Part shown: positions 1 to 64,000 of the stretch, one piece after another
How positions within the stretch are numbered: position 1 is the stretch's first letter
Layout: the number at the start of each line of letters is the position of its first letter
DNA from: a phage
Strand: one strand, 5' to 3'
DNA length: 64,000 nucleotides
Sequence record: PX930852.1
Position numbers and translations under genes: made by a program
The notes under the pieces: generated by a model
The model's input: the letters and a program-made list of their open reading frames with translations, nothing else
Told to the model about the DNA's origin: nothing
The model's database searches: none

Positions 1-55
1 TTTATTTAAACTTTTTTCTTCAAAGAAGGGTGTGAACCCCTCTCTTTTATAGCTA

Positions 56-2047
56 TCACTCAGTTTCGAACGGGCAGTCATCTGCATCCTCACTTAATAC
101 AGGTGGAATCGTTGAGCTTTGACGCTGCTCTTCAGTATAGACTTCACCAGTCTCACGGTCAAACACTTCATCCTCATAATGTGGCAAAGAGTCATCGTAA
201 TGGTCTTCAGCTTCACCAATACCAAACTGTTGGCGAATATTTTCTGCTGCACCATCAATGTCAACTCCACAACCAGAGGCTTTAATGAGACGTCCTGTAT
301 CTGGATTGTACCAAGTATGACCAGCAATGCCTGTTGACTTACCGTGACGACGGCATTTAGTTAACTTGATTTTTGTCAAGTTTTTCTTAACAGGGTCTGG
401 GTCAACCTTGTTACGCATTAACAGAATGTTGTTCATAGAAATCTGGAAATACGCACCAGAACCTTTAATATCCTCTTCAGAGATATCTCCACCTTCGGAG
501 TTAGCCTTCTGACCACCTGCACTCTTACGAACGTGACAGACGTTCACCTGTGCATACTGGTAGCGTTTGCAACGACGCAATAGCTCAGATAAAACTTCCT
601 CTTCATCCGTATCTGAACGTGACAGAGCCAACGTAATAGGGTCAAGAATAATAATCTTACAGTCTAAGCTGTTAACAAGATAGTCAACAAACTCCAGCAA
701 GTTATCTTGGTCAATTGCCCCTTGATGGTCAACGATGTGGATACGACGACCTTTAGACAGTTCTGCGTGTGCCTTCTTCAATTCATCCCAATCACGTTCG
801 TCATAAGGAATCTCAGAAATCTGCTTGCTCAGGTGGATTGCACAGAGCATCTCCATCAACTCTTCATAGGTATCTTCTACAGGAATTACACCAATATTGT
901 AATCGGTATCTTTCCAAGCAGTATAAATCATTTCACGAGTGTATGCAGATTTACCCACTGAAGATGGTGCTGCCAGAGTTGTAATCTCACCTAAACCGTA
1001 ACCACCATAAGTCAGTCTGTTCAAATCCCCGAAAGATTCTGGGAAAGGAATCAATGGAATCTGACCACGATTCTTCATTGCCTCAAAACCATCTGCAAAG
1101 TTCTTGATACCAGCAGGGCAATAACGAGGTGCGTTGTAGATACGCTGCTTAAATCCTTCCAGAACTGTGTCTTTCTCTTTATAGAACTTTGTCCACCATT
1201 CGTTAAGGTCTTTTACACCCTCTGGATACTGGAATAAACGAACCTTCTCGATAGGTAAGATACCAGCAGCCTCTTTGGTAGCTTTAGCACCTGCTTCATC
1301 GTTATCAAAGCACAAGTAAATTTCATCAAATGATGTGATGTACTGATAGTTATCTTTGATAGACTTGATGTTTGCACCTGACGGAACAGATACATGACAG
1401 TAATTCTTACGACGAGATTTGTCCTTAATCGCAAGAGAAGTCATATAGATTGCTGTCGCACATTCCATCTCACCTTCCCAGATGAATAGACGGTTACCAC
1501 CTTCTGGAGCAATCCATGAACCGAACATTGCCAGTTCACCTTTAATGTCTCCAACACCACCTGAGAAGTCTTTTAGCTTACCTCGTAGGTGTTCTTTTGG
1601 ATGGTCTTCTGGATAACGATGACGTACACGGTAACCGACGTGCTCTAGCTTACCATCTTCATTACGTTTGTAAGTTGGATAGAAATGCGCATCAATTTCA
1701 CCGTCACTGTCAATGTCAACCTTGATACCCAAACGCTCAAGAACTTTTGCAGGAATCTTCCTGTCCTTTAAGTCCATTGCTTCAAGGTTTTCTTTCACAT
1801 CGTCTAAATCCATTCCACGGAAAGTACGGTTTTTATTGTCTGAACCAGTAGAATAAGTGCTCACGATTTGTCCTTTATCAAAATCCCACTCTGGGAAACC
1901 TTTGTTACAACTAAAGCAAGTCATTGAATAAGAATCATCGTCATGGTGATAGATTGAACCAGCATCTGATGAACCACAACGTGGACATGCGCAATGACCA
2001 ACAAACTGACCAGCCTCTTTCAATTTACGACCTTTAGACATTAGCAC
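56..2047 (-). CDS. bifunctional DNA primase/helicase (T7 gp4-like)
   Basis: 663-aa ORF; N-terminal CxxC..CxxC zinc ribbon (CACPRCG..CFSCNKG), acidic TOPRIM-like motifs (WEGEME, FDNDE), DnaB-type Walker A (APSSVGKSA) in C-terminal half. Confidence 0.8.
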   Translation of the reverse strand: MLMSKGRKLKEAGQFVGHCACPRCGSSDAGSIYHHDDDSYSMTCFSCNKGFPEWDFDKGQIVSTYSTGSDNKNRTFRGMDLDDVKENLEAMDLKDRKIPAKVLERLGIKVDIDSDGEIDAHFYPTYKRNEDGKLEHVGYRVRHRYPEDHPKEHLRGKLKDFSGGVGDIKGELAMFGSWIAPEGGNRLFIWEGEMECATAIYMTSLAIKDKSRRKNYCHVSVPSGANIKSIKDNYQYITSFDEIYLCFDNDEAGAKATKEAAGILPIEKVRLFQYPEGVKDLNEWWTKFYKEKDTVLEGFKQRIYNAPRYCPAGIKNFADGFEAMKNRGQIPLIPFPESFGDLNRLTYGGYGLGEITTLAAPSSVGKSAYTREMIYTAWKDTDYNIGVIPVEDTYEELMEMLCAIHLSKQISEIPYDERDWDELKKAHAELSKGRRIHIVDHQGAIDQDNLLEFVDYLVNSLDCKIIILDPITLALSRSDTDEEEVLSELLRRCKRYQYAQVNVCHVRKSAGGQKANSEGGDISEEDIKGSGAYFQISMNNILLMRNKVDPDPVKKNLTKIKLTKCRRHGKSTGIAGHTWYNPDTGRLIKASGCGVDIDGAAENIRQQFGIGEAEDHYDDSLPHYEDEVFDRETGEVYTEEQRQSSTIPPVLSEDADDCPFETE

Positions 2048-2246
2048 CTCTTCGTTGTAGTTCTGCCTTCAATCCATTTTCAATCTTGTCCAGTTCATGA
2101 ATTTCATCTGCAATCTCTTTCCTTCGTGATTCAACTCTCTTAAGACGTTCAATCATTACCTCATTGGAAAGAGATGAGAGTTCCACTAAACGGTGGTCAA
2201 TAACTTTAAAATTGTCTTTTACTCTCATCTTCATTATCTCTTTCAA
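2034..2246 (-). CDS. hypothetical protein (70 aa, coiled-coil)
   Basis: ORF overlapping flanking genes by a few nt (coupled arrangement). Confidence 0.4.
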   Translation of the reverse strand: MKEIMKMRVKDNFKVIDHRLVELSSLSNEVMIERLKRVESRRKEIADEIHELDKIENGLKAELQRRGANV

Positions 2247-2986
2247 ACTTTAATGATGGCTCTTAGCTTGTTCTCAAGGTCTGCAAGAGTACCATTATTA
2301 TGAATAATGTCACGCTCATATTTTGTAGAAATCCCATTTTCTGAAACATGTGATGAAACTTTGTCCACATTGTCTCTTTTTACTTCAATAGTTTGGTGTG
2401 CAAATCTACTCAGCCATTCAGCTTCAGAGTCAAATCTTAAATCACTGATTAAGACAAAACCATATTGATTTCTAAGTGAGCACATTTCATGGAATCTAAC
2501 CATTCTTTTTTCAAGGTCTTTAGACCAGAACTTGTCGCCCATTACTTTACGGACAACTTCAGTACCCCAAATCTGTTGAATTTGTCTTGATGAGAATTTA
2601 TACTTTTTACTAAACCCCAGACGTGTCAATAGAGTCGGTTTAGCAACCTTCTTAAGCTCCATGATTAATCGTCCGGTTAACTCTGACATAAGCTTGAAGT
2701 CCATATGGTAACGTTCATCCCTGAAGGTGAACTCCATAGCTTCCGTAACTTTAAACATCAGTTCATGATATGATAAGTCAAATACCTGCGGAGTCTCTTT
2801 AGTTTCACCGTACAGGTCATTCCAAGTCAAGTCAAATATCTTTGATGCAGATAGTTTAAGGTTGTCTGCAAAGGCCATTACTGCAACATTGTAGCCGTGC
2901 TCATCCTCTAAGATGTTCTTCACAATAGAACATGAGGTGTCTTTTCCAGAACGCGCCTTTCCAGTAAATGCTATAATATTACTCAT
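2243..2986 (-). CDS. P-loop nucleotide kinase, dNMP kinase-like
   Basis: 247-aa ORF with N-terminal GKARSGKDT P-loop resembling phage deoxynucleoside monophosphate kinases. Confidence 0.55.
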   Translation of the reverse strand: MSNIIAFTGKARSGKDTSCSIVKNILEDEHGYNVAVMAFADNLKLSASKIFDLTWNDLYGETKETPQVFDLSYHELMFKVTEAMEFTFRDERYHMDFKLMSELTGRLIMELKKVAKPTLLTRLGFSKKYKFSSRQIQQIWGTEVVRKVMGDKFWSKDLEKRMVRFHEMCSLRNQYGFVLISDLRFDSEAEWLSRFAHQTIEVKRDNVDKVSSHVSENGISTKYERDIIHNNGTLADLENKLRAIIKV

Positions 2987-3003
2987 TTTATCTCCATTAA
3001 TTA

Positions 3004-3029
3004 CTAAAAAGCCCCCAACTAAGGAGGCT
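3004..3029 (-). terminator. rho-independent terminator-like hairpin
   Basis: minus-sense AGCCTCC-loop-GGGGGCT followed by U-run. Confidence 0.45.
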
Positions 3030-3047
3030 TGTAAGATTTATAAAGAC

Positions 3048-3848
3048 TTAGTGCAGTTGGTCAGCAGACTCTTTTTCAGCCATAGCTGAGATTTGCTTCA
3101 CAAAATCATCACCAAAGTTAATGCGCAGCTTCTCTTCAATGATTGAAGCACCAATGCTCACCAGAACATCATTGATTGCTTGCATACTCACACCACCAGT
3201 CATACTCTCAATGAACTCAATGCTTGTGCCCATCATCTGTGAAAGCTGGATTAGTGCAACGATATTCATCATCGTAGAGATGGCTGGAATCATCAATGCA
3301 ACTTTCACCTGAAGTGGTTCAATGTCAGCTACAGAATCATTTTTTACAGCTTCTTCCAAAGAATCTTTGGTTTGCTGGATAATCTCTTTGATTCGTGGGT
3401 TTAATTCCTCTACACCCCAATCAAGCTTTTCATATCGTGACAGCTTCTCTTCCATTCGCTTCTCAAGAGCAGCCATAACAGCACTCGTTGATGAGATAAG
3501 CGTATCAATAATGAAATCAGTGTCCTTAGTCAGCAACAGTTCCTTATCTTCGTCTGACATCCTGATATAGTCATTCTTTTGCATTTCATAAAAAATGAAC
3601 TCAGCAAGTGCATCAACACCAACCGCAATAGATGCCAGAGCAAGTGTAGTGTCTGTCAACATCATATTAACCTGTTCTGCAAAAGCACCGTTATCAGACT
3701 TGTCTTCAGGCAAGTTATAGCTTGCAGGCATAAACTGTTCTGTGTAGTTATTACCACGAAGAATCATAGCCATGCTTTCTACGGCATTGATTAAGAATGC
3801 TTCATCAACACCTTTCTCTTCAAGCATCTTTTCTACATCGATATTCAT
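3048..3848 (-). CDS. hypothetical protein (266 aa)
   Basis: long ORF, coding-like composition, abuts next gene. Confidence 0.5.
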   Translation of the reverse strand: MNIDVEKMLEEKGVDEAFLINAVESMAMILRGNNYTEQFMPASYNLPEDKSDNGAFAEQVNMMLTDTTLALASIAVGVDALAEFIFYEMQKNDYIRMSDEDKELLLTKDTDFIIDTLISSTSAVMAALEKRMEEKLSRYEKLDWGVEELNPRIKEIIQQTKDSLEEAVKNDSVADIEPLQVKVALMIPAISTMMNIVALIQLSQMMGTSIEFIESMTGGVSMQAINDVLVSIGASIIEEKLRINFGDDFVKQISAMAEKESADQLH

Positions 3849-3849
3849 A

Positions 3850-4272
3850 TTATTTCTCTCTCAGTTGGTTAAGTTTCTTTCTAGAACATTTTAAGTTTTC
3901 GGATGAAGAAAAGTCAAGTGTCTTTTCAGAACGTGGATAATAGTGCCTATCCCAAGAAGTTTCAACATCGTTAATCAGTGACGCTAGATTACACAGGTCT
4001 GTACCACTTTGCAACCTCTTTTTAAGAGAATCTAGTAAAGCAACTGTGTCTTTAGCTTTACGTCTCGCTGTAGCAACATCTTTCATATGCTCAAATACAG
4101 AGCATTTTAAGTCATCTTCATAGTTTTCAGACAACTCTATTTCATGTTGTATATCAACCATTCTCCTGTGATGGTGAGCATATTCCCGTTGAGCAGCAAT
4201 GTCAAGTTCTTCCAACTTCTGCAAAGCTCTAACAAAGTCAGCTATGTCTGGGTGAACAAACATTTTCTGCAT
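3850..4272 (-). CDS. hypothetical protein (140 aa)
   Basis: ORF immediately upstream of 3048..3848 on same strand. Confidence 0.5.
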   Translation of the reverse strand: MQKMFVHPDIADFVRALQKLEELDIAAQREYAHHHRRMVDIQHEIELSENYEDDLKCSVFEHMKDVATARRKAKDTVALLDSLKKRLQSGTDLCNLASLINDVETSWDRHYYPRSEKTLDFSSSENLKCSRKKLNQLREK

Positions 4273-4436
4273 GTAAGCCTCTTTTAAGTAACTATTAAGT
4301 TTTAATCTTTTATCTTAACGTATTCTATACGTTATACTTTAAAGCTTTTTAAAAGCTATTAAATAATCTTTTAAGAATTTTAAAGTATCTGTATAGTTAA
4401 ACTGTTAAGTAACCTTTTAAGTAAAAACCCACTTCG

Positions 4437-4470
4437 CAAAGATTAACACCTTGTCAAGTGCATTGTCAAC
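4437..4470 (+). promoter_or_regulatory. conserved tandem TTGTCAA promoter-like element (copy 1)
   Basis: ACCTTGTCAAGTGCATTGTCAACTTGCTTTTTATA upstream of DNA polymerase; near-identical copy at 47188. Confidence 0.45.
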
Positions 4471-4529
4471 TTGCTTTTTATAATTTTTTGCAGTAATGTA
4501 TGAGGTTAATGATTTTAGAGGGAGTAAAA

Positions 4530-7229
4530 ATGGAAAACGTAGATTTTAAAAACTTACATTTAGTTGGTGATACAGAAACTGATGGTTTACTCCTTGAGTT
4601 CACTAAAGTGCACGTAATGGCTTTCGCAGACTATAAATCTGACGATGAAGAGCCACCTGTATGGGTCTTTACGGATGAACCTATCCTCGGTCACAAGTAT
4701 ACCAAGTACATTAAGGGTGGCTTACGTGAAGGTGTTGAATTTGCGTTAAAGGCAAAACGTCTTTGCATCCATAACGGTCTCGGTTATGACTGGTGGGTTT
4801 TTAATCACATTGCACCTGATTTATGGAACTTTGATAATCCAAAGTGTAAGCCGTGGAGTAATTTCTTTCAGGATTCTCTTATCCAGTCTCGTGTTCAGTG
4901 GATGGATAGACCAACTCCAAAGGGTTATAAAGGTGCTCATGGCTTGGCTGCATGGGGTGCTCGTGTTGGTGTTCGTAAGCCAGAGATTGAGCATTGGGGT
5001 GTGTGGAATGCAGAAATCTTCACTCGTGTTGTAGAAGATATCCGTATTAACGCCAAAACTAAACGGGCACTTGATAACGAGTATCTCAAGCTTAAGAAGT
5101 GTGGCATAGACACTTATGAAACTTACATGCGAGCTAAAGAAACATCTTTCTGGATGAGTCAACAAGCTATCAATGGTTGGAAAGCTGATAAAGAGCTTAT
5201 GGAGTTCCATGTAAAGGAGCTTGACAAGTTGACTAATGAGCTTGCTTCAGAGGTTGAACCACATCTACCTCCAACTATTAAGACCAAAGGTAAAGTCACT
5301 GGAGAAGAGTTTGCAAAAGCTTGGAATGAGTATGTTGAAACATTTGGTCATGCAGATGGACTGAAAAGAATTACCAAGTACCCTAAGACAAAGTATCGTC
5401 AGCAGGTACGTAATGGTGAGATGCAGACATACGAAATCAAACCATTTGGTAAGCCAACTACAAAGATTTTTAACATTGAAAAGAGAAATTGCTATACACC
5501 AACCAACTCTGTAACTGGTGAAGAGTACAAGGAAGGCTTTGTAGCAATGAAGGATGCTCGTGCAATTTGCAATGAGTTGAACGCAAAGATTGGTAAGAAA
5601 TGCAAAGACTGGAAGCCAGTAAAAACAGTCAAAACTGTGAAGTACTATAACAGCCACGTTGTTAACCACTTTGAACTTGAGTCAAGTCGCTACACAGGTT
5701 TGATTGATGCACCATATACACCAATTGAGTTTGAAGTTTCTCGTATGACTCAGGTAGCAGTTGTTAAAGACTACTTGAAATCAGTTGGTTGGATTCCAGA
5801 TGACTGGAACTACAAGAAAGACTCAGATGGTCGCCCTGTCAAAGTTTGTCGTTTCAAAGACAATAAAAAGATGATTACAAAACATCCTAAGTGGCAGGAG
5901 ATGGTGGAACGATGTGGTTTAAGTTATGTTGAACATGAAGGTGTCCAGTACATTGAGCATAACTGGTCTGTGAAGAAGTACACAGATTTGCTTGAGCCTT
6001 GCTTAATCCGTACTTCACCAAAACTTACTGAATCATCTTATGATACGATTGAAGGTGAGCTTGGACAGAAGATTGCTAAGTACTATACTTTGATGCACCG
6101 ACGCAGAACTATTGAGAACTCAAAGGATGATGAAAAAGGTTGGTTGAACCAGATTCGTCCTGATGGTCGCCTTAGTGCTGGTGCAATGGTGTTCGGTACT
6201 TCAACTGGACGTATGACGCAATATGGTATTGTAAACGTACCGTCTGGTGCTGCTGTCTATGGGGAACCAATGAGGGCAGTGTGGATTTGTGAGGAAGGTA
6301 CTAACGTTGTCTCTGTAGATATGAACTCTGCCCAGCTAGTTCTTCTTTGTAACTTTATGGGTGATAAAGACTTCACCAAAGCGGTAACGCAAGGTAAAGA
6401 AGAAATTGAGTTCATTCGTCAAGAAGATGGACGCTATTACTGCAAACACTTTGATGAGTACCTCAACCCAGAGATTGATAAGTACCTTCGCTATGACTCT
6501 GAGAATGACCTGTACGTTGTTTATTCAGGGACTGATGCACATACACTGAACAGTATCTACTTTAGCTTGAATGATGAGCAGGATATCTTGACTTGTCGAG
6601 CTACTCAGGATGAGAATCTTCTTCATGAGATTAGCAAAGGTCGTAAGAAAGCTAAGAATGGTATCTATGCACTACTGTTCGGTGCAGGGGATGAGAAGTT
6701 TGCTAAGACGATTAAAGCTGCAACTACTCAGGAAGGCGCACTGACTAAACAGACTTATTTTATTCGTTTGCCTAAAATTAAGAAGCTGTTAGATGACTTG
6801 GAAGCTGACTACAAAGCAACTAAAAAGGCACTTGAAGAGGTGTTTGGTAAGACTGCTGCAATCTCTAAAGGGGGTTTTGTAAAGGTTGCTGGAGCTTGGT
6901 TGTGGTGTAAATCTCCACACAAACTGTTGAACTACCTTTTGATGGGTTCAGAGGCCCAGATTCAAAATGAGGCAATTAACCTTGCTTGTCGTCGCATGAT
7001 TGACGAAGGGTTGATGAAGCTAAATGGGCGTAAACCAGCTATAGGTGCTCGTTTGCTCTGCGCATATCACGATGAAACAAGTTGGGAATGCCCAGAAAGT
7101 ATGACGGCAGAAGTGAAAGCAGTTACTGACTGGTATTATGGACAAGCTTCTAAAAACTTAGGTCTTAAGAAAGAAACACTTGTTACAGGTACTGGTAAGG
7201 TTGGTAAAAGCTGGCTTGAAGTACACTAA
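4530..7229 (+). CDS. DNA polymerase, family A (Pol I/T7-like) with 3-5 exonuclease domain
   Basis: ORF 4500..7229; start chosen at ATG 4530 preceded by GGAG; DTETDG exonuclease motif, motif B-like K..IYALLFGAG, motif C YHDE. Confidence 0.85.
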   Translation: MENVDFKNLHLVGDTETDGLLLEFTKVHVMAFADYKSDDEEPPVWVFTDEPILGHKYTKYIKGGLREGVEFALKAKRLCIHNGLGYDWWVFNHIAPDLWNFDNPKCKPWSNFFQDSLIQSRVQWMDRPTPKGYKGAHGLAAWGARVGVRKPEIEHWGVWNAEIFTRVVEDIRINAKTKRALDNEYLKLKKCGIDTYETYMRAKETSFWMSQQAINGWKADKELMEFHVKELDKLTNELASEVEPHLPPTIKTKGKVTGEEFAKAWNEYVETFGHADGLKRITKYPKTKYRQQVRNGEMQTYEIKPFGKPTTKIFNIEKRNCYTPTNSVTGEEYKEGFVAMKDARAICNELNAKIGKKCKDWKPVKTVKTVKYYNSHVVNHFELESSRYTGLIDAPYTPIEFEVSRMTQVAVVKDYLKSVGWIPDDWNYKKDSDGRPVKVCRFKDNKKMITKHPKWQEMVERCGLSYVEHEGVQYIEHNWSVKKYTDLLEPCLIRTSPKLTESSYDTIEGELGQKIAKYYTLMHRRRTIENSKDDEKGWLNQIRPDGRLSAGAMVFGTSTGRMTQYGIVNVPSGAAVYGEPMRAVWICEEGTNVVSVDMNSAQLVLLCNFMGDKDFTKAVTQGKEEIEFIRQEDGRYYCKHFDEYLNPEIDKYLRYDSENDLYVVYSGTDAHTLNSIYFSLNDEQDILTCRATQDENLLHEISKGRKKAKNGIYALLFGAGDEKFAKTIKAATTQEGALTKQTYFIRLPKIKKLLDDLEADYKATKKALEEVFGKTAAISKGGFVKVAGAWLWCKSPHKLLNYLLMGSEAQIQNEAINLACRRMIDEGLMKLNGRKPAIGARLLCAYHDETSWECPESMTAEVKAVTDWYYGQASKNLGLKKETLVTGTGKVGKSWLEVH

Positions 7230-7290
7230 TTAGTATTGACAAGGTGCTCATGGAAGAGTACCTTATACTGTATCTTATATAGGAGGGCTT

Positions 7291-7500
7291 ATGAGCCATC
7301 GTGGAAGAACCCATGCAGCGATGATGAAAGGTGCTTCAAAGGAGACTATCAAAAATCGTAAGCAGAAGTTGTTTGAGAGAATGAACAGGTTAATTGACAA
7401 TTCATCTCTTTCAGGTTCTGAGAAGGTTTTCTTGAAAGGTAATCTGAAAAGCATTGCACAAGAACTTATTGACATTGAGTATTGGAGACATCAAAAATGA
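7291..7500 (+). CDS. hypothetical protein (69 aa)
   Basis: ATG preceded by GGAGGG RBS. Confidence 0.45.
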   Translation: MSHRGRTHAAMMKGASKETIKNRKQKLFERMNRLIDNSSLSGSEKVFLKGNLKSIAQELIDIEYWRHQK

Positions 7501-7715
7501 CACTTGCAGACGTTATTCAGCAACTTCACGACAACTGCTATACTCCAGAGTTGATTCAGGAGATGTGTATTGTAGTGATGCCTAGCAAGTTCGTAAAAGC
7601 CTTTAACAGTGACACTTTAAGGTCTGCACACATTCTTATTGTTGAAGGTAAGATTGCAAAAGACCGTACTGGAGTACTCAAAGGTGAGCGTATTGATATT
7701 CTGGAGTTGCTATGA
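7497..7715 (+). CDS. hypothetical protein
   Basis: ORF 7482..7715; internal ATG 7497 has GGAGA RBS and ATGA overlap with upstream stop. Confidence 0.4.
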   Translation: MTLADVIQQLHDNCYTPELIQEMCIVVMPSKFVKAFNSDTLRSAHILIVEGKIAKDRTGVLKGERIDILELL

Positions 7716-7981
7716 AGAAAATGTACAGTCTCTGGGGAAGTATTATGTGGAAAGCAGTAATTGCGCTTGGTGTTGTTTTTCTATCTGGCTGCAACCCTTC
7801 TTATGAAGATAAAAATGCTTCTTACAGTCTCCCACCAGAGATGCAAGATTGCAGAGTATACAAGTTACATGGTGATGCTATAAGCAGAGATATTGTTGTT
7901 GTCAGATGTCCAAACTCCCAAACAACAACATCTTATAGCTATGGCAAAAATGGTCAATCACACACTACGGTTATTGAGTGA
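7712..7981 (+). CDS. putative lipoprotein
   Basis: signal peptide with lipobox-like FLSGC; GGAG RBS; ATGA overlap with upstream gene. Confidence 0.5.
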   Translation: MKKMYSLWGSIMWKAVIALGVVFLSGCNPSYEDKNASYSLPPEMQDCRVYKLHGDAISRDIVVVRCPNSQTTTSYSYGKNGQSHTTVIE

Positions 7982-7991
7982 GGGTTTCACG

Positions 7992-8198
7992 ATGGAAGTC
8001 CTAGTAAACTATATCTATTGTTATGATGTTGTTCACTCTACTACAACGGTAGCTCAACGTAACCCAATCGTCCCACGAGAAGGTGAGTTGGTTCGCATTG
8101 ATGGTTGGACTTACACTGTGGAAAGCATCATTCATAAGTTTGATGTTGCTGGTGATGTTCAAGTTATTGACGTAGAAATTGGTGGTAAGAGAAAATGA
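7992..8198 (+). CDS. hypothetical protein
   Basis: ORF 7893..8198 trimmed to ATG 7992, which follows GAGGG RBS and avoids overlap with 7712..7981. Confidence 0.4.
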   Translation: MEVLVNYIYCYDVVHSTTTVAQRNPIVPREGELVRIDGWTYTVESIIHKFDVAGDVQVIDVEIGGKRK

Positions 8199-8548
8199 AA
8201 TCTAAGCAAACAATGGCAGATGCAATCTTCACAGTACACAGTTTCGAAAGGTTGCGCATCAAAGATGCAAAGGATACCCCAAAATGCGTTGTACATTTTA
8301 TTAAAAGGCGTAGTAACATGTCCTATATGAAATCTGACAAAGGCAATAGCACAAATGAATAAAGAAGACAAGCATAAAAATGCTGTATGAACTCCTGATG
8401 GAAAGGTTCAATCCTTCATTCTGACAGTTGGTGGAAAACCATTTCGTTGTCACTGCGGAGCGAACTGTTTTCATAAACCAGATAAAAATGACTTAGAGCT
8501 TTACGCATGTAATGCTTGCAACACTTGGTATCACTCAGAGGATTGATT

Positions 8549-9073
8549 ATGATTGACAATAGGCGCAGAAATATAATCATCAAAAACTTCCGCGAAGTGT
8601 CTCAAAATTTAAGGTTAGATGATGTCAGACTTAGGAAATCTTGGTATGACATAAAGGTATTAGAATATTCTAAAAATCAGCCAATTAAGTTATCTATCTT
8701 AGAACATTGGTATACAAACTTTGCAACACCTGAAAATCATAATAAATTATACAAAAACTATGTAGATATTTGTAAAAAGTTTGGTGTAGCAATAGTCGAC
8801 GACAGTATTGGATTGCTTTATGACCTGTACACAAGGTTCTCTGAATATGCTTTTAATGTTCAGTTCAAGAACTACTTAAAGTATGATGATGGTTCATTAA
8901 AGTTGTACAACTATGGTTATGGAAAACTAGCCTGCAAACAAGATGATGGTTCTTTTATAGACTTCTACACAGGGGTTTTTGTGTACTTACCTGAACAGTG
9001 TATGTCACTATCTGGGTTAGCAGTCTCACAATTTGGTATCTTTATTCCAGTAAAATCACACATGCTAAGGTAA
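8549..9073 (+). CDS. hypothetical protein
   Basis: ORF 8516..9073; ATG 8549 preceded by GAGGA RBS. Confidence 0.5.
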   Translation: MIDNRRRNIIIKNFREVSQNLRLDDVRLRKSWYDIKVLEYSKNQPIKLSILEHWYTNFATPENHNKLYKNYVDICKKFGVAIVDDSIGLLYDLYTRFSEYAFNVQFKNYLKYDDGSLKLYNYGYGKLACKQDDGSFIDFYTGVFVYLPEQCMSLSGLAVSQFGIFIPVKSHMLR

Positions 9074-9078
9074 TTTGA

Positions 9079-10179
9079 ATGACAATTCTGTACAAACAAA
9101 ATAAAGACGGTTCCTTCAACGTCTGGTCATGCGTTGCTGTAGGTGACAAAGTTATTACAACCTACGGTAAAGAAAATGGCAAGATGATGTTTGAAGAGTA
9201 TACAGCAGAGCCTAAAAACATCGGTAAAAAGAATGAGCGTAACGCTGAACAGCAAGCCCTCTTTGAAGTTGCTGCTAAGTATAAAAAGCAAGTTGACCGC
9301 AAAGGTTATGCTTACACAAAAGAGTCTGCACAGAATACTGAGAAGGTAGGTGTACAGCTTGCTCATGATGCTGCAAAGGTTAGTCATGCAAAGTATCTGA
9401 AGTTCCCTGCTGATGCTCAACCAAAACTTGATGGTGTCCGTTGTAGAATTTCAAGAGATGCTGATGCAGTCAGTTTCACAGCTTATTCTCGTGAGAATAC
9501 TGTTTACAACGTTCCAACAGAACTAATCCCAGATTTGCTTTTGTTGCTTAAATTACATCCGCAAGTTGAAGACTTTGACGGAGAGATTTATGCTCATGGT
9601 TGGGACTTAGAAGATATTGTATCTATGATTAAGAATGCTGACAATCCAGACCGTCACCTTCTTAAATTCTACTGGTATGATATCTGTGACAATTCAAAAT
9701 CTTGGCCTGAGCGTCGTGAAGTTATTGATAACTCACCTATTGTTGAGCTTGGGGATACCTGTAGAGTTGTTCCTGTACAGACTATCCGTGTAAATTCTTG
9801 GGAAGAGTTTGATGAAGCTCATGATAAGTGGGTTGAAGCTAAGTTTGAAGGTGCAATGTACCGTTCAATCTCTGAAGACTCCTTCTATGAGTGTTGTCAC
9901 CGTTCATACTTCTTGATTAAGCACAAGAAGATGCACACTGAAGAGTTTAAAGTGACTGGTGTAAAGACCGATAAGCGTGGTCATGGTAAGTTCGTTGTAG
10001 AGACTCTTCCTAACGTCTTTGTAGATGTTTCATGGAAAACTACACACGAGAAGAAACAGTATCTTGCTGAACATCCTGAAGAGTTTATCGGGAAACCTTT
10101 AACTGTTCAGTTCCAGAAGATGACTCGTAAAGGTTCTTTACAGTTTCCTGTAGGGCTAGTTATTAGGGATTATGAGTAA
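9079..10179 (+). CDS. ATP-dependent DNA ligase
   Basis: 366-aa ORF with nucleotidyltransferase motif I KLDGVR (KxDG) and phage-ligase-like size. Confidence 0.7.
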   Translation: MTILYKQNKDGSFNVWSCVAVGDKVITTYGKENGKMMFEEYTAEPKNIGKKNERNAEQQALFEVAAKYKKQVDRKGYAYTKESAQNTEKVGVQLAHDAAKVSHAKYLKFPADAQPKLDGVRCRISRDADAVSFTAYSRENTVYNVPTELIPDLLLLLKLHPQVEDFDGEIYAHGWDLEDIVSMIKNADNPDRHLLKFYWYDICDNSKSWPERREVIDNSPIVELGDTCRVVPVQTIRVNSWEEFDEAHDKWVEAKFEGAMYRSISEDSFYECCHRSYFLIKHKKMHTEEFKVTGVKTDKRGHGKFVVETLPNVFVDVSWKTTHEKKQYLAEHPEEFIGKPLTVQFQKMTRKGSLQFPVGLVIRDYE

Positions 10180-10182
10180 ACT

Positions 10183-10329
10183 ATGTTCAGTACAGTCATT
10201 CTATTTATACTGGTTGTCTTTGTATTGTCATACGTTGCAAGTAAGCTTTTGGACACATCTTTTGCAATGGGTGTCTTGTTTACAATCTTTTGTTTCGTGA
10301 CGCATATAGCTATCAGAACTTTTTTATAA
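10183..10329 (+). CDS. small hydrophobic peptide (48 aa), putative membrane protein
   Basis: short ORF MFSTVILFILVVFVLSYVAS.. directly after ligase stop; not in the 60-aa ORF track; weak RBS. Confidence 0.25.
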   Translation: MFSTVILFILVVFVLSYVASKLLDTSFAMGVLFTIFCFVTHIAIRTFL

Positions 10330-10335
10330 AAGTTG

Positions 10336-10363
10336 TTGACATAGGAAATTTGGTGAGTATACT
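10336..10363 (+). promoter_or_regulatory. sigma70-like promoter
   Basis: TTGACA-16 nt-TATACT immediately upstream of first GT-rich repeat array. Confidence 0.5.
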
Positions 10364-10379
10364 GAGCATCATAAACCAA

Positions 10380-10700
10380 CGGGTACTCACCAGCATCACT
10401 TAAGAGTCTTTGAAAAGGGTTTTTAAGTGATGTAATGCGTGGCTCGGTGCAGTGAAGTATGGTGGGGTAGGGTATAATATGGTGCGGTAATGTATGGGTA
10501 GTTAGTCTCAGCTACATTAAAATGAGACTTACCTTTTTAAAAGGTCTTTGGAGAGGGTCTTTTAATAAGGTCTGGTGTAGTAGGGTTGGGCATGGTACGG
10601 TCCGGTGTGGTGTGGCACGGTATGGGTGGATGGTAGTATCCACGTTAAAAATCTACCAAGTTTCTAAAGAGTCTTCTGTTGAGGGTTCTTTACAAACAAC
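10380..10700 (+). repeat. GT-rich tandem repeat array 1 (about 2 units)
   Basis: units contain leader CCTTTTTAAAAGGTCTTTnGAGAGGGTCTTTTAATAAGG, about 65-nt (GGT)-rich tract, and hairpin GTAGTTAGTCTCAGCTACATTAAAATGAGACT plus T-run. Confidence 0.7.
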
Positions 10701-10715
10701 TTAACAATCAACTAA

Positions 10716-11321
<606 letters not shown>

Positions 11322-11323
11322 TT

Positions 11324-11764
11324 ATGAATACAAAAGCATTAGCAGCAAAGTTTAGTTACGGTGACACTGTATCACATTCTGAGATGGACACCTTCTTAGG
11401 TATTGTGAAGCCAACTTATCAAGGTGACATTGTTAAGTACGAAGATGAAATGAAGGCTTATGCACTTACACGTCTAAACCGACTTGAGAAGTTTATTGAA
11501 AAGCTTCTTAAAGAAGAGAAGATTTATCTGGTTGCTTCAATGGGTGTTGGTTATCGTGTGGTTGAACCTAAGCATCAAGCAACTATTGCAAAACGTAAAA
11601 TGTCTGGTAAGATTGGTCGTGCTTTAAAGCAAGCCACTCAAGCGATTGAGAATGTGAATACTATGGCACTTAGTCATCAAGAACGTTCACGACTGATTGA
11701 ACAGCAAAACCATTTAGCTGCTATGAAAGCTAACATTAACAAGCAACGTAGAAAACCTTTCTAA
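11324..11764 (+). CDS. hypothetical protein (146 aa)
   Basis: coupled to upstream ORF; followed by terminator hairpin at 11776. Confidence 0.55.
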   Translation: MNTKALAAKFSYGDTVSHSEMDTFLGIVKPTYQGDIVKYEDEMKAYALTRLNRLEKFIEKLLKEEKIYLVASMGVGYRVVEPKHQATIAKRKMSGKIGRALKQATQAIENVNTMALSHQERSRLIEQQNHLAAMKANINKQRRKPF

Positions 11765-11775
11765 GTTGACTAGGT

Positions 11776-11798
11776 AGCCTCTTCGGAGGCTCCTTTTT
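11776..11798 (+). terminator. rho-independent terminator
   Basis: AGCCTC-TTCG-GAGGCT hairpin followed by CCTTTTT. Confidence 0.6.
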
Positions 11799-12195
11799 AA
11801 AAGGTCTTTAAGAGGGTCTTTTAATGAGGTACGGCGCGGTTAGGTAAGGTCTGGTAGGGTAGGGTGAGGTTTGGTAAAGTGCGGGTAGTTAATCGGAGCT
11901 ACATAAAAATTCGATTACATCACTTAAGAGTCTTTAAATTATAGTCGATAGAGTATCTCATAGGGTTTTTAAGTGAGGTGTGGTAAAGCGCGGTTAGGTA
12001 TGGCGCGGTCAGGTCAGGTGAGGTTCGGTGCGGGTAGTTAGTCTCAGCTACATTAAAATGAGACTTACCTTTTTAAAAGGTCTTTAAGAGGGTCTTTTAA
12101 TAAGGTATTGTATGGTGTAGTTTGGTTAGGTATGGTTGGGTGTGGTAAGGTAGGGTATGGAAGGATGGCAGTAGCCTTATAAAAAATCTGCCAAA
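11799..12195 (+). repeat. GT-rich tandem repeat array 2 (about 3 units)
   Basis: same leader, GT-rich body and hairpin modules as array 1; exact 31-nt hairpin at 10498-10530 and 12033-12064. Confidence 0.7.
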
Positions 12196-12284
12196 TAAGC
12201 TATAAAATCTGTTGACAAGTCAGGTGTTATAGCTTATTTTTATACTCAATGTAATACAAAATTTAATATAACTTTGAGGTCATT

Positions 12285-12668
12285 ATGAAAAAGGTTTTAT
12301 TAGCTGCTGCAATGGTTATGGCAATGAATTTACCAGTTAATGCAACAGAACTTCCAAATGTGGACTTATCAGGTGTTCCAGAAGACACTTGTCAGATTGT
12401 TAAAGGTGTTGCTCTATCTAAAGGTGAGCTACTTAAACCAATCTCTGAAGAGTCTTTGACAGAGATGACTGATAAGGTAACTGACTATCAATATCGTGTT
12501 CTTGCAGAGTATTTCCTGCAATCTGCAAATATTAAAGATAAACACCATGACGATATTGATGTACAAACTATGCTCAACCACCGTATCCAGTTTAAAGAAG
12601 ATTTGATGCAAAAAGCTATGTATGGTGTTGAGTATTTCTTAGAAAACAGAAGCTGCACAGGTATTTGA
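12285..12668 (+). CDS. putative secreted/periplasmic protein
   Basis: N-terminal signal peptide MKKVLLAAAMVMAMNLPVNA; GAGG RBS. Confidence 0.55.
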   Translation: MKKVLLAAAMVMAMNLPVNATELPNVDLSGVPEDTCQIVKGVALSKGELLKPISEESLTEMTDKVTDYQYRVLAEYFLQSANIKDKHHDDIDVQTMLNHRIQFKEDLMQKAMYGVEYFLENRSCTGI

Positions 12669-12669
12669 T

Positions 12670-12882
12670 ATGGCTCTTAAAAAGTTACATCCCAGAAGCG
12701 GTTATGGTAAGATAATTGACGATACAGACGGATTTACAGTCTTTACAGTCATCTGTCAAGATGATTCACAGATTGAAAAGGCTCTTGACGATTATCTTAA
12801 CGATGAACGTGAAAAGGTTAGGGCTACAAACATAGATTCATTGATTGACACTTCACGCAAACGGAAGAAGAAAGATGAATGA
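12670..12882 (+). CDS. hypothetical protein (70 aa)
   Basis: ORF adjacent to 12285..12668; lysine-rich C-terminus. Confidence 0.4.
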   Translation: MALKKLHPRSGYGKIIDDTDGFTVFTVICQDDSQIEKALDDYLNDEREKVRATNIDSLIDTSRKRKKKDE

Positions 12883-13174
12883 GATTTTTGACCCTTATGC
12901 TCCACAAGATGATTGGGAGGCTGATAGAGAGGCTGAAATGGAGAGTTATATTTGTCCAATGGATGTAGATGAAATGAGAGATTTCGTTGCACATCGTTTT
13001 AAGAGAGAGATTAAATCCAGAGGTCTTTCTCAAGAGCAAGTTGCTAAAATTTGTGGTATCTCTCAGGCTCGTGTATCCAACATAATCCATCTCACTGGTA
13101 ACGTCTCCCTTGAGTATATGTTGGAAGTATGTGAAAAATTTGGTGTTAATTTTAATTTAAGGTTGGCAGATTAA
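12875..13174 (+). CDS. HTH DNA-binding protein
   Basis: ORF 12845..13174 trimmed to ATG 12875 (ATGA-type overlap with upstream stop); helix-turn-helix-like LSQEQVAKICGISQARVSNI. Confidence 0.5.
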   Translation: MNEIFDPYAPQDDWEADREAEMESYICPMDVDEMRDFVAHRFKREIKSRGLSQEQVAKICGISQARVSNIIHLTGNVSLEYMLEVCEKFGVNFNLRLAD

Positions 13175-13175
13175 T

Positions 13176-13535
13176 ATGAAACGTGAAAACATTATCCACT
13201 CTGAAAACTTCGCATTAGGCTTTTATGGCGTACCCACTCACCTTGAAAAGTATTATGGTGTGAAGATTCTCTCCAATCTCATTATGGCTTACAAAGATGG
13301 TAAGATTAAGCATACTGAGAAGAAACGTGTCATGGGCTATATGGCTGTAGGTTCAGCAATCTCGAACATTAAGCTGGAAACAACTAGCAGTCAGCTTGTG
13401 AAAGACCACTTCATCAAAGAGCTTTACCAGAATCTTGATGGTGTAGATGTTCAGGCTGTTTGGTTGGATGTTGATGGTCATAACTACACAAGTTTTGTTT
13501 TTAAAAACGACGACATTAAGTGCTTGTTCCCATAA
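13176..13535 (+). CDS. hypothetical protein (119 aa)
   Basis: ORF in tight operon arrangement. Confidence 0.5.
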   Translation: MKRENIIHSENFALGFYGVPTHLEKYYGVKILSNLIMAYKDGKIKHTEKKRVMGYMAVGSAISNIKLETTSSQLVKDHFIKELYQNLDGVDVQAVWLDVDGHNYTSFVFKNDDIKCLFP

Positions 13536-13542
13536 TAGGTGA

Positions 13543-14064
13543 TTGATTATGATTGATATCTACTTACAAGATGCTCATGCAGATTTCCTTAAAGAGATGC
13601 TTAAAAAGTTTATGGCTTCACATTATGAGAATGAAGCATCTTTTAAAATAGTTACATGTGGCGACGAAGCTGGTTTTGTTGAGATTGAACATGAAGGTAC
13701 TGGAAAGACTGTTTGTAAGCTACCTGATAGCATGTTCTCTAAAACGTTCTTAACAAAGACTAGTATAAATGTTAAGCTTGTGCCTCAGATTGAAACATAC
13801 TCTGGTACAGATTACCCTAAAGGTTTCAAGTCACTAATGAAGCACTTCTTAGATGACTTTGTGGGTAATCTTCTGAGGGAGGTAACAGAAAGCCGTACAA
13901 TATTAACTGTAGAGAATATAGGGAACACTATCAGGGTTACTTCTGACCGATATTCTATGAGCCTCTTCGACTTTGTACCTAAGAACTTTGATGGTATTCT
14001 GGATGAAGAAGATGACTGTGTAGACTTTATATTGGTTCTTGAACCAGTTTTTGAGGTTAAATAG
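13543..14064 (+). CDS. hypothetical protein (173 aa)
   Basis: ORF in tight operon arrangement. Confidence 0.5.
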   Translation: MIMIDIYLQDAHADFLKEMLKKFMASHYENEASFKIVTCGDEAGFVEIEHEGTGKTVCKLPDSMFSKTFLTKTSINVKLVPQIETYSGTDYPKGFKSLMKHFLDDFVGNLLREVTESRTILTVENIGNTIRVTSDRYSMSLFDFVPKNFDGILDEEDDCVDFILVLEPVFEVK

Positions 14065-14325
14065 ATGAAAATTGAACACTGCTATGAGTCTGATGGGGCA
14101 CCTATCCGATGTCCACATTGTGGGTGTACAGACTTACAAGGTGAAGTTCATGTGATTGTTAATGGTCATATAGCTGAAGAAAGTACTACATGTGTTGGTT
14201 GTGGTGAGCATCTATCATTCTGGGCTTATGGTTCATACCAACCTACACCACACCTAATATACCATAGCAATAAAGCCGTGAAGAATGTTATCAACTGGTT
14301 CATTAAGAAAGGATTTACAAAATGA
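14065..14325 (+). CDS. zinc-ribbon protein
   Basis: CPHCGC..CVGCG cysteine pairs. Confidence 0.5.
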   Translation: MKIEHCYESDGAPIRCPHCGCTDLQGEVHVIVNGHIAEESTTCVGCGEHLSFWAYGSYQPTPHLIYHSNKAVKNVINWFIKKGFTK

Positions 14326-14867
14326 TTAAATTAATCTTTGCAAGTGGTGAAAATGGGGAGTTTGGTACTCCAACTGGTATGCCGTGGCCTCGACATAAAC
14401 AGGACATGCAAGAGTTTAAGAGACTCACTAAAAATAACTTAGTAGTCATGGGTAATGAGACTTTTAAGACTCTGGGTAGTAAACCTCTACCAGAACGTGC
14501 AAACCTAATCTTAACAAATTCTGTACCATACTTAGGTATAGATTTTGGCAAAGATGGTGTAATGTATGCTAAGGCCAGCAAAGAATCCTTTGGAGCATTT
14601 TTGAAGTATCTTGATAGCTCTATTGATGAAGATGTCTTTGTAATTGGTGGTGCAGGTGTCCTTGTCAATGCTTTACCGTATGCTGGTGTGGTGTTCCATA
14701 CAGTCTTCCATAAAGTTACTGAAGAGGCTACTGTGCATTTACCTTTTGAAAACTTCTTTGAGAAGCTGTATGATAACCGTGTATTTACAAAGGTACAGTC
14801 AAAACCATCAGAGGATGGTAAAGCAACTTTTGAAATTTATGTTCCACAAGTAAAAGGACACTTTTGA
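14322..14867 (+). CDS. dihydrofolate reductase
   Basis: 181-aa ORF, N-terminal MIKLIFA..G..G.PW motif typical of DHFR; immediately upstream of thymidylate synthase. Confidence 0.7.
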   Translation: MIKLIFASGENGEFGTPTGMPWPRHKQDMQEFKRLTKNNLVVMGNETFKTLGSKPLPERANLILTNSVPYLGIDFGKDGVMYAKASKESFGAFLKYLDSSIDEDVFVIGGAGVLVNALPYAGVVFHTVFHKVTEEATVHLPFENFFEKLYDNRVFTKVQSKPSEDGKATFEIYVPQVKGHF

Positions 14868-14868
14868 T

Positions 14869-15768
14869 ATGTCACAAGCAGATTCAAGTTACAAAAATAT
14901 CCTGAACCATGTTTTATCCGTTGGTGAACTGCGTACTACACGAACTGGAGATGTTATCTCTGCATTTGCTCCACCTCAGTTTCGTTTTGATATGCGAACT
15001 GGTTTCCCGCTCTTAACATCTAAACAGGTGTTTACACGGCAAGTCATTGGGGAAGCTTTATGGTTCCTGAATGGTGAGAATAAACTTAGTGAACTCCGTT
15101 ATCGCACTTGGGGTGAAAATGATGGAGAACGTTGGACTATCTGGTCAGATGATTTTAAACGTTGGTTAAGCTCTAACTATTCTTCTGAGCAAGACTGGTT
15201 AGAAGATGCAGGTGGGAGAATCTACGGGGTTCAGTGGAGAAACTTCGAAGGTCATAATGGTTGTGTTGTAGACCAGTTAGAGGCCTTAGTAACGAAGATG
15301 AAGGGTGATATCACAGACCGTTACATGCTTGTTAATGCTTGGAATGCAGCAGATATTGCAGCAAACTCAATGGCTTTAGCACCTTGTCATGTTCTGTTTC
15401 AGATTTATATCACTAATGAAGGTGAAGTGGATTTGCAATGGTATCAGCGTTCTGTAGACACCTTTTTAGGACTTCCATTCAACATTGCGTCTTATGGCTT
15501 CATCTTAGAAGTTCTTTGCAAGATGACTGGATACACTCCACGGTACTTGATAGGTGTCTTTGGAGATACTCAGATTTATCAGAACCATATGAAGCAGGTT
15601 TATGAACTGATAAACAATGAAGAGTTCCATGCACCTACTTTTGAGATTGGTGTACAGCTTAACACTCTAAGTGATTTAAAACACCTTACTGCAAGTGATT
15701 TTATTGGCGGCATTAACAACTACCAACATGCAGGGAAGATTGAAGCACCTCTGTCAGTAGGTAAGTAA
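14869..15768 (+). CDS. thyA: thymidylate synthase
   Basis: 299-aa ORF with catalytic-cysteine context LAPCHVLFQ and typical ThyA length. Confidence 0.85.
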   Translation: MSQADSSYKNILNHVLSVGELRTTRTGDVISAFAPPQFRFDMRTGFPLLTSKQVFTRQVIGEALWFLNGENKLSELRYRTWGENDGERWTIWSDDFKRWLSSNYSSEQDWLEDAGGRIYGVQWRNFEGHNGCVVDQLEALVTKMKGDITDRYMLVNAWNAADIAANSMALAPCHVLFQIYITNEGEVDLQWYQRSVDTFLGLPFNIASYGFILEVLCKMTGYTPRYLIGVFGDTQIYQNHMKQVYELINNEEFHAPTFEIGVQLNTLSDLKHLTASDFIGGINNYQHAGKIEAPLSVGK

Positions 15769-15776
15769 AACAAAAA

Positions 15777-15798
15777 AGGCTCCCGTAAAAAGGAGCCT
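15777..15798. terminator. bidirectional terminator between convergent genes
   Basis: AGGCTCC-loop-GGAGCCT hairpin flanked by A-run and T-rich tract. Confidence 0.55.
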
Positions 15799-15804
15799 TA
15801 AACT

Positions 15805-16176
15805 TTATTTTTCAGTATTCTTTGTGTTCTTCTCAGTAATAGCTTGCAAGGCTGATACTGATTGAGCCAGATTGTTCACACTGTCAGAGAATTTATCAAG
15901 AGTTTTGGTAAGTTTTGCGTTTTCACCCTTAACATTCTCTAACTGAACTTTCTGGTTCTCCATCCCTAGCTGAATCAGTCTCATGTCAGACTGTAAATCA
16001 CGAATAGCTGAATAGTTACTTTTGGAATAATTATCTAGCTGCTGTAACTTTGTTGTGACAGACACTTCTTGCTTACCACTTGAAACTTGCATAGTGGTAT
16101 ACATCCCAATAACACTAAAAATACCAACTACAATTGCACCAATATTGTTTTTAAAAGCTTCCTCTAGCCACTTCAT
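15805..16176 (-). CDS. membrane-anchored coiled-coil protein (possible spanin/holin-like)
   Basis: N-terminal TM segment IGAIVVGIFSVIGMY followed by coiled-coil; sits downstream of the tail fiber genes. Confidence 0.45.
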   Translation of the reverse strand: MKWLEEAFKNNIGAIVVGIFSVIGMYTTMQVSSGKQEVSVTTKLQQLDNYSKSNYSAIRDLQSDMRLIQLGMENQKVQLENVKGENAKLTKTLDKFSDSVNNLAQSVSALQAITEKNTKNTEK

Positions 16177-16371
16177 TTATTTCTCCCCCTTAAAAGCTTT
16201 TTCTAAGTTATCTACGAACTCATCATCAATAGGCGTGTCTGTTTTACTCGCAAGGTATCTTGCAAGCTTAAAGAACACTTTCTCAATCATGTATTCACTT
16301 AGAAGGGATAAAATGAGTTTCCAGAAGAAGCTACCTAGATTTTTTAGAAGAATTGCTAGGATTGTAGGCAT
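16177..16371 (-). CDS. small membrane protein (64 aa)
   Basis: hydrophobic N-terminus; abuts 15805..16176. Confidence 0.4.
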   Translation of the reverse strand: MPTILAILLKNLGSFFWKLILSLLSEYMIEKVFFKLARYLASKTDTPIDDEFVDNLEKAFKGEK

Positions 16372-16450
16372 TTAATCACCTCATCAGCCAAGATGGTGAG
16401 AATACCCATAAAGAATATTAACACCGTCTTAACAATCAGTCAACAAGGGA

Positions 16451-18835
16451 TTAAGCAGTTCTTACCCAAGCCATTAACTTGTAGAACTGGTTAGTAACAC
16501 TGAATGCTGAACCAGAACCTGTACCACCAGTGTTACCACTAACTGTATGAGTGTGAGCACCGATACCTACAGAGTGGGTGTGAGCACCAGTGTTACTTGT
16601 AGTACCAGACCATGTGTGTGTATGGTTACCAGTTGTGTTAGTGTTAGGGAATTTGTTATCTTTTCTATCAAGCCAGTCAAGAGTTCTTGTCTTGCTGTTG
16701 CTAACAGTTGTGTAACCATACTGAGCATCACCACCATTAACCAATAGCAGACCTAAGTGGTGAGCATGGTTACCCGCAGCACTTGTTGTACCACTTACAG
16801 TGTGGGTGTGACCACCAGTACTATTAGTGCTCTTCGTACCATAATCAAAAGATGAAGTGGTAGCAGAGAAGCTGTGAGTGTGTGATGGTAAGTTACCAAC
16901 AGCTAATGTTACAGAATCTGAACCACCAGTTGTAGCAACATCTGAACCGTTAGCTGCTGCGATTCTGATAGTTCTACCAACACCATTGTTCAGGTACGTC
17001 CAAGTTAACCCAGGCAACGCTGTGTTAGGGTCAACATTACTGTTAAACCACGTTACAATGCCTACTGGATAGATTTTATTAAGGTCTGTAGAGTCACTAA
17101 TTGCTGTTGCAATTTTCTGGTCAGTTTCAGCTTTAGTGTATGCACCAATATCTGAAGGGGTTGGTTTAAAATCAGTTGTATAAAGTTGTGCTTCTCCGGC
17201 ATAGTCACCATTTTTGTCATAGGCATAGGTGAATGTTGCCAGACCGTTTGAACCGTATACAAAAGAGATACCCCTTGCATGTGCAGCAGACTTACTAGAG
17301 TGAGCAACATGAATTGCCAACTCTTTCAGACCACTAGTCACACTGTTGTTTCTGACAAAACCTGAATATCCAAGATTAAATGCTGAAGGGTTTTCAAGGT
17401 TATCTACAGAGACAGTCATTAAGGATTGATTTAATAACTGAGTTTTAACAAAATATCTAGCATCTAAGTTAGACCAATCAGAAGGTTGTACTTGACCAGT
17501 AATTGTTAGATTCTTATTAGCCTTAATCGCTGAGGACATAAGAGTAATTTGAGTCCCAGAGTAGCTGTTGTTTAATGCTACATCAGTAGAATTTGTGCCA
17601 CCCACACCTACCCACCACCTAGATACATTCTGGGTATCAACACCACGGATATATTGTGGCTGTCCCTGTGTTAAGTTTCTTAATACTACGCCTTCATTAT
17701 TTGATACAATAGTTTGCACATTCACAAATGTGTTAGCAACATTAAGTTTAGGTAGGTTACTCAAAGTTGCTGCTGGGATGTATCTAGAGTCAATGTTAGC
17801 CCAATCTGAAGGTTGAACTTGACCAGTGATTCTGAAGTCCTTGTTTACTGCGACATGACCATTGTCAAGTCTAAGATAAGAACCATACACATAGTTGCTG
17901 ATGAATACAGCAGGTGTATTATCACCATTTCCTACATACCACTTACCAGAACCATCATTAGCTTCGGCTTTAACGTATAGTGCAGCATTTGCTACAGTAT
18001 TTTTCAACCTTAAAGCAGCACTGTCACTAATAATAAGTAGGTTTCTGCTAAACGTGTTAGTGCCAGTGAAATTGTTATTAGCAGCTAACTGTGCAAATCT
18101 CTGATTAGCAACTGTCTGTGTGAAGTATCTAGCATCTAAGTTAGAGAAGTCAGAAGGTTGGACTTGACCAGTGATTCTAAGTGTTTTACTGATAGCAGCA
18201 ACACTAGACAGATTCACTTCACAACCTGTCTTGTAGTTGTGGATAATAACATCATCATTCCCTGAACCATTACCTACATACCACCTATTAGCACCAGTGC
18301 TGTCCTGACCTCTAATATACAACGGTGAGTTCTCAGAAGAATTTTTTAGTCTAATAGCTTCGCCATTTGCTTGAATAACCTGTTGGAAGGTAAAGATGTT
18401 ATTTGCAGCTAATCTTGAGTATCTTGCATCATTCTCTTCATTAGTTCTCATCCCAAGCTCATTAGGACTTGGCTTATTCAGGGTATGATAAACAGTTGCC
18501 GACCTTGAAGCATCTGCAATAGTTAGCTTAAGACCGTTTGCGTTAATTTTAAAAGTCTTTAAAACATCCCCAATATTAATCTCAGAAGAGCCTGTAGGGT
18601 CAAATACTGTCTTACCACCATAAAGTAACTTAACAATACCTAAATCACCCGTCATGGTACTACCAATAATCTGAACAAATCTCTCAAGCTTAAAAGATGC
18701 TAAGAAATCTTGATAGGTCATTCGACGGTCTTCATCACCCAGCATTTCAGGTCTCTTTTTAACTCTGACATGAAGAAGGTCATCTGAACGGATTGTATCG
18801 ATTGAGTTTAATTCACTCAACTTGTAATCTGCCAT
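16451..18835 (-). CDS. tail fiber protein
   Basis: 794 aa; repeated segments ending SDWSNLDARY; His-rich C-terminal HxH repeats (HTHTVSG, HTHSVGIGAHTHTV) as in T4-type fiber tip domains. Confidence 0.75.
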   Translation of the reverse strand: MADYKLSELNSIDTIRSDDLLHVRVKKRPEMLGDEDRRMTYQDFLASFKLERFVQIIGSTMTGDLGIVKLLYGGKTVFDPTGSSEINIGDVLKTFKINANGLKLTIADASRSATVYHTLNKPSPNELGMRTNEENDARYSRLAANNIFTFQQVIQANGEAIRLKNSSENSPLYIRGQDSTGANRWYVGNGSGNDDVIIHNYKTGCEVNLSSVAAISKTLRITGQVQPSDFSNLDARYFTQTVANQRFAQLAANNNFTGTNTFSRNLLIISDSAALRLKNTVANAALYVKAEANDGSGKWYVGNGDNTPAVFISNYVYGSYLRLDNGHVAVNKDFRITGQVQPSDWANIDSRYIPAATLSNLPKLNVANTFVNVQTIVSNNEGVVLRNLTQGQPQYIRGVDTQNVSRWWVGVGGTNSTDVALNNSYSGTQITLMSSAIKANKNLTITGQVQPSDWSNLDARYFVKTQLLNQSLMTVSVDNLENPSAFNLGYSGFVRNNSVTSGLKELAIHVAHSSKSAAHARGISFVYGSNGLATFTYAYDKNGDYAGEAQLYTTDFKPTPSDIGAYTKAETDQKIATAISDSTDLNKIYPVGIVTWFNSNVDPNTALPGLTWTYLNNGVGRTIRIAAANGSDVATTGGSDSVTLAVGNLPSHTHSFSATTSSFDYGTKSTNSTGGHTHTVSGTTSAAGNHAHHLGLLLVNGGDAQYGYTTVSNSKTRTLDWLDRKDNKFPNTNTTGNHTHTWSGTTSNTGAHTHSVGIGAHTHTVSGNTGGTGSGSAFSVTNQFYKLMAWVRTA

Positions 18836-18854
18836 TATAAATTTTCCTCTTAAA

Positions 18855-18872
18855 AGGGGCTATAAAGCCCCT
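18855..18872 (-). terminator. terminator/attenuator between tail fiber genes
   Basis: AGGGGCT-ATAA-AGCCCCT hairpin; U-run in minus sense. Confidence 0.5.
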
Positions 18873-18881
18873 GTAAAGAAA

Positions 18882-20069
18882 TTAAGCTGTTCTCTGCCAT
18901 ACATACAGCACGAATGATGGCTGCTCAATGTTGAAAGCTTGTCCACCACCAACACTATTAGTGTTTCCACTATGTGTATGCTCAGAAGAAGAAACTGCCA
19001 CAGTACCATTGTGTGTGTGTGAACCAATACCAACTGTATGGCTATGAGCACCAATACCCACCGTATGATTATGGTTACCAGTTGTGTTAGTGGTAACGCT
19101 AAAAGAGTGGGTGTGCGAACCAGCGACTTCACAGACAGCATCTGCTGAGTACCATGATTGGTCATTTCTTGTAGACCAAACCATTGCAGGTCTCTCCGAT
19201 AGGCCACCACCCGCTTCATAGGTCAATCTGTGGTTGTGAGCACCAGCAGCACTTGTTGACCCACTACCAACGTGATTGTGGTTACCAGTTGTGTTAGTAG
19301 TCTTTGTTCCATAGTCAAAAGAGTTGGTAGTCTTAGTCCCATAGTCAAAAGCTGAAATTGAAACAGTTGCATTATGAGTGTGACCACCACCACTAAGAGA
19401 TACAGAGTGTGAGTGTTGAGGCATGTTATTAACTGACAAAGTGACAGTCGAAGCACCAAATACAGAACCTGCTGGCCTTGTATCAGAGTCATAGCCAACC
19501 AATGCCCTACCTTTTGAAACCAACTCCCAAGTACCTCCACAAATTAAGTATGTAGAAGGGTTTGCAGAGTTCATAGAAAGATGGATAGTACCTACTGGAT
19601 AAGAAGCCTGAACAGCCTTGTACAAGTTATTTACTGCTCTTGCTGTAGCATACTTATCTGCATCTTCATTATACAGGTTAGATGTTGTCCAGTTCTGAAC
19701 ATTACTTAAACCAACCTGTGCCTTAGTTGTATTGTGTGGGTTACTCTTGTCCTTGATATGTTGCTGAACAAGGTTATTAACCTCTTCTGAAGACATAATC
19801 TGTAGATTTGCTCTTGCCTCAGCTACATTAACAATATCTGATAAGTTATTTGCAGCGACTAACTGAAGAGCATTAATAACGTTATCTAAACCAATTTGTG
19901 TTTTAGTCACACCATGAGGGTTATTTCTTAGGCTTGAGTGTGGAGCAAGTAATTGCTCAAGAGTACATCTCTTATCCTCAATACCCTGCTTAAGATGGAA
20001 GATATCACTAAGGTCAATTGGTAAGGCTGCTTGAGGCAAGGCACTAATTTGAATTTCACCTACCGCCAT
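18882..20069 (-). CDS. tail fiber protein (paralog)
   Basis: 395 aa; same HxH-rich C-terminus and shared terminal motif (W.RTA) with 16451..18835. Confidence 0.7.
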   Translation of the reverse strand: MAVGEIQISALPQAALPIDLSDIFHLKQGIEDKRCTLEQLLAPHSSLRNNPHGVTKTQIGLDNVINALQLVAANNLSDIVNVAEARANLQIMSSEEVNNLVQQHIKDKSNPHNTTKAQVGLSNVQNWTTSNLYNEDADKYATARAVNNLYKAVQASYPVGTIHLSMNSANPSTYLICGGTWELVSKGRALVGYDSDTRPAGSVFGASTVTLSVNNMPQHSHSVSLSGGGHTHNATVSISAFDYGTKTTNSFDYGTKTTNTTGNHNHVGSGSTSAAGAHNHRLTYEAGGGLSERPAMVWSTRNDQSWYSADAVCEVAGSHTHSFSVTTNTTGNHNHTVGIGAHSHTVGIGSHTHNGTVAVSSSEHTHSGNTNSVGGGQAFNIEQPSFVLYVWQRTA

Positions 20070-20071
20070 TA

Positions 20072-28093
<8,022 letters not shown>

Positions 28094-28094
<1 letters not shown>

Positions 28095-28333
28095 TACATT
28101 TTTCCTGCTCTTCTAAGTTCGTTGTAAGCAATTTCCTCTTTATACGACCTCTGAATCTCAAGAAATTGTCTCAATGATAATAAATCAGAGAATGTCATAG
28201 CAAAGAGTTGGTCAAGTGTTTCTTTACACCCTTCCATACCATAAATAGCAAGCACAAATTTCATCTCGTCTGCTTCTTCATAGGTTGCCTCTACAGCAGC
28301 ATCAGTTAGTGGTGTCTGTAGAGTGTTACCCAT
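28094..28333 (-). CDS. tail assembly chaperone, frameshift-extension ORF (T-like)
   Basis: 79-aa ORF in -1 frame relative to 28336..28734; TTTTTTC slippery heptamer about 40 nt before upstream stop. Confidence 0.5.
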
Positions 28334-28335
28334 GT

Positions 28336-28734
28336 TTACTGAGAAGTTAGGCTTTTGAAAATGCTTGCTTCGAAAAAACTTCCGAAGTTTGCCTCCAGCG
28401 CAAATGCTAAGTAATCAATAAATTCACCATAGTTTGCTTGGAAGTATGTATCAATATTAAGTGGGAAGTCATCAACAGTTGCCCCTTGAAATAACAGGGT
28501 AGCCATTTCTTCAAGGTTAATTTCTTCAATTCTGTCAAAACAAGCTTCAACAAGTTCTTTAAATGGAACCATTGGAGCTTCTTTCTTACCCTTGTCAGTC
28601 AGACTTGACAGCATCTGTGCAAAAGTTGGAACAACAATTTTACCCAACTTCATAGACATCTTAATACCATCTCTTGCCCCAAGCAGAACGATATTTACTT
28701 TCTTACCATTAATTACTCTAGATTCTGTTTTCAT
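28336..28734 (-). CDS. tail assembly chaperone (G-like)
   Basis: 132-aa ORF between tail tube and tape measure genes. Confidence 0.55.
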   Translation of the reverse strand: MKTESRVINGKKVNIVLLGARDGIKMSMKLGKIVVPTFAQMLSSLTDKGKKEAPMVPFKELVEACFDRIEEINLEEMATLLFQGATVDDFPLNIDTYFQANYGEFIDYLAFALEANFGSFFEASIFKSLTSQ

Positions 28735-28760
28735 TGTGATTCCTTAATACTTTTAAAAGA

Positions 28761-28795
28761 AACAAAAAAGGGGAAGACCTTTTAAAGTCTCCCCC
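28761..28795 (-). terminator. rho-independent terminator after tail tube gene
   Basis: GGGGGAGAC-loop-GTCTTCCCC hairpin followed by TTTTTTGTTTCTTTT in minus sense. Confidence 0.6.
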
Positions 28796-28807
28796 TTATA
28801 GGATTTA

Positions 28808-29254
28808 TTAAACACTTGACGCTGGAATTGTAGAAGTGTAGTCTAGCTTCTCACAACCAAAAATCCAAGTTTTAGAGTTCTGGTCACGACCAAGTTCAAT
28901 CTGCGGTAATTCCTGCAACCAAGCATTAATACCAGTTGCCAGAACAGAGCCTGATGGGTCGTAGATTACGAAGTTAGAAGAGATATCTTCTTCAAGTTCC
29001 ATATTGTCTTGTTTAGCTTGAATTGCAGAAAGCATCTGGTTAGAGAGAGAAGTCTGCATTAACTCAATCTCAATAGTACCTGTCTTGTCTGCATTTCTTG
29101 TCAGAGCAACTTGACCACCTGCACCAACAACTGGTGTCACAAGTGGTGATGTTCTCTGTAGACGCAAGAATGAATCTGGGGCAAAGCCTTCAATGGCAAT
29201 ACCATTCCAGCTACATACAACGTCTTTAGGGGAATATTGCTGATACATAGCCAT
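28808..29254 (-). CDS. tail tube protein
   Basis: 148 aa directly downstream of sheath gene; followed by strong terminator. Confidence 0.6.
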   Translation of the reverse strand: MAMYQQYSPKDVVCSWNGIAIEGFAPDSFLRLQRTSPLVTPVVGAGGQVALTRNADKTGTIEIELMQTSLSNQMLSAIQAKQDNMELEEDISSNFVIYDPSGSVLATGINAWLQELPQIELGRDQNSKTWIFGCEKLDYTSTIPASSV

Positions 29255-29269
29255 TCCAATTTACCTCTA

Positions 29270-30622
29270 TTATTCGTAAGCCACTGTACCTTTCAAGTCA
29301 ACATCCAAGATAGCCCCTGCTAAGATACCTGCGAAGGTAACGTCTTTCAGGATACGTGCTTTCTTGTCTGCTAAAGCAACTTGAGAGGCTTTAGGAACAT
29401 TAACTGTGTAAGATGACAGGAAGTTTCTGTTGACTGCTCTTTGCAGAGAGGTTTCAATGACTTGACGAATACGAGTAATACCAGTATCATCATAAGTAAT
29501 CTTACCACCCTTCTGGTTAATTAGCAAGTCTCTCAGAGAAGTTTTCAGGTCTGATTCTAACCAGTCAACACCACGGATGATATCAATCCATTCCCCACCA
29601 GAAGTAATCCCTCTACGAACCACTGGAACACCACCATCAAGGTCAATAAAGTTACAGTGACGTGCATCTAAAGCAGACTTCTGAATACTTGTCAGAGGTC
29701 TCTGATTAGATGGTTGTAGAGAAGCTGCTACACCAGTTAGCTGAGCATTACCCCAAGCAATCGAACCTGCGTCATATGGAGCACCATAAGCAATGTATGC
29801 CATCTCTGGATAATCTTCTGCTGCTGTGTGATGCCACAAGCAAACTGTACGAGTGTACATATTCTTAGCAAGCTGTGCTGGAACATCATTTGCACTGGCT
29901 AATTCTGTGCCTTGCAGTGCTGCTACATCTGAGTTAGCCGTAAAGAAGATTTTCTTGCGAGCCTGAATCTCAGAAGCCATTGCTAAGACAAACTGTTGAG
30001 TTCTGTCTTCTGCTGCAATGAAATACCAGTCAGTAGAATAAGCTTCGATAGCTGCCAGAGCAGTTGATGCTGTATCGGCAGTTGTACTTGCAATGTATAC
30101 AGTCTGTGCTGTGGTTGTTACTTTCACAAAGTCATTATCACCAGCTTTGGTAATAATCATTGTGGCAGAGCCATTGCTACCAGTTACATTCACAGAAACC
30201 TTATCTTTGATTGTTGGGTCAGCTTCAATCTGTGTTTTAAACTGTTGCAACACTACCTCAGCAGTGTCTGAGTCTTGTGCTGTGTACTGGTATGGTTGAG
30301 AAATTCCACCGCCAGCAGCTACAGTAATTGAGTAGTCTGTACTTTCGGTAACGGCATCAGGAATTGATACAGTGTACTGCATAGCACGTCTACCAATATA
30401 AAGCTGAGTTACTTTAGGAGTCTGACTCCAAAGTTGTTTAGCAGCCTTATATGCAGCAGAGTTTTCATCGAAATCTTCAGCAACTTCAGTTAAGGAAGTG
30501 TAACCACGTACTCTTTCTTCAAAATTATCTGTTGAAGCTAAGAATAGTGGCAAACCAAAACCTTCTCTTGTAGTTCCTGCGGTGTTCAATGTAATATCTA
30601 CATTAACAATTGGATTCCACAT
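29270..30622 (-). CDS. tail sheath protein
   Basis: 450 aa; sheath-tube-chaperone-tape measure gene order of contractile-tail phages. Confidence 0.65.
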   Translation of the reverse strand: MWNPIVNVDITLNTAGTTREGFGLPLFLASTDNFEERVRGYTSLTEVAEDFDENSAAYKAAKQLWSQTPKVTQLYIGRRAMQYTVSIPDAVTESTDYSITVAAGGGISQPYQYTAQDSDTAEVVLQQFKTQIEADPTIKDKVSVNVTGSNGSATMIITKAGDNDFVKVTTTAQTVYIASTTADTASTALAAIEAYSTDWYFIAAEDRTQQFVLAMASEIQARKKIFFTANSDVAALQGTELASANDVPAQLAKNMYTRTVCLWHHTAAEDYPEMAYIAYGAPYDAGSIAWGNAQLTGVAASLQPSNQRPLTSIQKSALDARHCNFIDLDGGVPVVRRGITSGGEWIDIIRGVDWLESDLKTSLRDLLINQKGGKITYDDTGITRIRQVIETSLQRAVNRNFLSSYTVNVPKASQVALADKKARILKDVTFAGILAGAILDVDLKGTVAYE

Positions 30623-31222
30623 TTATTTTACCCCTTTGGAGTCTACATCTAGATGGATAGTATATTCTGGTGGCTCTTGTCCTTCTTCATAAACCAACTC
30701 ACCATCAACAATGACACGCTCAATAATACTTCCACGTTCATCCTTCAGGACTGAGTTTTTTACAAGAGTTACAACAAGAGGTGCAGAATTTTCGAAATCT
30801 GTATTGAGATAAGTGTAATCATTTGGGATTGCTCCAGTGTCCAGTACTGTAGCTCCTGTTTCTTCAAGGATTAAATCTCTGACTGAACTCATCTCTAATC
30901 GTTGTTTAAGCTCAAGCATAATACTGTGAGCACCTTTACCATTCACCGTAATTAACACTGGAATCTGAAAAGCAATTCTGTAGCAAACTACATCATCCTC
31001 AACAAACTTATCAAGAACCCAACCATAAGGTGTTGCAGCATCTTGACAGTATACGGTGATAAATGGCTGGTCAGGTTTTAAACCTTTGTCATTTGAGTTA
31101 TCAGAAGGGTAAGCTCTAATTACATTTGGTCTATTATTCTTATCACGAGCTAGTCTGTGACCAATAACATCCACTAAGGTTCTAACTAGACCTTTTTCAA
31201 GTTCTGCTGTTTCTAACTGCAT
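30623..31222 (-). CDS. putative head-tail joining/tail completion protein
   Basis: ORF between capsid and sheath genes. Confidence 0.4.
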   Translation of the reverse strand: MQLETAELEKGLVRTLVDVIGHRLARDKNNRPNVIRAYPSDNSNDKGLKPDQPFITVYCQDAATPYGWVLDKFVEDDVVCYRIAFQIPVLITVNGKGAHSIMLELKQRLEMSSVRDLILEETGATVLDTGAIPNDYTYLNTDFENSAPLVVTLVKNSVLKDERGSIIERVIVDGELVYEEGQEPPEYTIHLDVDSKGVK

Positions 31223-31598
31223 TCATTTTATCCCTTCTAATAATGATATATTCATAATGGGACGTATGGGCTAATTGCTGTGACCAATCCATAGTCATAA
31301 ATACTTCATACTCATGACCATCAATCATAACAATGTCAGACTCATTCCACTCTACATCATCTGAAGTTCTAAGCTTATATGTGGTATACAGGATTCTTGT
31401 ATCAGTAAGCCTAATACCTTCCGGTAAAGCAATCTGTGTACCATTCTTTACAGAACCTTTGATATATGGCTGGATATTACCTTTACAGTTGACCTCTACA
31501 ATATCTTGCGAAGCTACCCAATCACCATCATCGTTATAATAACCGTCTTCAGAGACTTTACGCTTTACTACAAAGCTGTGTCTGTTTAAGAGTCTCAT
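31197..31598 (-). CDS. putative head-tail connector protein
   Basis: ORF between capsid and sheath genes. Confidence 0.4.
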   Translation of the reverse strand: MRLLNRHSFVVKRKVSEDGYYNDDGDWVASQDIVEVNCKGNIQPYIKGSVKNGTQIALPEGIRLTDTRILYTTYKLRTSDDVEWNESDIVMIDGHEYEVFMTMDWSQQLAHTSHYEYIIIRRDKMNAVRNSRT

Positions 31599-32077
31599 TT
31601 CTTAATACCCTTCTTAGTAGAAATTTTATAAGCAAGGTTATCTCTTAAGTCACCTGTCTCAACAAGAGGTGCGTTAAAGCCTTTTTTCTTGACTGTGGAA
31701 GGTGCGTTAGGAGGGAGGATAGCAGAATTACCAAAACCCCTTTTAATTGCCTTTTGAGCATTCTTTGCAAATGCTTCTAAGGTATTTGAAGGGTCTGTGT
31801 TGAGACTGCTAAGTTGCTTATATAGATTCTTCTTAGTCTGCTCTAACAAGGTCTGTTTGTTTAGCATCATAGTGATTTCAAACAACCTACGATATACTTT
31901 ACCAGAAGCTGAAGGAACCCCAATAACTTCTTGTAAATACATTAAAGCAGGATAAGAAAAACCAGAGCTATGTTGACCTTGTTCTTGAAAATACCCAACT
32001 TGAGCATTAGCCGTTTGCAAGTTCTTCATAGCCCCGACTAATTTTGCTCTAGCGGGGTGAATAACCCTTTTAACCAT
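31595..32077 (-). CDS. putative head completion protein
   Basis: ORF between capsid and sheath genes. Confidence 0.4.
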   Translation of the reverse strand: MVKRVIHPARAKLVGAMKNLQTANAQVGYFQEQGQHSSGFSYPALMYLQEVIGVPSASGKVYRRLFEITMMLNKQTLLEQTKKNLYKQLSSLNTDPSNTLEAFAKNAQKAIKRGFGNSAILPPNAPSTVKKKGFNAPLVETGDLRDNLAYKISTKKGIKK

Positions 32078-32526
32078 TATTCATCTCGCTCGATAATAAA
32101 TACGCCATTAACACGGTTGCAGTAATCTCTGCCTTCGTATCTGGCAGCATCACCATATTCTGTGTATTTCTTGACAGAGCAAGGATTCTGACGACGCATG
32201 TCAATATCACACTGATTAATACCACCTGCATAGGGTAGTCCTGAAACAGAGCTTTTAACAAGGTCGTCATAAACAGCTTTCAGAGATTTGAATCTGGAAG
32301 AGTTACGTAAATAGACACCACCAACTTTCTCATCTCCCATCTTGGCTACTTGAAAGAGTAAATATTTAAGAGCTTTGATGGCTGCTTTCTTTTCATCCTT
32401 TCCAGATTCTAGATAGAACCACTCTAGCACAGACTGTTCAATAAGAATTTCATCATTATTGGTGTCTGTGCAGAGGATTCTTACTCTATCAAGAGGGTTA
32501 TTGGCTGGGTCGCCTGTATAGCACAT
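32077..32526 (-). CDS. putative head-tail adaptor
   Basis: ORF immediately downstream of major capsid gene. Confidence 0.4.
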   Translation of the reverse strand: MCYTGDPANNPLDRVRILCTDTNNDEILIEQSVLEWFYLESGKDEKKAAIKALKYLLFQVAKMGDEKVGGVYLRNSSRFKSLKAVYDDLVKSSVSGLPYAGGINQCDIDMRRQNPCSVKKYTEYGDAARYEGRDYCNRVNGVFIIERDE

Positions 32527-32547
32527 TTATAACCCTCCTTAAGAATA

Positions 32548-33654
32548 TTAGTCTGGTTTAGCGTCAGAACGAACGTCTACCAGCAACTGAGGACGAGTAC
32601 AGTATGGCAGCATGTAAGAGTGAGCTTCAAAGTCGATACCTTCGTCACGGTCTTTTTCGTATTCGAATACGTACAGTTCCTGACCAAGTGTATTTGCATA
32701 ACCCATCTTAGGACATGGACCATATGCAACTTCGAAGATGTTGTTTGCTTCACCCAGCATAGAAACGTTAGGGAAAGCATGACCAACACCAACAGTTGCT
32801 GCTGCACCATCAATGCTCACCAGAGTGTGAACCTTACCACGCTTGTCTTTGAACTTACCGTTGTACTGGACAAACTTAACACCACCGTAGTAGAAAGTGT
32901 TCATGTGGGCCTGAACGCCGTCAGTACCACCAGTTCTCAGAGAACCAGTAATCTGCTGCCAAGCCAGTGGAGTCTGCTGTGCAAGATAAGCGTCACGAAT
33001 CTTAGGATGCTTAACCAGTTTGCTGAAGAACACACGGTCAACAACTACGTGAATTTCTTCACCGTTGATTACAGTGCCAGTCTTAGCTTCGTCTTCCATG
33101 TGCATACGCAGTTCTTCAATAGAAGCGTCGATGTCAGCATTAGGGTTGTCAAGGTCGAAGTAAACAGTCTTCTTCTCAACGTCGAACTGCTTGTACAGGT
33201 CAGCGTACAGAGTACCACGAGCATCAACAACTTTACCCTTCAGAGCTTGCATAAACAGGAACTCACGAGTAATATCGAACTTGGTACGAATCTTCATCAG
33301 CTTCTTAGCACGTACTACAGCTTCAGTAGTCAGTTCGTTTGCAGTGCCTGGCTGACGTACACCCTGAATTTCATCAGGAGTGATGCTTTCAACTTCTTTG
33401 AAGTACATCATTGGGAAGCTGATTTGACGAACACGCTCAGGTGCGCTAGTCTCTGCTTTACGGCTATCACGGTCTACCGCATCAAGCAAGCTAACATCCC
33501 AATCAGTCAAGTCCATAAGGAAAGTAGTTTGGGTGATTGGTGCTGAACGGAACAGACCTAAGTTGGAAATATACCCATAAGTATTTGGGATAGACTGGAC
33601 TTCACCAGTCAGGTCAGCAAGGAAAAATCTGCTTTTTTCAGAATTAGTCAACAT
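32548..33654 (-). CDS. major capsid protein
   Basis: 368 aa; downstream of protease/scaffold gene; strong RBS; expected high-expression position. Confidence 0.7.
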   Translation of the reverse strand: MLTNSEKSRFFLADLTGEVQSIPNTYGYISNLGLFRSAPITQTTFLMDLTDWDVSLLDAVDRDSRKAETSAPERVRQISFPMMYFKEVESITPDEIQGVRQPGTANELTTEAVVRAKKLMKIRTKFDITREFLFMQALKGKVVDARGTLYADLYKQFDVEKKTVYFDLDNPNADIDASIEELRMHMEDEAKTGTVINGEEIHVVVDRVFFSKLVKHPKIRDAYLAQQTPLAWQQITGSLRTGGTDGVQAHMNTFYYGGVKFVQYNGKFKDKRGKVHTLVSIDGAAATVGVGHAFPNVSMLGEANNIFEVAYGPCPKMGYANTLGQELYVFEYEKDRDEGIDFEAHSYMLPYCTRPQLLVDVRSDAKPD

Positions 33655-33687
33655 TGTAAAATTCTCCAGAATGTCTTATTATTGTTA

Positions 33688-34065
33688 TTACAGGCCAGTT
33701 GGTACGAAATCAATACCTTTAGCAGCCAGAGCTTTCTTGACGTTCTCAGCATTAACACCAGACTCAAGAGTAAGCATGTCTTTCAGTTCTGCGTCGCGGT
33801 AAATACCAACGACTTTCAACTGACCGTGGTAAGACAGTTGCAGGTCTGCATAAAAGTTAACGATACATACAGAATCAGCCTGAGCTTCTTCCCCTGCTGC
33901 AACTTTAGTACCATCTGCTTTCAGGACTTCACCTACACGGTATTCTGTTGAAGCAACTGGAGTGTACTCTTTGCGAGAGTGACCTGTTGGGGTAACCTGT
34001 TCCCAAAGAATGATATCATTCAGAGGTTCTCTTTTACCTAAGTGAGTAAAACCTTCATATGCCAT
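33688..34065 (-). CDS. putative head decoration/capsid-associated protein
   Basis: 125-aa ORF between protease-scaffold and capsid genes. Confidence 0.4.
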   Translation of the reverse strand: MAYEGFTHLGKREPLNDIILWEQVTPTGHSRKEYTPVASTEYRVGEVLKADGTKVAAGEEAQADSVCIVNFYADLQLSYHGQLKVVGIYRDAELKDMLTLESGVNAENVKKALAAKGIDFVPTGL

Positions 34066-34076
34066 TATTGTGTTCC

Positions 34077-35423
34077 TTATTTGATAAGAGATTTTAGAGC
34101 ATTCTGGAGAGCCAGTTTGCGTTGTTCAGCGGTGTCTTCGGAAGCATTCTTAGCTGGTTCTTTTTCTTCTTCAACCAAATCAGCTTCGCCGTCATTACCC
34201 ATTTCTTCCATAGCATTAGAATGTTCAAGAACAGCACCAGCAGTTTCTTTCAGCTTGGTAATTTCTGATTCTTTTTCTTCCATTGCAGAAGCATGGGACG
34301 CGATAGTTTCATTAAGTTTCTGGTTAGCACCTTCCATAGCATTCATAAACAGAACGCTCAGAGGGTTATCAAGACCAGCACCTAAAATAGTCGTTGCAGC
34401 TTCTTTTGCATCAAACCCAAAAGCTTCAGCAGAAGCAGAAATCTTATTAGTCAAATCTGACAAAGCAGCTTCCTGTTCTTTAGCTTTCATTTGAGCAACC
34501 TGAAGACGCAAAGCTTCTAGTTCTTGCTTTTCTTGTTCAGTCATTTCTTCACCTGAATTGTTAACGTTTAAACTTACAGGAGCCTCTTCAGAACCTTGTA
34601 AGTAATTTAAGAAATCATCTTGAGACATGATTGAGTTAATTAAACCAAGTTCAAGAGCTTCCTGAGCAGAATAAACATTCGCCTCAGTATTCTTTACAGC
34701 TTCTTCAGAGAGATTACGCGATTCAGCTACAAAGCCTGTAAAGGTTGAGTAGGTATCATTAATTCTCTTTTGAAGTCTTTCTTTGCTTTCTTCTGAAAGT
34801 GCTTGGAATGGTGAACCCATACCTTTAAACTCACCAGCTTTGATGACGTTAATTGTTACGCCATTCTTTTCAAATGCCTTAGTTAATTCCTGATGAACCA
34901 TGATTACACCAATAGAACCAACATCTGCATCTGGTGATGCAATAATTTCTTCAGCAGAAGATGCAAGAGCGTATGCAGCGGAACAAGCGAACTCATCTAC
35001 ATAAGCAATAATTTTCTTTTGGCCTCTTGAAGCCATAATGTGACGTGCTAATTCAAAGCAACCTGAAGCTTCACCACCACCAGAATCGATGTGCAGAACA
35101 ATAGTCTTGATTGACTCATCTGCTAAAGCTTCGTCAAAGCCTCTACGCAAACCTTCATAAGAACTTAATCCACCTGTACACATTGCATCAATGAATGTCA
35201 TACGATGGGTTAAACCACCCATAATAGGGATAATAGCAATGTCATCTTTCACTTTTAAAAGACTTCTTGCTTCACCTTTGGGTTTATCAAAGTTTACTGC
35301 TGCTTGGACATCACCCAGCAATCTGTTATTCACATAAGTTGCTGCTGAGTGAGCTAATGATTCAGTGGCTAGTAAAGGTTGGTTGAATAATCTATCAGCA
35401 AGTCTGAAGATATTCGAACTCAT
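34077..35423 (-). CDS. prohead protease fused to scaffold-like domain (S49/ClpP-fold)
   Basis: N-terminal serine peptidase-like block (IDSGGGE..SIGV), C-terminal acidic coiled-coil region. Confidence 0.65.
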   Translation of the reverse strand: MSSNIFRLADRLFNQPLLATESLAHSAATYVNNRLLGDVQAAVNFDKPKGEARSLLKVKDDIAIIPIMGGLTHRMTFIDAMCTGGLSSYEGLRRGFDEALADESIKTIVLHIDSGGGEASGCFELARHIMASRGQKKIIAYVDEFACSAAYALASSAEEIIASPDADVGSIGVIMVHQELTKAFEKNGVTINVIKAGEFKGMGSPFQALSEESKERLQKRINDTYSTFTGFVAESRNLSEEAVKNTEANVYSAQEALELGLINSIMSQDDFLNYLQGSEEAPVSLNVNNSGEEMTEQEKQELEALRLQVAQMKAKEQEAALSDLTNKISASAEAFGFDAKEAATTILGAGLDNPLSVLFMNAMEGANQKLNETIASHASAMEEKESEITKLKETAGAVLEHSNAMEEMGNDGEADLVEEEKEPAKNASEDTAEQRKLALQNALKSLIK

Positions 35424-35434
35424 TTTTACTCACC

Positions 35435-35767
35435 CTATTTGTTTAAATCTACAGAGACTGAAGAGATAACATAGATACCTTCTTCAGCAAAGAATTGAGG
35501 TTTGCTAAGAGCACCAGTTGCCACGCATTTATCGTTAGCATCCCACAAGCTATAGTGTGAGACCGTTGCAGAAGCTGGAACAGTGATATTAACTGTGTCT
35601 TCTGAGGCAATTAAGCCATTATCCGGTTCAGAAAAATAAATAGCCACTGGCTGAGTAACCTTATTTGCTGTAGGGTCTGCCGTTGGGTCTACATTGTGTA
35701 AAATAATAGTCGTTGGGGTTAGCGTGGCGAGGATTTTATTCTTACCATCAATAGTTAATGTTCCCAT
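35435..35767 (-). CDS. hypothetical structural protein (110 aa)
   Basis: ORF between portal and protease genes. Confidence 0.4.
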   Translation of the reverse strand: MGTLTIDGKNKILATLTPTTIILHNVDPTADPTANKVTQPVAIYFSEPDNGLIASEDTVNITVPASATVSHYSLWDANDKCVATGALSKPQFFAEEGIYVISSVSVDLNK

Positions 35768-36267
35768 TAATTAAACCTTACTTTTTGTTTAAGGACTGTT
35801 GAATGGTTACCAGATTCATCTACCACATTTACAATCATATCATATACTTTGCCTTTGACAAGTACTTTGTAATCATTTTGTGAAAAAATGTATTCAAGTC
35901 TGTTTGTTTCTTTATTAACTGTCATTGGAGATTGAAATGCAGTGTCGAGGGTAATGAAAGCGGCTTCAATGCTATTAACATTGATACGTTTATTCTCGCA
36001 GTTATATAACTTTACACCCAAAAGGCATGAACTGTCAAATGGAATTTTAACAATTTCACTACAATTTCCTGAAATAAACGGTTTTCCACTCATTGGAGCA
36101 TCAAGTAACCTACAAATAGTGAAAACGTCAGAGGTTCCACCATCACTTACATAACCTGAAAGGCTGACCCTTGAGCCAGCCTCTACAGATAATTTGTCAG
36201 TGATAATAAGAACACCTCTATACGAATGCACTCGTGTAGCATTTGAAATAGAGATAACTTCAGCCAT
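35767..36267 (-). CDS. hypothetical structural protein (166 aa)
   Basis: ORF between portal and protease genes. Confidence 0.4.
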   Translation of the reverse strand: MAEVISISNATRVHSYRGVLIITDKLSVEAGSRVSLSGYVSDGGTSDVFTICRLLDAPMSGKPFISGNCSEIVKIPFDSSCLLGVKLYNCENKRINVNSIEAAFITLDTAFQSPMTVNKETNRLEYIFSQNDYKVLVKGKVYDMIVNVVDESGNHSTVLKQKVRFN

Positions 36268-37742
36268 TATTTATTTGCCTTATTTGCTGTGCTTGGGTCT
36301 TTCGCTGAAGGTGTCTTTGCAGTACCTTCTCCAGCGGTCTTATAACCATCTCCTGAGCGGCTTTGACTATTTGGAGAAAGCTTTTCAGATACTGGCTGAG
36401 ATTCATCAGCAGGAGGAAGACCAATATGCTCTCTAAGCTTGTTAGATAGCTCTTTGTCAACTTCCAAAGCACCTACTGCAACAGTCTTCTGAATATAAGA
36501 ACCAATTGCTTCAAGGTCTGGAGTTTCGATATCATCATATGTGATTTGTACATGTTCTTCATCATCCCACATATTAAGAGCATAAGTCTGTGCAACTAAG
36601 TCACGGTTAATTACGTTCTTAATTTGCTTAAGCAGAATATCTACTGACATCGCTAGTAAGCTTGTCTTAGAATCTGCAAGAGAGAATGAACCGTATTTTG
36701 ACTGACCCATAGCAAGAACATCTGACATAAATGCCATCATAATCTGCTTGGAATATCTGTCAATAATAGAACCTGTATCGTATGCTTTAGCACCCTGTCT
36801 AGAAACTAATGAGAACTCGAAAATATCCTCTTTAGTTTCTGGGTCGATATATCTAGGCCAGATTAAACCCGCTCTATCATTAGCAATCATATCGTTAACA
36901 ACAGTTTTGCAGTATTGTACGAAAGCTTTCTTTTCAGGTTCTGCATTTTCATCCAGATAATCTGGTGGTAAACCAATCTTTGGCATACCTACTAAATCTC
37001 TTGAGACACCAACAGCTTCGTACTCTTCAATCTGAACTTTATACTTCCACGGTACATAAGCATTAAGTAATGGTGAGCGACCTTCTGGGTTTCCATATTC
37101 ATCGTCATACTTAAACAGCATGAATTTAGCTCGTGGAAGTTTTCTTGTTAGTGGTCTTTCTCCGAGATTAATTGCTCCAGCAATATGTGAAACATTTCTC
37201 AGATTCTGCCTAACACCAGTAACTTTTCTAAAGTCTTCGTCAAAATACCACTTATCAAGTGTTGATTGGTTTCTAATTGGTAATTTAGCCCATCCAATTA
37301 GACCATCATCAAATTTAGACTGATACTTTCCTTTTTTACCCTGACGCTTCTTATAAACTTTCTCGTTAACACAGAACCCATAAGTGCAGAATGACATTAC
37401 AGAATTAATAAAATCTGCCCAATCATGCTCCATGTCATCCATTAAAGAATTAAAGAAGTCTGCTCTTTCAAGCATTTTAGGGTCTTGCTCTTTTCCCTTT
37501 GGAGGTACGAATCTCCAGTTGACTTTTCTGACAAACATCTTAATAATATTTACAGATGCTGCTACAGCAGGGTCACGCATCATTAATTGGAAAGTTTTAA
37601 TACTTTCAGGGAACCTTAGTGCCTGACGAGGTTCTTCATAGATTCTTCCATTCTTAACCTTCAGACCCAAAGAACCTACTTCACCCATTCTAAATGGTGG
37701 TAAGCTTTCTTGTGTTTCTGTAATATCTGCCATTCTTCTCAC
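36267..37742 (-). CDS. portal protein
   Basis: 491 aa directly downstream of large terminase; typical size and position. Confidence 0.6.
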   Translation of the reverse strand: MRRMADITETQESLPPFRMGEVGSLGLKVKNGRIYEEPRQALRFPESIKTFQLMMRDPAVAASVNIIKMFVRKVNWRFVPPKGKEQDPKMLERADFFNSLMDDMEHDWADFINSVMSFCTYGFCVNEKVYKKRQGKKGKYQSKFDDGLIGWAKLPIRNQSTLDKWYFDEDFRKVTGVRQNLRNVSHIAGAINLGERPLTRKLPRAKFMLFKYDDEYGNPEGRSPLLNAYVPWKYKVQIEEYEAVGVSRDLVGMPKIGLPPDYLDENAEPEKKAFVQYCKTVVNDMIANDRAGLIWPRYIDPETKEDIFEFSLVSRQGAKAYDTGSIIDRYSKQIMMAFMSDVLAMGQSKYGSFSLADSKTSLLAMSVDILLKQIKNVINRDLVAQTYALNMWDDEEHVQITYDDIETPDLEAIGSYIQKTVAVGALEVDKELSNKLREHIGLPPADESQPVSEKLSPNSQSRSGDGYKTAGEGTAKTPSAKDPSTANKANK

Positions 37743-37749
37743 CTAGCTA

Positions 37750-39366
37750 TCAACGTCTAAGCCCCTCATATGGGTTTCCTCTCACTAAATCTGTGTGAGC
37801 ACCCATTGATGGTGGCTTGAATAATTTAACTTCGTTAAGACTGTTGAAAGCATCACTGGTAGCATCCACTTGGTCATCTTTAGTTTTGCCATCACCACAA
37901 AAGCCTTCAAGCTCTTGAAAGTAAGCTTCGTTCCAACTACCTCTCAAGACTTTCACAAGTCCAGCTTCAGAAGCAGCAGAAAACCCCGCAAATCGGGTAA
38001 CTTTATCTTTATTTGTTGGTTTGGCTCTTGCACGATAACCTTTCTCGGCAAGTTTCCTGATGAGGGATGTTGCGTAGGATTTACCAGCAGCGCCTGGGTC
38101 TTGAGGGATAAAAATACCAGTTCGCTTACCGTCACTTTCAGCAGTCAAATTAATTTGTGTTTCGACTCCAGAGGGTCTATCTCTAAATCTTACTACATCA
38201 ATGATATAATAGCAACCGTCTTTTTTAGATTTACCCATCTTAACACCTGCTGTCCAGTCTGGATTAGGGTTAATCTCAGATGGTAAAGTTGCTGCTAAGT
38301 CCCATGCTCTAACATCAAATACATCTTCTGGGAGTGAATCAACAATCTCACACCACTGTCTTTGCCAATAGTTTGAACCTTCTGCACGAGCCTTCCAGTT
38401 ACCGAAACGAAGTCTTGCAACGTTTACAGGGGTGTTGTTTTCCAACTTACCACGGTACTTAGGTTCTAAGAAGTCAAGGATTGGGTTATCATCAATCGTA
38501 CCAGAGATGAATGTGTATGTTTGAGGAATCTCAAGAGGGAACATTTCAAGAATCTTATCCCTTTCCCAATCAGAAACCATCACACCATCATTCATTACAT
38601 ACCATCGAATACGACCACACTTTTCAGGGTCTGGATAGCCTTCTTCATCTAAGAATGGCTCTACCCAATCGTAAATAAAGTGGTCTCTGTCTGGGTTCAT
38701 GGAAATCTTCATGTATGAATCGCCTTCAGCACCAGAACGTAGACGGGTTTGTAGGTATGAAATCTGTGAAGCAGAGAAGTGTGTACCTTCGTCAAAGTAA
38801 ATAGCTGAGTATTCAATACCCTGATGACCTTCAGCGTGCTTTTCAAGTTCTAGGTAGGTAAACTTGATAGTTGCCCCAGAAGGGAATGTGATAGTCATTT
38901 TCTGCTCGTGAGGAATCCCACCAAACTTACCAAATAGTTTCTTTGCAGCAGGCCATAAACCACCTTGTAGCTGTGTTGTATTTCGACGGAAATATACAGC
39001 ATTATAGTTAGGGTCTTCAATAAATCTTAGAGAGTCCATTAACAATGCAGCAGTTTTACCAGCACCAGCAGCACCACCATAAAGAACCAAGTCAGCATTA
39101 GTATTTAAAAAGACCTCTTGAGAACCCGGCTGAGGGGCTACATAGTTCTTATCAGTCATCAATTTGAAGATAAGTCTAACTTGGTCTGGTGTGTATCTTA
39201 ATAAAGTCAGAATTTGAGTTGGAAGGAATTTAGAGGGGTCTTTACCGAATGATTTGATAATTTCTTTTACTTCATCAGAAAGCCCCAACTCTCCAGCTAG
39301 GACTTTCCTAACATCTTCCACTCGCTTCTGCTTAACAGCATTTAAGTCCATTAAGCGCCTCCGCAA
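37750..39366 (-). CDS. terminase large subunit
   Basis: 538 aa; Walker A GGAAGAGKT near N-terminus; C-terminal nuclease-like acidic residues. Confidence 0.8.
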   Translation of the reverse strand: MRRRLMDLNAVKQKRVEDVRKVLAGELGLSDEVKEIIKSFGKDPSKFLPTQILTLLRYTPDQVRLIFKLMTDKNYVAPQPGSQEVFLNTNADLVLYGGAAGAGKTAALLMDSLRFIEDPNYNAVYFRRNTTQLQGGLWPAAKKLFGKFGGIPHEQKMTITFPSGATIKFTYLELEKHAEGHQGIEYSAIYFDEGTHFSASQISYLQTRLRSGAEGDSYMKISMNPDRDHFIYDWVEPFLDEEGYPDPEKCGRIRWYVMNDGVMVSDWERDKILEMFPLEIPQTYTFISGTIDDNPILDFLEPKYRGKLENNTPVNVARLRFGNWKARAEGSNYWQRQWCEIVDSLPEDVFDVRAWDLAATLPSEINPNPDWTAGVKMGKSKKDGCYYIIDVVRFRDRPSGVETQINLTAESDGKRTGIFIPQDPGAAGKSYATSLIRKLAEKGYRARAKPTNKDKVTRFAGFSAASEAGLVKVLRGSWNEAYFQELEGFCGDGKTKDDQVDATSDAFNSLNEVKLFKPPSMGAHTDLVRGNPYEGLRR

Positions 39367-39372
39367 ATAGAA

Positions 39373-39573
39373 TTATTCAGAGTCTGTAGCAGTCTCTTCT
39401 TTCTTAACTTCGAACTTTGCATCAACAGCATCAAGAAGTGCATCCATAGATGCTTCTTTAATATCAATACCTGTTGCTACAGACAATCTGTCTGCAATTG
39501 CCATGATAGTATTCTGCATAAATTCTAGCTTCTTATTAGCTTCATAAAGTTCTTTATAAATGGTCTCGCTCAT
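39373..39573 (-). CDS. hypothetical protein (66 aa), possible small terminase-associated
   Basis: small ORF immediately upstream of large terminase. Confidence 0.35.
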   Translation of the reverse strand: MSETIYKELYEANKKLEFMQNTIMAIADRLSVATGIDIKEASMDALLDAVDAKFEVKKEETATDSE

Positions 39574-39609
39574 TATGTTTTCTCCAAATAGTTAATCATG
39601 TTTCCCCTT

Positions 39610-45189: not shown

Positions 45190-46605
45190 TTACCAGATAT
45201 AACGGTCAATCATTACTGCTTTGAGCATTACGCTGATTGGGTCAAACTTCTCACCACCAAGCAGAGCTTTTAAAGTAGCTGGAGAAAAACCAGATACCAT
45301 TGCTACACCGTTATCCTTAACAGATACTTCGCAAGTACCATTACGGTTTGCTAAGTACCAGAATACCAGTTGAGGCATTTCGTATCCAGCTTTTTTGTAC
45401 TTACTACGAATTGCTTCAAAGTTTGTACGACCGTTAGCTCCATCAACCTGATTGAACTCCATATCGGAGAAGATGATAAGCTTACTTGGCATATCTTTCT
45501 GAGTCAAGTTGTTTCTTTTACCTGTTTCAAGAATACGGTCAAAAGCTGCTTGTAAGTTAGTTGAGCCATATTCAACGTGTCGCATCACCTGACGATGACG
45601 GTTTCGTAAATCACCACTCAGTTCGATGAAGTGAGGGTTTGTTGAATAAACCATCAACTCATTCTTAAAGCAACCTGTATTACGTTCTGCTACATACAAT
45701 GCAAGTGAAACACCAATATCAAGAGCAGTAATTGAACCAAAATTCACCCAAGACATTGAGCTTGAAACATCAGACATACACAAGATGTTTTCACCCTCTG
45801 CCATCCAGTTTGGTAGTGCTTTCCACTGCTCATTAGCAACATCTGCATTACCATGCTTAACAGATTTAATTACATCGTATGGGTAAACAGCGCCAGCATT
45901 AATCTTAGCCTCACCCTTTGATAAGGACTCGATGTAAGCTTTGTAGCGTTCTCCATCTTTGCGGTTAAACAGTTTTTGGTAACGTGCAGCAGCAAGTGAA
46001 GGAATCTTACTGTAGTCAATCTTACCAAACTCATTAGCAGAGATTTTTTGCTCAACTGTATCAGATAGTGCAGACAACAGTGTGCGGTACTCTTTCTCAC
46101 TCAAGTTGGCAAACTTGCAGAAACGTTTTACAAACTGCTTATGACGTGGTTTGACTCGTGGTAACCACTTAGCCGCCAAACCTGCTGTTGCAGGGTCTAG
46201 TAATGCTGCTTCTAGATGTTTGAAGGCATCTGTCTCGAAACGAGTACCTACGAAGATTTTGAAGTCATCAAAACGACCAAGTTCTGCAATCTTATCCATA
46301 ATGCGAAGAACCTGCGTAGGCTCTAAAACTTTGTCTTCAATCGCTTGAAGTAAAACAGTTCTGAAGGCTTTACGCTCACCCATACCTTCTCGTACATCTC
46401 GCATATGAAGCAAAATACGAACTGCAACATCAACATCCTCACGCAAAGCTTTGTAGAACAGGTCTGGTAAGATTTCTACATTGCTACGGCTTGAACCAGC
46501 AGCTTTGTAAAAGTCTACAAGAGCAGACATTGATGAAGTATGGTTTACAGCACCATTTTCAGTTCGACCTGCATGAAGGTGCGCATGTTTAAATAATTCG
46601 CTCAT
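45190..46605 (-). CDS. von Willebrand factor A (vWA) domain protein, possibly Ro60/TROVE-like (Rsr-like)
   Basis: 471 aa; MIDAS motif DVSSS (DxSxS) at about residue 285; helical N-terminal half; lies directly upstream of the tRNA array. Confidence 0.5.
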   Translation of the reverse strand: MSELFKHAHLHAGRTENGAVNHTSSMSALVDFYKAAGSSRSNVEILPDLFYKALREDVDVAVRILLHMRDVREGMGERKAFRTVLLQAIEDKVLEPTQVLRIMDKIAELGRFDDFKIFVGTRFETDAFKHLEAALLDPATAGLAAKWLPRVKPRHKQFVKRFCKFANLSEKEYRTLLSALSDTVEQKISANEFGKIDYSKIPSLAAARYQKLFNRKDGERYKAYIESLSKGEAKINAGAVYPYDVIKSVKHGNADVANEQWKALPNWMAEGENILCMSDVSSSMSWVNFGSITALDIGVSLALYVAERNTGCFKNELMVYSTNPHFIELSGDLRNRHRQVMRHVEYGSTNLQAAFDRILETGKRNNLTQKDMPSKLIIFSDMEFNQVDGANGRTNFEAIRSKYKKAGYEMPQLVFWYLANRNGTCEVSVKDNGVAMVSGFSPATLKALLGGEKFDPISVMLKAVMIDRYIW

Positions 46606-46686
46606 ATTTTACTCTCTTCTCTCATTTGTTGTTTGATGTGACAGACTTTAGAGCAACTTTATAGAGTCTGTCAACACCTTTTAAAA

Positions 46687-47058
46687 TTATTTTTTAAGAG
46701 TCGCTACAGCAGAGAACGTTGGTTTGTTATCTGTCTGTTGTTGACCACCATTATCAGGAGTCTTCTTAGTGTCTGCTGCAAGTGCTTTCATCTCACCTGC
46801 TGAGTGAGTAAAGATAGTTTTACCGACCTCAATCATACTCTTGATGGTTACGTCATCTGTGTTTAACCCGAACTCTGCAAGCTTAGCAGCATCCCTTGTA
46901 ACAATCGCTTCAAATAACTTTGCAGCAAACTCAGCAGAATTGTCAATGGTCAGTTGAGCTTTTACAAGTGAGCTTTTGTTGCGAGAGCCTTTTGGTCTTC
47001 CAGATGGGTTTCCAGATTGGCCTTTTTTAAACTGGCCTTTGTTTGTTCTGTTTTTCAT
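46687..47058 (-). CDS. hypothetical protein with GNPSGRPKG motif
   Basis: 123-aa ORF; basic N-terminus with Gly/Pro-rich motif. Confidence 0.45.
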   Translation of the reverse strand: MKNRTNKGQFKKGQSGNPSGRPKGSRNKSSLVKAQLTIDNSAEFAAKLFEAIVTRDAAKLAEFGLNTDDVTIKSMIEVGKTIFTHSAGEMKALAADTKKTPDNGGQQQTDNKPTFSAVATLKK

Positions 47059-47187
47059 TGGTATGCCTCTTATAAGACCTCTTAAAAGGCTTTTAAGATA
47101 AAAGATAGATATCCAGAAAGATATCTGTTTAAATAGCCTTTTTAGAGGAACCTTTTAAGTAATCTTCTAAGTATTTATAAGCCTACA

Positions 47188-47222
47188 CCTTGTCAAGTAC
47201 TTTGTCAACAACTTTTTTAACT
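47188..47222 (+). promoter_or_regulatory. conserved tandem TTGTCAA promoter-like element (copy 2)
   Basis: ACCTTGTCAAGTACTTTGTCAACAACTTTTTTAAC upstream of plus-strand operon starting 47308; shared upstream AACCTTTTAAGTAA box. Confidence 0.45.
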
Positions 47223-47307
47223 TGCAATAGTTCTTGACTTGTTGTATGGATTACTGTACCATCTTACTTAAAGCTGTAGGTCTGCCTTGTTCTACAAAGG
47301 AGACTTA

Positions 47308-47469
47308 ATGAGAAAATCAAATAAACCGAAGAAAGGTAAGAATACCAATCACTGTAAGGAATCAAAAAGGGTAGAGTCAATCTACTATTCATCCTCTGAA
47401 ATTGGTCTGTACCTGTTCTTTCAAAATTACAGAAGACAAGAGGATTATCTATGTGTAGTTCCCAATTAG
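47308..47469 (+). CDS. small basic protein (53 aa)
   Basis: ORF 47287..47469 trimmed to ATG 47308, which follows AAGGAGA RBS. Confidence 0.4.
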   Translation: MRKSNKPKKGKNTNHCKESKRVESIYYSSSEIGLYLFFQNYRRQEDYLCVVPN

Positions 47470-47684
47470 AAATCGCAGATATTATAGATTTATATCAAAC
47501 TGCAAAGAGTCATGGCTATATAACCTCAATTGGAAAGAATAGTCACTATGATGCTTTGACTGGAATGTATTTCAGGGCAATGGCTCAATCTAGTGAACAA
47601 CACTTAATGGTTTCTTCCAGTGAGTTTACTTCGTTTCTCTATTGCAGCAAAATCATAAATCGCAGGAGAACTGAAAAATGTTAA
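47451..47684 (+). CDS. hypothetical protein (77 aa)
   Basis: GAGGA RBS. Confidence 0.4.
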   Translation: MCSSQLEIADIIDLYQTAKSHGYITSIGKNSHYDALTGMYFRAMAQSSEQHLMVSSSEFTSFLYCSKIINRRRTEKC

Positions 47685-48268
47685 CAGTAAGTTTTAATTA
47701 CAATAGTGATGGCTCTGTATCAATTAATTCACCATATGCAAATGACCTACTTAAAGAGCTAGTCAATCAGTGTGATAGAGGTCTTCACTATGTTCAAAAT
47801 TCTTTTAAACAGAAGACTATCGCTAATAACTTGATGCGTGTAACAGTAACGGCATCGAATCAAAATTATGACTTTGATAGTGAAAGTCCGTACTCATTAG
47901 TTGCGCTTGGAGAGAGCAGCCAATTCAAACTTGTTTGCCACGACTCAGAAACATTCCTTAAGGTATTTTCCAACCTTATCCATAATAATAAGTACAGCTA
48001 CGTTGATGGTAGTGTAAACTTCTATCCAGCAAATTATACATGTTTGTTGGTTGATAACATGAGAAAGAGTAAGCAAGAGCCTACAGAAATTTCATTTGAT
48101 GTGAACTCTAGTCCAGACGCAGAAACAAGTAAGAACTTTGATATGAGTTACGCATTGTCGCTCAGTAAGAAATCCGAGTTCATTGATTATGTCAATGGAT
48201 TTGGTTTTAAGTTTGATGAGAGTATGAATCTTAAAAAACTTAAAAACCTACTTAAGACCAAAGCTTAA
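47678..48268 (+). CDS. hypothetical protein (196 aa)
   Basis: GGAGA RBS; followed by terminator hairpin at 48277. Confidence 0.5.
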   Translation: MLTVSFNYNSDGSVSINSPYANDLLKELVNQCDRGLHYVQNSFKQKTIANNLMRVTVTASNQNYDFDSESPYSLVALGESSQFKLVCHDSETFLKVFSNLIHNNKYSYVDGSVNFYPANYTCLLVDNMRKSKQEPTEISFDVNSSPDAETSKNFDMSYALSLSKKSEFIDYVNGFGFKFDESMNLKKLKNLLKTKA

Positions 48269-48276
48269 GTGTGAAT

Positions 48277-48300
48277 AGGGGCATCAGCCCCTTTAACTAT
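48277..48300 (+). terminator. rho-independent terminator-like hairpin
   Basis: AGGGGC-ATCA-GCCCCT followed by T-rich tract. Confidence 0.5.
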
Positions 48301-48315
48301 TTATAAGGATATTTA

Positions 48316-48687
48316 ATGAAAGCTAAGAGTGCAAAAGACTTTTATTGCTTCCTACAATCCTATATCAATTCCGTGCAAAATGGTGAAAGGTACAACCTTA
48401 ATGATGTTATCCCAACACCTTTGACATGGAGACTCAGTAAATGGCCTGAAGAAGATATTACACCAACAAGCAAACAACGTACCTACAAACCTGAAATCAA
48501 TATTCCAGACTCTGAGAACCTATTATATCCAATGTTCCATATTGTTGGTCTTGGGAGATTCCTTATGGATATTCAGTATGTAATTGGTAAAGGTTATAAG
48601 GTTAAAGGCATTGTTGTTGGTGATGTATCTCCACACCACAAAGGTTATTTTAGACTAAACGCACATTTAGAGGCTAAAAAGAAATGA
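48316..48687 (+). CDS. hypothetical protein, homologous to N-terminal domain of 48684..49817
   Basis: shared motifs with next gene (GERYNLNDVIPTPLTW.. versus GKRYDFRTYQEAILPLTY..; FLMDIQYVIGKGYKVKG versus FFMDLQYAIINGKDV). Confidence 0.5.
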   Translation: MKAKSAKDFYCFLQSYINSVQNGERYNLNDVIPTPLTWRLSKWPEEDITPTSKQRTYKPEINIPDSENLLYPMFHIVGLGRFLMDIQYVIGKGYKVKGIVVGDVSPHHKGYFRLNAHLEAKKK

Positions 48688-49817
48688 TTAAAGCAAAGAC
48701 TTACCCAGACTTTAAAGAGTTTGTGAAGGGCTTCATTGCAAACGTAAAGGCTGGTAAGAGATATGATTTTAGAACATATCAAGAGGCTATTTTACCACTT
48801 ACCTATAGTTCATATTGGCCTGAAGCTGATATTGCAGAAGTTGAGAAGTTTGACTACAAACCAGACTACAAAGTTCCATTTAGTGATGAATTGCTTTACA
48901 GTGTTGGTGCACAGATGAGAACTGCTGATTTCTTCATGGATTTGCAGTATGCAATCATCAATGGTAAAGATGTTGACACAATTTACTGTGAATGGTTGGC
49001 AAGAGTTAAGCCGTTCTCAATGTTGAATGCTAAGTTGAAGGATGCTATTAAGCCACCAGCAATTACTCAGCAACCAACAGGTCAAACAGTCAATGAGGGT
49101 GGCACACTTACTCTAAGCATTCTAGCAACTAACGCCACTGGATATCAGTGGAAGAAGGATGGTGAGGATATCCCTAGTGCCAATTCTGCAACTTACACAA
49201 AACAGTCAGTAGCACCTTCTGACGCTGGTTCATACACTTGTGTTGTATCTGGAGAGGGTGGAACAAGTGTTACCTCAGATGCAGCAACAGTGACTGTGAA
49301 CGCACTACCTGTGATTACCAAGCAACCTTCTAACCAGACTATTAATGAAGGTGGAAACATCAACTTAGCAGTTACTGCAACTGGTGCAACTGGTTACCAA
49401 TGGAAGAAAGATGGCTCTGACATTCCTTCAGCGACAAATGCTACCTATAGCAAGTCTGGTGCTCTGCCAGCAGATGCAGGTTCATACACTTGCGTTGTAA
49501 CAGGTGCAGGTGGTTCTGTCACTTCTAGCCCTGCAACGGTTATTGTTAACGCACTTCCGGTAGTCACTCAACAGCCAACCAATCAAGAAATCACTGAAGG
49601 TGAGACTTTAACACTGAATGTTGTGGCAACAGGTGCAACAGGTTACCAGTGGAAGAAAGGTGAGGAAGACATCCTCGATGCAACTGCTGCAACTTACACC
49701 AAAGAAGGTGCAACCACTGCTGATGCAGGAAGCTACACTTGTGTAGTTACTGGTGCAGGTGGCTCTGTAACATCTAATGCGGCAACAGTTACAGTTAACC
49801 CAGTAGGAGGGGCATAA
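48684..49817 (+). CDS. Ig-like repeat protein (three tandem Ig-like domains)
   Basis: three about 80-aa repeats each with YQWKKDG..DIPSA..ATY..AGSYTCVV (I-set-like) signature. Confidence 0.6.
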   Translation: MIKAKTYPDFKEFVKGFIANVKAGKRYDFRTYQEAILPLTYSSYWPEADIAEVEKFDYKPDYKVPFSDELLYSVGAQMRTADFFMDLQYAIINGKDVDTIYCEWLARVKPFSMLNAKLKDAIKPPAITQQPTGQTVNEGGTLTLSILATNATGYQWKKDGEDIPSANSATYTKQSVAPSDAGSYTCVVSGEGGTSVTSDAATVTVNALPVITKQPSNQTINEGGNINLAVTATGATGYQWKKDGSDIPSATNATYSKSGALPADAGSYTCVVTGAGGSVTSSPATVIVNALPVVTQQPTNQEITEGETLTLNVVATGATGYQWKKGEEDILDATAATYTKEGATTADAGSYTCVVTGAGGSVTSNAATVTVNPVGGA

Positions 49818-50281
49818 TGCAACTCTCAAGAAAAGGATTAGAAGCTATTAAGTTCTTTGAAGGTCTTAAGCTTGAGGCTTACGAAGATTCTGCTGGAATC
49901 CCCACAATTGGGTATGGGACAATTCGTATTGGTGGGAAGCCTGTTAAGATGGGTATGAAGATTACCGCTGAACAAGCTGAACAGTATCTTCTCGCAGATG
50001 TTGAAAAGTTCGTTGCAGCAGTGAACAAAGCCATCAAGGTTCCAACTTCTCAGAATGAGTTTGATGCACTTGTAAGTGAAACATACAACATTGGTATCAC
50101 AGCTATGCAGGACTCTACATTTATCAAGCGCCACAATGCTGGTAATAAGGTCGGTTGTGCAGAAGCTATGCAGTGGTGGAACAAGGTTACAGTAAAAGGT
50201 AAGAAGGTCACTTCAAACGGCCTGAAAAACAGACGTAGAATGGAAGCTGACATTTATCTTGACAGTGTATACCCAAAGTAA
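49817..50281 (+). CDS. endolysin, GH24 (T4 lysozyme-like)
   Basis: 154 aa; catalytic E..D..T context EGLKLEAYEDSAGIPTIGYGT; followed by strong terminator. Confidence 0.8.
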   Translation: MQLSRKGLEAIKFFEGLKLEAYEDSAGIPTIGYGTIRIGGKPVKMGMKITAEQAEQYLLADVEKFVAAVNKAIKVPTSQNEFDALVSETYNIGITAMQDSTFIKRHNAGNKVGCAEAMQWWNKVTVKGKKVTSNGLKNRRRMEADIYLDSVYPK

Positions 50282-50290
50282 TATCTTCAT

Positions 50291-50320
50291 AGGCTCCTTC
50301 GGGAGCCTTTTTTATTTTCT
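50291..50320 (+). terminator. rho-independent terminator after endolysin
   Basis: AGGCTCC-TTCG-GGAGCCT followed by TTTTTTATTTT. Confidence 0.7.
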
Positions 50321-50332
50321 AAGGAGAAAACT

Positions 50333-50731
50333 ATGAAACTTTGGGCTGATGATGTTGGGACTTTTAAGTACACTCGTAATGGCTCAATGGTGAGAATCAT
50401 TGGGAGTAACATTGTCACAATTGGCGATAGGGTACACACAATGTTCACTGTTGAGTTGGCTGAACTCTCACCTATTGAATCTGCTAACAACGGCCTGTTC
50501 AAGTTTGAGACTTACCATGTAAATGAACACGGGCAGTTTAATACTCTAGGGGAAAGTGGCCTTGATATTATTTCAGAACACCCCTTGACAAGAGAGCAGC
50601 TTGCGAGTTACTATAAAACAGTTCTTGAAAGGACTTTGGCAACACATGAGCATGAGGCCAGATATCACATAGAACGTTGTGAAGTTTTAAGAGCAAAAAT
50701 CGAACAAGCAGAGAGAGGTTTTTATGAATAA
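50333..50731 (+). CDS. hypothetical protein (132 aa)
   Basis: first gene of overlapping plus-strand operon. Confidence 0.5.
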   Translation: MKLWADDVGTFKYTRNGSMVRIIGSNIVTIGDRVHTMFTVELAELSPIESANNGLFKFETYHVNEHGQFNTLGESGLDIISEHPLTREQLASYYKTVLERTLATHEHEARYHIERCEVLRAKIEQAERGFYE

Positions 50732-51113
50732 AGAGATTCAAGTAAAAGTTGACACTTTTGGACATGATGGTCGAGAAGATGCTGGACTTGCCGACGCAGT
50801 GATTTTTGAGTGTAATGGGAATATTAGTCTTCGCTTTACAGGCTCAGGTAGCACCCTTCGCAGAATGCGAGATGATGAAGATGGTTGCCCTGTATTTGGC
50901 TGGTATGATATGGAGTTTCCTCGTTACGCCATCCATTATCCAGATGGTGGAGAAGACTGGACAACTCAATCAATCCGCGATGAGCTTAATGGCATTCCAG
51001 TTGAGCAAGAAGAGCAAGAGCCTGTTGAACTCACCTTCACTTTTATCAAAGAAGAGAAAGTAGGTGATTTGTCAGTAACTGAAGCAATTCAAGTCTCACA
51101 GGTTATTCGTTAA
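50724..51113 (+). CDS. hypothetical protein (129 aa)
   Basis: start overlaps upstream stop. Confidence 0.5.
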   Translation: MNKEIQVKVDTFGHDGREDAGLADAVIFECNGNISLRFTGSGSTLRRMRDDEDGCPVFGWYDMEFPRYAIHYPDGGEDWTTQSIRDELNGIPVEQEEQEPVELTFTFIKEEKVGDLSVTEAIQVSQVIR

Positions 51114-51406
51114 TGAGTAAAGTACAGGTTGTTTTCCCTATTTGTGACTTCTCACTAGAGCGTGAACTTGACCTGTACGAAGAAATTACTGACGAAATTA
51201 TCTGGTCTGTTGTAGAAGAGGCTATCAAGAAGCTATATGGTGGCCTCTTAAACCCATCAAGTAAAAAGCTCAATACTAAACAAGTAGCTGACTCATATGT
51301 TTCATATGATGCCTACAACAAACCTTTTGAGAATACCTGCTTTGACCTTATGGTAGGTAATAACAAAGTCAACTATTTCTTCGTCAGAGAGTTTAACGAT
51401 GAGTAA
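51113..51406 (+). CDS. hypothetical protein (97 aa)
   Basis: coupled ORF. Confidence 0.45.
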   Translation: MSKVQVVFPICDFSLERELDLYEEITDEIIWSVVEEAIKKLYGGLLNPSSKKLNTKQVADSYVSYDAYNKPFENTCFDLMVGNNKVNYFFVREFNDE

Positions 51407-51743
51407 GCTCCATGTCACAGTGTACAAAAACTTCTCAGATATCAAAGAGTCTTTAACAAATAAGCTTGACTTACAACGTAAAAGACTCTTTTTAATGTAC
51501 GACATAGATAACTACAACCATCCTAAAGAGTTTAACTACAAAGATGGTACAAAGGTCGTTGAATTTGAAGATTCTGTGACGGTGTATGTCAAGCATGACT
51601 TACCAGCAAAGTACATAGGGATGTTAGAGTACTACATATTCAAACATACAGGTATGCGTGGTGAAGCTGTTAAGATATCTTCTATAGAAGTTTTTGAGAA
51701 ACCTAACACACAACTTAAAAAGTATTTAATGAGGAAACTGTAA
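51399..51743 (+). CDS. hypothetical protein (114 aa)
   Basis: coupled ORF. Confidence 0.45.
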   Translation: MSKLHVTVYKNFSDIKESLTNKLDLQRKRLFLMYDIDNYNHPKEFNYKDGTKVVEFEDSVTVYVKHDLPAKYIGMLEYYIFKHTGMRGEAVKISSIEVFEKPNTQLKKYLMRKL

Positions 51744-52333
51744 TGTCCGAAGAGCAACAGAATATCACTCCACAAGTAACACTAGTCCAACATTTTGGAA
51801 ACATTGAAGGGTGTATTGCACTTTTTCAACCAAGTATCAACTCTCCTGCAAAAGTTTGCAAGTTGACTATGAATGTTAACAATATCAGTGTTTGCCTTGT
51901 TGATGAAGTCCAGTACTTCAAGTTTAATGACAGAGAGGTTGATGCTGCACTATTGAAGTACCGAGCAAATCTCGAAAAAGACATCGACCACAAAGAACTT
52001 GTAACACTGTTTGGTGACCTTCACAAGCTTCTTGAAAAGGTTATGAAGCGTACATACTACATGAACAATGGTTCAATCATCACCACTTTGATTTCACCAT
52101 GTATCTCAGAGCCGATTCTGACTGATGAAGGTGGATACTACGTAGTGGCATCAGCAGATTCTGATTGGTGGATGAAAAATACAGCACTTAAGACGGTTAT
52201 TGAGGCTATTCGTGAGCATATCCCTTCATTCAGCCCGTGGAAAGGTAAAGGTGATGACTTTATCGCATTGTTGAGCGAAGAAAGTAGCAAACGTAGTGCA
52301 TTAATGCCTAAGAAATACTCTTGCCGAGTATAA
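51743..52333 (+). CDS. hypothetical protein (196 aa)
   Basis: coupled ORF. Confidence 0.5.
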   Translation: MSEEQQNITPQVTLVQHFGNIEGCIALFQPSINSPAKVCKLTMNVNNISVCLVDEVQYFKFNDREVDAALLKYRANLEKDIDHKELVTLFGDLHKLLEKVMKRTYYMNNGSIITTLISPCISEPILTDEGGYYVVASADSDWWMKNTALKTVIEAIREHIPSFSPWKGKGDDFIALLSEESSKRSALMPKKYSCRV

Positions 52334-52395
52334 AATATTGACTATAATGGGAGCTATCGAGAGGTAGTTCCCTTTTTAGTTTCTGGAGAATAGAT

Positions 52396-52941
52396 ATGCC
52401 TAAAGTAAAAGAACACGATAAAATTATTCTGTATGTTAAACAAAACCCTTTGAAGAGTGTTGAGGCTGTTGTGACATATGTCTCACACAATGGTACAGTC
52501 TATTTTCGACCACTGAAGAACTTAGACTTTGATACTACACCAAACCACACATTTAGTACTTCTGCAAGACTGTGTGCAGGAACTGTATACTCAACCGCTG
52601 AGATTGAGTCCTTAGCTTTCACAGGTGCTTACAAGAACTTTATAGGGATTGCTTTAAAGGACTCTGAAGAAACTTTTAAGTTTTTCATGGAAACTAATAA
52701 AGGCTGTTATGAACATACCATGCCAGTTTTTAAGAGGGTTGGTACAGAGCTTGCTAGTAAGTGCGAAGAAATTAGCAGCGACCTGAAGGAACTTAAAGCA
52801 TCGGTGCAGAATGCTGTTTACATCATTGAAAGGAACCACTTAGAAGCTCTTTTCAGAGATATGTTGAAAGCAGGGTTTACTCCAAACGAAATTACAAGAG
52901 AGACTCAACGACAGTTCAGAAACGCTATGGTGAAAGAATGA
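52396..52941 (+). CDS. hypothetical protein (181 aa)
   Basis: ORF with upstream RBS. Confidence 0.5.
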   Translation: MPKVKEHDKIILYVKQNPLKSVEAVVTYVSHNGTVYFRPLKNLDFDTTPNHTFSTSARLCAGTVYSTAEIESLAFTGAYKNFIGIALKDSEETFKFFMETNKGCYEHTMPVFKRVGTELASKCEEISSDLKELKASVQNAVYIIERNHLEALFRDMLKAGFTPNEITRETQRQFRNAMVKE

Positions 52942-53156
52942 AAAAGTTAACTACAGTTGAAGATTACTACAAACTATCCCTGTTAGAGCAGTATCGTAGG
53001 AGCCAGAATATCAGAAAATGCTATGGTAAACACGCTGAAGGTGACTTTTACCGTTGCTACGATGCAGATTTAAAAGGTGTAACACCTAGAGGGAAAGTCC
53101 TGCAAAGGCTTGTTGACCTTGAGTGGAACAAACGATTGAGAGGGGTTGGGAAATGA
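52938..53156 (+). CDS. hypothetical protein (72 aa)
   Basis: ATGA overlap with upstream gene. Confidence 0.4.
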   Translation: MKKLTTVEDYYKLSLLEQYRRSQNIRKCYGKHAEGDFYRCYDADLKGVTPRGKVLQRLVDLEWNKRLRGVGK

Positions 53157-53656
53157 TTTACGAAGAAAGATACAAGATAGATTATCAGAAGACTGGTCAT
53201 CATACTTCACTAAGAGTAACCAAACCAAATGGGGATACTGGTATCATAGCACATTTTGGTGGTGATTATTGGTACGGTACAGGTTGCTTTGAAGGCTACA
53301 CTCAAGAATACTTGAAAGCTTTCTACAGAGACTTTACAAATGACTACAACAGTGTTGTTGAAGAGAAGAATAAGTGCATTAAGCATGAATACCATGCCAG
53401 AGGTTGTCTGAATATTGCTATGATACTGGTTTTCTTCTTAGCAACATTACTAGCCGTATCAGCAATCAGCTACATAGCTCAAGACTTGACTATTACACAG
53501 ATTACTGCAAAGGTATATGATGTTTGGTACTTGTATGTTGTTCCTTTAGCTGGTATCATCATCTCACTAATGAGGTTCAGAGTTCATAAGAAACGACTTA
53601 AGGATTCTGAGGTTAAACTTGAAGAGGTAAGTAAAGAATGCAACCTACAATTATAG
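53123..53656 (+). CDS. putative membrane protein (177 aa)
   Basis: two predicted TM helices (ILVFFLATLLAVSAISYIA, WYLYVVPLAGIIISLM). Confidence 0.45.
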   Translation: MEQTIERGWEMIYEERYKIDYQKTGHHTSLRVTKPNGDTGIIAHFGGDYWYGTGCFEGYTQEYLKAFYRDFTNDYNSVVEEKNKCIKHEYHARGCLNIAMILVFFLATLLAVSAISYIAQDLTITQITAKVYDVWYLYVVPLAGIIISLMRFRVHKKRLKDSEVKLEEVSKECNLQL

Positions 53657-53732
53657 CTGTATGTGTTCGTTTTGCAATCGCTGAAATGATTAACAAGGCA
53701 ATCTTAAAAGATGCCTATGGAGAGACTAAGTA

Positions 53733-53957
53733 ATGATTAAGACACCTGTACCAATTTTTGGATTTCCTTCTATAGAAGAGTTCAAAGTTTATCTTGACAA
53801 AAACTTCTATAATGAGCAGCCTGTAACGCTTCTGAAGAGTGACTTATCAGAGCTTCTTGATATGGTTATCAAGGCAACTTCTGAGAAGGAACCTGAGCAG
53901 AAAGCTGAGAAGAAGACTAGCAAGAAATCCGATAAGAAGACTGAAAAGTCTGAGTAA
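53733..53957 (+). CDS. hypothetical protein with Lys-rich tail (74 aa)
   Basis: ORF followed by hairpin at 53964. Confidence 0.4.
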   Translation: MIKTPVPIFGFPSIEEFKVYLDKNFYNEQPVTLLKSDLSELLDMVIKATSEKEPEQKAEKKTSKKSDKKTEKSE

Positions 53958-54009
53958 TAACTTAGGGGTTACTTGATAGCCCCTTTGTAGGAACTTAGAA
54001 GGTAGCGAA

Positions 54010-54432
54010 ATGAAAGAGCTTATTGGTAAAAGATTGACAGTTTACTGCTCTAAAACAAAGAAACCACTTACTTCTGTGAAGGTCTTTGATGTTGACACCA
54101 CTGGTGTAGAGTACCCAATCCAATGCACAATAATTACTCCATTCCATGCAGATGATATGGATTTTAAAGAGTGTGAAGTGATATCTTTTAATGCTGATGG
54201 GTATTGGAGAGGTAAGTTAAACAAGCAATCAGAAGATTTTGATATGCAAATCCTTATCAATGAAGGCTATATCGGTGTAAAAGATATCCTTGTAGAAGCC
54301 TATGCAGAAGGTATAATAGATGTTGTGAATGATGTTGAAAAAGCTTTAAAACTCATCATGCCACATTTAGAATCTGGAAAGCTGACTTTAGAGATGCTTA
54401 ATAGGGTTATTCGGAGAGCTTATGAAAATTAA
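54010..54432 (+). CDS. hypothetical protein (140 aa)
   Basis: ORF with RBS. Confidence 0.5.
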   Translation: MKELIGKRLTVYCSKTKKPLTSVKVFDVDTTGVEYPIQCTIITPFHADDMDFKECEVISFNADGYWRGKLNKQSEDFDMQILINEGYIGVKDILVEAYAEGIIDVVNDVEKALKLIMPHLESGKLTLEMLNRVIRRAYEN

Positions 54433-54886
54433 AGAAGTAGTGCAAAGAGCAATGCTTGACAATTCTACTAAAGATGAGATGTACACAGAAATTTGTGATA
54501 AGTTGAACTGCTCAAGACATGCTGCTAAGGTTCTTGTACATTGTTTTATCTGGGAATGCTCAGAAGCTTATATGAAACACGTAGCTTTTGAGAGTTCTCA
54601 TTTACTCGGTGATGCAAAAATAGGTGTAGCACTAAAAGAGCCTGAGATGAAAACAGTACCTAAAGTTGGTAATGTGTATAAACTAAAAAATTTTATTACA
54701 GGCGAGATTGTTGCAGAAGGTGAAGTGCAACAGGTTTATCATGATGGTAAATATCTGTTTAAGATATTCGAGTATGATAGTCGTTACAGACACTTATGTG
54801 GGATTACATTTTTAGTTTCAGAAGATGACCTCATCAAGAACAATAGTAATAAATTCGCAGTACCAGAATATCAAGTTTTACGATAA
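54422..54886 (+). CDS. hypothetical protein (154 aa)
   Basis: overlaps upstream stop. Confidence 0.45.
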   Translation: MKIKEVVQRAMLDNSTKDEMYTEICDKLNCSRHAAKVLVHCFIWECSEAYMKHVAFESSHLLGDAKIGVALKEPEMKTVPKVGNVYKLKNFITGEIVAEGEVQQVYHDGKYLFKIFEYDSRYRHLCGITFLVSEDDLIKNNSNKFAVPEYQVLR

Positions 54887-54899
54887 TGGTGTGATATCT

Positions 54900-55448
54900 A
54901 TGGAAAAAGATAACTTAAAAGAAGTTGAAGGTAACTACCTAGTACTTGACTGGAGTGATGTTCGAGAAGCACTCTCCGAAGAAAATCTTGACTGGTTCGA
55001 ACAAATTATCTTTGCAGTACGGCATAACAGAGAAGTTGAAAATGGTAAAGAGCCACTTGAAGGAATCTTTGTAGAAAGGTCTTATCCGTTCTATGAAGAC
55101 ACTTTGCAGAAAGTTAAGATGTACTTTAGACAGAAGAACCGTAAAGTGGTCACTATGGTATCTCTTGGTGGACAGAGTATGTCTGTGATGGAAGATATCA
55201 ACCCTAAGAGACCGAGTAAAGGTATTTGTATAAAAATCACAGGACATGAAGAGTACATCTCAGTAGACGATTTTAGTTCATTCTGTAGTGGTTCTTGTGT
55301 CTTTAATGGTTTTCACTATGATATCCGAGTGTACCCAATCAAGGGAGATGATATCATGATGCAGATATTCGATAACAACAATGGATTCACTCATTTTTAT
55401 CAGACAACTAAGTCATCCCTAAAAACAGTTCTGGAAACACTGATTTAA
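54900..55448 (+). CDS. hypothetical protein
   Basis: ORF 54825..55448 trimmed to ATG 54900 to avoid overlap; followed by terminator. Confidence 0.45.
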   Translation: MEKDNLKEVEGNYLVLDWSDVREALSEENLDWFEQIIFAVRHNREVENGKEPLEGIFVERSYPFYEDTLQKVKMYFRQKNRKVVTMVSLGGQSMSVMEDINPKRPSKGICIKITGHEEYISVDDFSSFCSGSCVFNGFHYDIRVYPIKGDDIMMQIFDNNNGFTHFYQTTKSSLKTVLETLI

Positions 55449-55459
55449 AATATCTTAAG

Positions 55460-55490
55460 AGCCTCCTTAATCGGGGGCTTTTTAATTTTT
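55460..55490 (+). terminator. rho-independent terminator closing plus-strand operon
   Basis: AGCCTCC-TTAATC-GGGGGCT followed by TTTTTAATTTTT. Confidence 0.65.
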
Positions 55491-57064
55491 ATAAAATTTT
55501 ATCGGTTGTCCCAACCTCTGGGTCACCATCATATGTGAATAAAATATCTATCCTTCTTAACAACCTTCTTAATCTTACTCTCTATATAGTTATATAGTAC
55601 TATATAGTATCTTAGTAACTATCTAGTGGTCTTAATAGCCCCTCTGTATAACCCTTCTAACAAGCCCTCTAACAAGCCTTCTTAACAACCTATACAATCA
55701 CCTTAACCATCCCTCTACACCTTCTTAGAAGCTCCTATACACCTCTTAATCTCTATGTCAGCTATGATAATCTCTATAGGTGTTCACTAGGTATTACTAA
55801 GCCTCTATATAGACTGTTTTAATAAACTTAACAGGAATATCTTTACAGGCCTTATCTCACAAGGTCTAACACGGTACTAACAAGGTATCTTATAAGCCTG
55901 TTATTACCTGTATTTTTAAAAGGCTGTATAGGTAATTATTCAGAATCTTAAAATTTTTATAAAATAGGACTGTCAAGTCATTTTTTAGGGTCTTTGAAGG
56001 AACTCAAAAATATCTGATTAGGATGTATATCTGCTTGGTAGCCCTTAACAGCTCCCTTACAAGTACTTTGCAAAATTTTAAAATATCCTTAACAATTTCT
56101 TAACAGTTCTAACACCTTCTTAACAACTCTTCAAAGGTCTTAACAGATTCTTAACAGAACTAACAAGGCTGTAACAGATTTCTAACAAGTACTGAATAGG
56201 CTTTACAGAATCTTAACAGATGACTAACAAGAGCTAACAAGTTAATTTTTAAGAGTTATTTTGTTAAGATAATTAACAAGTTTCTAACAAGTGTTTAATC
56301 TTTTTAACAAGCTATTAACATGGTCACTATCTCTTTTCTTATCGTTCCCTTTCCTTTCTTAGTGACTTCTTAAACATACCTCTTAAAAGCCCTCTATAGC
56401 TCCTTGTAAGCCCTTTTAAGCCTCTTCCTAGTATCTATCCCCCAACTGTACAGATAGCTCTTTATAGGGCTTTACAGGAGCTTATAAGGCTATGTCAAAG
56501 ACTCTTACAAGGCTTTTACGTGGTCTTAACAGAGATTTAACAAGGGGCTAACAAGTTGCTAACAAGTGCCTTAAAAGCATAACTATGTAGGGATTGTTAA
56601 GAAATTGTTAAGAAAATGTTAAGGGGGCTAGCATTTACGTAACTTTATAGCCTCTTTTACGTAACTTTGAAGTAACTTTATAGCCCCTATAACATACTTT
56701 TAAGACACTACCAATAGGATTCGATAGATTCCTATCTCATAGCCCTTTTTAATAGTTCACAAGAATACTAACGAGATGATAAAGCTTACACCCTTATAAG
56801 ATTCTTTTAAGGCTCTAGGAAGTTTTATAAAGGGATTTTTAGGGTGAGTTAATGCAATCCCTTAAGTTAGGTTGATAAGGCTGTTATAGAGCTTTATAGA
56901 GCGTTTTAGTGGTTGCCCTTCCCTTTCGGGTTATGGGCTTATATTTAAGTTGATTTGATAAGAAGATATAGAGTAGACTATAGAGTTATTGCTTTTAAGG
57001 TCTGGTAAGATTCTAACTTGTTAGGGGAGTCTGGGAAGATTCTGGGAAGGGATTGGATAGACGT
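55491..57064 (+). repeat. ORF-free region dense in TAACAAG/TAACAGA-type motifs
   Basis: no ORF of 60 aa or more in any frame; tens of CTTAACAA/CTAACAAG/TTAACAGA copies almost all on plus strand; secondary repeats TTACGTAACTTT and GTAACTTTATAGCC. Confidence 0.7.
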
Positions 57065-57094
57065 AAAAAAGCCCCTATGAGAAGGAGCTTTTCA
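57065..57094. terminator. terminator closing minus-strand early array
   Basis: AAAAAA-AGCCCCT-loop-AGGAGCT-TTTT; second hairpin GGGGCTAAATAGCCCC at 57102-57117. Confidence 0.5.
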
Positions 57095-57127
57095 GGTATC
57101 TGGGGCTAAATAGCCCCGTTGCGTCGA

Positions 57128-57376
57128 TTAGTTGTAACCTTGTTTGCTGTAGTATAGGGAGACGATTTTTTCTCCCCAGTAGTGGTAGTGATATTCCTCG
57201 TTTATGGCTTCTTTTACAGCGTCCTTCCAAAAGTCATCGGTAGGGTTATAATCTGGTAGCACCTGCTGAATCAGCATTTTGATAAGGTCAAAGGTGTTAT
57301 CTGTTCCACCGATATCGAATTTTGCATCAAGTTCGTGGCAGCCATAAGCATTAACAGTTACGCGGATAGTTGACAT
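57128..57376 (-). CDS. hypothetical early protein (82 aa)
   Basis: preceded by type-A cassette and GGAGA RBS; followed by terminator at 57065. Confidence 0.5.
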   Translation of the reverse strand: MSTIRVTVNAYGCHELDAKFDIGGTDNTFDLIKMLIQQVLPDYNPTDDFWKDAVKEAINEEYHYHYWGEKIVSLYYSKQGYN

Positions 57377-57441
57377 AATTTAGATTCTCCAGTTTAGGAC
57401 TTTACTTAGTGGGGGGAGGTCATCCCCCGTTAATTAGTAAT
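57377..57441 (-). promoter_or_regulatory. type-A early-gene cassette (hairpin plus RBS)
   Basis: minus sense GGGGGATGACCTCCCCCC stem-loop then ACTAAGTAAAGTCCTAAACTGGAGAATC and ATG. Confidence 0.55.
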
Positions 57442-57705
57442 TTACTGCATATTGGCGTATGTTGCAAGCCTTTTTTCGTTGTATTTTGTAAGAATCTCAC
57501 AAGATACAACATCATACTTTGTAACAGCGTTGCCTTTATCGAGGTCAAAAAAGCCAAACGCTTTACCATCTTTGAATCCGACAACTTCGTAAGATTCTTT
57601 GATGATTTCACCATTGAACAAATCACTTTCGATACGGTGAAATAATGCTACATCTTCTTTGTCGGTTGCAATTTGTAAAAGTGTGGTTAATTCTACGTTT
57701 TCCAT
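57442..57705 (-). CDS. hypothetical early protein (87 aa)
   Basis: preceded by type-A cassette and RBS. Confidence 0.5.
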   Translation of the reverse strand: MENVELTTLLQIATDKEDVALFHRIESDLFNGEIIKESYEVVGFKDGKAFGFFDLDKGNAVTKYDVVSCEILTKYNEKRLATYANMQ

Positions 57706-57771
57706 CTTGATAACTCCAGTTTAGGACTTTATTTAGTGGGGAAGGTCATTCCCTCCCCGTTGATTGACAAT
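57706..57771 (-). promoter_or_regulatory. type-A early-gene cassette
   Basis: conserved TTGTCAATCAACGGGGAGGGAATGACCTTCCCCACTAAATAAAGTCCTAAACTGGAG. Confidence 0.55.
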
Positions 57772-58302
57772 TTACAGACTTTTAAGTGTCTCGTCAATAT
57801 CTTTTTCAATGTCTTTTAAAGTTTTTTCTAAGTTCTTGATATTGAAGGATAAACCTTCACCGAGAGTCTTAGAGTAACCACTAGGACGTAAATTATACAG
57901 TTTAATTTCTTCCACTTTAAAGAGACTAACTAACTCACCGTTTACATCATAAGCCATTGAAACAGTATTTGCAGGTGCATTGTAAAACTTGTTTAGTGAC
58001 TTGATAGAACGTTCATAAGCCATTTTATAACCGTTTAAAAGGTTTTTAACGTGGTTGTGAACGTTTTTACACTCATCTAAGTAAATCTCTAAGAATAACG
58101 GTAATAATTCCGCTACAGCTTGCATAAAGTGAGAGACTACAACGGTTGCAACATTACGACGATGTACATAATAAGCCCCGTTTTCTGACTTAGTGATGGT
58201 TGCAAAGTGTACCCCATTACAACGAAATTCATATGTATCTTTTACAGGCTTAGACATTACAGCATTTGAACGAATGAAGTTGATAGCTTTAAACTTGTTC
58301 AT
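57772..58302 (-). CDS. hypothetical early protein (176 aa)
   Basis: preceded by type-A cassette and RBS. Confidence 0.5.
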   Translation of the reverse strand: MNKFKAINFIRSNAVMSKPVKDTYEFRCNGVHFATITKSENGAYYVHRRNVATVVVSHFMQAVAELLPLFLEIYLDECKNVHNHVKNLLNGYKMAYERSIKSLNKFYNAPANTVSMAYDVNGELVSLFKVEEIKLYNLRPSGYSKTLGEGLSFNIKNLEKTLKDIEKDIDETLKSL

Positions 58303-58375
58303 TTTGACTCTCCTAGTTTAAGGATTTTACTTAGTGGGGAAGGTCATTCCCTCCCCGTTGATTAGTAATTTACTT
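58303..58375 (-). promoter_or_regulatory. type-A early-gene cassette
   Basis: same conserved hairpin and RBS module. Confidence 0.55.
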
Positions 58376-58462
58376 GTTTTGATAGTTGATTGCAAGTAAT
58401 TTTTTGAGCTTATCTATAAAGAATCTTTTAAGTTAATCCCTTTTAGATAAACCCCCTCGAAC

Positions 58463-58492
58463 AAAGTTACCAATGTCAAGGGGTATTGTCAA
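58463..58492. promoter_or_regulatory. tandem TGTCAA element (copy 3), orientation ambiguous
   Basis: ATGTCAAGGGGTATTGTCAACACTTTTTTA in plus orientation inside a minus-strand gene array. Confidence 0.3.
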
Positions 58493-58524
58493 CACTTTTT
58501 TAAAAGTTTTTTGTAAGTCATTGA

Positions 58525-58866
58525 TTAACTGATGAATATTTTTTCAGGTTTTACATAGCTGATACGCTGACTTTTTAGCAGGTCATCCCAGATTAACGCG
58601 GCGATATGGGTATAACCGGATTCACGTAAAAGTTTCATTGTTTTACTTCTCGTTTCAAAACGGCTTGCATAGTACTCACTATTCAGCGTCGTTTTATTCC
58701 CTTCGTTGTCTACATGGATAATCTGCATCACTTGAAAGGGGCTTGTGTCCTCGCCTTTATTCCACTGTTCAAAGTATTTTAGGCACTGCATAGGTGACAT
58801 CTTATCACTGACCTGAGTTGACCAAGATGCGCCAGCTTTATCGGTAATTACGGTTACATAAGCCAT
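58525..58866 (-). CDS. hypothetical early protein (113 aa)
   Basis: preceded by type-A cassette and RBS. Confidence 0.5.
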   Translation of the reverse strand: MAYVTVITDKAGASWSTQVSDKMSPMQCLKYFEQWNKGEDTSPFQVMQIIHVDNEGNKTTLNSEYYASRFETRSKTMKLLRESGYTHIAALIWDDLLKSQRISYVKPEKIFIS

Positions 58867-58956
58867 TTTTAGATTCTCCAGTTTAGGACTTTATTTAGTG
58901 GGGAAGGTCATTCCCTCCCCGTTGATTGACAATTTACAGATTTTTATCAGGCTTGT
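58867..58956 (-). promoter_or_regulatory. type-A early-gene cassette
   Basis: same module; upstream TTGAAA-17-ATAAAA candidate promoter. Confidence 0.55.
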
Positions 58957-59190
58957 CTAGTCTTTTTCAATGATAATTTCATACTGACCATCTACGCTGT
59001 CAAAATAGACACCTTCTTCATCTTCTGTCTTAAAGTAACATTGTATATCATCACTGGCGGGATAGTCTTGCCTTGCTATCTGGCACACTTGAACAGCATT
59101 TTCTTTACTCCCTGTAAACTCCTCAAGCCCTTTAAAATCGCATGAATGACCGTTACAAATAGAAAGGATGAGGTAAATGGTTGTAAGCAT
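58957..59190 (-). CDS. hypothetical protein with N-terminal signal-like segment (77 aa)
   Basis: MLTTIYLILSICNG hydrophobic N-terminus; AAGAGG RBS. Confidence 0.45.
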   Translation of the reverse strand: MLTTIYLILSICNGHSCDFKGLEEFTGSKENAVQVCQIARQDYPASDDIQCYFKTEDEEGVYFDSVDGQYEIIIEKD

Positions 59191-59203
59191 GATTTAAGCC
59201 TCT

Positions 59204-59224
59204 TAAAAGCCCCTTACAGGGGCT
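59204..59224 (-). terminator. intergenic terminator/attenuator
   Basis: AGCCCC-TGTAA-GGGGCT followed by TTTTAAG in minus sense. Confidence 0.5.
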
Positions 59225-59256
59225 GAATAGTGTTTATAAGGTGATTGCATAGGTTT

Positions 59257-59799
59257 TTAGAAAAAACCCTTTAAATCCTCTTCTGCGATGTTTCCTGTCA
59301 GTGTATCCATGATGTCACAAAAAACCTGAATACTGTCCGACTGTTGAACACTTTTAGCAAGTAGTTCTAATGTCTCATCAAGATAGTTTAAATTTGGGTT
59401 ATCCAATGAAGGAAGACAAAAAGGTGAATACATAGCGTTAAACTCTGTTGTATAGACCTTTTTAATCCAATTTATATCAAAATACTCTGTAAAACTTGCT
59501 ACACTCGACATATTATCACAAGAATAATCATCGTTTAGTTCATCCTCTGGAATATCAAGTTCTAGGATAACAATATTTTGTGTCTTCATCTGGAAAGCTG
59601 CGGTGATAGTGGCATTGCCTAAAGCTTGCTGGATACCTTCAGAGATTATTTCTTCCTCATCGTCGCCATAGATTTTATTTTCTGGATACACGTAAAAATT
59701 GCCGTCCATATCCGAACAATTCCATGCGCCTGATGGTTTATCACCGTTATTAATCAGGTTGAGGAAATTTTCTTGAGTAGTTCCGTGATAGCATTTCAT
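59257..59799 (-). CDS. hypothetical early protein (180 aa)
   Basis: preceded by type-B cassette; followed by terminator hairpin 59204. Confidence 0.5.
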   Translation of the reverse strand: MKCYHGTTQENFLNLINNGDKPSGAWNCSDMDGNFYVYPENKIYGDDEEEIISEGIQQALGNATITAAFQMKTQNIVILELDIPEDELNDDYSCDNMSSVASFTEYFDINWIKKVYTTEFNAMYSPFCLPSLDNPNLNYLDETLELLAKSVQQSDSIQVFCDIMDTLTGNIAEEDLKGFF

Positions 59800-59886
59800 T
59801 TTTGAATCTCCTAGTTTAAGGATTTAGTGGTAAAGCTCTTTATCTGGGGCTTACTTTATCGAACTATAAGCCCCTTGTAAAGTACT
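59800..59886 (-). promoter_or_regulatory. type-B early-gene cassette (promoter-like)
   Basis: minus sense TTTACA-17 nt-TATCTT inside GGGGCTTA..TAAGCCCC inverted repeat, then RBS. Confidence 0.55.
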
Positions 59887-60135
59887 TTATTTAACTTTCT
59901 TTGAGAAAATTAGTTTAACTGCAACCGTAGGAACCTCGTCAGCGATTGTAACCAGCATCACTTTTTGAGTGACCAACTTATAACCGTTCTTTGCAGCGTA
60001 TGCGGTAAAACGGTTGACATTGTAACTATAAGTTTTTGGTGTGTTATCTGGCATGTGGTAAATGAAAGGTTTACCCAAATTTTCTTCTTGTGTCAATAAT
60101 CTACAGGTATCGGGAATGTTAAAGTAGTTCATCAT
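59887..60135 (-). CDS. hypothetical early protein (82 aa)
   Basis: preceded by type-B cassette. Confidence 0.45.
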   Translation of the reverse strand: MMNYFNIPDTCRLLTQEENLGKPFIYHMPDNTPKTYSYNVNRFTAYAAKNGYKLVTQKVMLVTIADEVPTVAVKLIFSKKVK

Positions 60136-60221
60136 TTTTAGAATCTCCAGTTTAGGATTTAGTGGTAAAGCTCTTTATCTGAGGCTTAAGTTATCAACTT
60201 TTAAGCCCCTTGTAAAGTACT
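60136..60221 (-). promoter_or_regulatory. type-B early-gene cassette
   Basis: same module (GGGGCTTAAAAGTTGATAACTTAAGCCTC). Confidence 0.55.
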
Positions 60222-60425
60222 TTATTTGTTATTTTTGACAACTTTTAAAACTGCAAGATAGCCTAAGCAATAAGAATCACCGAAGAGAGTCCTACCCATG
60301 AAAGAATCCTCTTTGATATCCTTTGCAGTGACAGTTTTTTCTACGCCGTGGGAAAGGACTATATCACCAACTTTGATATCTTTGATGTGTGTAGTTTCAA
60401 TGGTTAAACCATTAATAATAGCCAT
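60222..60425 (-). CDS. hypothetical early protein (67 aa)
   Basis: preceded by type-A cassette. Confidence 0.45.
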   Translation of the reverse strand: MAIINGLTIETTHIKDIKVGDIVLSHGVEKTVTAKDIKEDSFMGRTLFGDSYCLGYLAVLKVVKNNK

Positions 60426-60527
60426 TTTTAGATTCTCCAGTTTAGGACTTTATTTAGTGGGGAAGGTCATTCCCTCCCCGTTGATGTGTAATTTAATCTA
60501 TCTAAAAACCAGTGTCAACAAAATTTT
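60426..60527 (-). promoter_or_regulatory. type-A early-gene cassette with upstream TTGACA-17-TAAATT
   Basis: minus sense GTTGACAC..TAAATT followed by conserved hairpin GGGGAGGGAATGACCTTCCCC. Confidence 0.55.
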
Positions 60528-60932
60528 TTAGAGTTCTGCATAAATTGCATCACAGACATCACGAAAATCGTGATTTGTCAAATTACGTTGTAACCAAGTG
60601 GCAAAGAAATCAGCGATTGCAAAATTAGCGTCATACTCGACGGATAGCCATACTTTAACAGCAAATCGGAACATCTTTAAATCAAGCTCTTTATTCATTA
60701 CCTTTGATTTGCCTAACATGTCGGACATTTCATATTGCGCACCGTCTAGCGTGATACCTGCTGCAACGTCAGCCAATGAACTTTTTACGTTTTCAACGTC
60801 TAAAATAACGCTTTGAATCTTTCCGATAATGTTGTGCAATGTCTCATCAGGCGCTGATGATGTCATAATGTTGATTCGATTAACGGTCAAACGTGCTTTT
60901 AACATTGATAATTCACGGTTATTAATAGCCAT
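60528..60932 (-). CDS. hypothetical early protein
   Basis: ORF 60528..60947 uses a TTG inside the conserved cassette; true start taken as ATG 60932 after GGAGAA. Confidence 0.45.
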   Translation of the reverse strand: MAINNRELSMLKARLTVNRINIMTSSAPDETLHNIIGKIQSVILDVENVKSSLADVAAGITLDGAQYEMSDMLGKSKVMNKELDLKMFRFAVKVWLSVEYDANFAIADFFATWLQRNLTNHDFRDVCDAIYAEL

Positions 60933-61018
60933 TTTTAAGTTCTCCAATTTAGGATTGAGTGGTAAAGCTCTTTATCTGGGGCTTAAGATATCAACTTCCA
61001 AGCCCCATGTAAAGTACT
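60933..61018 (-). promoter_or_regulatory. type-B early-gene cassette
   Basis: same module. Confidence 0.5.
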
Positions 61019-61291
61019 TTACATTAAATGCAGTTTTTTGCCTTTTACTATAATGTAACTCGATGCGCTATTGCTTTGCACATCCTGATAAATTCTGCGC
61101 AAACGTCCTTCGTAGTGTACTTTCCAACTGGTTGGAATCTTTTTACCGTATCCCGTAGCAGTTTTTTGGAGTCCTGCTACTTGCCAATCTAAGATATGTT
61201 GCTCAGCTTGTAAGTCTTCAAAGTGCATGACACCATCTACATAGTGACGTAGTGTGACATTTAAAGTGCGACCGTTGTTAGTAGTATACAT
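61019..61291 (-). CDS. hypothetical early protein (90 aa)
   Basis: preceded by type-A cassette. Confidence 0.45.
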   Translation of the reverse strand: MYTTNNGRTLNVTLRHYVDGVMHFEDLQAEQHILDWQVAGLQKTATGYGKKIPTSWKVHYEGRLRRIYQDVQSNSASSYIIVKGKKLHLM

Positions 61292-61381
61292 TTTAGAATC
61301 TCCTAGTTTAAGGACTTTATTCAGTGGGGAAGGTCATTCCCTCCCCGTTGATGTGTAATTTAATCTATCTAAAAACCAGTG
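61292..61381 (-). promoter_or_regulatory. type-A early-gene cassette with upstream TTGACA-17-TAAATT
   Basis: near-identical to 60426-60527. Confidence 0.55.
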
Positions 61382-61714
61382 TCAACAGTTTTGTTTTCGT
61401 TTGCTCAATTCTTGAACAATTACAGCGTAGTAGTCTTTTAAGTCACTGATATTTAAAGCATTTATTAGTGAATTATAATCATCGATTAACTGAAAATCAT
61501 CTTTGAAGATGTCACTTATCTGATAGGTTTTCGCTTTGTATCTGAAGCTCATCTCTAGCCGCTTTATTTGCTCATCACTGAGACGCCCTAGAAAGCTCTC
61601 TACAAGGTTATTGCTGACCTGCTGTGTGATTGCCTTATTTGCTAGATTATAGGCTTTATATGCCTTATATAGCGCGAAAATGGCAATGATTGCAGTGATA
61701 CCAGTCATTAACAT
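61382..61714 (-). CDS. putative membrane protein (110 aa)
   Basis: N-terminal TM helix MLMTGITAIIAIFALY; coupled to upstream gene. Confidence 0.45.
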   Translation of the reverse strand: MLMTGITAIIAIFALYKAYKAYNLANKAITQQVSNNLVESFLGRLSDEQIKRLEMSFRYKAKTYQISDIFKDDFQLIDDYNSLINALNISDLKDYYAVIVQELSKRKQNC

Positions 61715-62004
61715 GGTGTTTCCTCTTTACGTGATACTTTGCCATTTACAGTTATCTCATAGGATTCTAATAAATCGCTTTTAGACTTTACAGGACTTTT
61801 AAAAGTATCATCATAAATATTAACTTGCAATACAGGTTTTTTATACTCCCTGCAACTGTTCCATAAGCAAATCACTACACGACGGCCTTTTATTTTGCCG
61901 TGTAACCATTCCATAACATCATGATTATTCCTTGATGTTTCAATGAAATCAATTTTGTTGAGTAATTTGCTTAGATTTTCACGCACTTGATTTGATAATT
62001 TCAT
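61708..62004 (-). CDS. hypothetical early protein (98 aa)
   Basis: preceded by type-B-like cassette. Confidence 0.45.
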   Translation of the reverse strand: MKLSNQVRENLSKLLNKIDFIETSRNNHDVMEWLHGKIKGRRVVICLWNSCREYKKPVLQVNIYDDTFKSPVKSKSDLLESYEITVNGKVSRKEETPC

Positions 62005-62096
62005 TTTAGAATCTCCTAGTTTAAGGGCTTTATTTGATAAATCTCTTTATCTGGGGCTATCCTACCAGCTTGATAACCCCGTGTAAAGAAATCTAT
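62005..62096 (-). promoter_or_regulatory. type-B-like early-gene cassette (variant)
   Basis: shares RBS-proximal block and GGGGCT hairpin arm. Confidence 0.45.
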
Positions 62097-62609
62097 TTAG
62101 TTCTTAAAGATATTCATCACTGAATCTTTTAGTGATTCCAAACGTTCTAATACTTCAGATTCTGCGTCTGAATTGTTCACCTCTTCTTTTAGTCTATCCT
62201 CTAAATCATCGCCGTCACTATAGCACCAATCAAAAGCGTAGCCAATATAAAAACTGTCTAAAATTGTTTGACCATTTGCATCGACAACTTTCGCGGCAAG
62301 GTTGTATTCTGAAGCCTCTAAATCTCTTTCTAATTCTTTCTGTAAGCTTGTGTAAGCCTCTTTTGATGGATTTTCCCGGCCTTGTTTTGCATAGTCACTT
62401 GAAAGCTGTTTAAGGCTGTAATGCAAAGGGATTGCATATTTAAAATCATTACGCTGACAGTTGGGGTTTTTAATAGTCACGCCGCCCTGATGGGTGTCTG
62501 TAAACTCCCAATTATCAAGATTATGGCTTGCTTCAAAGCAATTGACAGCTTCATAAATAATAGTGAATTTTTCTTTTACAACTTCAAAGGTAGCGTCTAC
62601 AGTTTTCAT
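62097..62609 (-). CDS. hypothetical early protein (170 aa)
   Basis: preceded by type-B cassette. Confidence 0.5.
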   Translation of the reverse strand: MKTVDATFEVVKEKFTIIYEAVNCFEASHNLDNWEFTDTHQGGVTIKNPNCQRNDFKYAIPLHYSLKQLSSDYAKQGRENPSKEAYTSLQKELERDLEASEYNLAAKVVDANGQTILDSFYIGYAFDWCYSDGDDLEDRLKEEVNNSDAESEVLERLESLKDSVMNIFKN

Positions 62610-62697
62610 TTTTGAATCTCCAGTTTAGGACTTAGTAGTAAAGCTCTTTATCTGGGGCTTAAGATATCAACTTTTAAGCCCCTTGTAAAGTACTTTA
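62610..62697 (-). promoter_or_regulatory. type-B early-gene cassette
   Basis: same module. Confidence 0.55.
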
Positions 62698-62955
62698 TCA
62701 GATTAAATTGCCAGTTAATGATAAGTGCATTTTGTAACCTTGTTTAGTGAAAACATTCACTTTACCGAGTGTTTTTACACCTTTAAAAAGGTTATTTGAA
62801 CTGCGTTTTAGGTTTAACTGTTTATCAACCTTCACGCCCCACCTTACAGCAGATTGTTTTCCGTTGTCAACCACTTTCCCGCATAACTTTTTAGCCATGA
62901 TACGAGCGTCATCACGAGTCTTTGCGGTAATTACAACGTTTTTGATAATAGCCAT
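62698..62955 (-). CDS. hypothetical early protein
   Basis: ORF 62698..62970 uses TTG in cassette; start taken as ATG 62955. Confidence 0.45.
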   Translation of the reverse strand: MAIIKNVVITAKTRDDARIMAKKLCGKVVDNGKQSAVRWGVKVDKQLNLKRSSNNLFKGVKTLGKVNVFTKQGYKMHLSLTGNLI

Positions 62956-63041
62956 TTTTAAGTTCTCCAATTTAGGATTTAGTGGTAAAGCTCTTTATCT
63001 GGGGCTTACTTTATCGAACTATAAGCCCCTTGTAAAGTACT
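62956..63041 (-). promoter_or_regulatory. type-B early-gene cassette
   Basis: same module. Confidence 0.55.
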
Positions 63042-63425
63042 TTATTTGTTAATTTTGAAGATAGTTACATAACCATCGCTCCCGATGATTTGCGATACCC
63101 CAGCTTTTTCTACTTTATAGCCCATATTTTCAAGATGATAAACAGCATCATCATAACCATATGCGCCACCCTGATAACGTCGCTTATCACATCTTACTAA
63201 TACTTTTCCGCGTCCTGCTAGTGCATTCAGTACGGCTTTTTCACTTGATAGTGTACCGTCTAACATGGTTGCCGTGTAATGGTTGATTCTATTCCCGTTT
63301 ACATCATACTTAAAATTGAATGCGTGAACAACAATAATGTTGCCTTTAAAATTCTCATCAAGTGACTTCTCCAGTACTTTGCGAAAGTTGTCTTTGTTGA
63401 TGAATTTCGGTGCACGATATGCCAT
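63042..63425 (-). CDS. hypothetical early protein (127 aa)
   Basis: preceded by type-B cassette. Confidence 0.5.
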   Translation of the reverse strand: MAYRAPKFINKDNFRKVLEKSLDENFKGNIIVVHAFNFKYDVNGNRINHYTATMLDGTLSSEKAVLNALAGRGKVLVRCDKRRYQGGAYGYDDAVYHLENMGYKVEKAGVSQIIGSDGYVTIFKINK

Positions 63426-63515
63426 TTTTGAATCTCCTAGTTTAAGGGTTAATTTGGTAAAGCTCTTTATCTGGGGCTTACTTTATCGAACTATAAGCCC
63501 CATGTAAAGTACTTT
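63426..63515 (-). promoter_or_regulatory. type-B early-gene cassette
   Basis: same module. Confidence 0.55.
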
Positions 63516-63737
63516 TTATTTATCGTAATAGTAAATCGCTGTTTGCCTTGTAAAATTCTTAGTATTTCTTGTAAGGTAGCAATTAGAGTTTATAGCTGTT
63601 TCTACATAGTTGCAATAGTCAGCTTCTGATATTCTAGACCATACGCCACAAATTTGCATGTAAAAACGTTTTACCTTTGTGTTAACGTTAGTTGTAACCA
63701 TCAATTCACGACTGTAAAGCATTATTTCGCGCTCCAT
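63516..63737 (-). CDS. hypothetical early protein (73 aa)
   Basis: overlaps upstream gene. Confidence 0.4.
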   Translation of the reverse strand: MEREIMLYSRELMVTTNVNTKVKRFYMQICGVWSRISEADYCNYVETAINSNCYLTRNTKNFTRQTAIYYYDK

Positions 63738-63910
63738 TTCTCAAAGAGTTCAGCAGGGAAACGTTCGCTATACCCTTTTAAGGAAAAAGTATTATCTTTG
63801 TGGATAGCTTCCACCTGATAAACCTTATAAGAGCGTATAGTTAGCATTTTGTAAGAGTATTCGTGCTTAATGTTAACCTCATCGCCAACTTTAATTTTTC
63901 TTGATGCCAT
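63722..63910 (-). CDS. hypothetical early protein (62 aa)
   Basis: preceded by type-A cassette at 63911. Confidence 0.4.
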   Translation of the reverse strand: MASRKIKVGDEVNIKHEYSYKMLTIRSYKVYQVEAIHKDNTFSLKGYSERFPAELFEKWSAK

Positions 63911-63970
63911 TTTTGAATCTCCAGTTTAGGATTTTATTTAGTGGGAAAGGTCATTCCCTCCCCGTTGATG
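63911..63970 (-). promoter_or_regulatory. type-A early-gene cassette
   Basis: GGGAAAGGTCATTCCCTCCCC hairpin and RBS module. Confidence 0.5.
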
Positions 63971-64000
63971 TAAATATTAGATAACCACGTTCAAAGAGTC

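Follow-up and report, generated by a model that had tools for sequence, protein, structure and literature searches.

The window analysed here, a 64,000-nucleotide stretch of phage DNA (record PX930852.1, numbered from its first letter), is very probably a Felixounavirus genome that has been written straight through the junction of its two physical ends. On this reading positions 56037-56628 are the short direct terminal repeat (DTR) of the virion DNA, and the TTAACA units that crowd this segment are candidate protein-binding sites. The location and boundaries of the DTR, as well as the motif array and its conservation, are established from the comparisons below; the termini of this particular phage are placed by homology to its relatives and would coincide with the edges of that segment. 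The coordinates of all features are collected in Table 1.

A gap of 1.68 kb (55449-57127) separates the stop codons of the last plus-strand gene and the last minus-strand gene, which face each other across it. The only ORF of at least 30 aa within the gap is a 31-aa TTG ORF on the minus strand (55978-56073). On the plus strand, the terminator scan found a hairpin at 55457-55482 followed by a U-run, which folds at -14.9 kcal/mol (z = -3.2). Its minus-strand counterpart, a hairpin at approximately 57065-57093 with a U6 tail, lies inside a structure of -28.5 kcal/mol (z = -4.8); it was not picked up by the pattern scan and was seen by folding. Thus an earlier note on this DNA, made from the letters alone, was right to describe an ORF-free zone between two terminators. 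In every phage record that carries the region, the gap is flanked by the homologues of Felix O1 ORF24 and ORF23, and in GenBank records it is either unannotated or filled with tiny automatic features. The "repeat_region" features of some records were considered and set aside as small automatic annotations of this kind. The two blocks look adjacent, and therefore convergent, since this sequence runs across the point where the two ends are joined. Both are in fact the outermost genes of the linear genome, each block ending in a terminator and transcribed outward to its own end.

The best match of the region is Escherichia phage VpaE1_ev78 (97% identity), and at least 80% of it is present in 204 phage records, nearly all of them Felixounavirus (Felix O1-like myoviruses). 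Across 22 Felixounavirus genomes the non-coding segments are 82-95% identical to the window, compared with 77-91% for the flanking genes (individual values in Table 1). A coding remnant was rejected, as there is no ORF and conservation exceeds that of the neighbouring genes; the preference of the earlier note for an array of functional sites over decayed coding sequence is upheld.

The ends of related genomes fall in this gap. The record of phage Ro111lw (MH571750) carries an exact repeat of 613 bp at both ends, that of ZX4221 (OR498728) one of 591 bp, and both repeats map to window positions 56037-56628. Moreover, a sensitive search found several GenBank records whose first or last base lies within the region, repeatedly at one of two positions: pEP20 opens at the equivalent of 56037 and NBEco005 at that of 56628, and BPS15Q2 and MET-P1-301 each have one end within about 20 bp of the 56628 equivalent. 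Erwinia phage M7, which belongs to another genus, has an exact DTR of 444 bp in the homologous place and with homologous boundaries, the record boundaries of M7 and of Felixounavirus being 2-3 nt apart. The ends are thus fixed and sequence-specific, in that independent records share the equivalents of 56037 and 56628 to within 2-3 nt; the exact cut sites are uncertain at this scale, because M7 differs by 2-3 nt and a few records end 14-20 bp off. The presence of one sequence at both ends is seen directly in the close relatives (613 and 591 bp) and would extend to this phage by homology. The 127-bp end repeat of phage PC79-13 was also considered and was rejected, as it resembles an overlap left by the assembly rather than a terminus.

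These positions agree with published work on the genus, in which the DTR is already known. PhageTerm analysis assigned to Ro111lw a direct terminal repeat of 613 bp and T7-like short-DTR packaging (PMC6454146), and gave a DTR of 581 bp for a second Felixounavirus, Pr103Blw (PMC8303462). The Felix O1 genome paper had deduced short terminal repeats from the size measured by PFGE. The comparison with the homologous region of related phages, which the earlier note had proposed as a check, thus revealed a conserved region and located the DTR termini within it. Among the roles listed in that note, the packaging terminus stands, with 56037-56628 as the DTR; neither a partition site nor a replication terminus is needed to account for the layout.

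With a slash for the boundary, the left edge of the DTR reads TGTATATCTGCTT/GGTAGCCCTTAACA and the right edge TGTTAAGGGGGC/TAGCATTTACGTAAC. The two edges are inverted copies of (TA)GCCC(CC)TTAACA. Read inward, 5' to 3', from either end, this motif is followed by TTAACA units every 11 bp, many of them on one side and three on the other, the latter number ranging from 2 to 5 in relatives. The boundary sequences, including TGTATATCTGCTT, are invariant in 22 of 22 Felixounavirus sequences. TGTATATCTGCTT is also found in phages Sf13 and PC79-13, and M7 has TGTATATCTAC. The TGTATATCTGCTT element may form part of the site at which the terminase cuts.

Table 1. Features of the genome-end junction and the large terminase gene, in window coordinates. 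Identity is to the window, across 22 Felixounavirus sequences.
Feature	Position	Strand	Basis or remark	Identity (%)
Large terminase subunit, T4-type	37753-39366	-	Pfam Terminase_6N 2e-43, Terminase_6C 4e-33; phrog_979 8e-234	
Last gene of plus-strand block, Felix O1 ORF24 homologue	54825-55448	+		91.0
Intrinsic terminator closing plus-strand gene block	55457-55490	+	Terminator scan, fold	
Left unique non-coding flank	55491-56036	+	Adjoins the right-end DTR copy on its inner side in the virion; most conserved segment	95.4
Three CTATATAG palindromes	55582, 55600, 55805		In left flank	
C-rich repeats of the CCTTCTAACAAG type, unit length about 12 bp	55645-55750		In left flank	
88% A+T 40-mer	55927-55966		In left flank	
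Conserved element TGTATATCTGCTT	56024-56036	+	Just outside left DTR boundary; invariant in relatives	
Direct terminal repeat, 592 bp	56037-56628	.	Present once in this sequence; homology to Ro111lw and ZX4221	91.3
Main array, unit tCTTAACAag	56046-56320	+	17 TAACA cores on plus strand, 1 on minus; mostly 11-bp, some 9-bp spacing	
Central DTR segment	56330-56520	.	No TAACA; degenerate CTTnnAAG-like units of 10-11 bp	
Internal dyad of central DTR segment	56398-56420 / 56460-56482			
Four TAACAAG units	56527-56564	+	Exact 11-bp spacing	
Three inverted units (TGTTAAG on plus strand)	56593-56628	-	11-bp spacing; abut right boundary ...TGTTAAGGGGGC	
Right unique non-coding flank	56629-57064	.	Just inside the left end of virion DNA; starts TAGCATTTACGTAAC	81.5
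8-bp palindrome TTACGTAA within TAGCATTTACGTAAC	56635, 56657		Twice, 22 bp apart	
Terminator region closing minus-strand gene array	57065-57117	-	Two hairpins, the second followed by U6	
Last gene of minus-strand array, Felix O1 ORF23 homologue	57128-57376	-		76.8

Between the terminators (55491-57064), the pentamer TAACA occurs 29 times on the plus strand and 7 times on the minus strand. In 1000 dinucleotide-preserving shuffles of the same segment the count was 2.8 +/- 1.7, with a maximum of 11 (z = 15.7), and the density across the rest of the window gives an expectation of 2.5. The strand bias is significant (binomial p = 3e-4). The longer form TAACAAG is present in 13 plus-strand copies and 1 minus-strand copy, against 0.23 expected, and the extended unit around the core is tCTTAACAag. 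The enumeration on both strands suggested by the earlier note thus bears out its dense, plus-biased motif, at a level far beyond base composition. The note had spread the array through the whole gap, and this claim needs trimming: it is true of the DTR (21 plus, 4 minus) and of the left flank (7 plus, 1 minus), and fails in the right flank, 56629-57064, where TAACA is at chance level. The direct repeats TTACGTAACTTT and GTAACTTTATAGCC that the note had pointed out are indeed present, at 56629-56694. They lie at the DTR-proximal edge of the right flank, at the two TTACGTAA palindromes just outside the right boundary; this flank carries GTAACTTTATAGCC repeats and in which conservation falls further out.

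The DTR carries 25 of the 36 TAACA cores, mostly spaced exactly 11 bp apart. In the 64-kb window there are 16 instances of TAACA-N6-TAACA, versus 0.38 expected, and 14 of the 16 are inside the gap. In the main array, between 56080 and 56330, spacings of 11, 11 and 9 bp add up to a 31-bp super-period with a mean period of 10.3 bp. Phasing at 10.3 bp is strong (R = 0.90, compared with a maximum of 0.76 in 2000 random placements), which places the sites on a single helical face. GC skew switches sign within the central DTR segment.

The array is not peculiar to this genome. Counts of TAACA cores in the DTR, against shuffled sequence, are 25 versus 2.3 in the window, 25 versus 2.5 in Ro111lw, 24 versus 2.3 in ZX4221 and 20 versus 2.0 in M7, and the same four repeats each contain 7-13 pairs at 11-bp spacing where 0.01 are expected. 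Within the DTR, the TAACA cores are 97.3% conserved, compared with 89.6% at other positions. The array is also kept in the gap of Mooglevirus Sf13 (23 plus, 5 minus) and at the junction of Suspvirus PC79-13 (25 plus, 7 minus). In Erwinia phage M7 (Kolesnikvirus), only about 85 bp can be aligned with the region, and the 20 TAACA/TGTTA cores of its DTR run inward from both ends. Four Ounavirinae genera share ctTGTTAAgA as unit consensus and 11 bp as the most frequent spacing. Motif, spacing and orientation are thus kept despite diverged surroundings, which argues for a sequence-specific protein-binding function, and we consider that the TTAACA motif probably binds a protein. An exact number of sites is not required, since the edge unit varies from 2 to 5 copies among relatives.

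How such a junction might be processed can be outlined from its layout. The T4-type terminase would recognise TGTATATCTGCTT/GGTAGCCCTTAACA and TGTTAAGGGGGC/TAGCATTTACGTAAC in a concatemer that holds a single copy of the DTR, and the large terminase subunit of Table 1 is the enzyme expected to cut at these boundaries. Since a single motif, in inverted copies, forms both boundaries, one strand would be cut at one boundary and the opposite strand at the other, about 590 bp away. Each genome would then obtain a full repeat through strand-displacement synthesis; in the T7 model, the terminal repeat is duplicated by synthesis of this type. The 25 TTAACA units of the DTR, on one helix face and pointing inward, would be sites for an oligomerising, sequence-specific protein, which may mark the junction for packaging or may hold or protect the ends.

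This protein would most likely be encoded by the phage, perhaps as a small terminase subunit that escaped recognition, and phage terminase is our best guess. Pfam and PHROG scans of the 97 ORFs of the window recognised no small terminase subunit and no winged-helix protein, and the only recognisable helix-turn-helix among these ORFs is in a 109-aa XRE-type protein (12845-13171). Directly upstream of the large terminase gene is a 66-aa ORF, acidic and without a family match. The gene block that runs into the large terminase gene is headed by a 123-aa DUF5681 protein (46690-47058, minus strand), labelled "hypothetical" everywhere; its structural model is of low confidence (pLDDT 67), consists of one helical hairpin and has no PDB relative. 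These scans thus yielded no plausible protein for the array, whose connection with packaging is one that we infer.

Phage T7 is the closest architectural analogue. In both genomes the concatemer junction is non-coding and carries a short, exact DTR, the ends are fixed and non-permuted, and a 6-7-bp motif is present in many copies and in one orientation inside and beside the DTR. In the T7 record, the DTR is 160 bp and CTAAAG occurs 11 times on the plus strand and 0 times on the minus strand in the first 350 bp, mostly at 13-bp spacing. The segment counts given above for the DTR and left flank of the window show the same preference for one orientation. These T7 arrays, of the unit CCTAAAG, are named SRL and SRR in the T7 literature, and we know of no proof of their function. 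However, the likeness is one of layout: no homology was found to the T7 CCTAAAG unit or to the T7 packaging proteins. The motif here is TTAACA, the spacing is 11 bp (mean 10.3, helically phased), most units lie within a repeat 3.7 times longer than that of T7, and the symmetry of the two ends comes from a few inverted units. T7 has a terminase of the gp19 type, whereas the one here is T4-type, and no promoters were detected beside the repeat, unlike in T7. T7 is therefore an analogue, and the differences in motif, spacing and terminase type speak against membership.

A second comparison is with phage T5, in which a large untranslated region rich in repeats, the injection stop signal region, lies in the left terminal repeat and is defined by eight DnaA boxes (bioRxiv 10.1101/866236). 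T5 and the present phage share a kilobase-scale non-coding stretch with direct and inverted repeats, located at a terminal repeat and conserved in the group. The T5 region, however, belongs to a 10-kb repeat and to two-step DNA injection, whereas the repeat here is 0.6 kb; in place of eight DnaA boxes, the gap has a single match to TTWTNCACA. The same pattern search of the gap gave no PhoP, PmrA, Chi or IHF site.

The pattern search bears also on the possibility that the array is an iteron-type origin, where an initiator would bind the phased repeats and melt the adjoining A+T-rich DNA. We regard this as unlikely, although such an origin could coexist with a DTR role. The repeats are direct, mostly of one orientation and helically phased, as iterons are, and there are A+T-rich 40-mers (82-88%) at 55927-55966, 56073-56112 and 56244-56283, in a region that is A+T-rich throughout. 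Promoters are annotated by the terminal repeat near the T7 ends, and such T7 end promoters can act as secondary origins. Nevertheless, classical iterons measure 17-22 bp, and the units here, 7-10 bp long and spaced 11 bp apart, fall well short of that. An origin of this type would be expected to come with more than the lone DnaA-box-like site of the gap, where the IHF consensus is missing, and no initiator-like gene adjoins it, the neighbouring genes being devoid of recognisable domains. Moreover, the position of the array at the genome ends and its end-symmetric orientation are explained without an origin.

A protein of the host could also be imagined at these sites. ArcA-P binds sites of 2-5 direct repeats with a core TGTTA, 11 bp from centre to centre (consensus ATGTTAAAAA-1-ATGTTAAAAA), and arrays of more than two repeats lengthen its footprint (PMC4173790). 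Read on the reverse strand, the core of the phage unit is TGTTA(A), and the 14 pairs at exactly 11 bp in the gap, where 0.38 are expected in the whole window, reproduce both the strict spacing and the presence of more than two repeats. Phages that infect Escherichia, Salmonella, Shigella and Erwinia all retain this core. A host winged-helix regulator of the OmpR/PhoB family might be recruited to the Ounavirinae ends by some 25 TGTTA repeats arranged head to tail, with ArcA-P as the best match by sequence and the likeliest member; it would serve as an architectural factor at the ends or be titrated by the array, which would then be a decoy. We find this more doubtful than an origin, and the ArcA-P match is treated here as a resemblance. 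Outside TGTTA, the units fit the ArcA 10-mer ATGTTAAAAA hardly better than background TGTTA sites of this A+T-rich genome do, in a comparison made with the consensus and no real weight matrix. Natural ArcA-P sites have 2-5 repeats and are located at promoters, whereas here there are 25 candidate units at a genome terminus, in both orientations and with no promoter. Furthermore, triple TGTTAAG at 11-bp spacing was found in 54 unrelated viral contigs of IMG/VR, many of them marine (25 and 4 for two control heptamers), which suggests that the pattern is not confined to phages of enterobacteria. Were the host regulator nevertheless involved, ArcA-P might coat, bend or synapse the ends of the phage DNA, or the growing number of genome copies might draw it away from its regulon, and end processing of the phage would be tied to the oxygen status of its gut host.

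We consider it very unlikely that the arrays lack a sequence-specific function and arose, as neutral by-products, when non-coding terminal DNA underwent replication slippage or unequal recombination. In favour of this, the 11-bp edge unit varies from 2 to 5 copies among relatives, and viral contigs often seem to contain A+T-rich heptamers repeated in tandem every 11 bp. Against it, the region is conserved at least as well as the neighbouring genes, with cores more conserved than spacers, core and spacing persist in M7, where no more than about 85 bp still aligns, and the orientation is symmetric about the ends. Least credible of all is a non-coding RNA that carries the repeated motif, for example as a protein sponge: the plus-strand DTR RNA does fold at z = -3.3, but this fold stems from the inverted arrays at the DTR edges (z = -1.7 for the other strand), an E-value search of the region against Rfam gave no match and a gathering-threshold search of the whole window gave only tRNAs elsewhere, promoter-like sites are at chance (7 versus 6.2 expected), and the flanking terminators point inward.

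The reading of the gap as a genome-end junction combines a published feature with one that appears to be new. In the papers searched, neither the TTAACA array, with its helical phasing and end symmetry, nor its conservation in the Ounavirinae appears to be described, and the region goes unmentioned in the Felix O1, VpaE1 and Felixounavirus comparative genome papers and in the Bas63 gene-essentiality paper. Felix O1-like phages are widely used in typing and biocontrol of Salmonella and E. coli and in cell-free rebooting. In GenBank, the majority of their records start at rIIA, show nothing in this 1.6-kb stretch, or place spurious small ORFs in it. Recognition of the end junction gives correct genome coordinates, and it names the elements to keep when such genomes are assembled or engineered. 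It also provides a defined candidate for the cis-acting packaging site. Finally, an array of TTAACA units shared by four genera offers a tractable system for an old question raised by T7, namely the role of short-repeat arrays at terminal repeats.

At its two edges (window 56078-56114 and 56586-56622), the direct terminal repeat (DTR) carries the arms of a 37-nt inverted repeat with 81% complementarity. The predicted fold of the single strand (z = -3.3) is governed mainly by this repeat, so that a single-stranded DTR could snap back on itself. Across Felixounavirus genomes, the right edge of the DTR holds 2 to 5 copies of the 11-bp unit TTTTCTTAACA, as seen when window 56593-56628 is compared with the homologous stretches of L014, L017, L018, and L031 (L-numbers denote loci in related phage records or viral contigs). 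Directly outside the left boundary, just left of window 56022, some genomes (L024, L025, L034, and the pEP20 record, L011) carry a 24-bp insertion, TTGATTCGGTAGAATCTACCTCAT.

TGTTAAG-type arrays were also encountered in other viral contigs. The element CCAATGTTAAGCCAATGTTAAGAAATTGTTAAG recurs in at least 11 contigs with no relationship to Felix O1, many of marine metagenomic origin (L046, L052, L055, L061, L071, L074, L077, L078, L087, L088, and L094), and usually runs on into TAATTGTTAAG, giving four TGTTAAG motifs at 11-bp spacing. The 11-bp unit AAGAACTTGTT forms near-exact tandem arrays at four separate sites (L054, L063, L075, and L090) within a single 81-kb viral contig, IMGVR_UViG_3300042863_002604.

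Among the 97 open reading frames scanned, only one encodes a recognizable helix-turn-helix (HTH) protein. An HTH protein acting as a dimer would be a good fit to the palindromes TTACGTAA and CTATATAG of the terminal region. A DUF5681 protein heads the minus-strand block that extends through the tRNA cluster and on to the genes for the large terminase subunit and the portal. A low-confidence structure model of this protein shows a single long helical hairpin, and we consider it a possible candidate for the small terminase subunit. In addition to the tRNA genes of the cluster, Rfam gave a weak tRNA-like match at window 43300-43378 that was not called by ARAGORN. The protein directly upstream of the cluster has a PHROG match, and gp130 of phage Bas63, whose gene lies immediately ahead of the tRNA genes in that phage, is described as Ro60-like in the Bas63 gene-essentiality paper.

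Genes and gene clusters discussed in the text, with their positions in the window
Feature	Position	Strand	Details
XRE/HTH_3 helix-turn-helix protein	12845-13171	+	E = 6e-10
tRNA gene cluster	39799-45025	-	25 tRNA genes
Protein directly upstream of tRNA cluster	45193-46605		471 aa; phrog_850 match, "RNA-binding protein"
DUF5681 protein	46690-47058	-	123 aa

The window as a whole (1-64000) is devoid of the tetramer GATC, whereas dinucleotide-preserving shuffles give an expectation of 183 +/- 13 sites, counting both strands. This complete absence indicates that a Dam, MboI or DpnII-type site is strongly avoided throughout the 64 kb.

Follow-up and report, generated by a model that had tools for sequence, protein, structure and literature searches.

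Composite promoter and stem-loop cassettes of the PeSL kind separate the early genes of a Felix O1-like phage and probably double as recombination patches

The small minus-strand early genes of a Felix O1-like phage are separated by elements that match the PeSL cassettes of T4-like phages and do not constitute a new kind of element. We analysed a window of 64,000 nucleotides (record PX930852.1), which belongs to a Felixounavirus (Felix O1-like myovirus). Each intergenic unit is probably a compact composite expression cassette (promoter, stem-loop and leader with Shine-Dalgarno, SD) that doubles as a recombination patch. Such a cassette would begin at the stop codon of one gene, extend to the second codon of the following gene and combine three parts: a promoter for host sigma70 RNA polymerase, from which, judging by consensus and fixed register, each ORFan would be expressed early and individually; a G+C-rich stem-loop working as sense-strand RNA; and a common A-rich leader with a GGAG SD and ATG-GCW.

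The units, of about 90 bp and near-identical from copy to copy, lie between the small early genes at 57.1-64.0 kb. The preliminary description had proposed at least 14 cassettes in two families, and this count holds (seven each of types A and B), but its statement that every small gene has one was too broad, as they precede 14 of the 17 minus-strand genes. The type-A hairpin GGGGAGGGAATGACCTTCCCC, with at most one mismatch, has six matches, all on the minus strand (57738, 58336, 58900, 60459, 61326 and 63943; chance expectation 0), and the seventh is a variant, GGGGGATGACCTCCCCC, at 57412-57428. The type-B block CCCCAGATAAAGAGCTTTACC has seven matches (59829, 60164, 60961, 62036, 62637, 62984 and 63456), also with a chance expectation of 0. 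The RBS block, confined to the array region apart from chance matches with three mismatches, had been described as the same in both types; it is present in both, but in two discrete forms, CCTAAA(C/T)TGGAG and CCTTAAACTAGGAG. The spurious TTG-extended starts (MENLKMAI) reported earlier are real for ORFs 60528..60947 and 62698..62970. The three genes without a cassette start at 63737, 61714 and 59190; the first two each overlap their upstream gene, and the third is preceded by a hairpin with a TTTT run, AGCCCC-TGTA-AGGGGCT-TTTT (59205..59224, minus strand), at a site where the wV8 record carries a Rho-independent terminator. This hairpin stands before the sole array gene with neither a cassette nor an upstream overlap.

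All cassettes lie on the minus strand. Among those of type A, cassette 1 (63908..64000), before a 62-aa gene, has a -10 TAATAT at 63974-63979, a hairpin at 63943-63963, SD at 63919-63922 and ATG at 63910; the end of the window at 64000 truncates its -35, TTGACT, to GACT, and the hexamer is complete in XTG1 and ASO1A. The -10 is TAATAT in this copy and TAAATT in the others: cassette 6 (61289..61385; -35 TTGACA 61380-61385, -10 61357-61362, hairpin 61326-61346, SD 61300-61303, ATG 61291), cassette 8 (60423..60518; TTGACA 60513-60518, -10 60490-60495, hairpin 60459-60479, SD 60435-60438, ATG 60425), cassette 11 (58864..58959; TAGACA 58954-58959, -10 58931-58936, hairpin 58900-58920, SD 58876-58879, ATG 58866), cassette 12 (58300..58395; TTGCAA 58390-58395, -10 58367-58372, hairpin 58336-58356, SD 58310-58313, ATG 58302), cassette 13 (57703..57797; TTGACG 57792-57797, -10 57769-57774, hairpin 57738-57758, SD 57714-57717, ATG 57705) and cassette 14, with the variant hairpin GGGGGA/TCCCCC (57374..57467; TTGCAA 57462-57467, -10 57439-57444, hairpin 57412-57428, SD 57387-57390, ATG 57376). 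In cassette 13 the -35 lies within the upstream ORF and the -10 contains the stop codon of that ORF. The promoter TTGACA-17-TAAATT, previously assigned to some type-A copies, is therefore more general, since all seven have a -35-like hexamer, 17 nt and TAAATT or TAATAT.

The type-B cassettes are cassette 2 (63423..63518; -35 TTTACA 63503-63508, -10 TAAAGT 63480-63485, hairpin 63473-63501, SD 63434-63437, ATG 63425), whose 5' boundary is the stop codon of the upstream gene; cassette 3 (62953..63044; -35 63031-63036, TAAAGT 63008-63013, hairpin 63001-63029, SD 62965-62968, ATG 62955, spurious TTG start 62970); cassette 4 (62607..62700; -35 62684-62689, TATCTT 62661-62666, hairpin 62654-62682, SD 62618-62621, ATG 62609); cassette 5 (62002..62099; -35 62082-62087, TAGGAT 62059-62064, hairpin 62053-62080, SD 62013-62016, ATG 62004), with a variant stem, GGGGTTATC/GATAGCCCC, and a variant outer helix; cassette 7 (60930..61021; -35 61008-61013, TATCTT 60985-60990, hairpin 60978-61006, SD 60942-60945, ATG 60932, spurious TTG start 60947); cassette 9 (60133..60224; -35 60211-60216, TAACTT 60188-60193, hairpin ~60181-60209 with a 3' arm CCTC forming G.U, SD 60145-60148, ATG 60135); and cassette 10 (59797..59889; -35 59876-59881, TAAAGT 59853-59858, hairpin 59846-59874, SD 59808-59811, ATG 59799). 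The proposed TTTACA-17-TATCTT thus applies to two copies as regards its -10, the others having TAAAGT (three), TAACTT (one) or TAGGAT (one).

All 14 cassettes carry a sigma70-like -35/17-nt/-10 in rigid geometry, and a promoter scan placed 10 of the 14 above threshold, at the same position in the cassette. Since promoter-like sites across the region (37) are not in significant excess over shuffles (28.6 +/- 5.5), the argument for promoters rests on this positional regularity. In type A the hairpin begins 10 nt past the -10 in 6/6 measurable copies, and is therefore predicted to lie ~1-3 nt from the 5' end of its own mRNA. In type B it begins 1 nt past the -35 in 7/7 copies, encloses the -10 in its loop and 3' arm and ends at the predicted start, the A directly after the stem, and so would fall outside its own transcript. 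Promoter activity and start sites are predicted here from consensus; a literature search on Felix O1-like phages found no start-site, 3'-end or RNA-stability data. By RT-PCR, the Felix O1 ORFs corresponding to the array are transcribed from 5 min post-infection, with the maximum for ORFs 16, 20, 21 and 22 at 5 min (PMC3185647). With sigma70-type promoters in fixed register and a common leader and SD, the earlier suggestion of early promoters with a shared leader is borne out.

The hairpins have energies of -12.4 to -13.7 kcal/mol (z = -3 to -4), the fold being more stable on the sense than on the antisense strand, and across Ounavirinae the stems covary. Pairing is kept in 95-98% of cells of the type-B apical stem, double changes occur at 5/9 of its pairs and the observed covariation was matched by 0/500 shuffles; the type-B outer helix shows G-C to U-A switches, and 18 distinct type-A stems were found. 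Across the stems G.U occurs in 133 cells and A.C in 4, and since G·U is tolerated and A·C is not, the stems are read as RNA, on the sense strand. The type-B element also forms a long, imperfect palindrome with the promoter at its centre, which would suit an inverted repeat acting as double-stranded DNA (a dimeric-repressor operator, a promoter-modulating cruciform or the target of a site-specific recombinase), and a recombination protein was suggested, speculatively, by the PeSL authors as a possible ligand of the GGGG...CCCC motif. We regard this as extremely improbable: at a symmetric DNA site or in a cruciform both strands would be equivalent, against the asymmetry just given, the half-sites have changed in sequence without losing their pairing, and crossovers fall in the SD-ATG block rather than in the hairpin. 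These comparative patterns indicate a stem-loop acting as sense-strand RNA.

What this RNA would do may differ between the two types. Hairpins in the 5'-terminal position are known to stabilise E. coli mRNAs, the ompA 5' UTR hairpin being such a stabilising stem-loop, which protects against 5'-end-dependent decay. The type-A stem, of the same kind as that of type B, would also be the 5'-terminal hairpin of its own mRNA, at the protective position seen in ompA; this position is deduced from promoter geometry alone, and, unlike in ompA, the same hairpin would also stand at the 3' side of read-through RNA. The stabilising 5' stem-loop proposed in the preliminary description is compatible with type A and does not extend to type B. 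Its other proposal, that the hairpin is a shared 5'-UTR binding site for a phage regulator, such as an early shut-off factor or an antiterminator, seems to us very unlikely. The type-A hairpin does lie inside the predicted 5' UTR, and the leader and SD block 3' of the hairpin is very uniform and recognisable even in Erwinia phages, which could reflect a trans-acting factor on the leader rather than on the hairpin. The proposal fails for type B, whose hairpin would be missing from its own mRNA. Further, loops differ widely in sequence and length (AATGA, GAAA, CGATAA, AAGATAAA; 10-11 nt in type B) and stems change through compensatory substitution, which favours a generic structure over a sequence-specific site. 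Some relatives' cassettes (SUSP1 g14, Michonne g32) have promoter and RBS and no hairpin, so that the hairpin is dispensable at some positions.

Since the type-B start lies after the stem, the type-B stem-loop would form only in read-through transcripts from upstream. It can be extended to ~20 bp via the -35 and the stop codon of the preceding gene, and its most likely function is to shield the 3' end of the upstream message or to fix where that message ends, whether through attenuation, by blocking exonucleases or by serving as a site of processing. Early mRNAs of T7 carry intercistronic RNase III processing hairpins, interrupted stem-loops of ~20 bp, and REP-type 3' stabilisers are likewise known. 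The interrupted ~20 bp stem-loops between early cistrons are a likeness, and the extended type-B fold could similarly leave a protective 3' hairpin on the upstream message; in T7, however, one upstream promoter cluster yields a polycistronic RNA, whereas here each hairpin is fused to its own promoter and cleavage is hypothetical. The cassette hairpins have been annotated as terminators by WebGeSTer and depositors (GenBank XTG1, KhF1-3, ASO1A), and a PeSL stem-loop that lacks a canonical T-run was as strong as rrnB T1 in lowering downstream lacZ (PMC2839356). That they are ordinary Rho-independent terminators, each gene being an isolated promoter-to-terminator unit, is nevertheless unlikely: 0/14 are followed by a T-run, the sequence directly 3' being ACTAAATAAAG or AGATAAAGAG; our terminator scan found none at the cassettes; TransTerm in the Felix O1 paper did not list them; and in type A, where the hairpin is downstream of its own promoter, efficient termination would abort the gene. 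T-tailed hairpins are used elsewhere in the array, namely the internal one described above, missed by the scan because at least 5 T were required and its run has 4, and one at the array end (57065..57117, minus strand). There a canonical terminator (~57065-57088; GCTCC...GGGGC and TTTTTT) comes after the remnant of a type-B-like hairpin, GGGGCTA-TTT-AGCCCC-AGATA (57102-57117); the terminator is annotated at the equivalent ASO1A site (TransTermHP and WebGeSTer) and corresponds to Felix O1 t23.

PeSLs are the promoter-early stem-loops of RB49/phi1, PST/T4 and nt-1/KVP40 (Arbiol et al. 2010, PMC2839356; Comeau et al. 2014, PMC4122927), and we read RB49 sequences directly for comparison. Both are ~100-bp intergenic composites of upstream stop, AT-rich stretch, sigma70-like -35/17/-10, GGGG...CCCC stem-loop without T-run, SD and ATG, with a stem-loop of variable position, which can lie in the spacer, overlap the -10 or follow it. 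Both are concentrated in a hyperplastic region of small ORFans, are tied to insertions, deletions and replacements between close relatives, and have crossovers between -10 and ATG. They differ in host lineage (Ounavirinae here, Straboviridae for PeSLs) and have no detectable sequence homology beyond functional motifs; blastn matches to the cassettes are, by organism name, Felix O1-like enterobacterial and Erwinia phages. The RB49 stems fill the 17-nt spacer exactly, whereas the type-B stem reaches from 1 nt past the -35 as far as the start site, and two outer helices, which take in the -35 and the stop codon of the upstream gene, lengthen it further. The present array also has just two types, which are discrete and highly homogenised. 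For PeSLs there are experimental demonstrations of promoter activity, terminator activity and mini-circles, whereas the present cassettes are known from sequence.

The elements themselves have been recorded before, as the direct repeats of Felix O1 (Whichard et al. 2010, PMC3185647) and as repeat_region features DR_1 to DR_9 of wV8 (EU877232); the 57-bp repeat is the type-B core and the 39-bp repeat the type-A promoter. Both sources left them uninterpreted, without a link to promoters, RNA structure or gene shuffling. In Pseudomonas myoviruses related to Felix O1, a short early region likewise holds repeats of a nearly invariant unit, TTGACA-N17-TAgAAT, although the sequence differs from that of our cassettes. 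This motif was described as a promoter repeat, with no stem-loop, RBS block or recombination role reported (2015, PMC4309531). GC stems also occur in JG004 copies, within or close to the spacer and -10, and one array gene family (g11) is shared with these phages.

The cassettes are ~85-100% identical, whereas the 17 array genes are unrelated ORFans, all in different families and without Pfam matches; from this contrast we infer that the cassettes serve as homology patches for recombination. Against relatives, 22 of 26 distinct clusters of homology breakpoints fall inside cassettes, which make up 19% of the array (binomial p = 1.5e-12), as do 101/108 of the internal HSP ends from which the clusters were formed, an enrichment of 4-5 fold that could partly reflect cassettes diverging more slowly than genes rather than internal crossover. 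Both cassette types are found behind 7/22 gene families (g2, g10, g13 and g31 follow type A or type B depending on the genome), and for 11/22 the upstream neighbour is not always the same. Among four close relatives the RBS variant switches at 8/13 orthologous positions. Junctions of indels of g1, g9, g17 and g27 lie within the SD..ATGGCW block, and Michonne carries a cassette-to-cassette fusion scar and one tandem gene duplication. A caveat is that paralogue identity within a genome (0.84) exceeds positional orthologue identity between genera (0.82) by a small margin.

Could cassette likeness be a mere by-product of tandem gene duplication, as in Michonne, or of selection on promoter, SD and spacing, which are under obvious functional constraint, with recombination having no special role? 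This too we consider barely plausible, as the flanked genes lack detectable similarity, identity covers positions without a known promoter or RBS role, breakpoints are enriched in cassettes, and cassette states (type A/B, RBS v1/v2) re-assort relative to the downstream gene in phages ~94% identical elsewhere. Comparison with relatives thus points strongly to cassettes as joints for gene insertion, deletion and exchange, a role absent, like the close match to PeSLs, from the preliminary description. At these joints genes are lost, gained, duplicated and swapped, the junctions lying in the common SD-to-ATG block, and the sub-parts of the cassettes themselves are reshuffled.

The early array, 17 small genes encoding proteins of 62-180 aa on the minus strand (57128-63910), is built around repeated intergenic units, or cassettes, which have a fixed geometry and no U-tracts, separate unrelated genes, show selection for structure on the sense strand and are where most breakpoints between related arrays are located. 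The 7-kb region matches the Felix O1-like myovirus type (Felixounavirus, Ounavirinae), with phage XTG1 as the best (94.6% identity, 99% of the query) among 257 matching phage records. One Staphylococcus-labelled and one Campylobacter-labelled record are among the matches to this region and are probably mislabelled or contaminated. A Pfam search with all 17 array proteins gave no match, comparison of the 17 with one another showed no two similar and none paralogous, and the gene content of the array differs among relatives. Elsewhere in the window, a cluster of 25 tRNA genes (39799-45025, minus strand), with two each of tRNA-Met, tRNA-Gln, tRNA-Lys and tRNA-Ser and three of tRNA-Leu, is typical of the Felixounavirus group; 22 tRNA genes have been reported for Felix O1 itself (PMC3185647).

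The two conserved cassette families proposed in the preliminary description are both recovered. The type-A hairpin occurs in six copies at no more than one mismatch, plus a variant seventh copy (57412-57428, minus strand), and the type-B block in seven, with 0 expected for either in the 64-kb window and no copies of either outside the array in that window. Cassettes fill the entire intergenic space before 14 of the 17 genes, running from the previous gene's stop codon at the 5' end to the SD and start codon of the following gene at the 3' end. The claim that every small gene of the array has a cassette holds for these 14 but not for the remaining three, two of which overlap their preceding gene while the third comes after a hairpin with a TTTT run (~59205-59224), given as a terminator in the record of the relative wV8. 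Database and mechanical start codons fall inside cassettes, and the TTG-extended starts that had been called spurious (ORFs 60528..60947 and 62698..62970) are indeed artefacts of cassette conservation, which has likewise led to mis-annotated N-termini across the Felix O1-like group. The annotated start of Felix O1 ORF19 falls in the type-A hairpin region.

A sigma70-like promoter (-35, about 17 nt, -10) is predicted in fixed register in all 14 cassettes, including every type-A copy and not just some of these as first described; ten exceed the scan threshold, all at one register, three more are 8/12-type matches and the last is truncated at the window end. In type A, the hexamer TTGACA, TTGCAA, TAGACA or TTGACG is separated by 17 nt from TAAATT (TAATAT in the first copy); a stem of 8 bp with a loop of 5 nt begins after exactly 10 more nt (..ATCAAC) and is followed by an A-rich leader of ~34 nt with GGAG; in several copies the -35 lies within the upstream ORF and the -10 holds the stop codon of that ORF. 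In type B, the promoter (TTTACA, 17 nt, TAnnnT) is overlaid by a 9-bp stem beginning 1 nt past the -35, with the -10 inside the loop and 3' arm. This stem ends 7 nt past the -10 and, since the predicted start is the A directly after it (CCCC-AGATAAAG), the type-B hairpin would be absent from the transcript of its own cassette. Including its flanks, type B has a predicted stem of ~20 bp in three parts, namely an outer helix (TAAAGT/GCTTTA) that takes in the upstream stop codon, a middle helix (CTTTA/TAAAG) that takes in part of the -35, and the 9-bp apical stem as the innermost part. The hairpin had been read as a shared 5'-UTR structure. By predicted geometry this fits type A, in which the 10 nt from -10 to stem would leave ~1-3 unpaired 5' nt if transcription starts 7-9 nt past the -10, but not type B, whose hairpin does not lie within a few unpaired nt of the primary 5' end. 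We infer the start sites, as well as the use of these promoters by host RNA polymerase, the latter from their consensus and the early RT-PCR signal seen for Felix O1 (PMC3185647); a literature search for start-site or RNA-seq data found none. N4-type DNA-hairpin promoters were dropped as an explanation, given the good sigma70 hexamers and the lack of a phage-encoded RNA polymerase in Felix O1 (PMC3185647).

A long spacer of 222 nt (58303-58524, minus strand) lies before cassette 12, counting from 64000 downward. It contains two overlapping TTGACA hexamers, one giving TTGACA-17-TAACTT, and two adjacent strong hairpins (-30.2 kcal/mol vs -16.0 +/- 2.8 for shuffles, z = -5.1), the second of which (TTTATCTAAAAGGGATT...GATTCTTTATAGATAAG) is almost invariant in the relatives Michonne and SUSP1. 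A 59-nt 'terminator' is annotated at this site in ASO1A, and the spacer is a possible small RNA.

Several database records label the type-A stem as 'terminator' and the upstream hexamers as 'promoter'. A hairpin is present, but the U-tract required of an intrinsic (Rho-independent) terminator is absent at all cassettes: no T-run follows the cassette hairpins, ACTAAATAAAG or AGATAAAGAG coming next instead, and a terminator scan found no intrinsic terminator at any cassette. The terminator at the array end (~57065-57088) has TTTTTT. Directly next to it, 3' of the last array gene, a type-B-like hairpin remnant (GGGGCTA-TTT-AGCCCC-AGATA, 57102-57117, minus strand), is not followed by a promoter, RBS or gene and resembles what is left when a cassette and gene have been lost. 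Where the plus-strand block and the early array converge, ~1.6 kb (55480-57080) is free of ORFs on both strands and dense in short iterated motifs, 'ctataaag'-like repeats among them; YTGTTARNA has 17 copies in 55555-56613, mostly on the minus strand, and 42 in the whole 64-kb window vs 21 expected. The stretch has no Rfam match and corresponds to an unannotated gap in SUSP1, SunLIRen, Michonne and ASO1A; an origin, a packaging site and a protein-binding array are possible identities.

To ask in which form the stems are conserved, we collected 363 cassette instances from 50 related loci (GenBank records of Felixounavirus, Mooglevirus, Suspvirus and Kolesnikvirus, plus IMG/VR contigs). The conservation profile of the RBS block was left out of the evidence as circular, since the same block had served to detect the cassettes. 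Type-B stems were scored on arm-anchored pseudo-alignments; MAFFT alignment of whole cores had put a gap in the 3' arm of the GGGGTTATC class. The cassette stem-loops have folding energies of -12 to -14 kcal/mol (z ~ -3 to -4). In the anchored alignments the type-B apical stem is paired in 95-98% of cases, with changes on both sides in five of its nine pairs (for example U-A to A-U, and G-C to U-A in Erwinia phages), a covariation approached by none of 500 shuffles and by no slid register. Covariation in the outer helix is limited: 10 sequences have switched from G-C to U-A, and a U.G wobble closes the helix in 63 of 73. For type A, at least 18 different stems with varied loops were counted, a figure that is approximate because the regular expressions clipped some variants. 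A protein operator or DNA palindrome would have conserved half-sites; here the half-sites vary with compensatory changes, and the departures from Watson-Crick pairing in type B are 133 G.U cells (G.T as DNA) vs 4 A.C cells. A G.U pair is likewise part of the type-A consensus stem, and the sense-strand folds of the hairpins are more stable than the antisense ones. This asymmetry points to a stem read on the sense strand, that is, as RNA, since neither a duplex palindrome nor a cruciform would distinguish the strands. If so, the type-B hairpin, lying outside its own transcript, would act on transcripts arriving from upstream. An Rfam 15 scan of 55000-64000 on both strands (E <= 1) gave no covariance-model match.

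Gene-order tables for seven genomes indicate where the array is rearranged: the promoter-hairpin half stays with the upstream gene and the downstream gene changes, and five explicit indel or replacement events have their junctions inside the SD-ATG block. Because wV8 is without the first array genes, gene family g2 there follows immediately on the type-A cassette that in the window stands before g1, joined within an 18-nt stretch (GGAGATTCAAAAATGGCA) common to both cassettes. Family g9 is absent in Michonne and SUSP1, where g10 follows a type-A unit; SUSP1 is without g1, and g31 lies behind type A in SUSP1 and behind type B in Michonne; the extra genes g17 and g27 of ASO1A and wV8 are inserted at the SD block. 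In Citrobacter phage Michonne (~7480-7530) the SD-ATG of one cassette is joined straight to CTTTACA of the following type-B cassette (...ggagaatctaaaATGctttacaTGGGG...), beside an 85-aa gene present twice in tandem (at 7091 and 7521), which looks like a recombination scar plus a duplication. Among four phages that are ~92-95% identical, two discrete RBS forms are swapped at 8 of 13 orthologous positions. Of 108 internal HSP ends in a blastn comparison of the array with all the loci collected, 101 fell inside cassettes, as did 22 of the 26 distinct breakpoints, cassettes being 19% of the array (binomial p = 1.5e-12). Seven of 22 downstream gene families are found with both cassette types and 11 of 22 with more than one upstream neighbour. 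Between genera, cassette identity is 0.82 for positional orthologues and 0.81 for non-orthologous pairs, and within-genome paralogues share 0.84-0.87; these small differences are compatible with slow homogenisation. Other repeat systems were considered and dropped: in a CRISPR-like array the 'spacers' would here be ORFs and the repeats bear promoter and RBS; for integron attC sites there is no integrase and each gene has its promoter; and REP or MITE elements do not suit units found at gene boundaries only, in a single orientation and a single array.

The closest known system is the promoter-early stem-loop (PeSL) of T4-like phages such as RB49, a unit of stop codon, AT-rich tract, sigma70 promoter, GGGG...CCCC stem-loop with five alternative placements around the promoter, SD and ATG; PeSLs cluster in hyperplastic ORFan regions with crossovers between -10 and ATG, and experiments have shown their promoter strength, a stem that lowers downstream expression, and the formation of mini-circles (PMC2839356, PMC4122927). 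We read RB49 PeSLs as TTGACA, GGGGATC..GATCCCC, TATACT, leader and GGAGAATCAAAATG, with no T-run. The window cassettes share with them a (predicted) sigma70-like early promoter in an intergenic unit, a G-run/C-run stem-loop (overlapping spacer and -10 in type B, 10 nt past the -10 in type A), the previous stop codon 5' and the SD and next start codon 3', a hyperplastic region of small ORFans, and indels or replacements between close relatives bounded by cassettes. They differ in host lineage, sequence, exact stem placement and the extended outer helices. Every sequence-level feature of a PeSL is found in the window cassettes. The cassettes are real, well-defined units, best filed as the PeSL kind in a different phage subfamily. 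The SD block (GGAGAATCAAAAATG) is nearly the same in the two, the RB49 SD-to-ATG block TAGGAGAATCAAAAATG being nearly identical to CTGGAGAATCTAAAAATG and TAGGAGATTCAAAAATG of Ounavirinae cassettes, and the CGAAAC-rich leader of RB49 resembles that of Erwinia Kolesnikvirus cassettes; this likeness may reflect either convergence or shared ancestry and exchange. The Felix O1-group repeats have had partial prior notice: 57-bp and 39-bp units are given only as direct repeats in the Felix O1 paper (PMC3185647), and the wV8 record annotates the cassette repeats as DR_1 to DR_9. Our search of the literature for the literal repeat sequences and for PeSLs in Felix O1-like phages returned only that 'direct repeats' sentence and generic promoter and terminator predictions, with no PeSL-like interpretation.

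Similar units are found in further lineages. A related repeated 41-nt promoter has been described in PAK_P1-like phages (PMC4309531). Homologues of array genes, sought in T4-like phages as a sign of cross-family cassette exchange, did not turn up there; they are present in Pakpunavirus, Vequintavirinae, Vibrio, Pectobacterium and Providencia phages. Those of g4 and g11 in Salmonella phage GEC_vB_MG (Vequintavirinae) and Pseudomonas phage JG004 also lie behind sigma70 promoter and GC-hairpin units (for example TTGACG-17-TACTAT-..ATCA-GGGCG...CGCCC and TTGACA-..GGGCC..TAGAAT GGCCC), and the design appears to be widespread beyond T4-like and Felix O1-like phages.

As to function, the stem may define or protect the 3' end of the upstream RNA, and in type A it may additionally stabilise the 5' end of its own mRNA. 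We rank a barrier to exonucleases or partial attenuation first, RNase III-type processing (for type B) second and efficient intrinsic termination last; type B can pair 6+5+9 bp with 1x1 and 3x3 internal loops, type A only 8 bp. A more comprehensive reading, which we put forward as a rather improbable one taken whole, is that type B is dual-coded, with a ~20-bp interrupted RNA stem-loop laid over a sigma70 promoter; that this stem would be an RNase III-type processing or 3'-protection site in read-through transcripts only, the processed 5' end coinciding with the primary start; and that types A and B together would form an integrase-free, self-homogenising gene-cassette platform. Such a platform could move early genes between unrelated virulent myovirus lineages, given the analogous units in Vequintavirinae and Pakpunavirus and an SD block nearly equal to that of RB49 PeSLs.

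These observations call for correction of database entries, both for hairpins labelled 'terminator' that have no U-tract and for several ORF starts placed inside cassettes, and the cassettes offer ready-made, compact expression parts for phage engineering. The strand-asymmetric wobble bears on a choice that the authors of the PeSL work left open, between a stem that functions in RNA and one that serves as a target in DNA. The PeSL idea, of portable promoter-stem-loop-RBS linkers that express and shuffle accessory early genes, would extend from T4-like phages to the Felix O1 subfamily, members of which are in wide use for biocontrol and typing of Salmonella and E. coli, and the cassettes may explain how therapeutic phages that are almost identical in other respects come to differ in about a dozen ORFans.

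Follow-up and report, generated by a model that had tools for sequence, protein, structure and literature searches.

What does a doubled TGTCAA hexamer do when it lies, in plus orientation, between two genes that both run on the minus strand? The question is raised by one locus in the window, the 64,000-nucleotide stretch of phage DNA analysed here, for which an earlier note had proposed that an orphan copy of the motif might drive an antisense or small RNA, or else be a bidirectional regulatory site. The 30-mer concerned, ATGTCAAGGGGTATTGTCAACACTTTTTTA, exists on the plus strand at 58473-58502; it had been placed ten nucleotides too low, starting at 58463, the range of 58463-58492 still covering both TGTCAA hexamers (58474-58479 and 58487-58492). 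The rest of the description holds. The element occupies a 222-bp intergenic gap (58303-58524), with the 113-aa minus-strand ORF 58525-58866 on one side and the 176-aa ORF 57772-58302, likewise minus-strand, on the other; no plus-strand ORF of at least 60 aa follows it (none of even 30 aa or more starts before 59041), and its minus-strand reading, TTGACA-N7-TTGACA, contains two TTGACA hexamers. It is also the third copy of a tandem motif in the window (4452, 47191 and 58474, referred to below as copies 1, 2 and 3). As to what it does, we consider it likely, with good confidence and from the arrangement and conservation of the sequence, that the element would be an early promoter for the host RNA polymerase (sigma-70 type), lying on the minus strand and co-directional with the surrounding genes.

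The window represents a Felixounavirus genome (a Felix O1-like myovirus), 92-97% identical to many Escherichia, Salmonella and Shigella phages and reversed in orientation compared with the usual GenBank layout. Its minus-strand blocks comprise the early array (57.1-64 kb), a tRNA and structural block (15.8-47.06 kb) and the genes at 56-4272, and its plus-strand blocks the DNA-polymerase unit (4.5-15.8 kb) and the stretch at 47.3-55.4 kb. Copies 1 and 2 are located in divergent intergenic regions (4273-4531 and 47059-47308, corresponding to the Felix O1 gene pairs 96/97 and 40/41), each with a minus-strand gene directly downstream in the other direction, and it is because of this location that they had appeared to face plus-strand genes. 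All three copies share their polarity with the downstream minus-strand gene, and the element is therefore no orphan in plus orientation. An exact search for TGTCAA-N(4-12)-TGTCAA returned only these three sites in the window, all on the plus strand, against 0.24 expected from dinucleotide shuffles, none of 100 shuffles reaching three; the element thus exceeds chance and belongs to a set of three paralogous copies. Phage ASO1A, whose complete genome is 87.6 kb long, likewise holds exactly three tandems (13302, 24062 and 64929), all on the gene-sense strand, where 0.17 would be expected by chance. The coordinates of the features discussed below are collected in Table 1.

Table 1. Features of the copy 3 locus, of its paralogs and of related sites; positions refer to the window unless another record is named.
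Feature	Position	Strand	Remarks
UP-element-like A/T-rich region	58493..58515	-	two A6 tracts (58512-58507, 58501-58496) directly 5' of the -35
Hexamer 1 TTGACA, proposed -35	58487..58492	-	6/6 match to consensus
Inter-hexamer stretch ATACCCC, 7 nt	58480..58486	-	free to vary, 5/7 columns variable
Hexamer 2 TTGACA	58474..58479	-	inside the promoter spacer, about -22 to -17
TG and -10 hexamer TAACTT	58464..58472	-	TG 58472-58471; -10 58469-58464; 17 bp from hexamer 1
Predicted transcription start, ~A58457	58456..58458	-	placed from the usual 7 +/- 1 nt distance after the -10
A/U-rich stem-loop, 45 nt	58408..58452	-	conserved, ~5 nt after the predicted start; minimum-free-energy fold
P2, second, proximal promoter-like site, TTGCAA-N17-TAAATT	58367..58395	-	
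GC hairpin GGGGAGGG-AATGA-CCTTCCCC	58336..58356	-	between P2 and the RBS; from the fold
Downstream gene, 176 aa, Felix O1 gp22 homolog	57772..58302	-	first gene the promoter would serve
Copy 1, TTGACA-N6-TTGACA, TAATCT	4440..4469	-	-10 at 18 bp from hexamer 1, TGT before it; ahead of minus-strand gene 3850-4272
Copy 2, TTGACA-N6-TTGACA, TAGGCT	47180..47208	-	-10 at 17 bp from hexamer 1; ahead of minus-strand gene 46687-47058
AAAAAGnTG-TTGACA-N16-18-TAnnnT sites	10336, 12212	+	
AAAAAGnTG-TTGACA-N16-18-TAnnnT sites	43611, 45081, 45171, 46674, 60518, 61385	-	
Promoter/GC hairpin/RBS cassette, seven copies	57378, 57705, 58303, 58867, 60426, 61293, 63910	-	62-89 nt
Second intergenic cassette, six copies	59798, 60133, 60930, 62606, 62953, 63425		106 nt each; hairpin GAGGCTTAAG...CTTAAGCCCC
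Promoter features in ASO1A (MZ726791)	13302-13328; 24074-24100; 64929-64956		copy 3; copy 2; copy 1, respectively

Read on the minus strand, copy 3 has the parts of a sigma-70 promoter. The two A6 tracts fall at about -39 to -44 and -50 to -55 and are kept in all 26 related loci examined, so that in composition and placement (A/T-rich, with A-runs at roughly -40 to -60) the region would qualify as an UP element. A GTG separates the nearer tract from hexamer 1, TTGG joins hexamer 2 to TAACTT, and a TG stands one base ahead of the -10. The -10 itself matches TATAAT at only 3/6 positions, with T1, A2 and T6 present, and a simple consensus promoter scan with a 4-of-6 rule for the -10 did not list the site. 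Transcription from sigma-70 promoters usually starts 7 +/- 1 nt from the last base of the -10 hexamer, which here gives the start predicted in Table 1. The marks by which a sigma-70 promoter may be recognised are found at this copy, namely a -35 at or near TTGACA, a -10 at 17 +/- 1 bp that carries A2 and T6, and a suitable orientation, with gene 57772-58302 (-) and its RBS following 155 nt after the predicted start. The layout AAAAAGnTG-TTGACA-N16-18-TAnnnT recurs at no fewer than eight other intergenic positions in the window, each facing downstream genes or the tRNA block; copy 3 belongs with them only when read in minus orientation. Several strong sigma-70-like promoters (43611, 45081 and 45171) were also observed interspersed with the 24 tRNA genes at 39802-45025 (-).

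The paralogs suggest which of the two hexamers would serve as the -35. Hexamer 1 stands 17-18 bp from the -10 in all three copies, and hexamer 2 shifts within the spacer (6+6, 6+5 and 7+4 nt on its two sides); this constant distance, despite the shifting of hexamer 2, suggests hexamer 1 as the -35. The TG one base 5' of the -10 is present in copies 1 and 3. The possibility that hexamer 2 serves as the -35 of a second promoter was also considered and rejected, as no -10-like hexamer (TAnnnT) occurs 16-18 bp downstream of it in any of the three copies.

For copy 3, 26 IMG/VR contigs were fetched via the upstream gene, and the paralogous loci were fetched via their downstream genes. The tandem TTGACA pair is found in 25 of the 26 contigs, the exception (L028) having TTGACG as hexamer 1. 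Across the 26 loci one of six columns varies in hexamer 1 and none of six in hexamer 2, with five of seven variable between them (ATACCCC, ACGCCCC, ACTCCCC, ACCCCTC, ATGCCCC, ATCCCTC, TTGCCCC and ATACCCA); in the -10, T1, A2 and T6 never vary and positions 3-5 all do (TAACTT, TAATGT, TACATT and TAGATT). The 13 distinct sequences of copy 2 repeat this pattern, both hexamers being invariant (0/6 each), all six positions between them variable, and the -10 fixed at T1, A2 and T6 (0/3) and variable at each of positions 3-5 (3/3; TAGGCT, TAGCCT, TAAGTT and TAGTGT). Copy 1 is nearly invariant overall, and the sole variation in its promoter core lies between the hexamers. A fixed -35 and a fixed TA...T around a free interior is the footprint expected of a sigma-70 promoter, and the promoter-like, regulatory nature that had been suspected for the element is borne out by this conserved minus-strand TTGACA-N17-TAnnnT. 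Taking the 15 key columns together, the hypergeometric P is 0.012 for copy 3 (background 45/131 columns variable) and 0.0012 for copy 2 (background 28/85; key columns 0/15). Because the intergenic region as a whole is well conserved, with those 45 variable columns among 131, conservation alone discriminates only moderately. In GenBank, 242 phage records contain the 131-bp region, at 243 places in total; these come from Felixounavirus, Suspvirus and Citrobacter (Moogle-like) phages. Erwinia phage phiEa21-4 (Kolesnikvirus) and Pectobacterium phage Wc4-1 lack the tandem at their homologous gene-41 promoter, and single or back-to-back TTGACA promoters are present at that locus.

A promoter at this site has already been predicted or annotated in related records. 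In vB_EcoM_ASO1A (MZ726791) all three tandems carry the annotation 'promoter, similar to TTGACA(N15-18)TATAAT', and comparison with the FO1a sequence shows copy 2 to be the published Felix O1 promoter P41, given by Whichard et al. (2010) as TTGACA(N15)TATAGG in the 40-41 intergenic region (PMC3185647, section 2.5). FO1a is classified as Felix O1, and its copy 3 falls between gp21 and gp22. It was observed that the FO1a (L085) homolog of the upstream 113-aa gene, at 2471-2593, is annotated as a truncated, 40-aa gp21; its frame is seemingly broken early, and the DNA homology runs on to the normal stop. The ASO1A features were also seen to pair the hexamers differently from one another, using hexamer 1 with N15 at 13302-13328, hexamer 2 with N15 at 24074-24100 and hexamer 1 with N16 at 64929-64956. 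More distant loci do not conserve the pairing chosen there for copy 2 (hexamer 2, N15, AATACT), and at all three sites conservation favours hexamer 1 with N17-18 and TAnnnT over these pairings. What is new is a single detail, the invariant doubled -35 hexamer, by which a promoter class of three members is defined.

Downstream of the predicted start the leader has a structure of its own. The fold of the 153-nt leader has a z of -5.3. An alignment of 22 sequences shows the A/U-rich stem-loop at its beginning to be paired in 96.7% of cells, and three loci carry one compensatory replacement of A-U by U-A. No U-tract follows this stem-loop, so that it is not a terminator and no small RNA is predicted from it. 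Beyond it lies P2, of which TTGCAA is invariant in relatives and the -10 is either TAAATT or TATAGT, and which belongs to a repeated family of promoter/hairpin/RBS cassettes (families D2 and D3). The GC hairpin between P2 and the RBS (AGGAG, 58314-58310, for gene 57772-58302) is present in seven copies in the early array and is labelled 'terminator' in ASO1A, though no U-tract follows it. The seven-copy cassette was seen to run in the order sigma-70-like promoter (-10 TAAATT), GC hairpin GGGGAGGGAATGACCTTCCCC, RBS; these hairpins lack a U-tract, stand just after the promoter and look like stabilising 5' stem-loops. The second, six-copy cassette is the counterpart of the 57-bp direct repeats noted in Felix O1.

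Other repeats were observed nearby. Between about +12 and +25, the leaders that follow the three tandem promoters share the motif TTA(T)CT(T)AAAAGG. The 8-mer CTTTTAAG/CTTAAAAG is present in 31 copies in the window against about four expected (our own estimate, from base composition), for example at 4281, 4368, 4414, 47090, 47152 and 58425, being concentrated in the leaders 3' of the three tandem promoters and in intergenic regions of the early array. The value of CTTAAAAG as a common signal is doubtful, for it occurs in mixed contexts (a terminator tail with RBS, the arms of hairpins, leaders) that no single explanation covers. Between the convergent transcription units, about 1.7 kb (55449-57127) contain no ORF of 75 aa or more, and the homologous gap in ASO1A (14733-16270) is unannotated. 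The minus strand of this stretch holds some 30 short direct repeats, (C/T)TGTTA(A/G)(G/A)A, often 10-11 bp apart (e.g., 56079-56322, 56538-56568 and 55640-55700), together with CTATAGAG and CTTAAAAG motifs; this iteron-like array is a candidate replication origin or protein-binding array.

Taken as a sigma-70 promoter, copy 3 would work as follows. Host RNA polymerase would dock on the UP-like A-tracts, the -35 of hexamer 1 and the weak, TG-extended -10, and would start transcription near 58457; the transcript would cross the A/U-rich 5' stem-loop, then P2 and the GC hairpin, and enter the 176-aa gene and two genes beyond. Hexamer 2 would probably add a regulatory or RNA-polymerase contact common to the three promoters; this step is speculative, and the basic promoter model does not need hexamer 2. 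In Felix O1, ORFs 20, 21 and 22 are maximally expressed 5 min after infection according to RT-PCR timing (PMC3185647, Table 3), and this early peak fits a promoter used by unmodified host polymerase. Several points weigh against the model and should be borne in mind. The -10, as noted, is a 3/6 match; P2, 75 bp further downstream, could suffice for gene 57772-58302; the invariance of hexamer 2 is unexplained by a plain promoter; and the Felix O1 ORFs that follow copies 2 and 1, ORFs 41 and 97 respectively, reach their peak at 25 min and not at 5 min (PMC3185647, Table 3). It is the weakness of the -10, together with a start that is placed by prediction, that limits our confidence in the promoter reading. 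A transcriptome or start-site study of Felix O1-like phages was not found in the searchable literature.

It is then tempting to ask whether hexamer 2 may be a functional element in its own right, marking out the three-member promoter class and acting as an operator or as a second docking site for RNA polymerase. We put this forward tentatively, as a possibility well short of an even chance. If it were true, the class would head two of the four transcription units (Felix O1 genes 97-131/1-23 and 41-79) as well as one internal early unit. A phage regulator, for instance the Xre-type HTH protein, could then use hexamer 2 as its operator; alternatively, hexamer 2 could be a docking place for sigma region 4 or the beta' zipper, offsetting the weak -10 or timing early shut-off. 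According to Whichard et al. (PMC3185647), Felix O1 has no gene for an RNA polymerase, and no sigma-modifying factor has been recognised in it; how its temporal control is achieved without a polymerase or sigma factor made by the phage was left open by them. A functional hexamer 2 would bear on that question, and the three doubled -35 promoters would be obvious places at which to test the first recruitment, and possibly the later shut-off, of host RNA polymerase. Phages of this group are used in Salmonella typing and biocontrol.

Among the readings that compete with, or extend, that of a promoter, the one that survives best takes the direct TTGACA repeats, 12-13 bp apart from centre to centre, as sites for a phage or host protein which activates or represses the three promoters together. 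Such an operator or activator site could coexist with promoter function, and the candidate binder would be the phage Xre/Cro-type HTH protein encoded at 12845-13174 (+), which has a Pfam HTH_3 match (E = 6e-10) and counts as a transcriptional regulator in the ASO1A annotation. The invariance of a hexamer that a sigma-70 promoter does not need speaks for this, as does the fact that exactly three sites per genome share both the tandem and a similar leader motif, TTA(T)CT(T)AAAAGG. However, a dimer of fixed geometry would not easily fit a spacing that is 12 bp in copies 1 and 2 but 13 bp in copy 3, the repeat is the plain sigma-70 -35 consensus, and the tandem is missing from the homologous promoter of phiEa21-4 and Wc4-1. 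On balance we consider the operator unlikely, though it deserves to be kept in mind. The protein at 12845-13174 (+) is 109 aa long and labelled 'transcriptional regulatory protein' in ASO1A, and no other recognisable DNA-binding regulator was seen close to the early units; the protein was further observed to give a sub-threshold match to Sigma70_r4 (21.8 bits against a cutoff of 24.1).

A far less probable reading is that of the earlier note, a plus-strand or bidirectional element driving an antisense or small RNA, which would here run over the end of gene 58525-58866. The three copies do share some 45 bp of similarity on the plus-downstream side, copies 1 and 2 stand back to back with plus-strand promoters (e.g., the conserved TTGACT-N17-TACCAT at 47234-47262), and a weak TTGTAA-N17-GAATAT can be read on the plus strand at copy 3. 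Those last hexamers, however, partly overlap coding sequence and are changed in distant loci (TTGTAA to TTATAA, GAATAT to TAAAGA), and a promoter scan of 58300-58600 gave no plus-strand promoter-like site. The bases 9-10 bp after TGTCAA vary among relatives (TAAAAG, TGAAAG, TTAAAG, TAGAAG and TCAAAG), so that no plus-strand -10 is kept. No plus-strand ORF follows the element, as noted above, and an Rfam scan of the window at the gathering score matched tRNAs only (24 matches at 39.8-45.0 kb, none at 58.3-58.6 kb). A small RNA made from the minus strand fares no better: neither after the A/U hairpin nor anywhere else ahead of the gene does the transcript have an intrinsic terminator, and there is no Rfam match. 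The antisense, small-RNA, orphan and bidirectional readings are accordingly not supported; the motif is better described as a sense-strand promoter of host type, and there is no case for pursuing it as a new RNA or a new regulatory system. A plus-strand promoter resembling a PhoB box (TGTCAA-N-TTGTCAA, with a -10 ten bp on) was also tried and rejected: copy 1 has a perfect TATAAT, and in copies 2 and 3 the positions are not conserved. Around the plus-strand site beside copy 2 (47225-47262), it was seen that a TTGCAA six nt upstream of TTGACT makes another tandem -35-like pair, on the strand opposite to copy 2.

Equally hard to credit is the view that the conserved feature is an intrinsic terminator or RNA hairpin belonging to gene 58525-58866, formed on the minus strand by CCCCUUGA...UCGAGGGG (58483-58452) followed by GUUUAUCU, which would stop or stabilise that gene's transcript and in which hexamer 2 would be conserved as part of the stem. 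The hairpin is part of the minimum-free-energy fold of the read-through RNA and its eight pairs are 98.9% paired across 22 sequences, yet six of the eight never vary and are uninformative, only a single double change being seen. Nor does it look like a terminator, with a 15-nt loop on the 8-pair stem and only three consecutive U in the tail, and it went unreported in a terminator scan. Hexamer 2 is kept even at copies 1 and 2, which lack a co-directional gene upstream that could be terminated; moreover, the variable inter-hexamer bases of copy 2 do not covary with the downstream bases. Written as CCCCTTGA/TCGAGGGG, the terminator hairpin was rejected, having no U-tract and no informative covariation and making no sense at copies 1 and 2.

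Finally, it is scarcely plausible that the tandem is a functionless relic of slipped duplication of the -35 hexamer, passively inherited, even though degraded or duplicated -35 regions have been described around the recombining promoter cassettes of T4-like phages (PMC4122927) and the early array is full of repeated cassettes, since in two independent paralogs and across three genera the hexamers stay (nearly) invariant around an inter-hexamer stretch that turns over completely, and three co-oriented copies stand against the 0.17-0.24 expected. Readings based on other factors were also tried. A sigma-E-like reading (GTAACTT-N16-TCTAA) was rejected, its AAC core being variable among relatives, and for sigma-54, sigma-32 and IHF no adequate match was seen by eye.

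The likeness of the promoter proposed here to known systems is a matter of degree. The PeSL cassettes of T4-like phages, in which a stem-loop lies upstream of a sigma-70-like early promoter followed by a Shine-Dalgarno sequence and start codon (PMC4122927, PMC2839356), resemble the early array in being repeated intergenic cassettes of an early, ORFan-rich region that combine an AT-rich stretch, a sigma-70-like promoter, a stem-loop and a Shine-Dalgarno sequence. They belong to a different phage family, however, and the order in the 58303-58524 gap is promoter, stem-loop, RBS, the stem-loops (58452-58408 and 58356-58336) lying downstream of their promoters. The sites of lambda CII and P22 C1 (TTGC-N6-TTGC, flanking the -35) and the boxes of PhoB/OmpR-type regulators are likewise short direct repeats that overlap the -35 and the spacer. 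Those repeats have a fixed period of 10-11 bp, in contrast to the period found here, which is 12 bp for copies 1 and 2 and 13 bp for copy 3, and the plus-strand hexamer expected 9-10 bp on is not conserved.

A parallel in position is the Z-element, the sequence-dependent spacer contact of the beta' zipper at -22 to -18, about 4 bp upstream of the -10, which counts when the -10 is non-consensus (Yuzenkova et al., 2011; PMC3173786). Hexamer 2 lies in much the same place (about -24 to -17) and is accompanied by a weak -10; the analogy is positional only, as the Z-elements described are AACCT, AACAT and AATGT (PMC3173786) and hexamer 2 is TTGAC(A). The promoters predicted for the Felix O1 group (P41, PMC3185647; the ASO1A features) are by homology the same three sites, on the gene-sense strand, although those annotations are consensus predictions with N15 or N16 spacers that leave the tandem arrangement unmentioned. 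Compared with E. coli sigma-70 promoters, the weak -10 (TAACTT) and the second, equally conserved TTGACA in the spacer set the element apart, and the start given here is a predicted one. In other respects it has much in common with those that combine an UP element with an extended -10 (TGn), sharing with them TTGACA, a spacer of 17 bp (18 in copy 1), upstream A-tracts and a conservation concentrated on the -35 and on positions 1, 2 and 6 of the -10.
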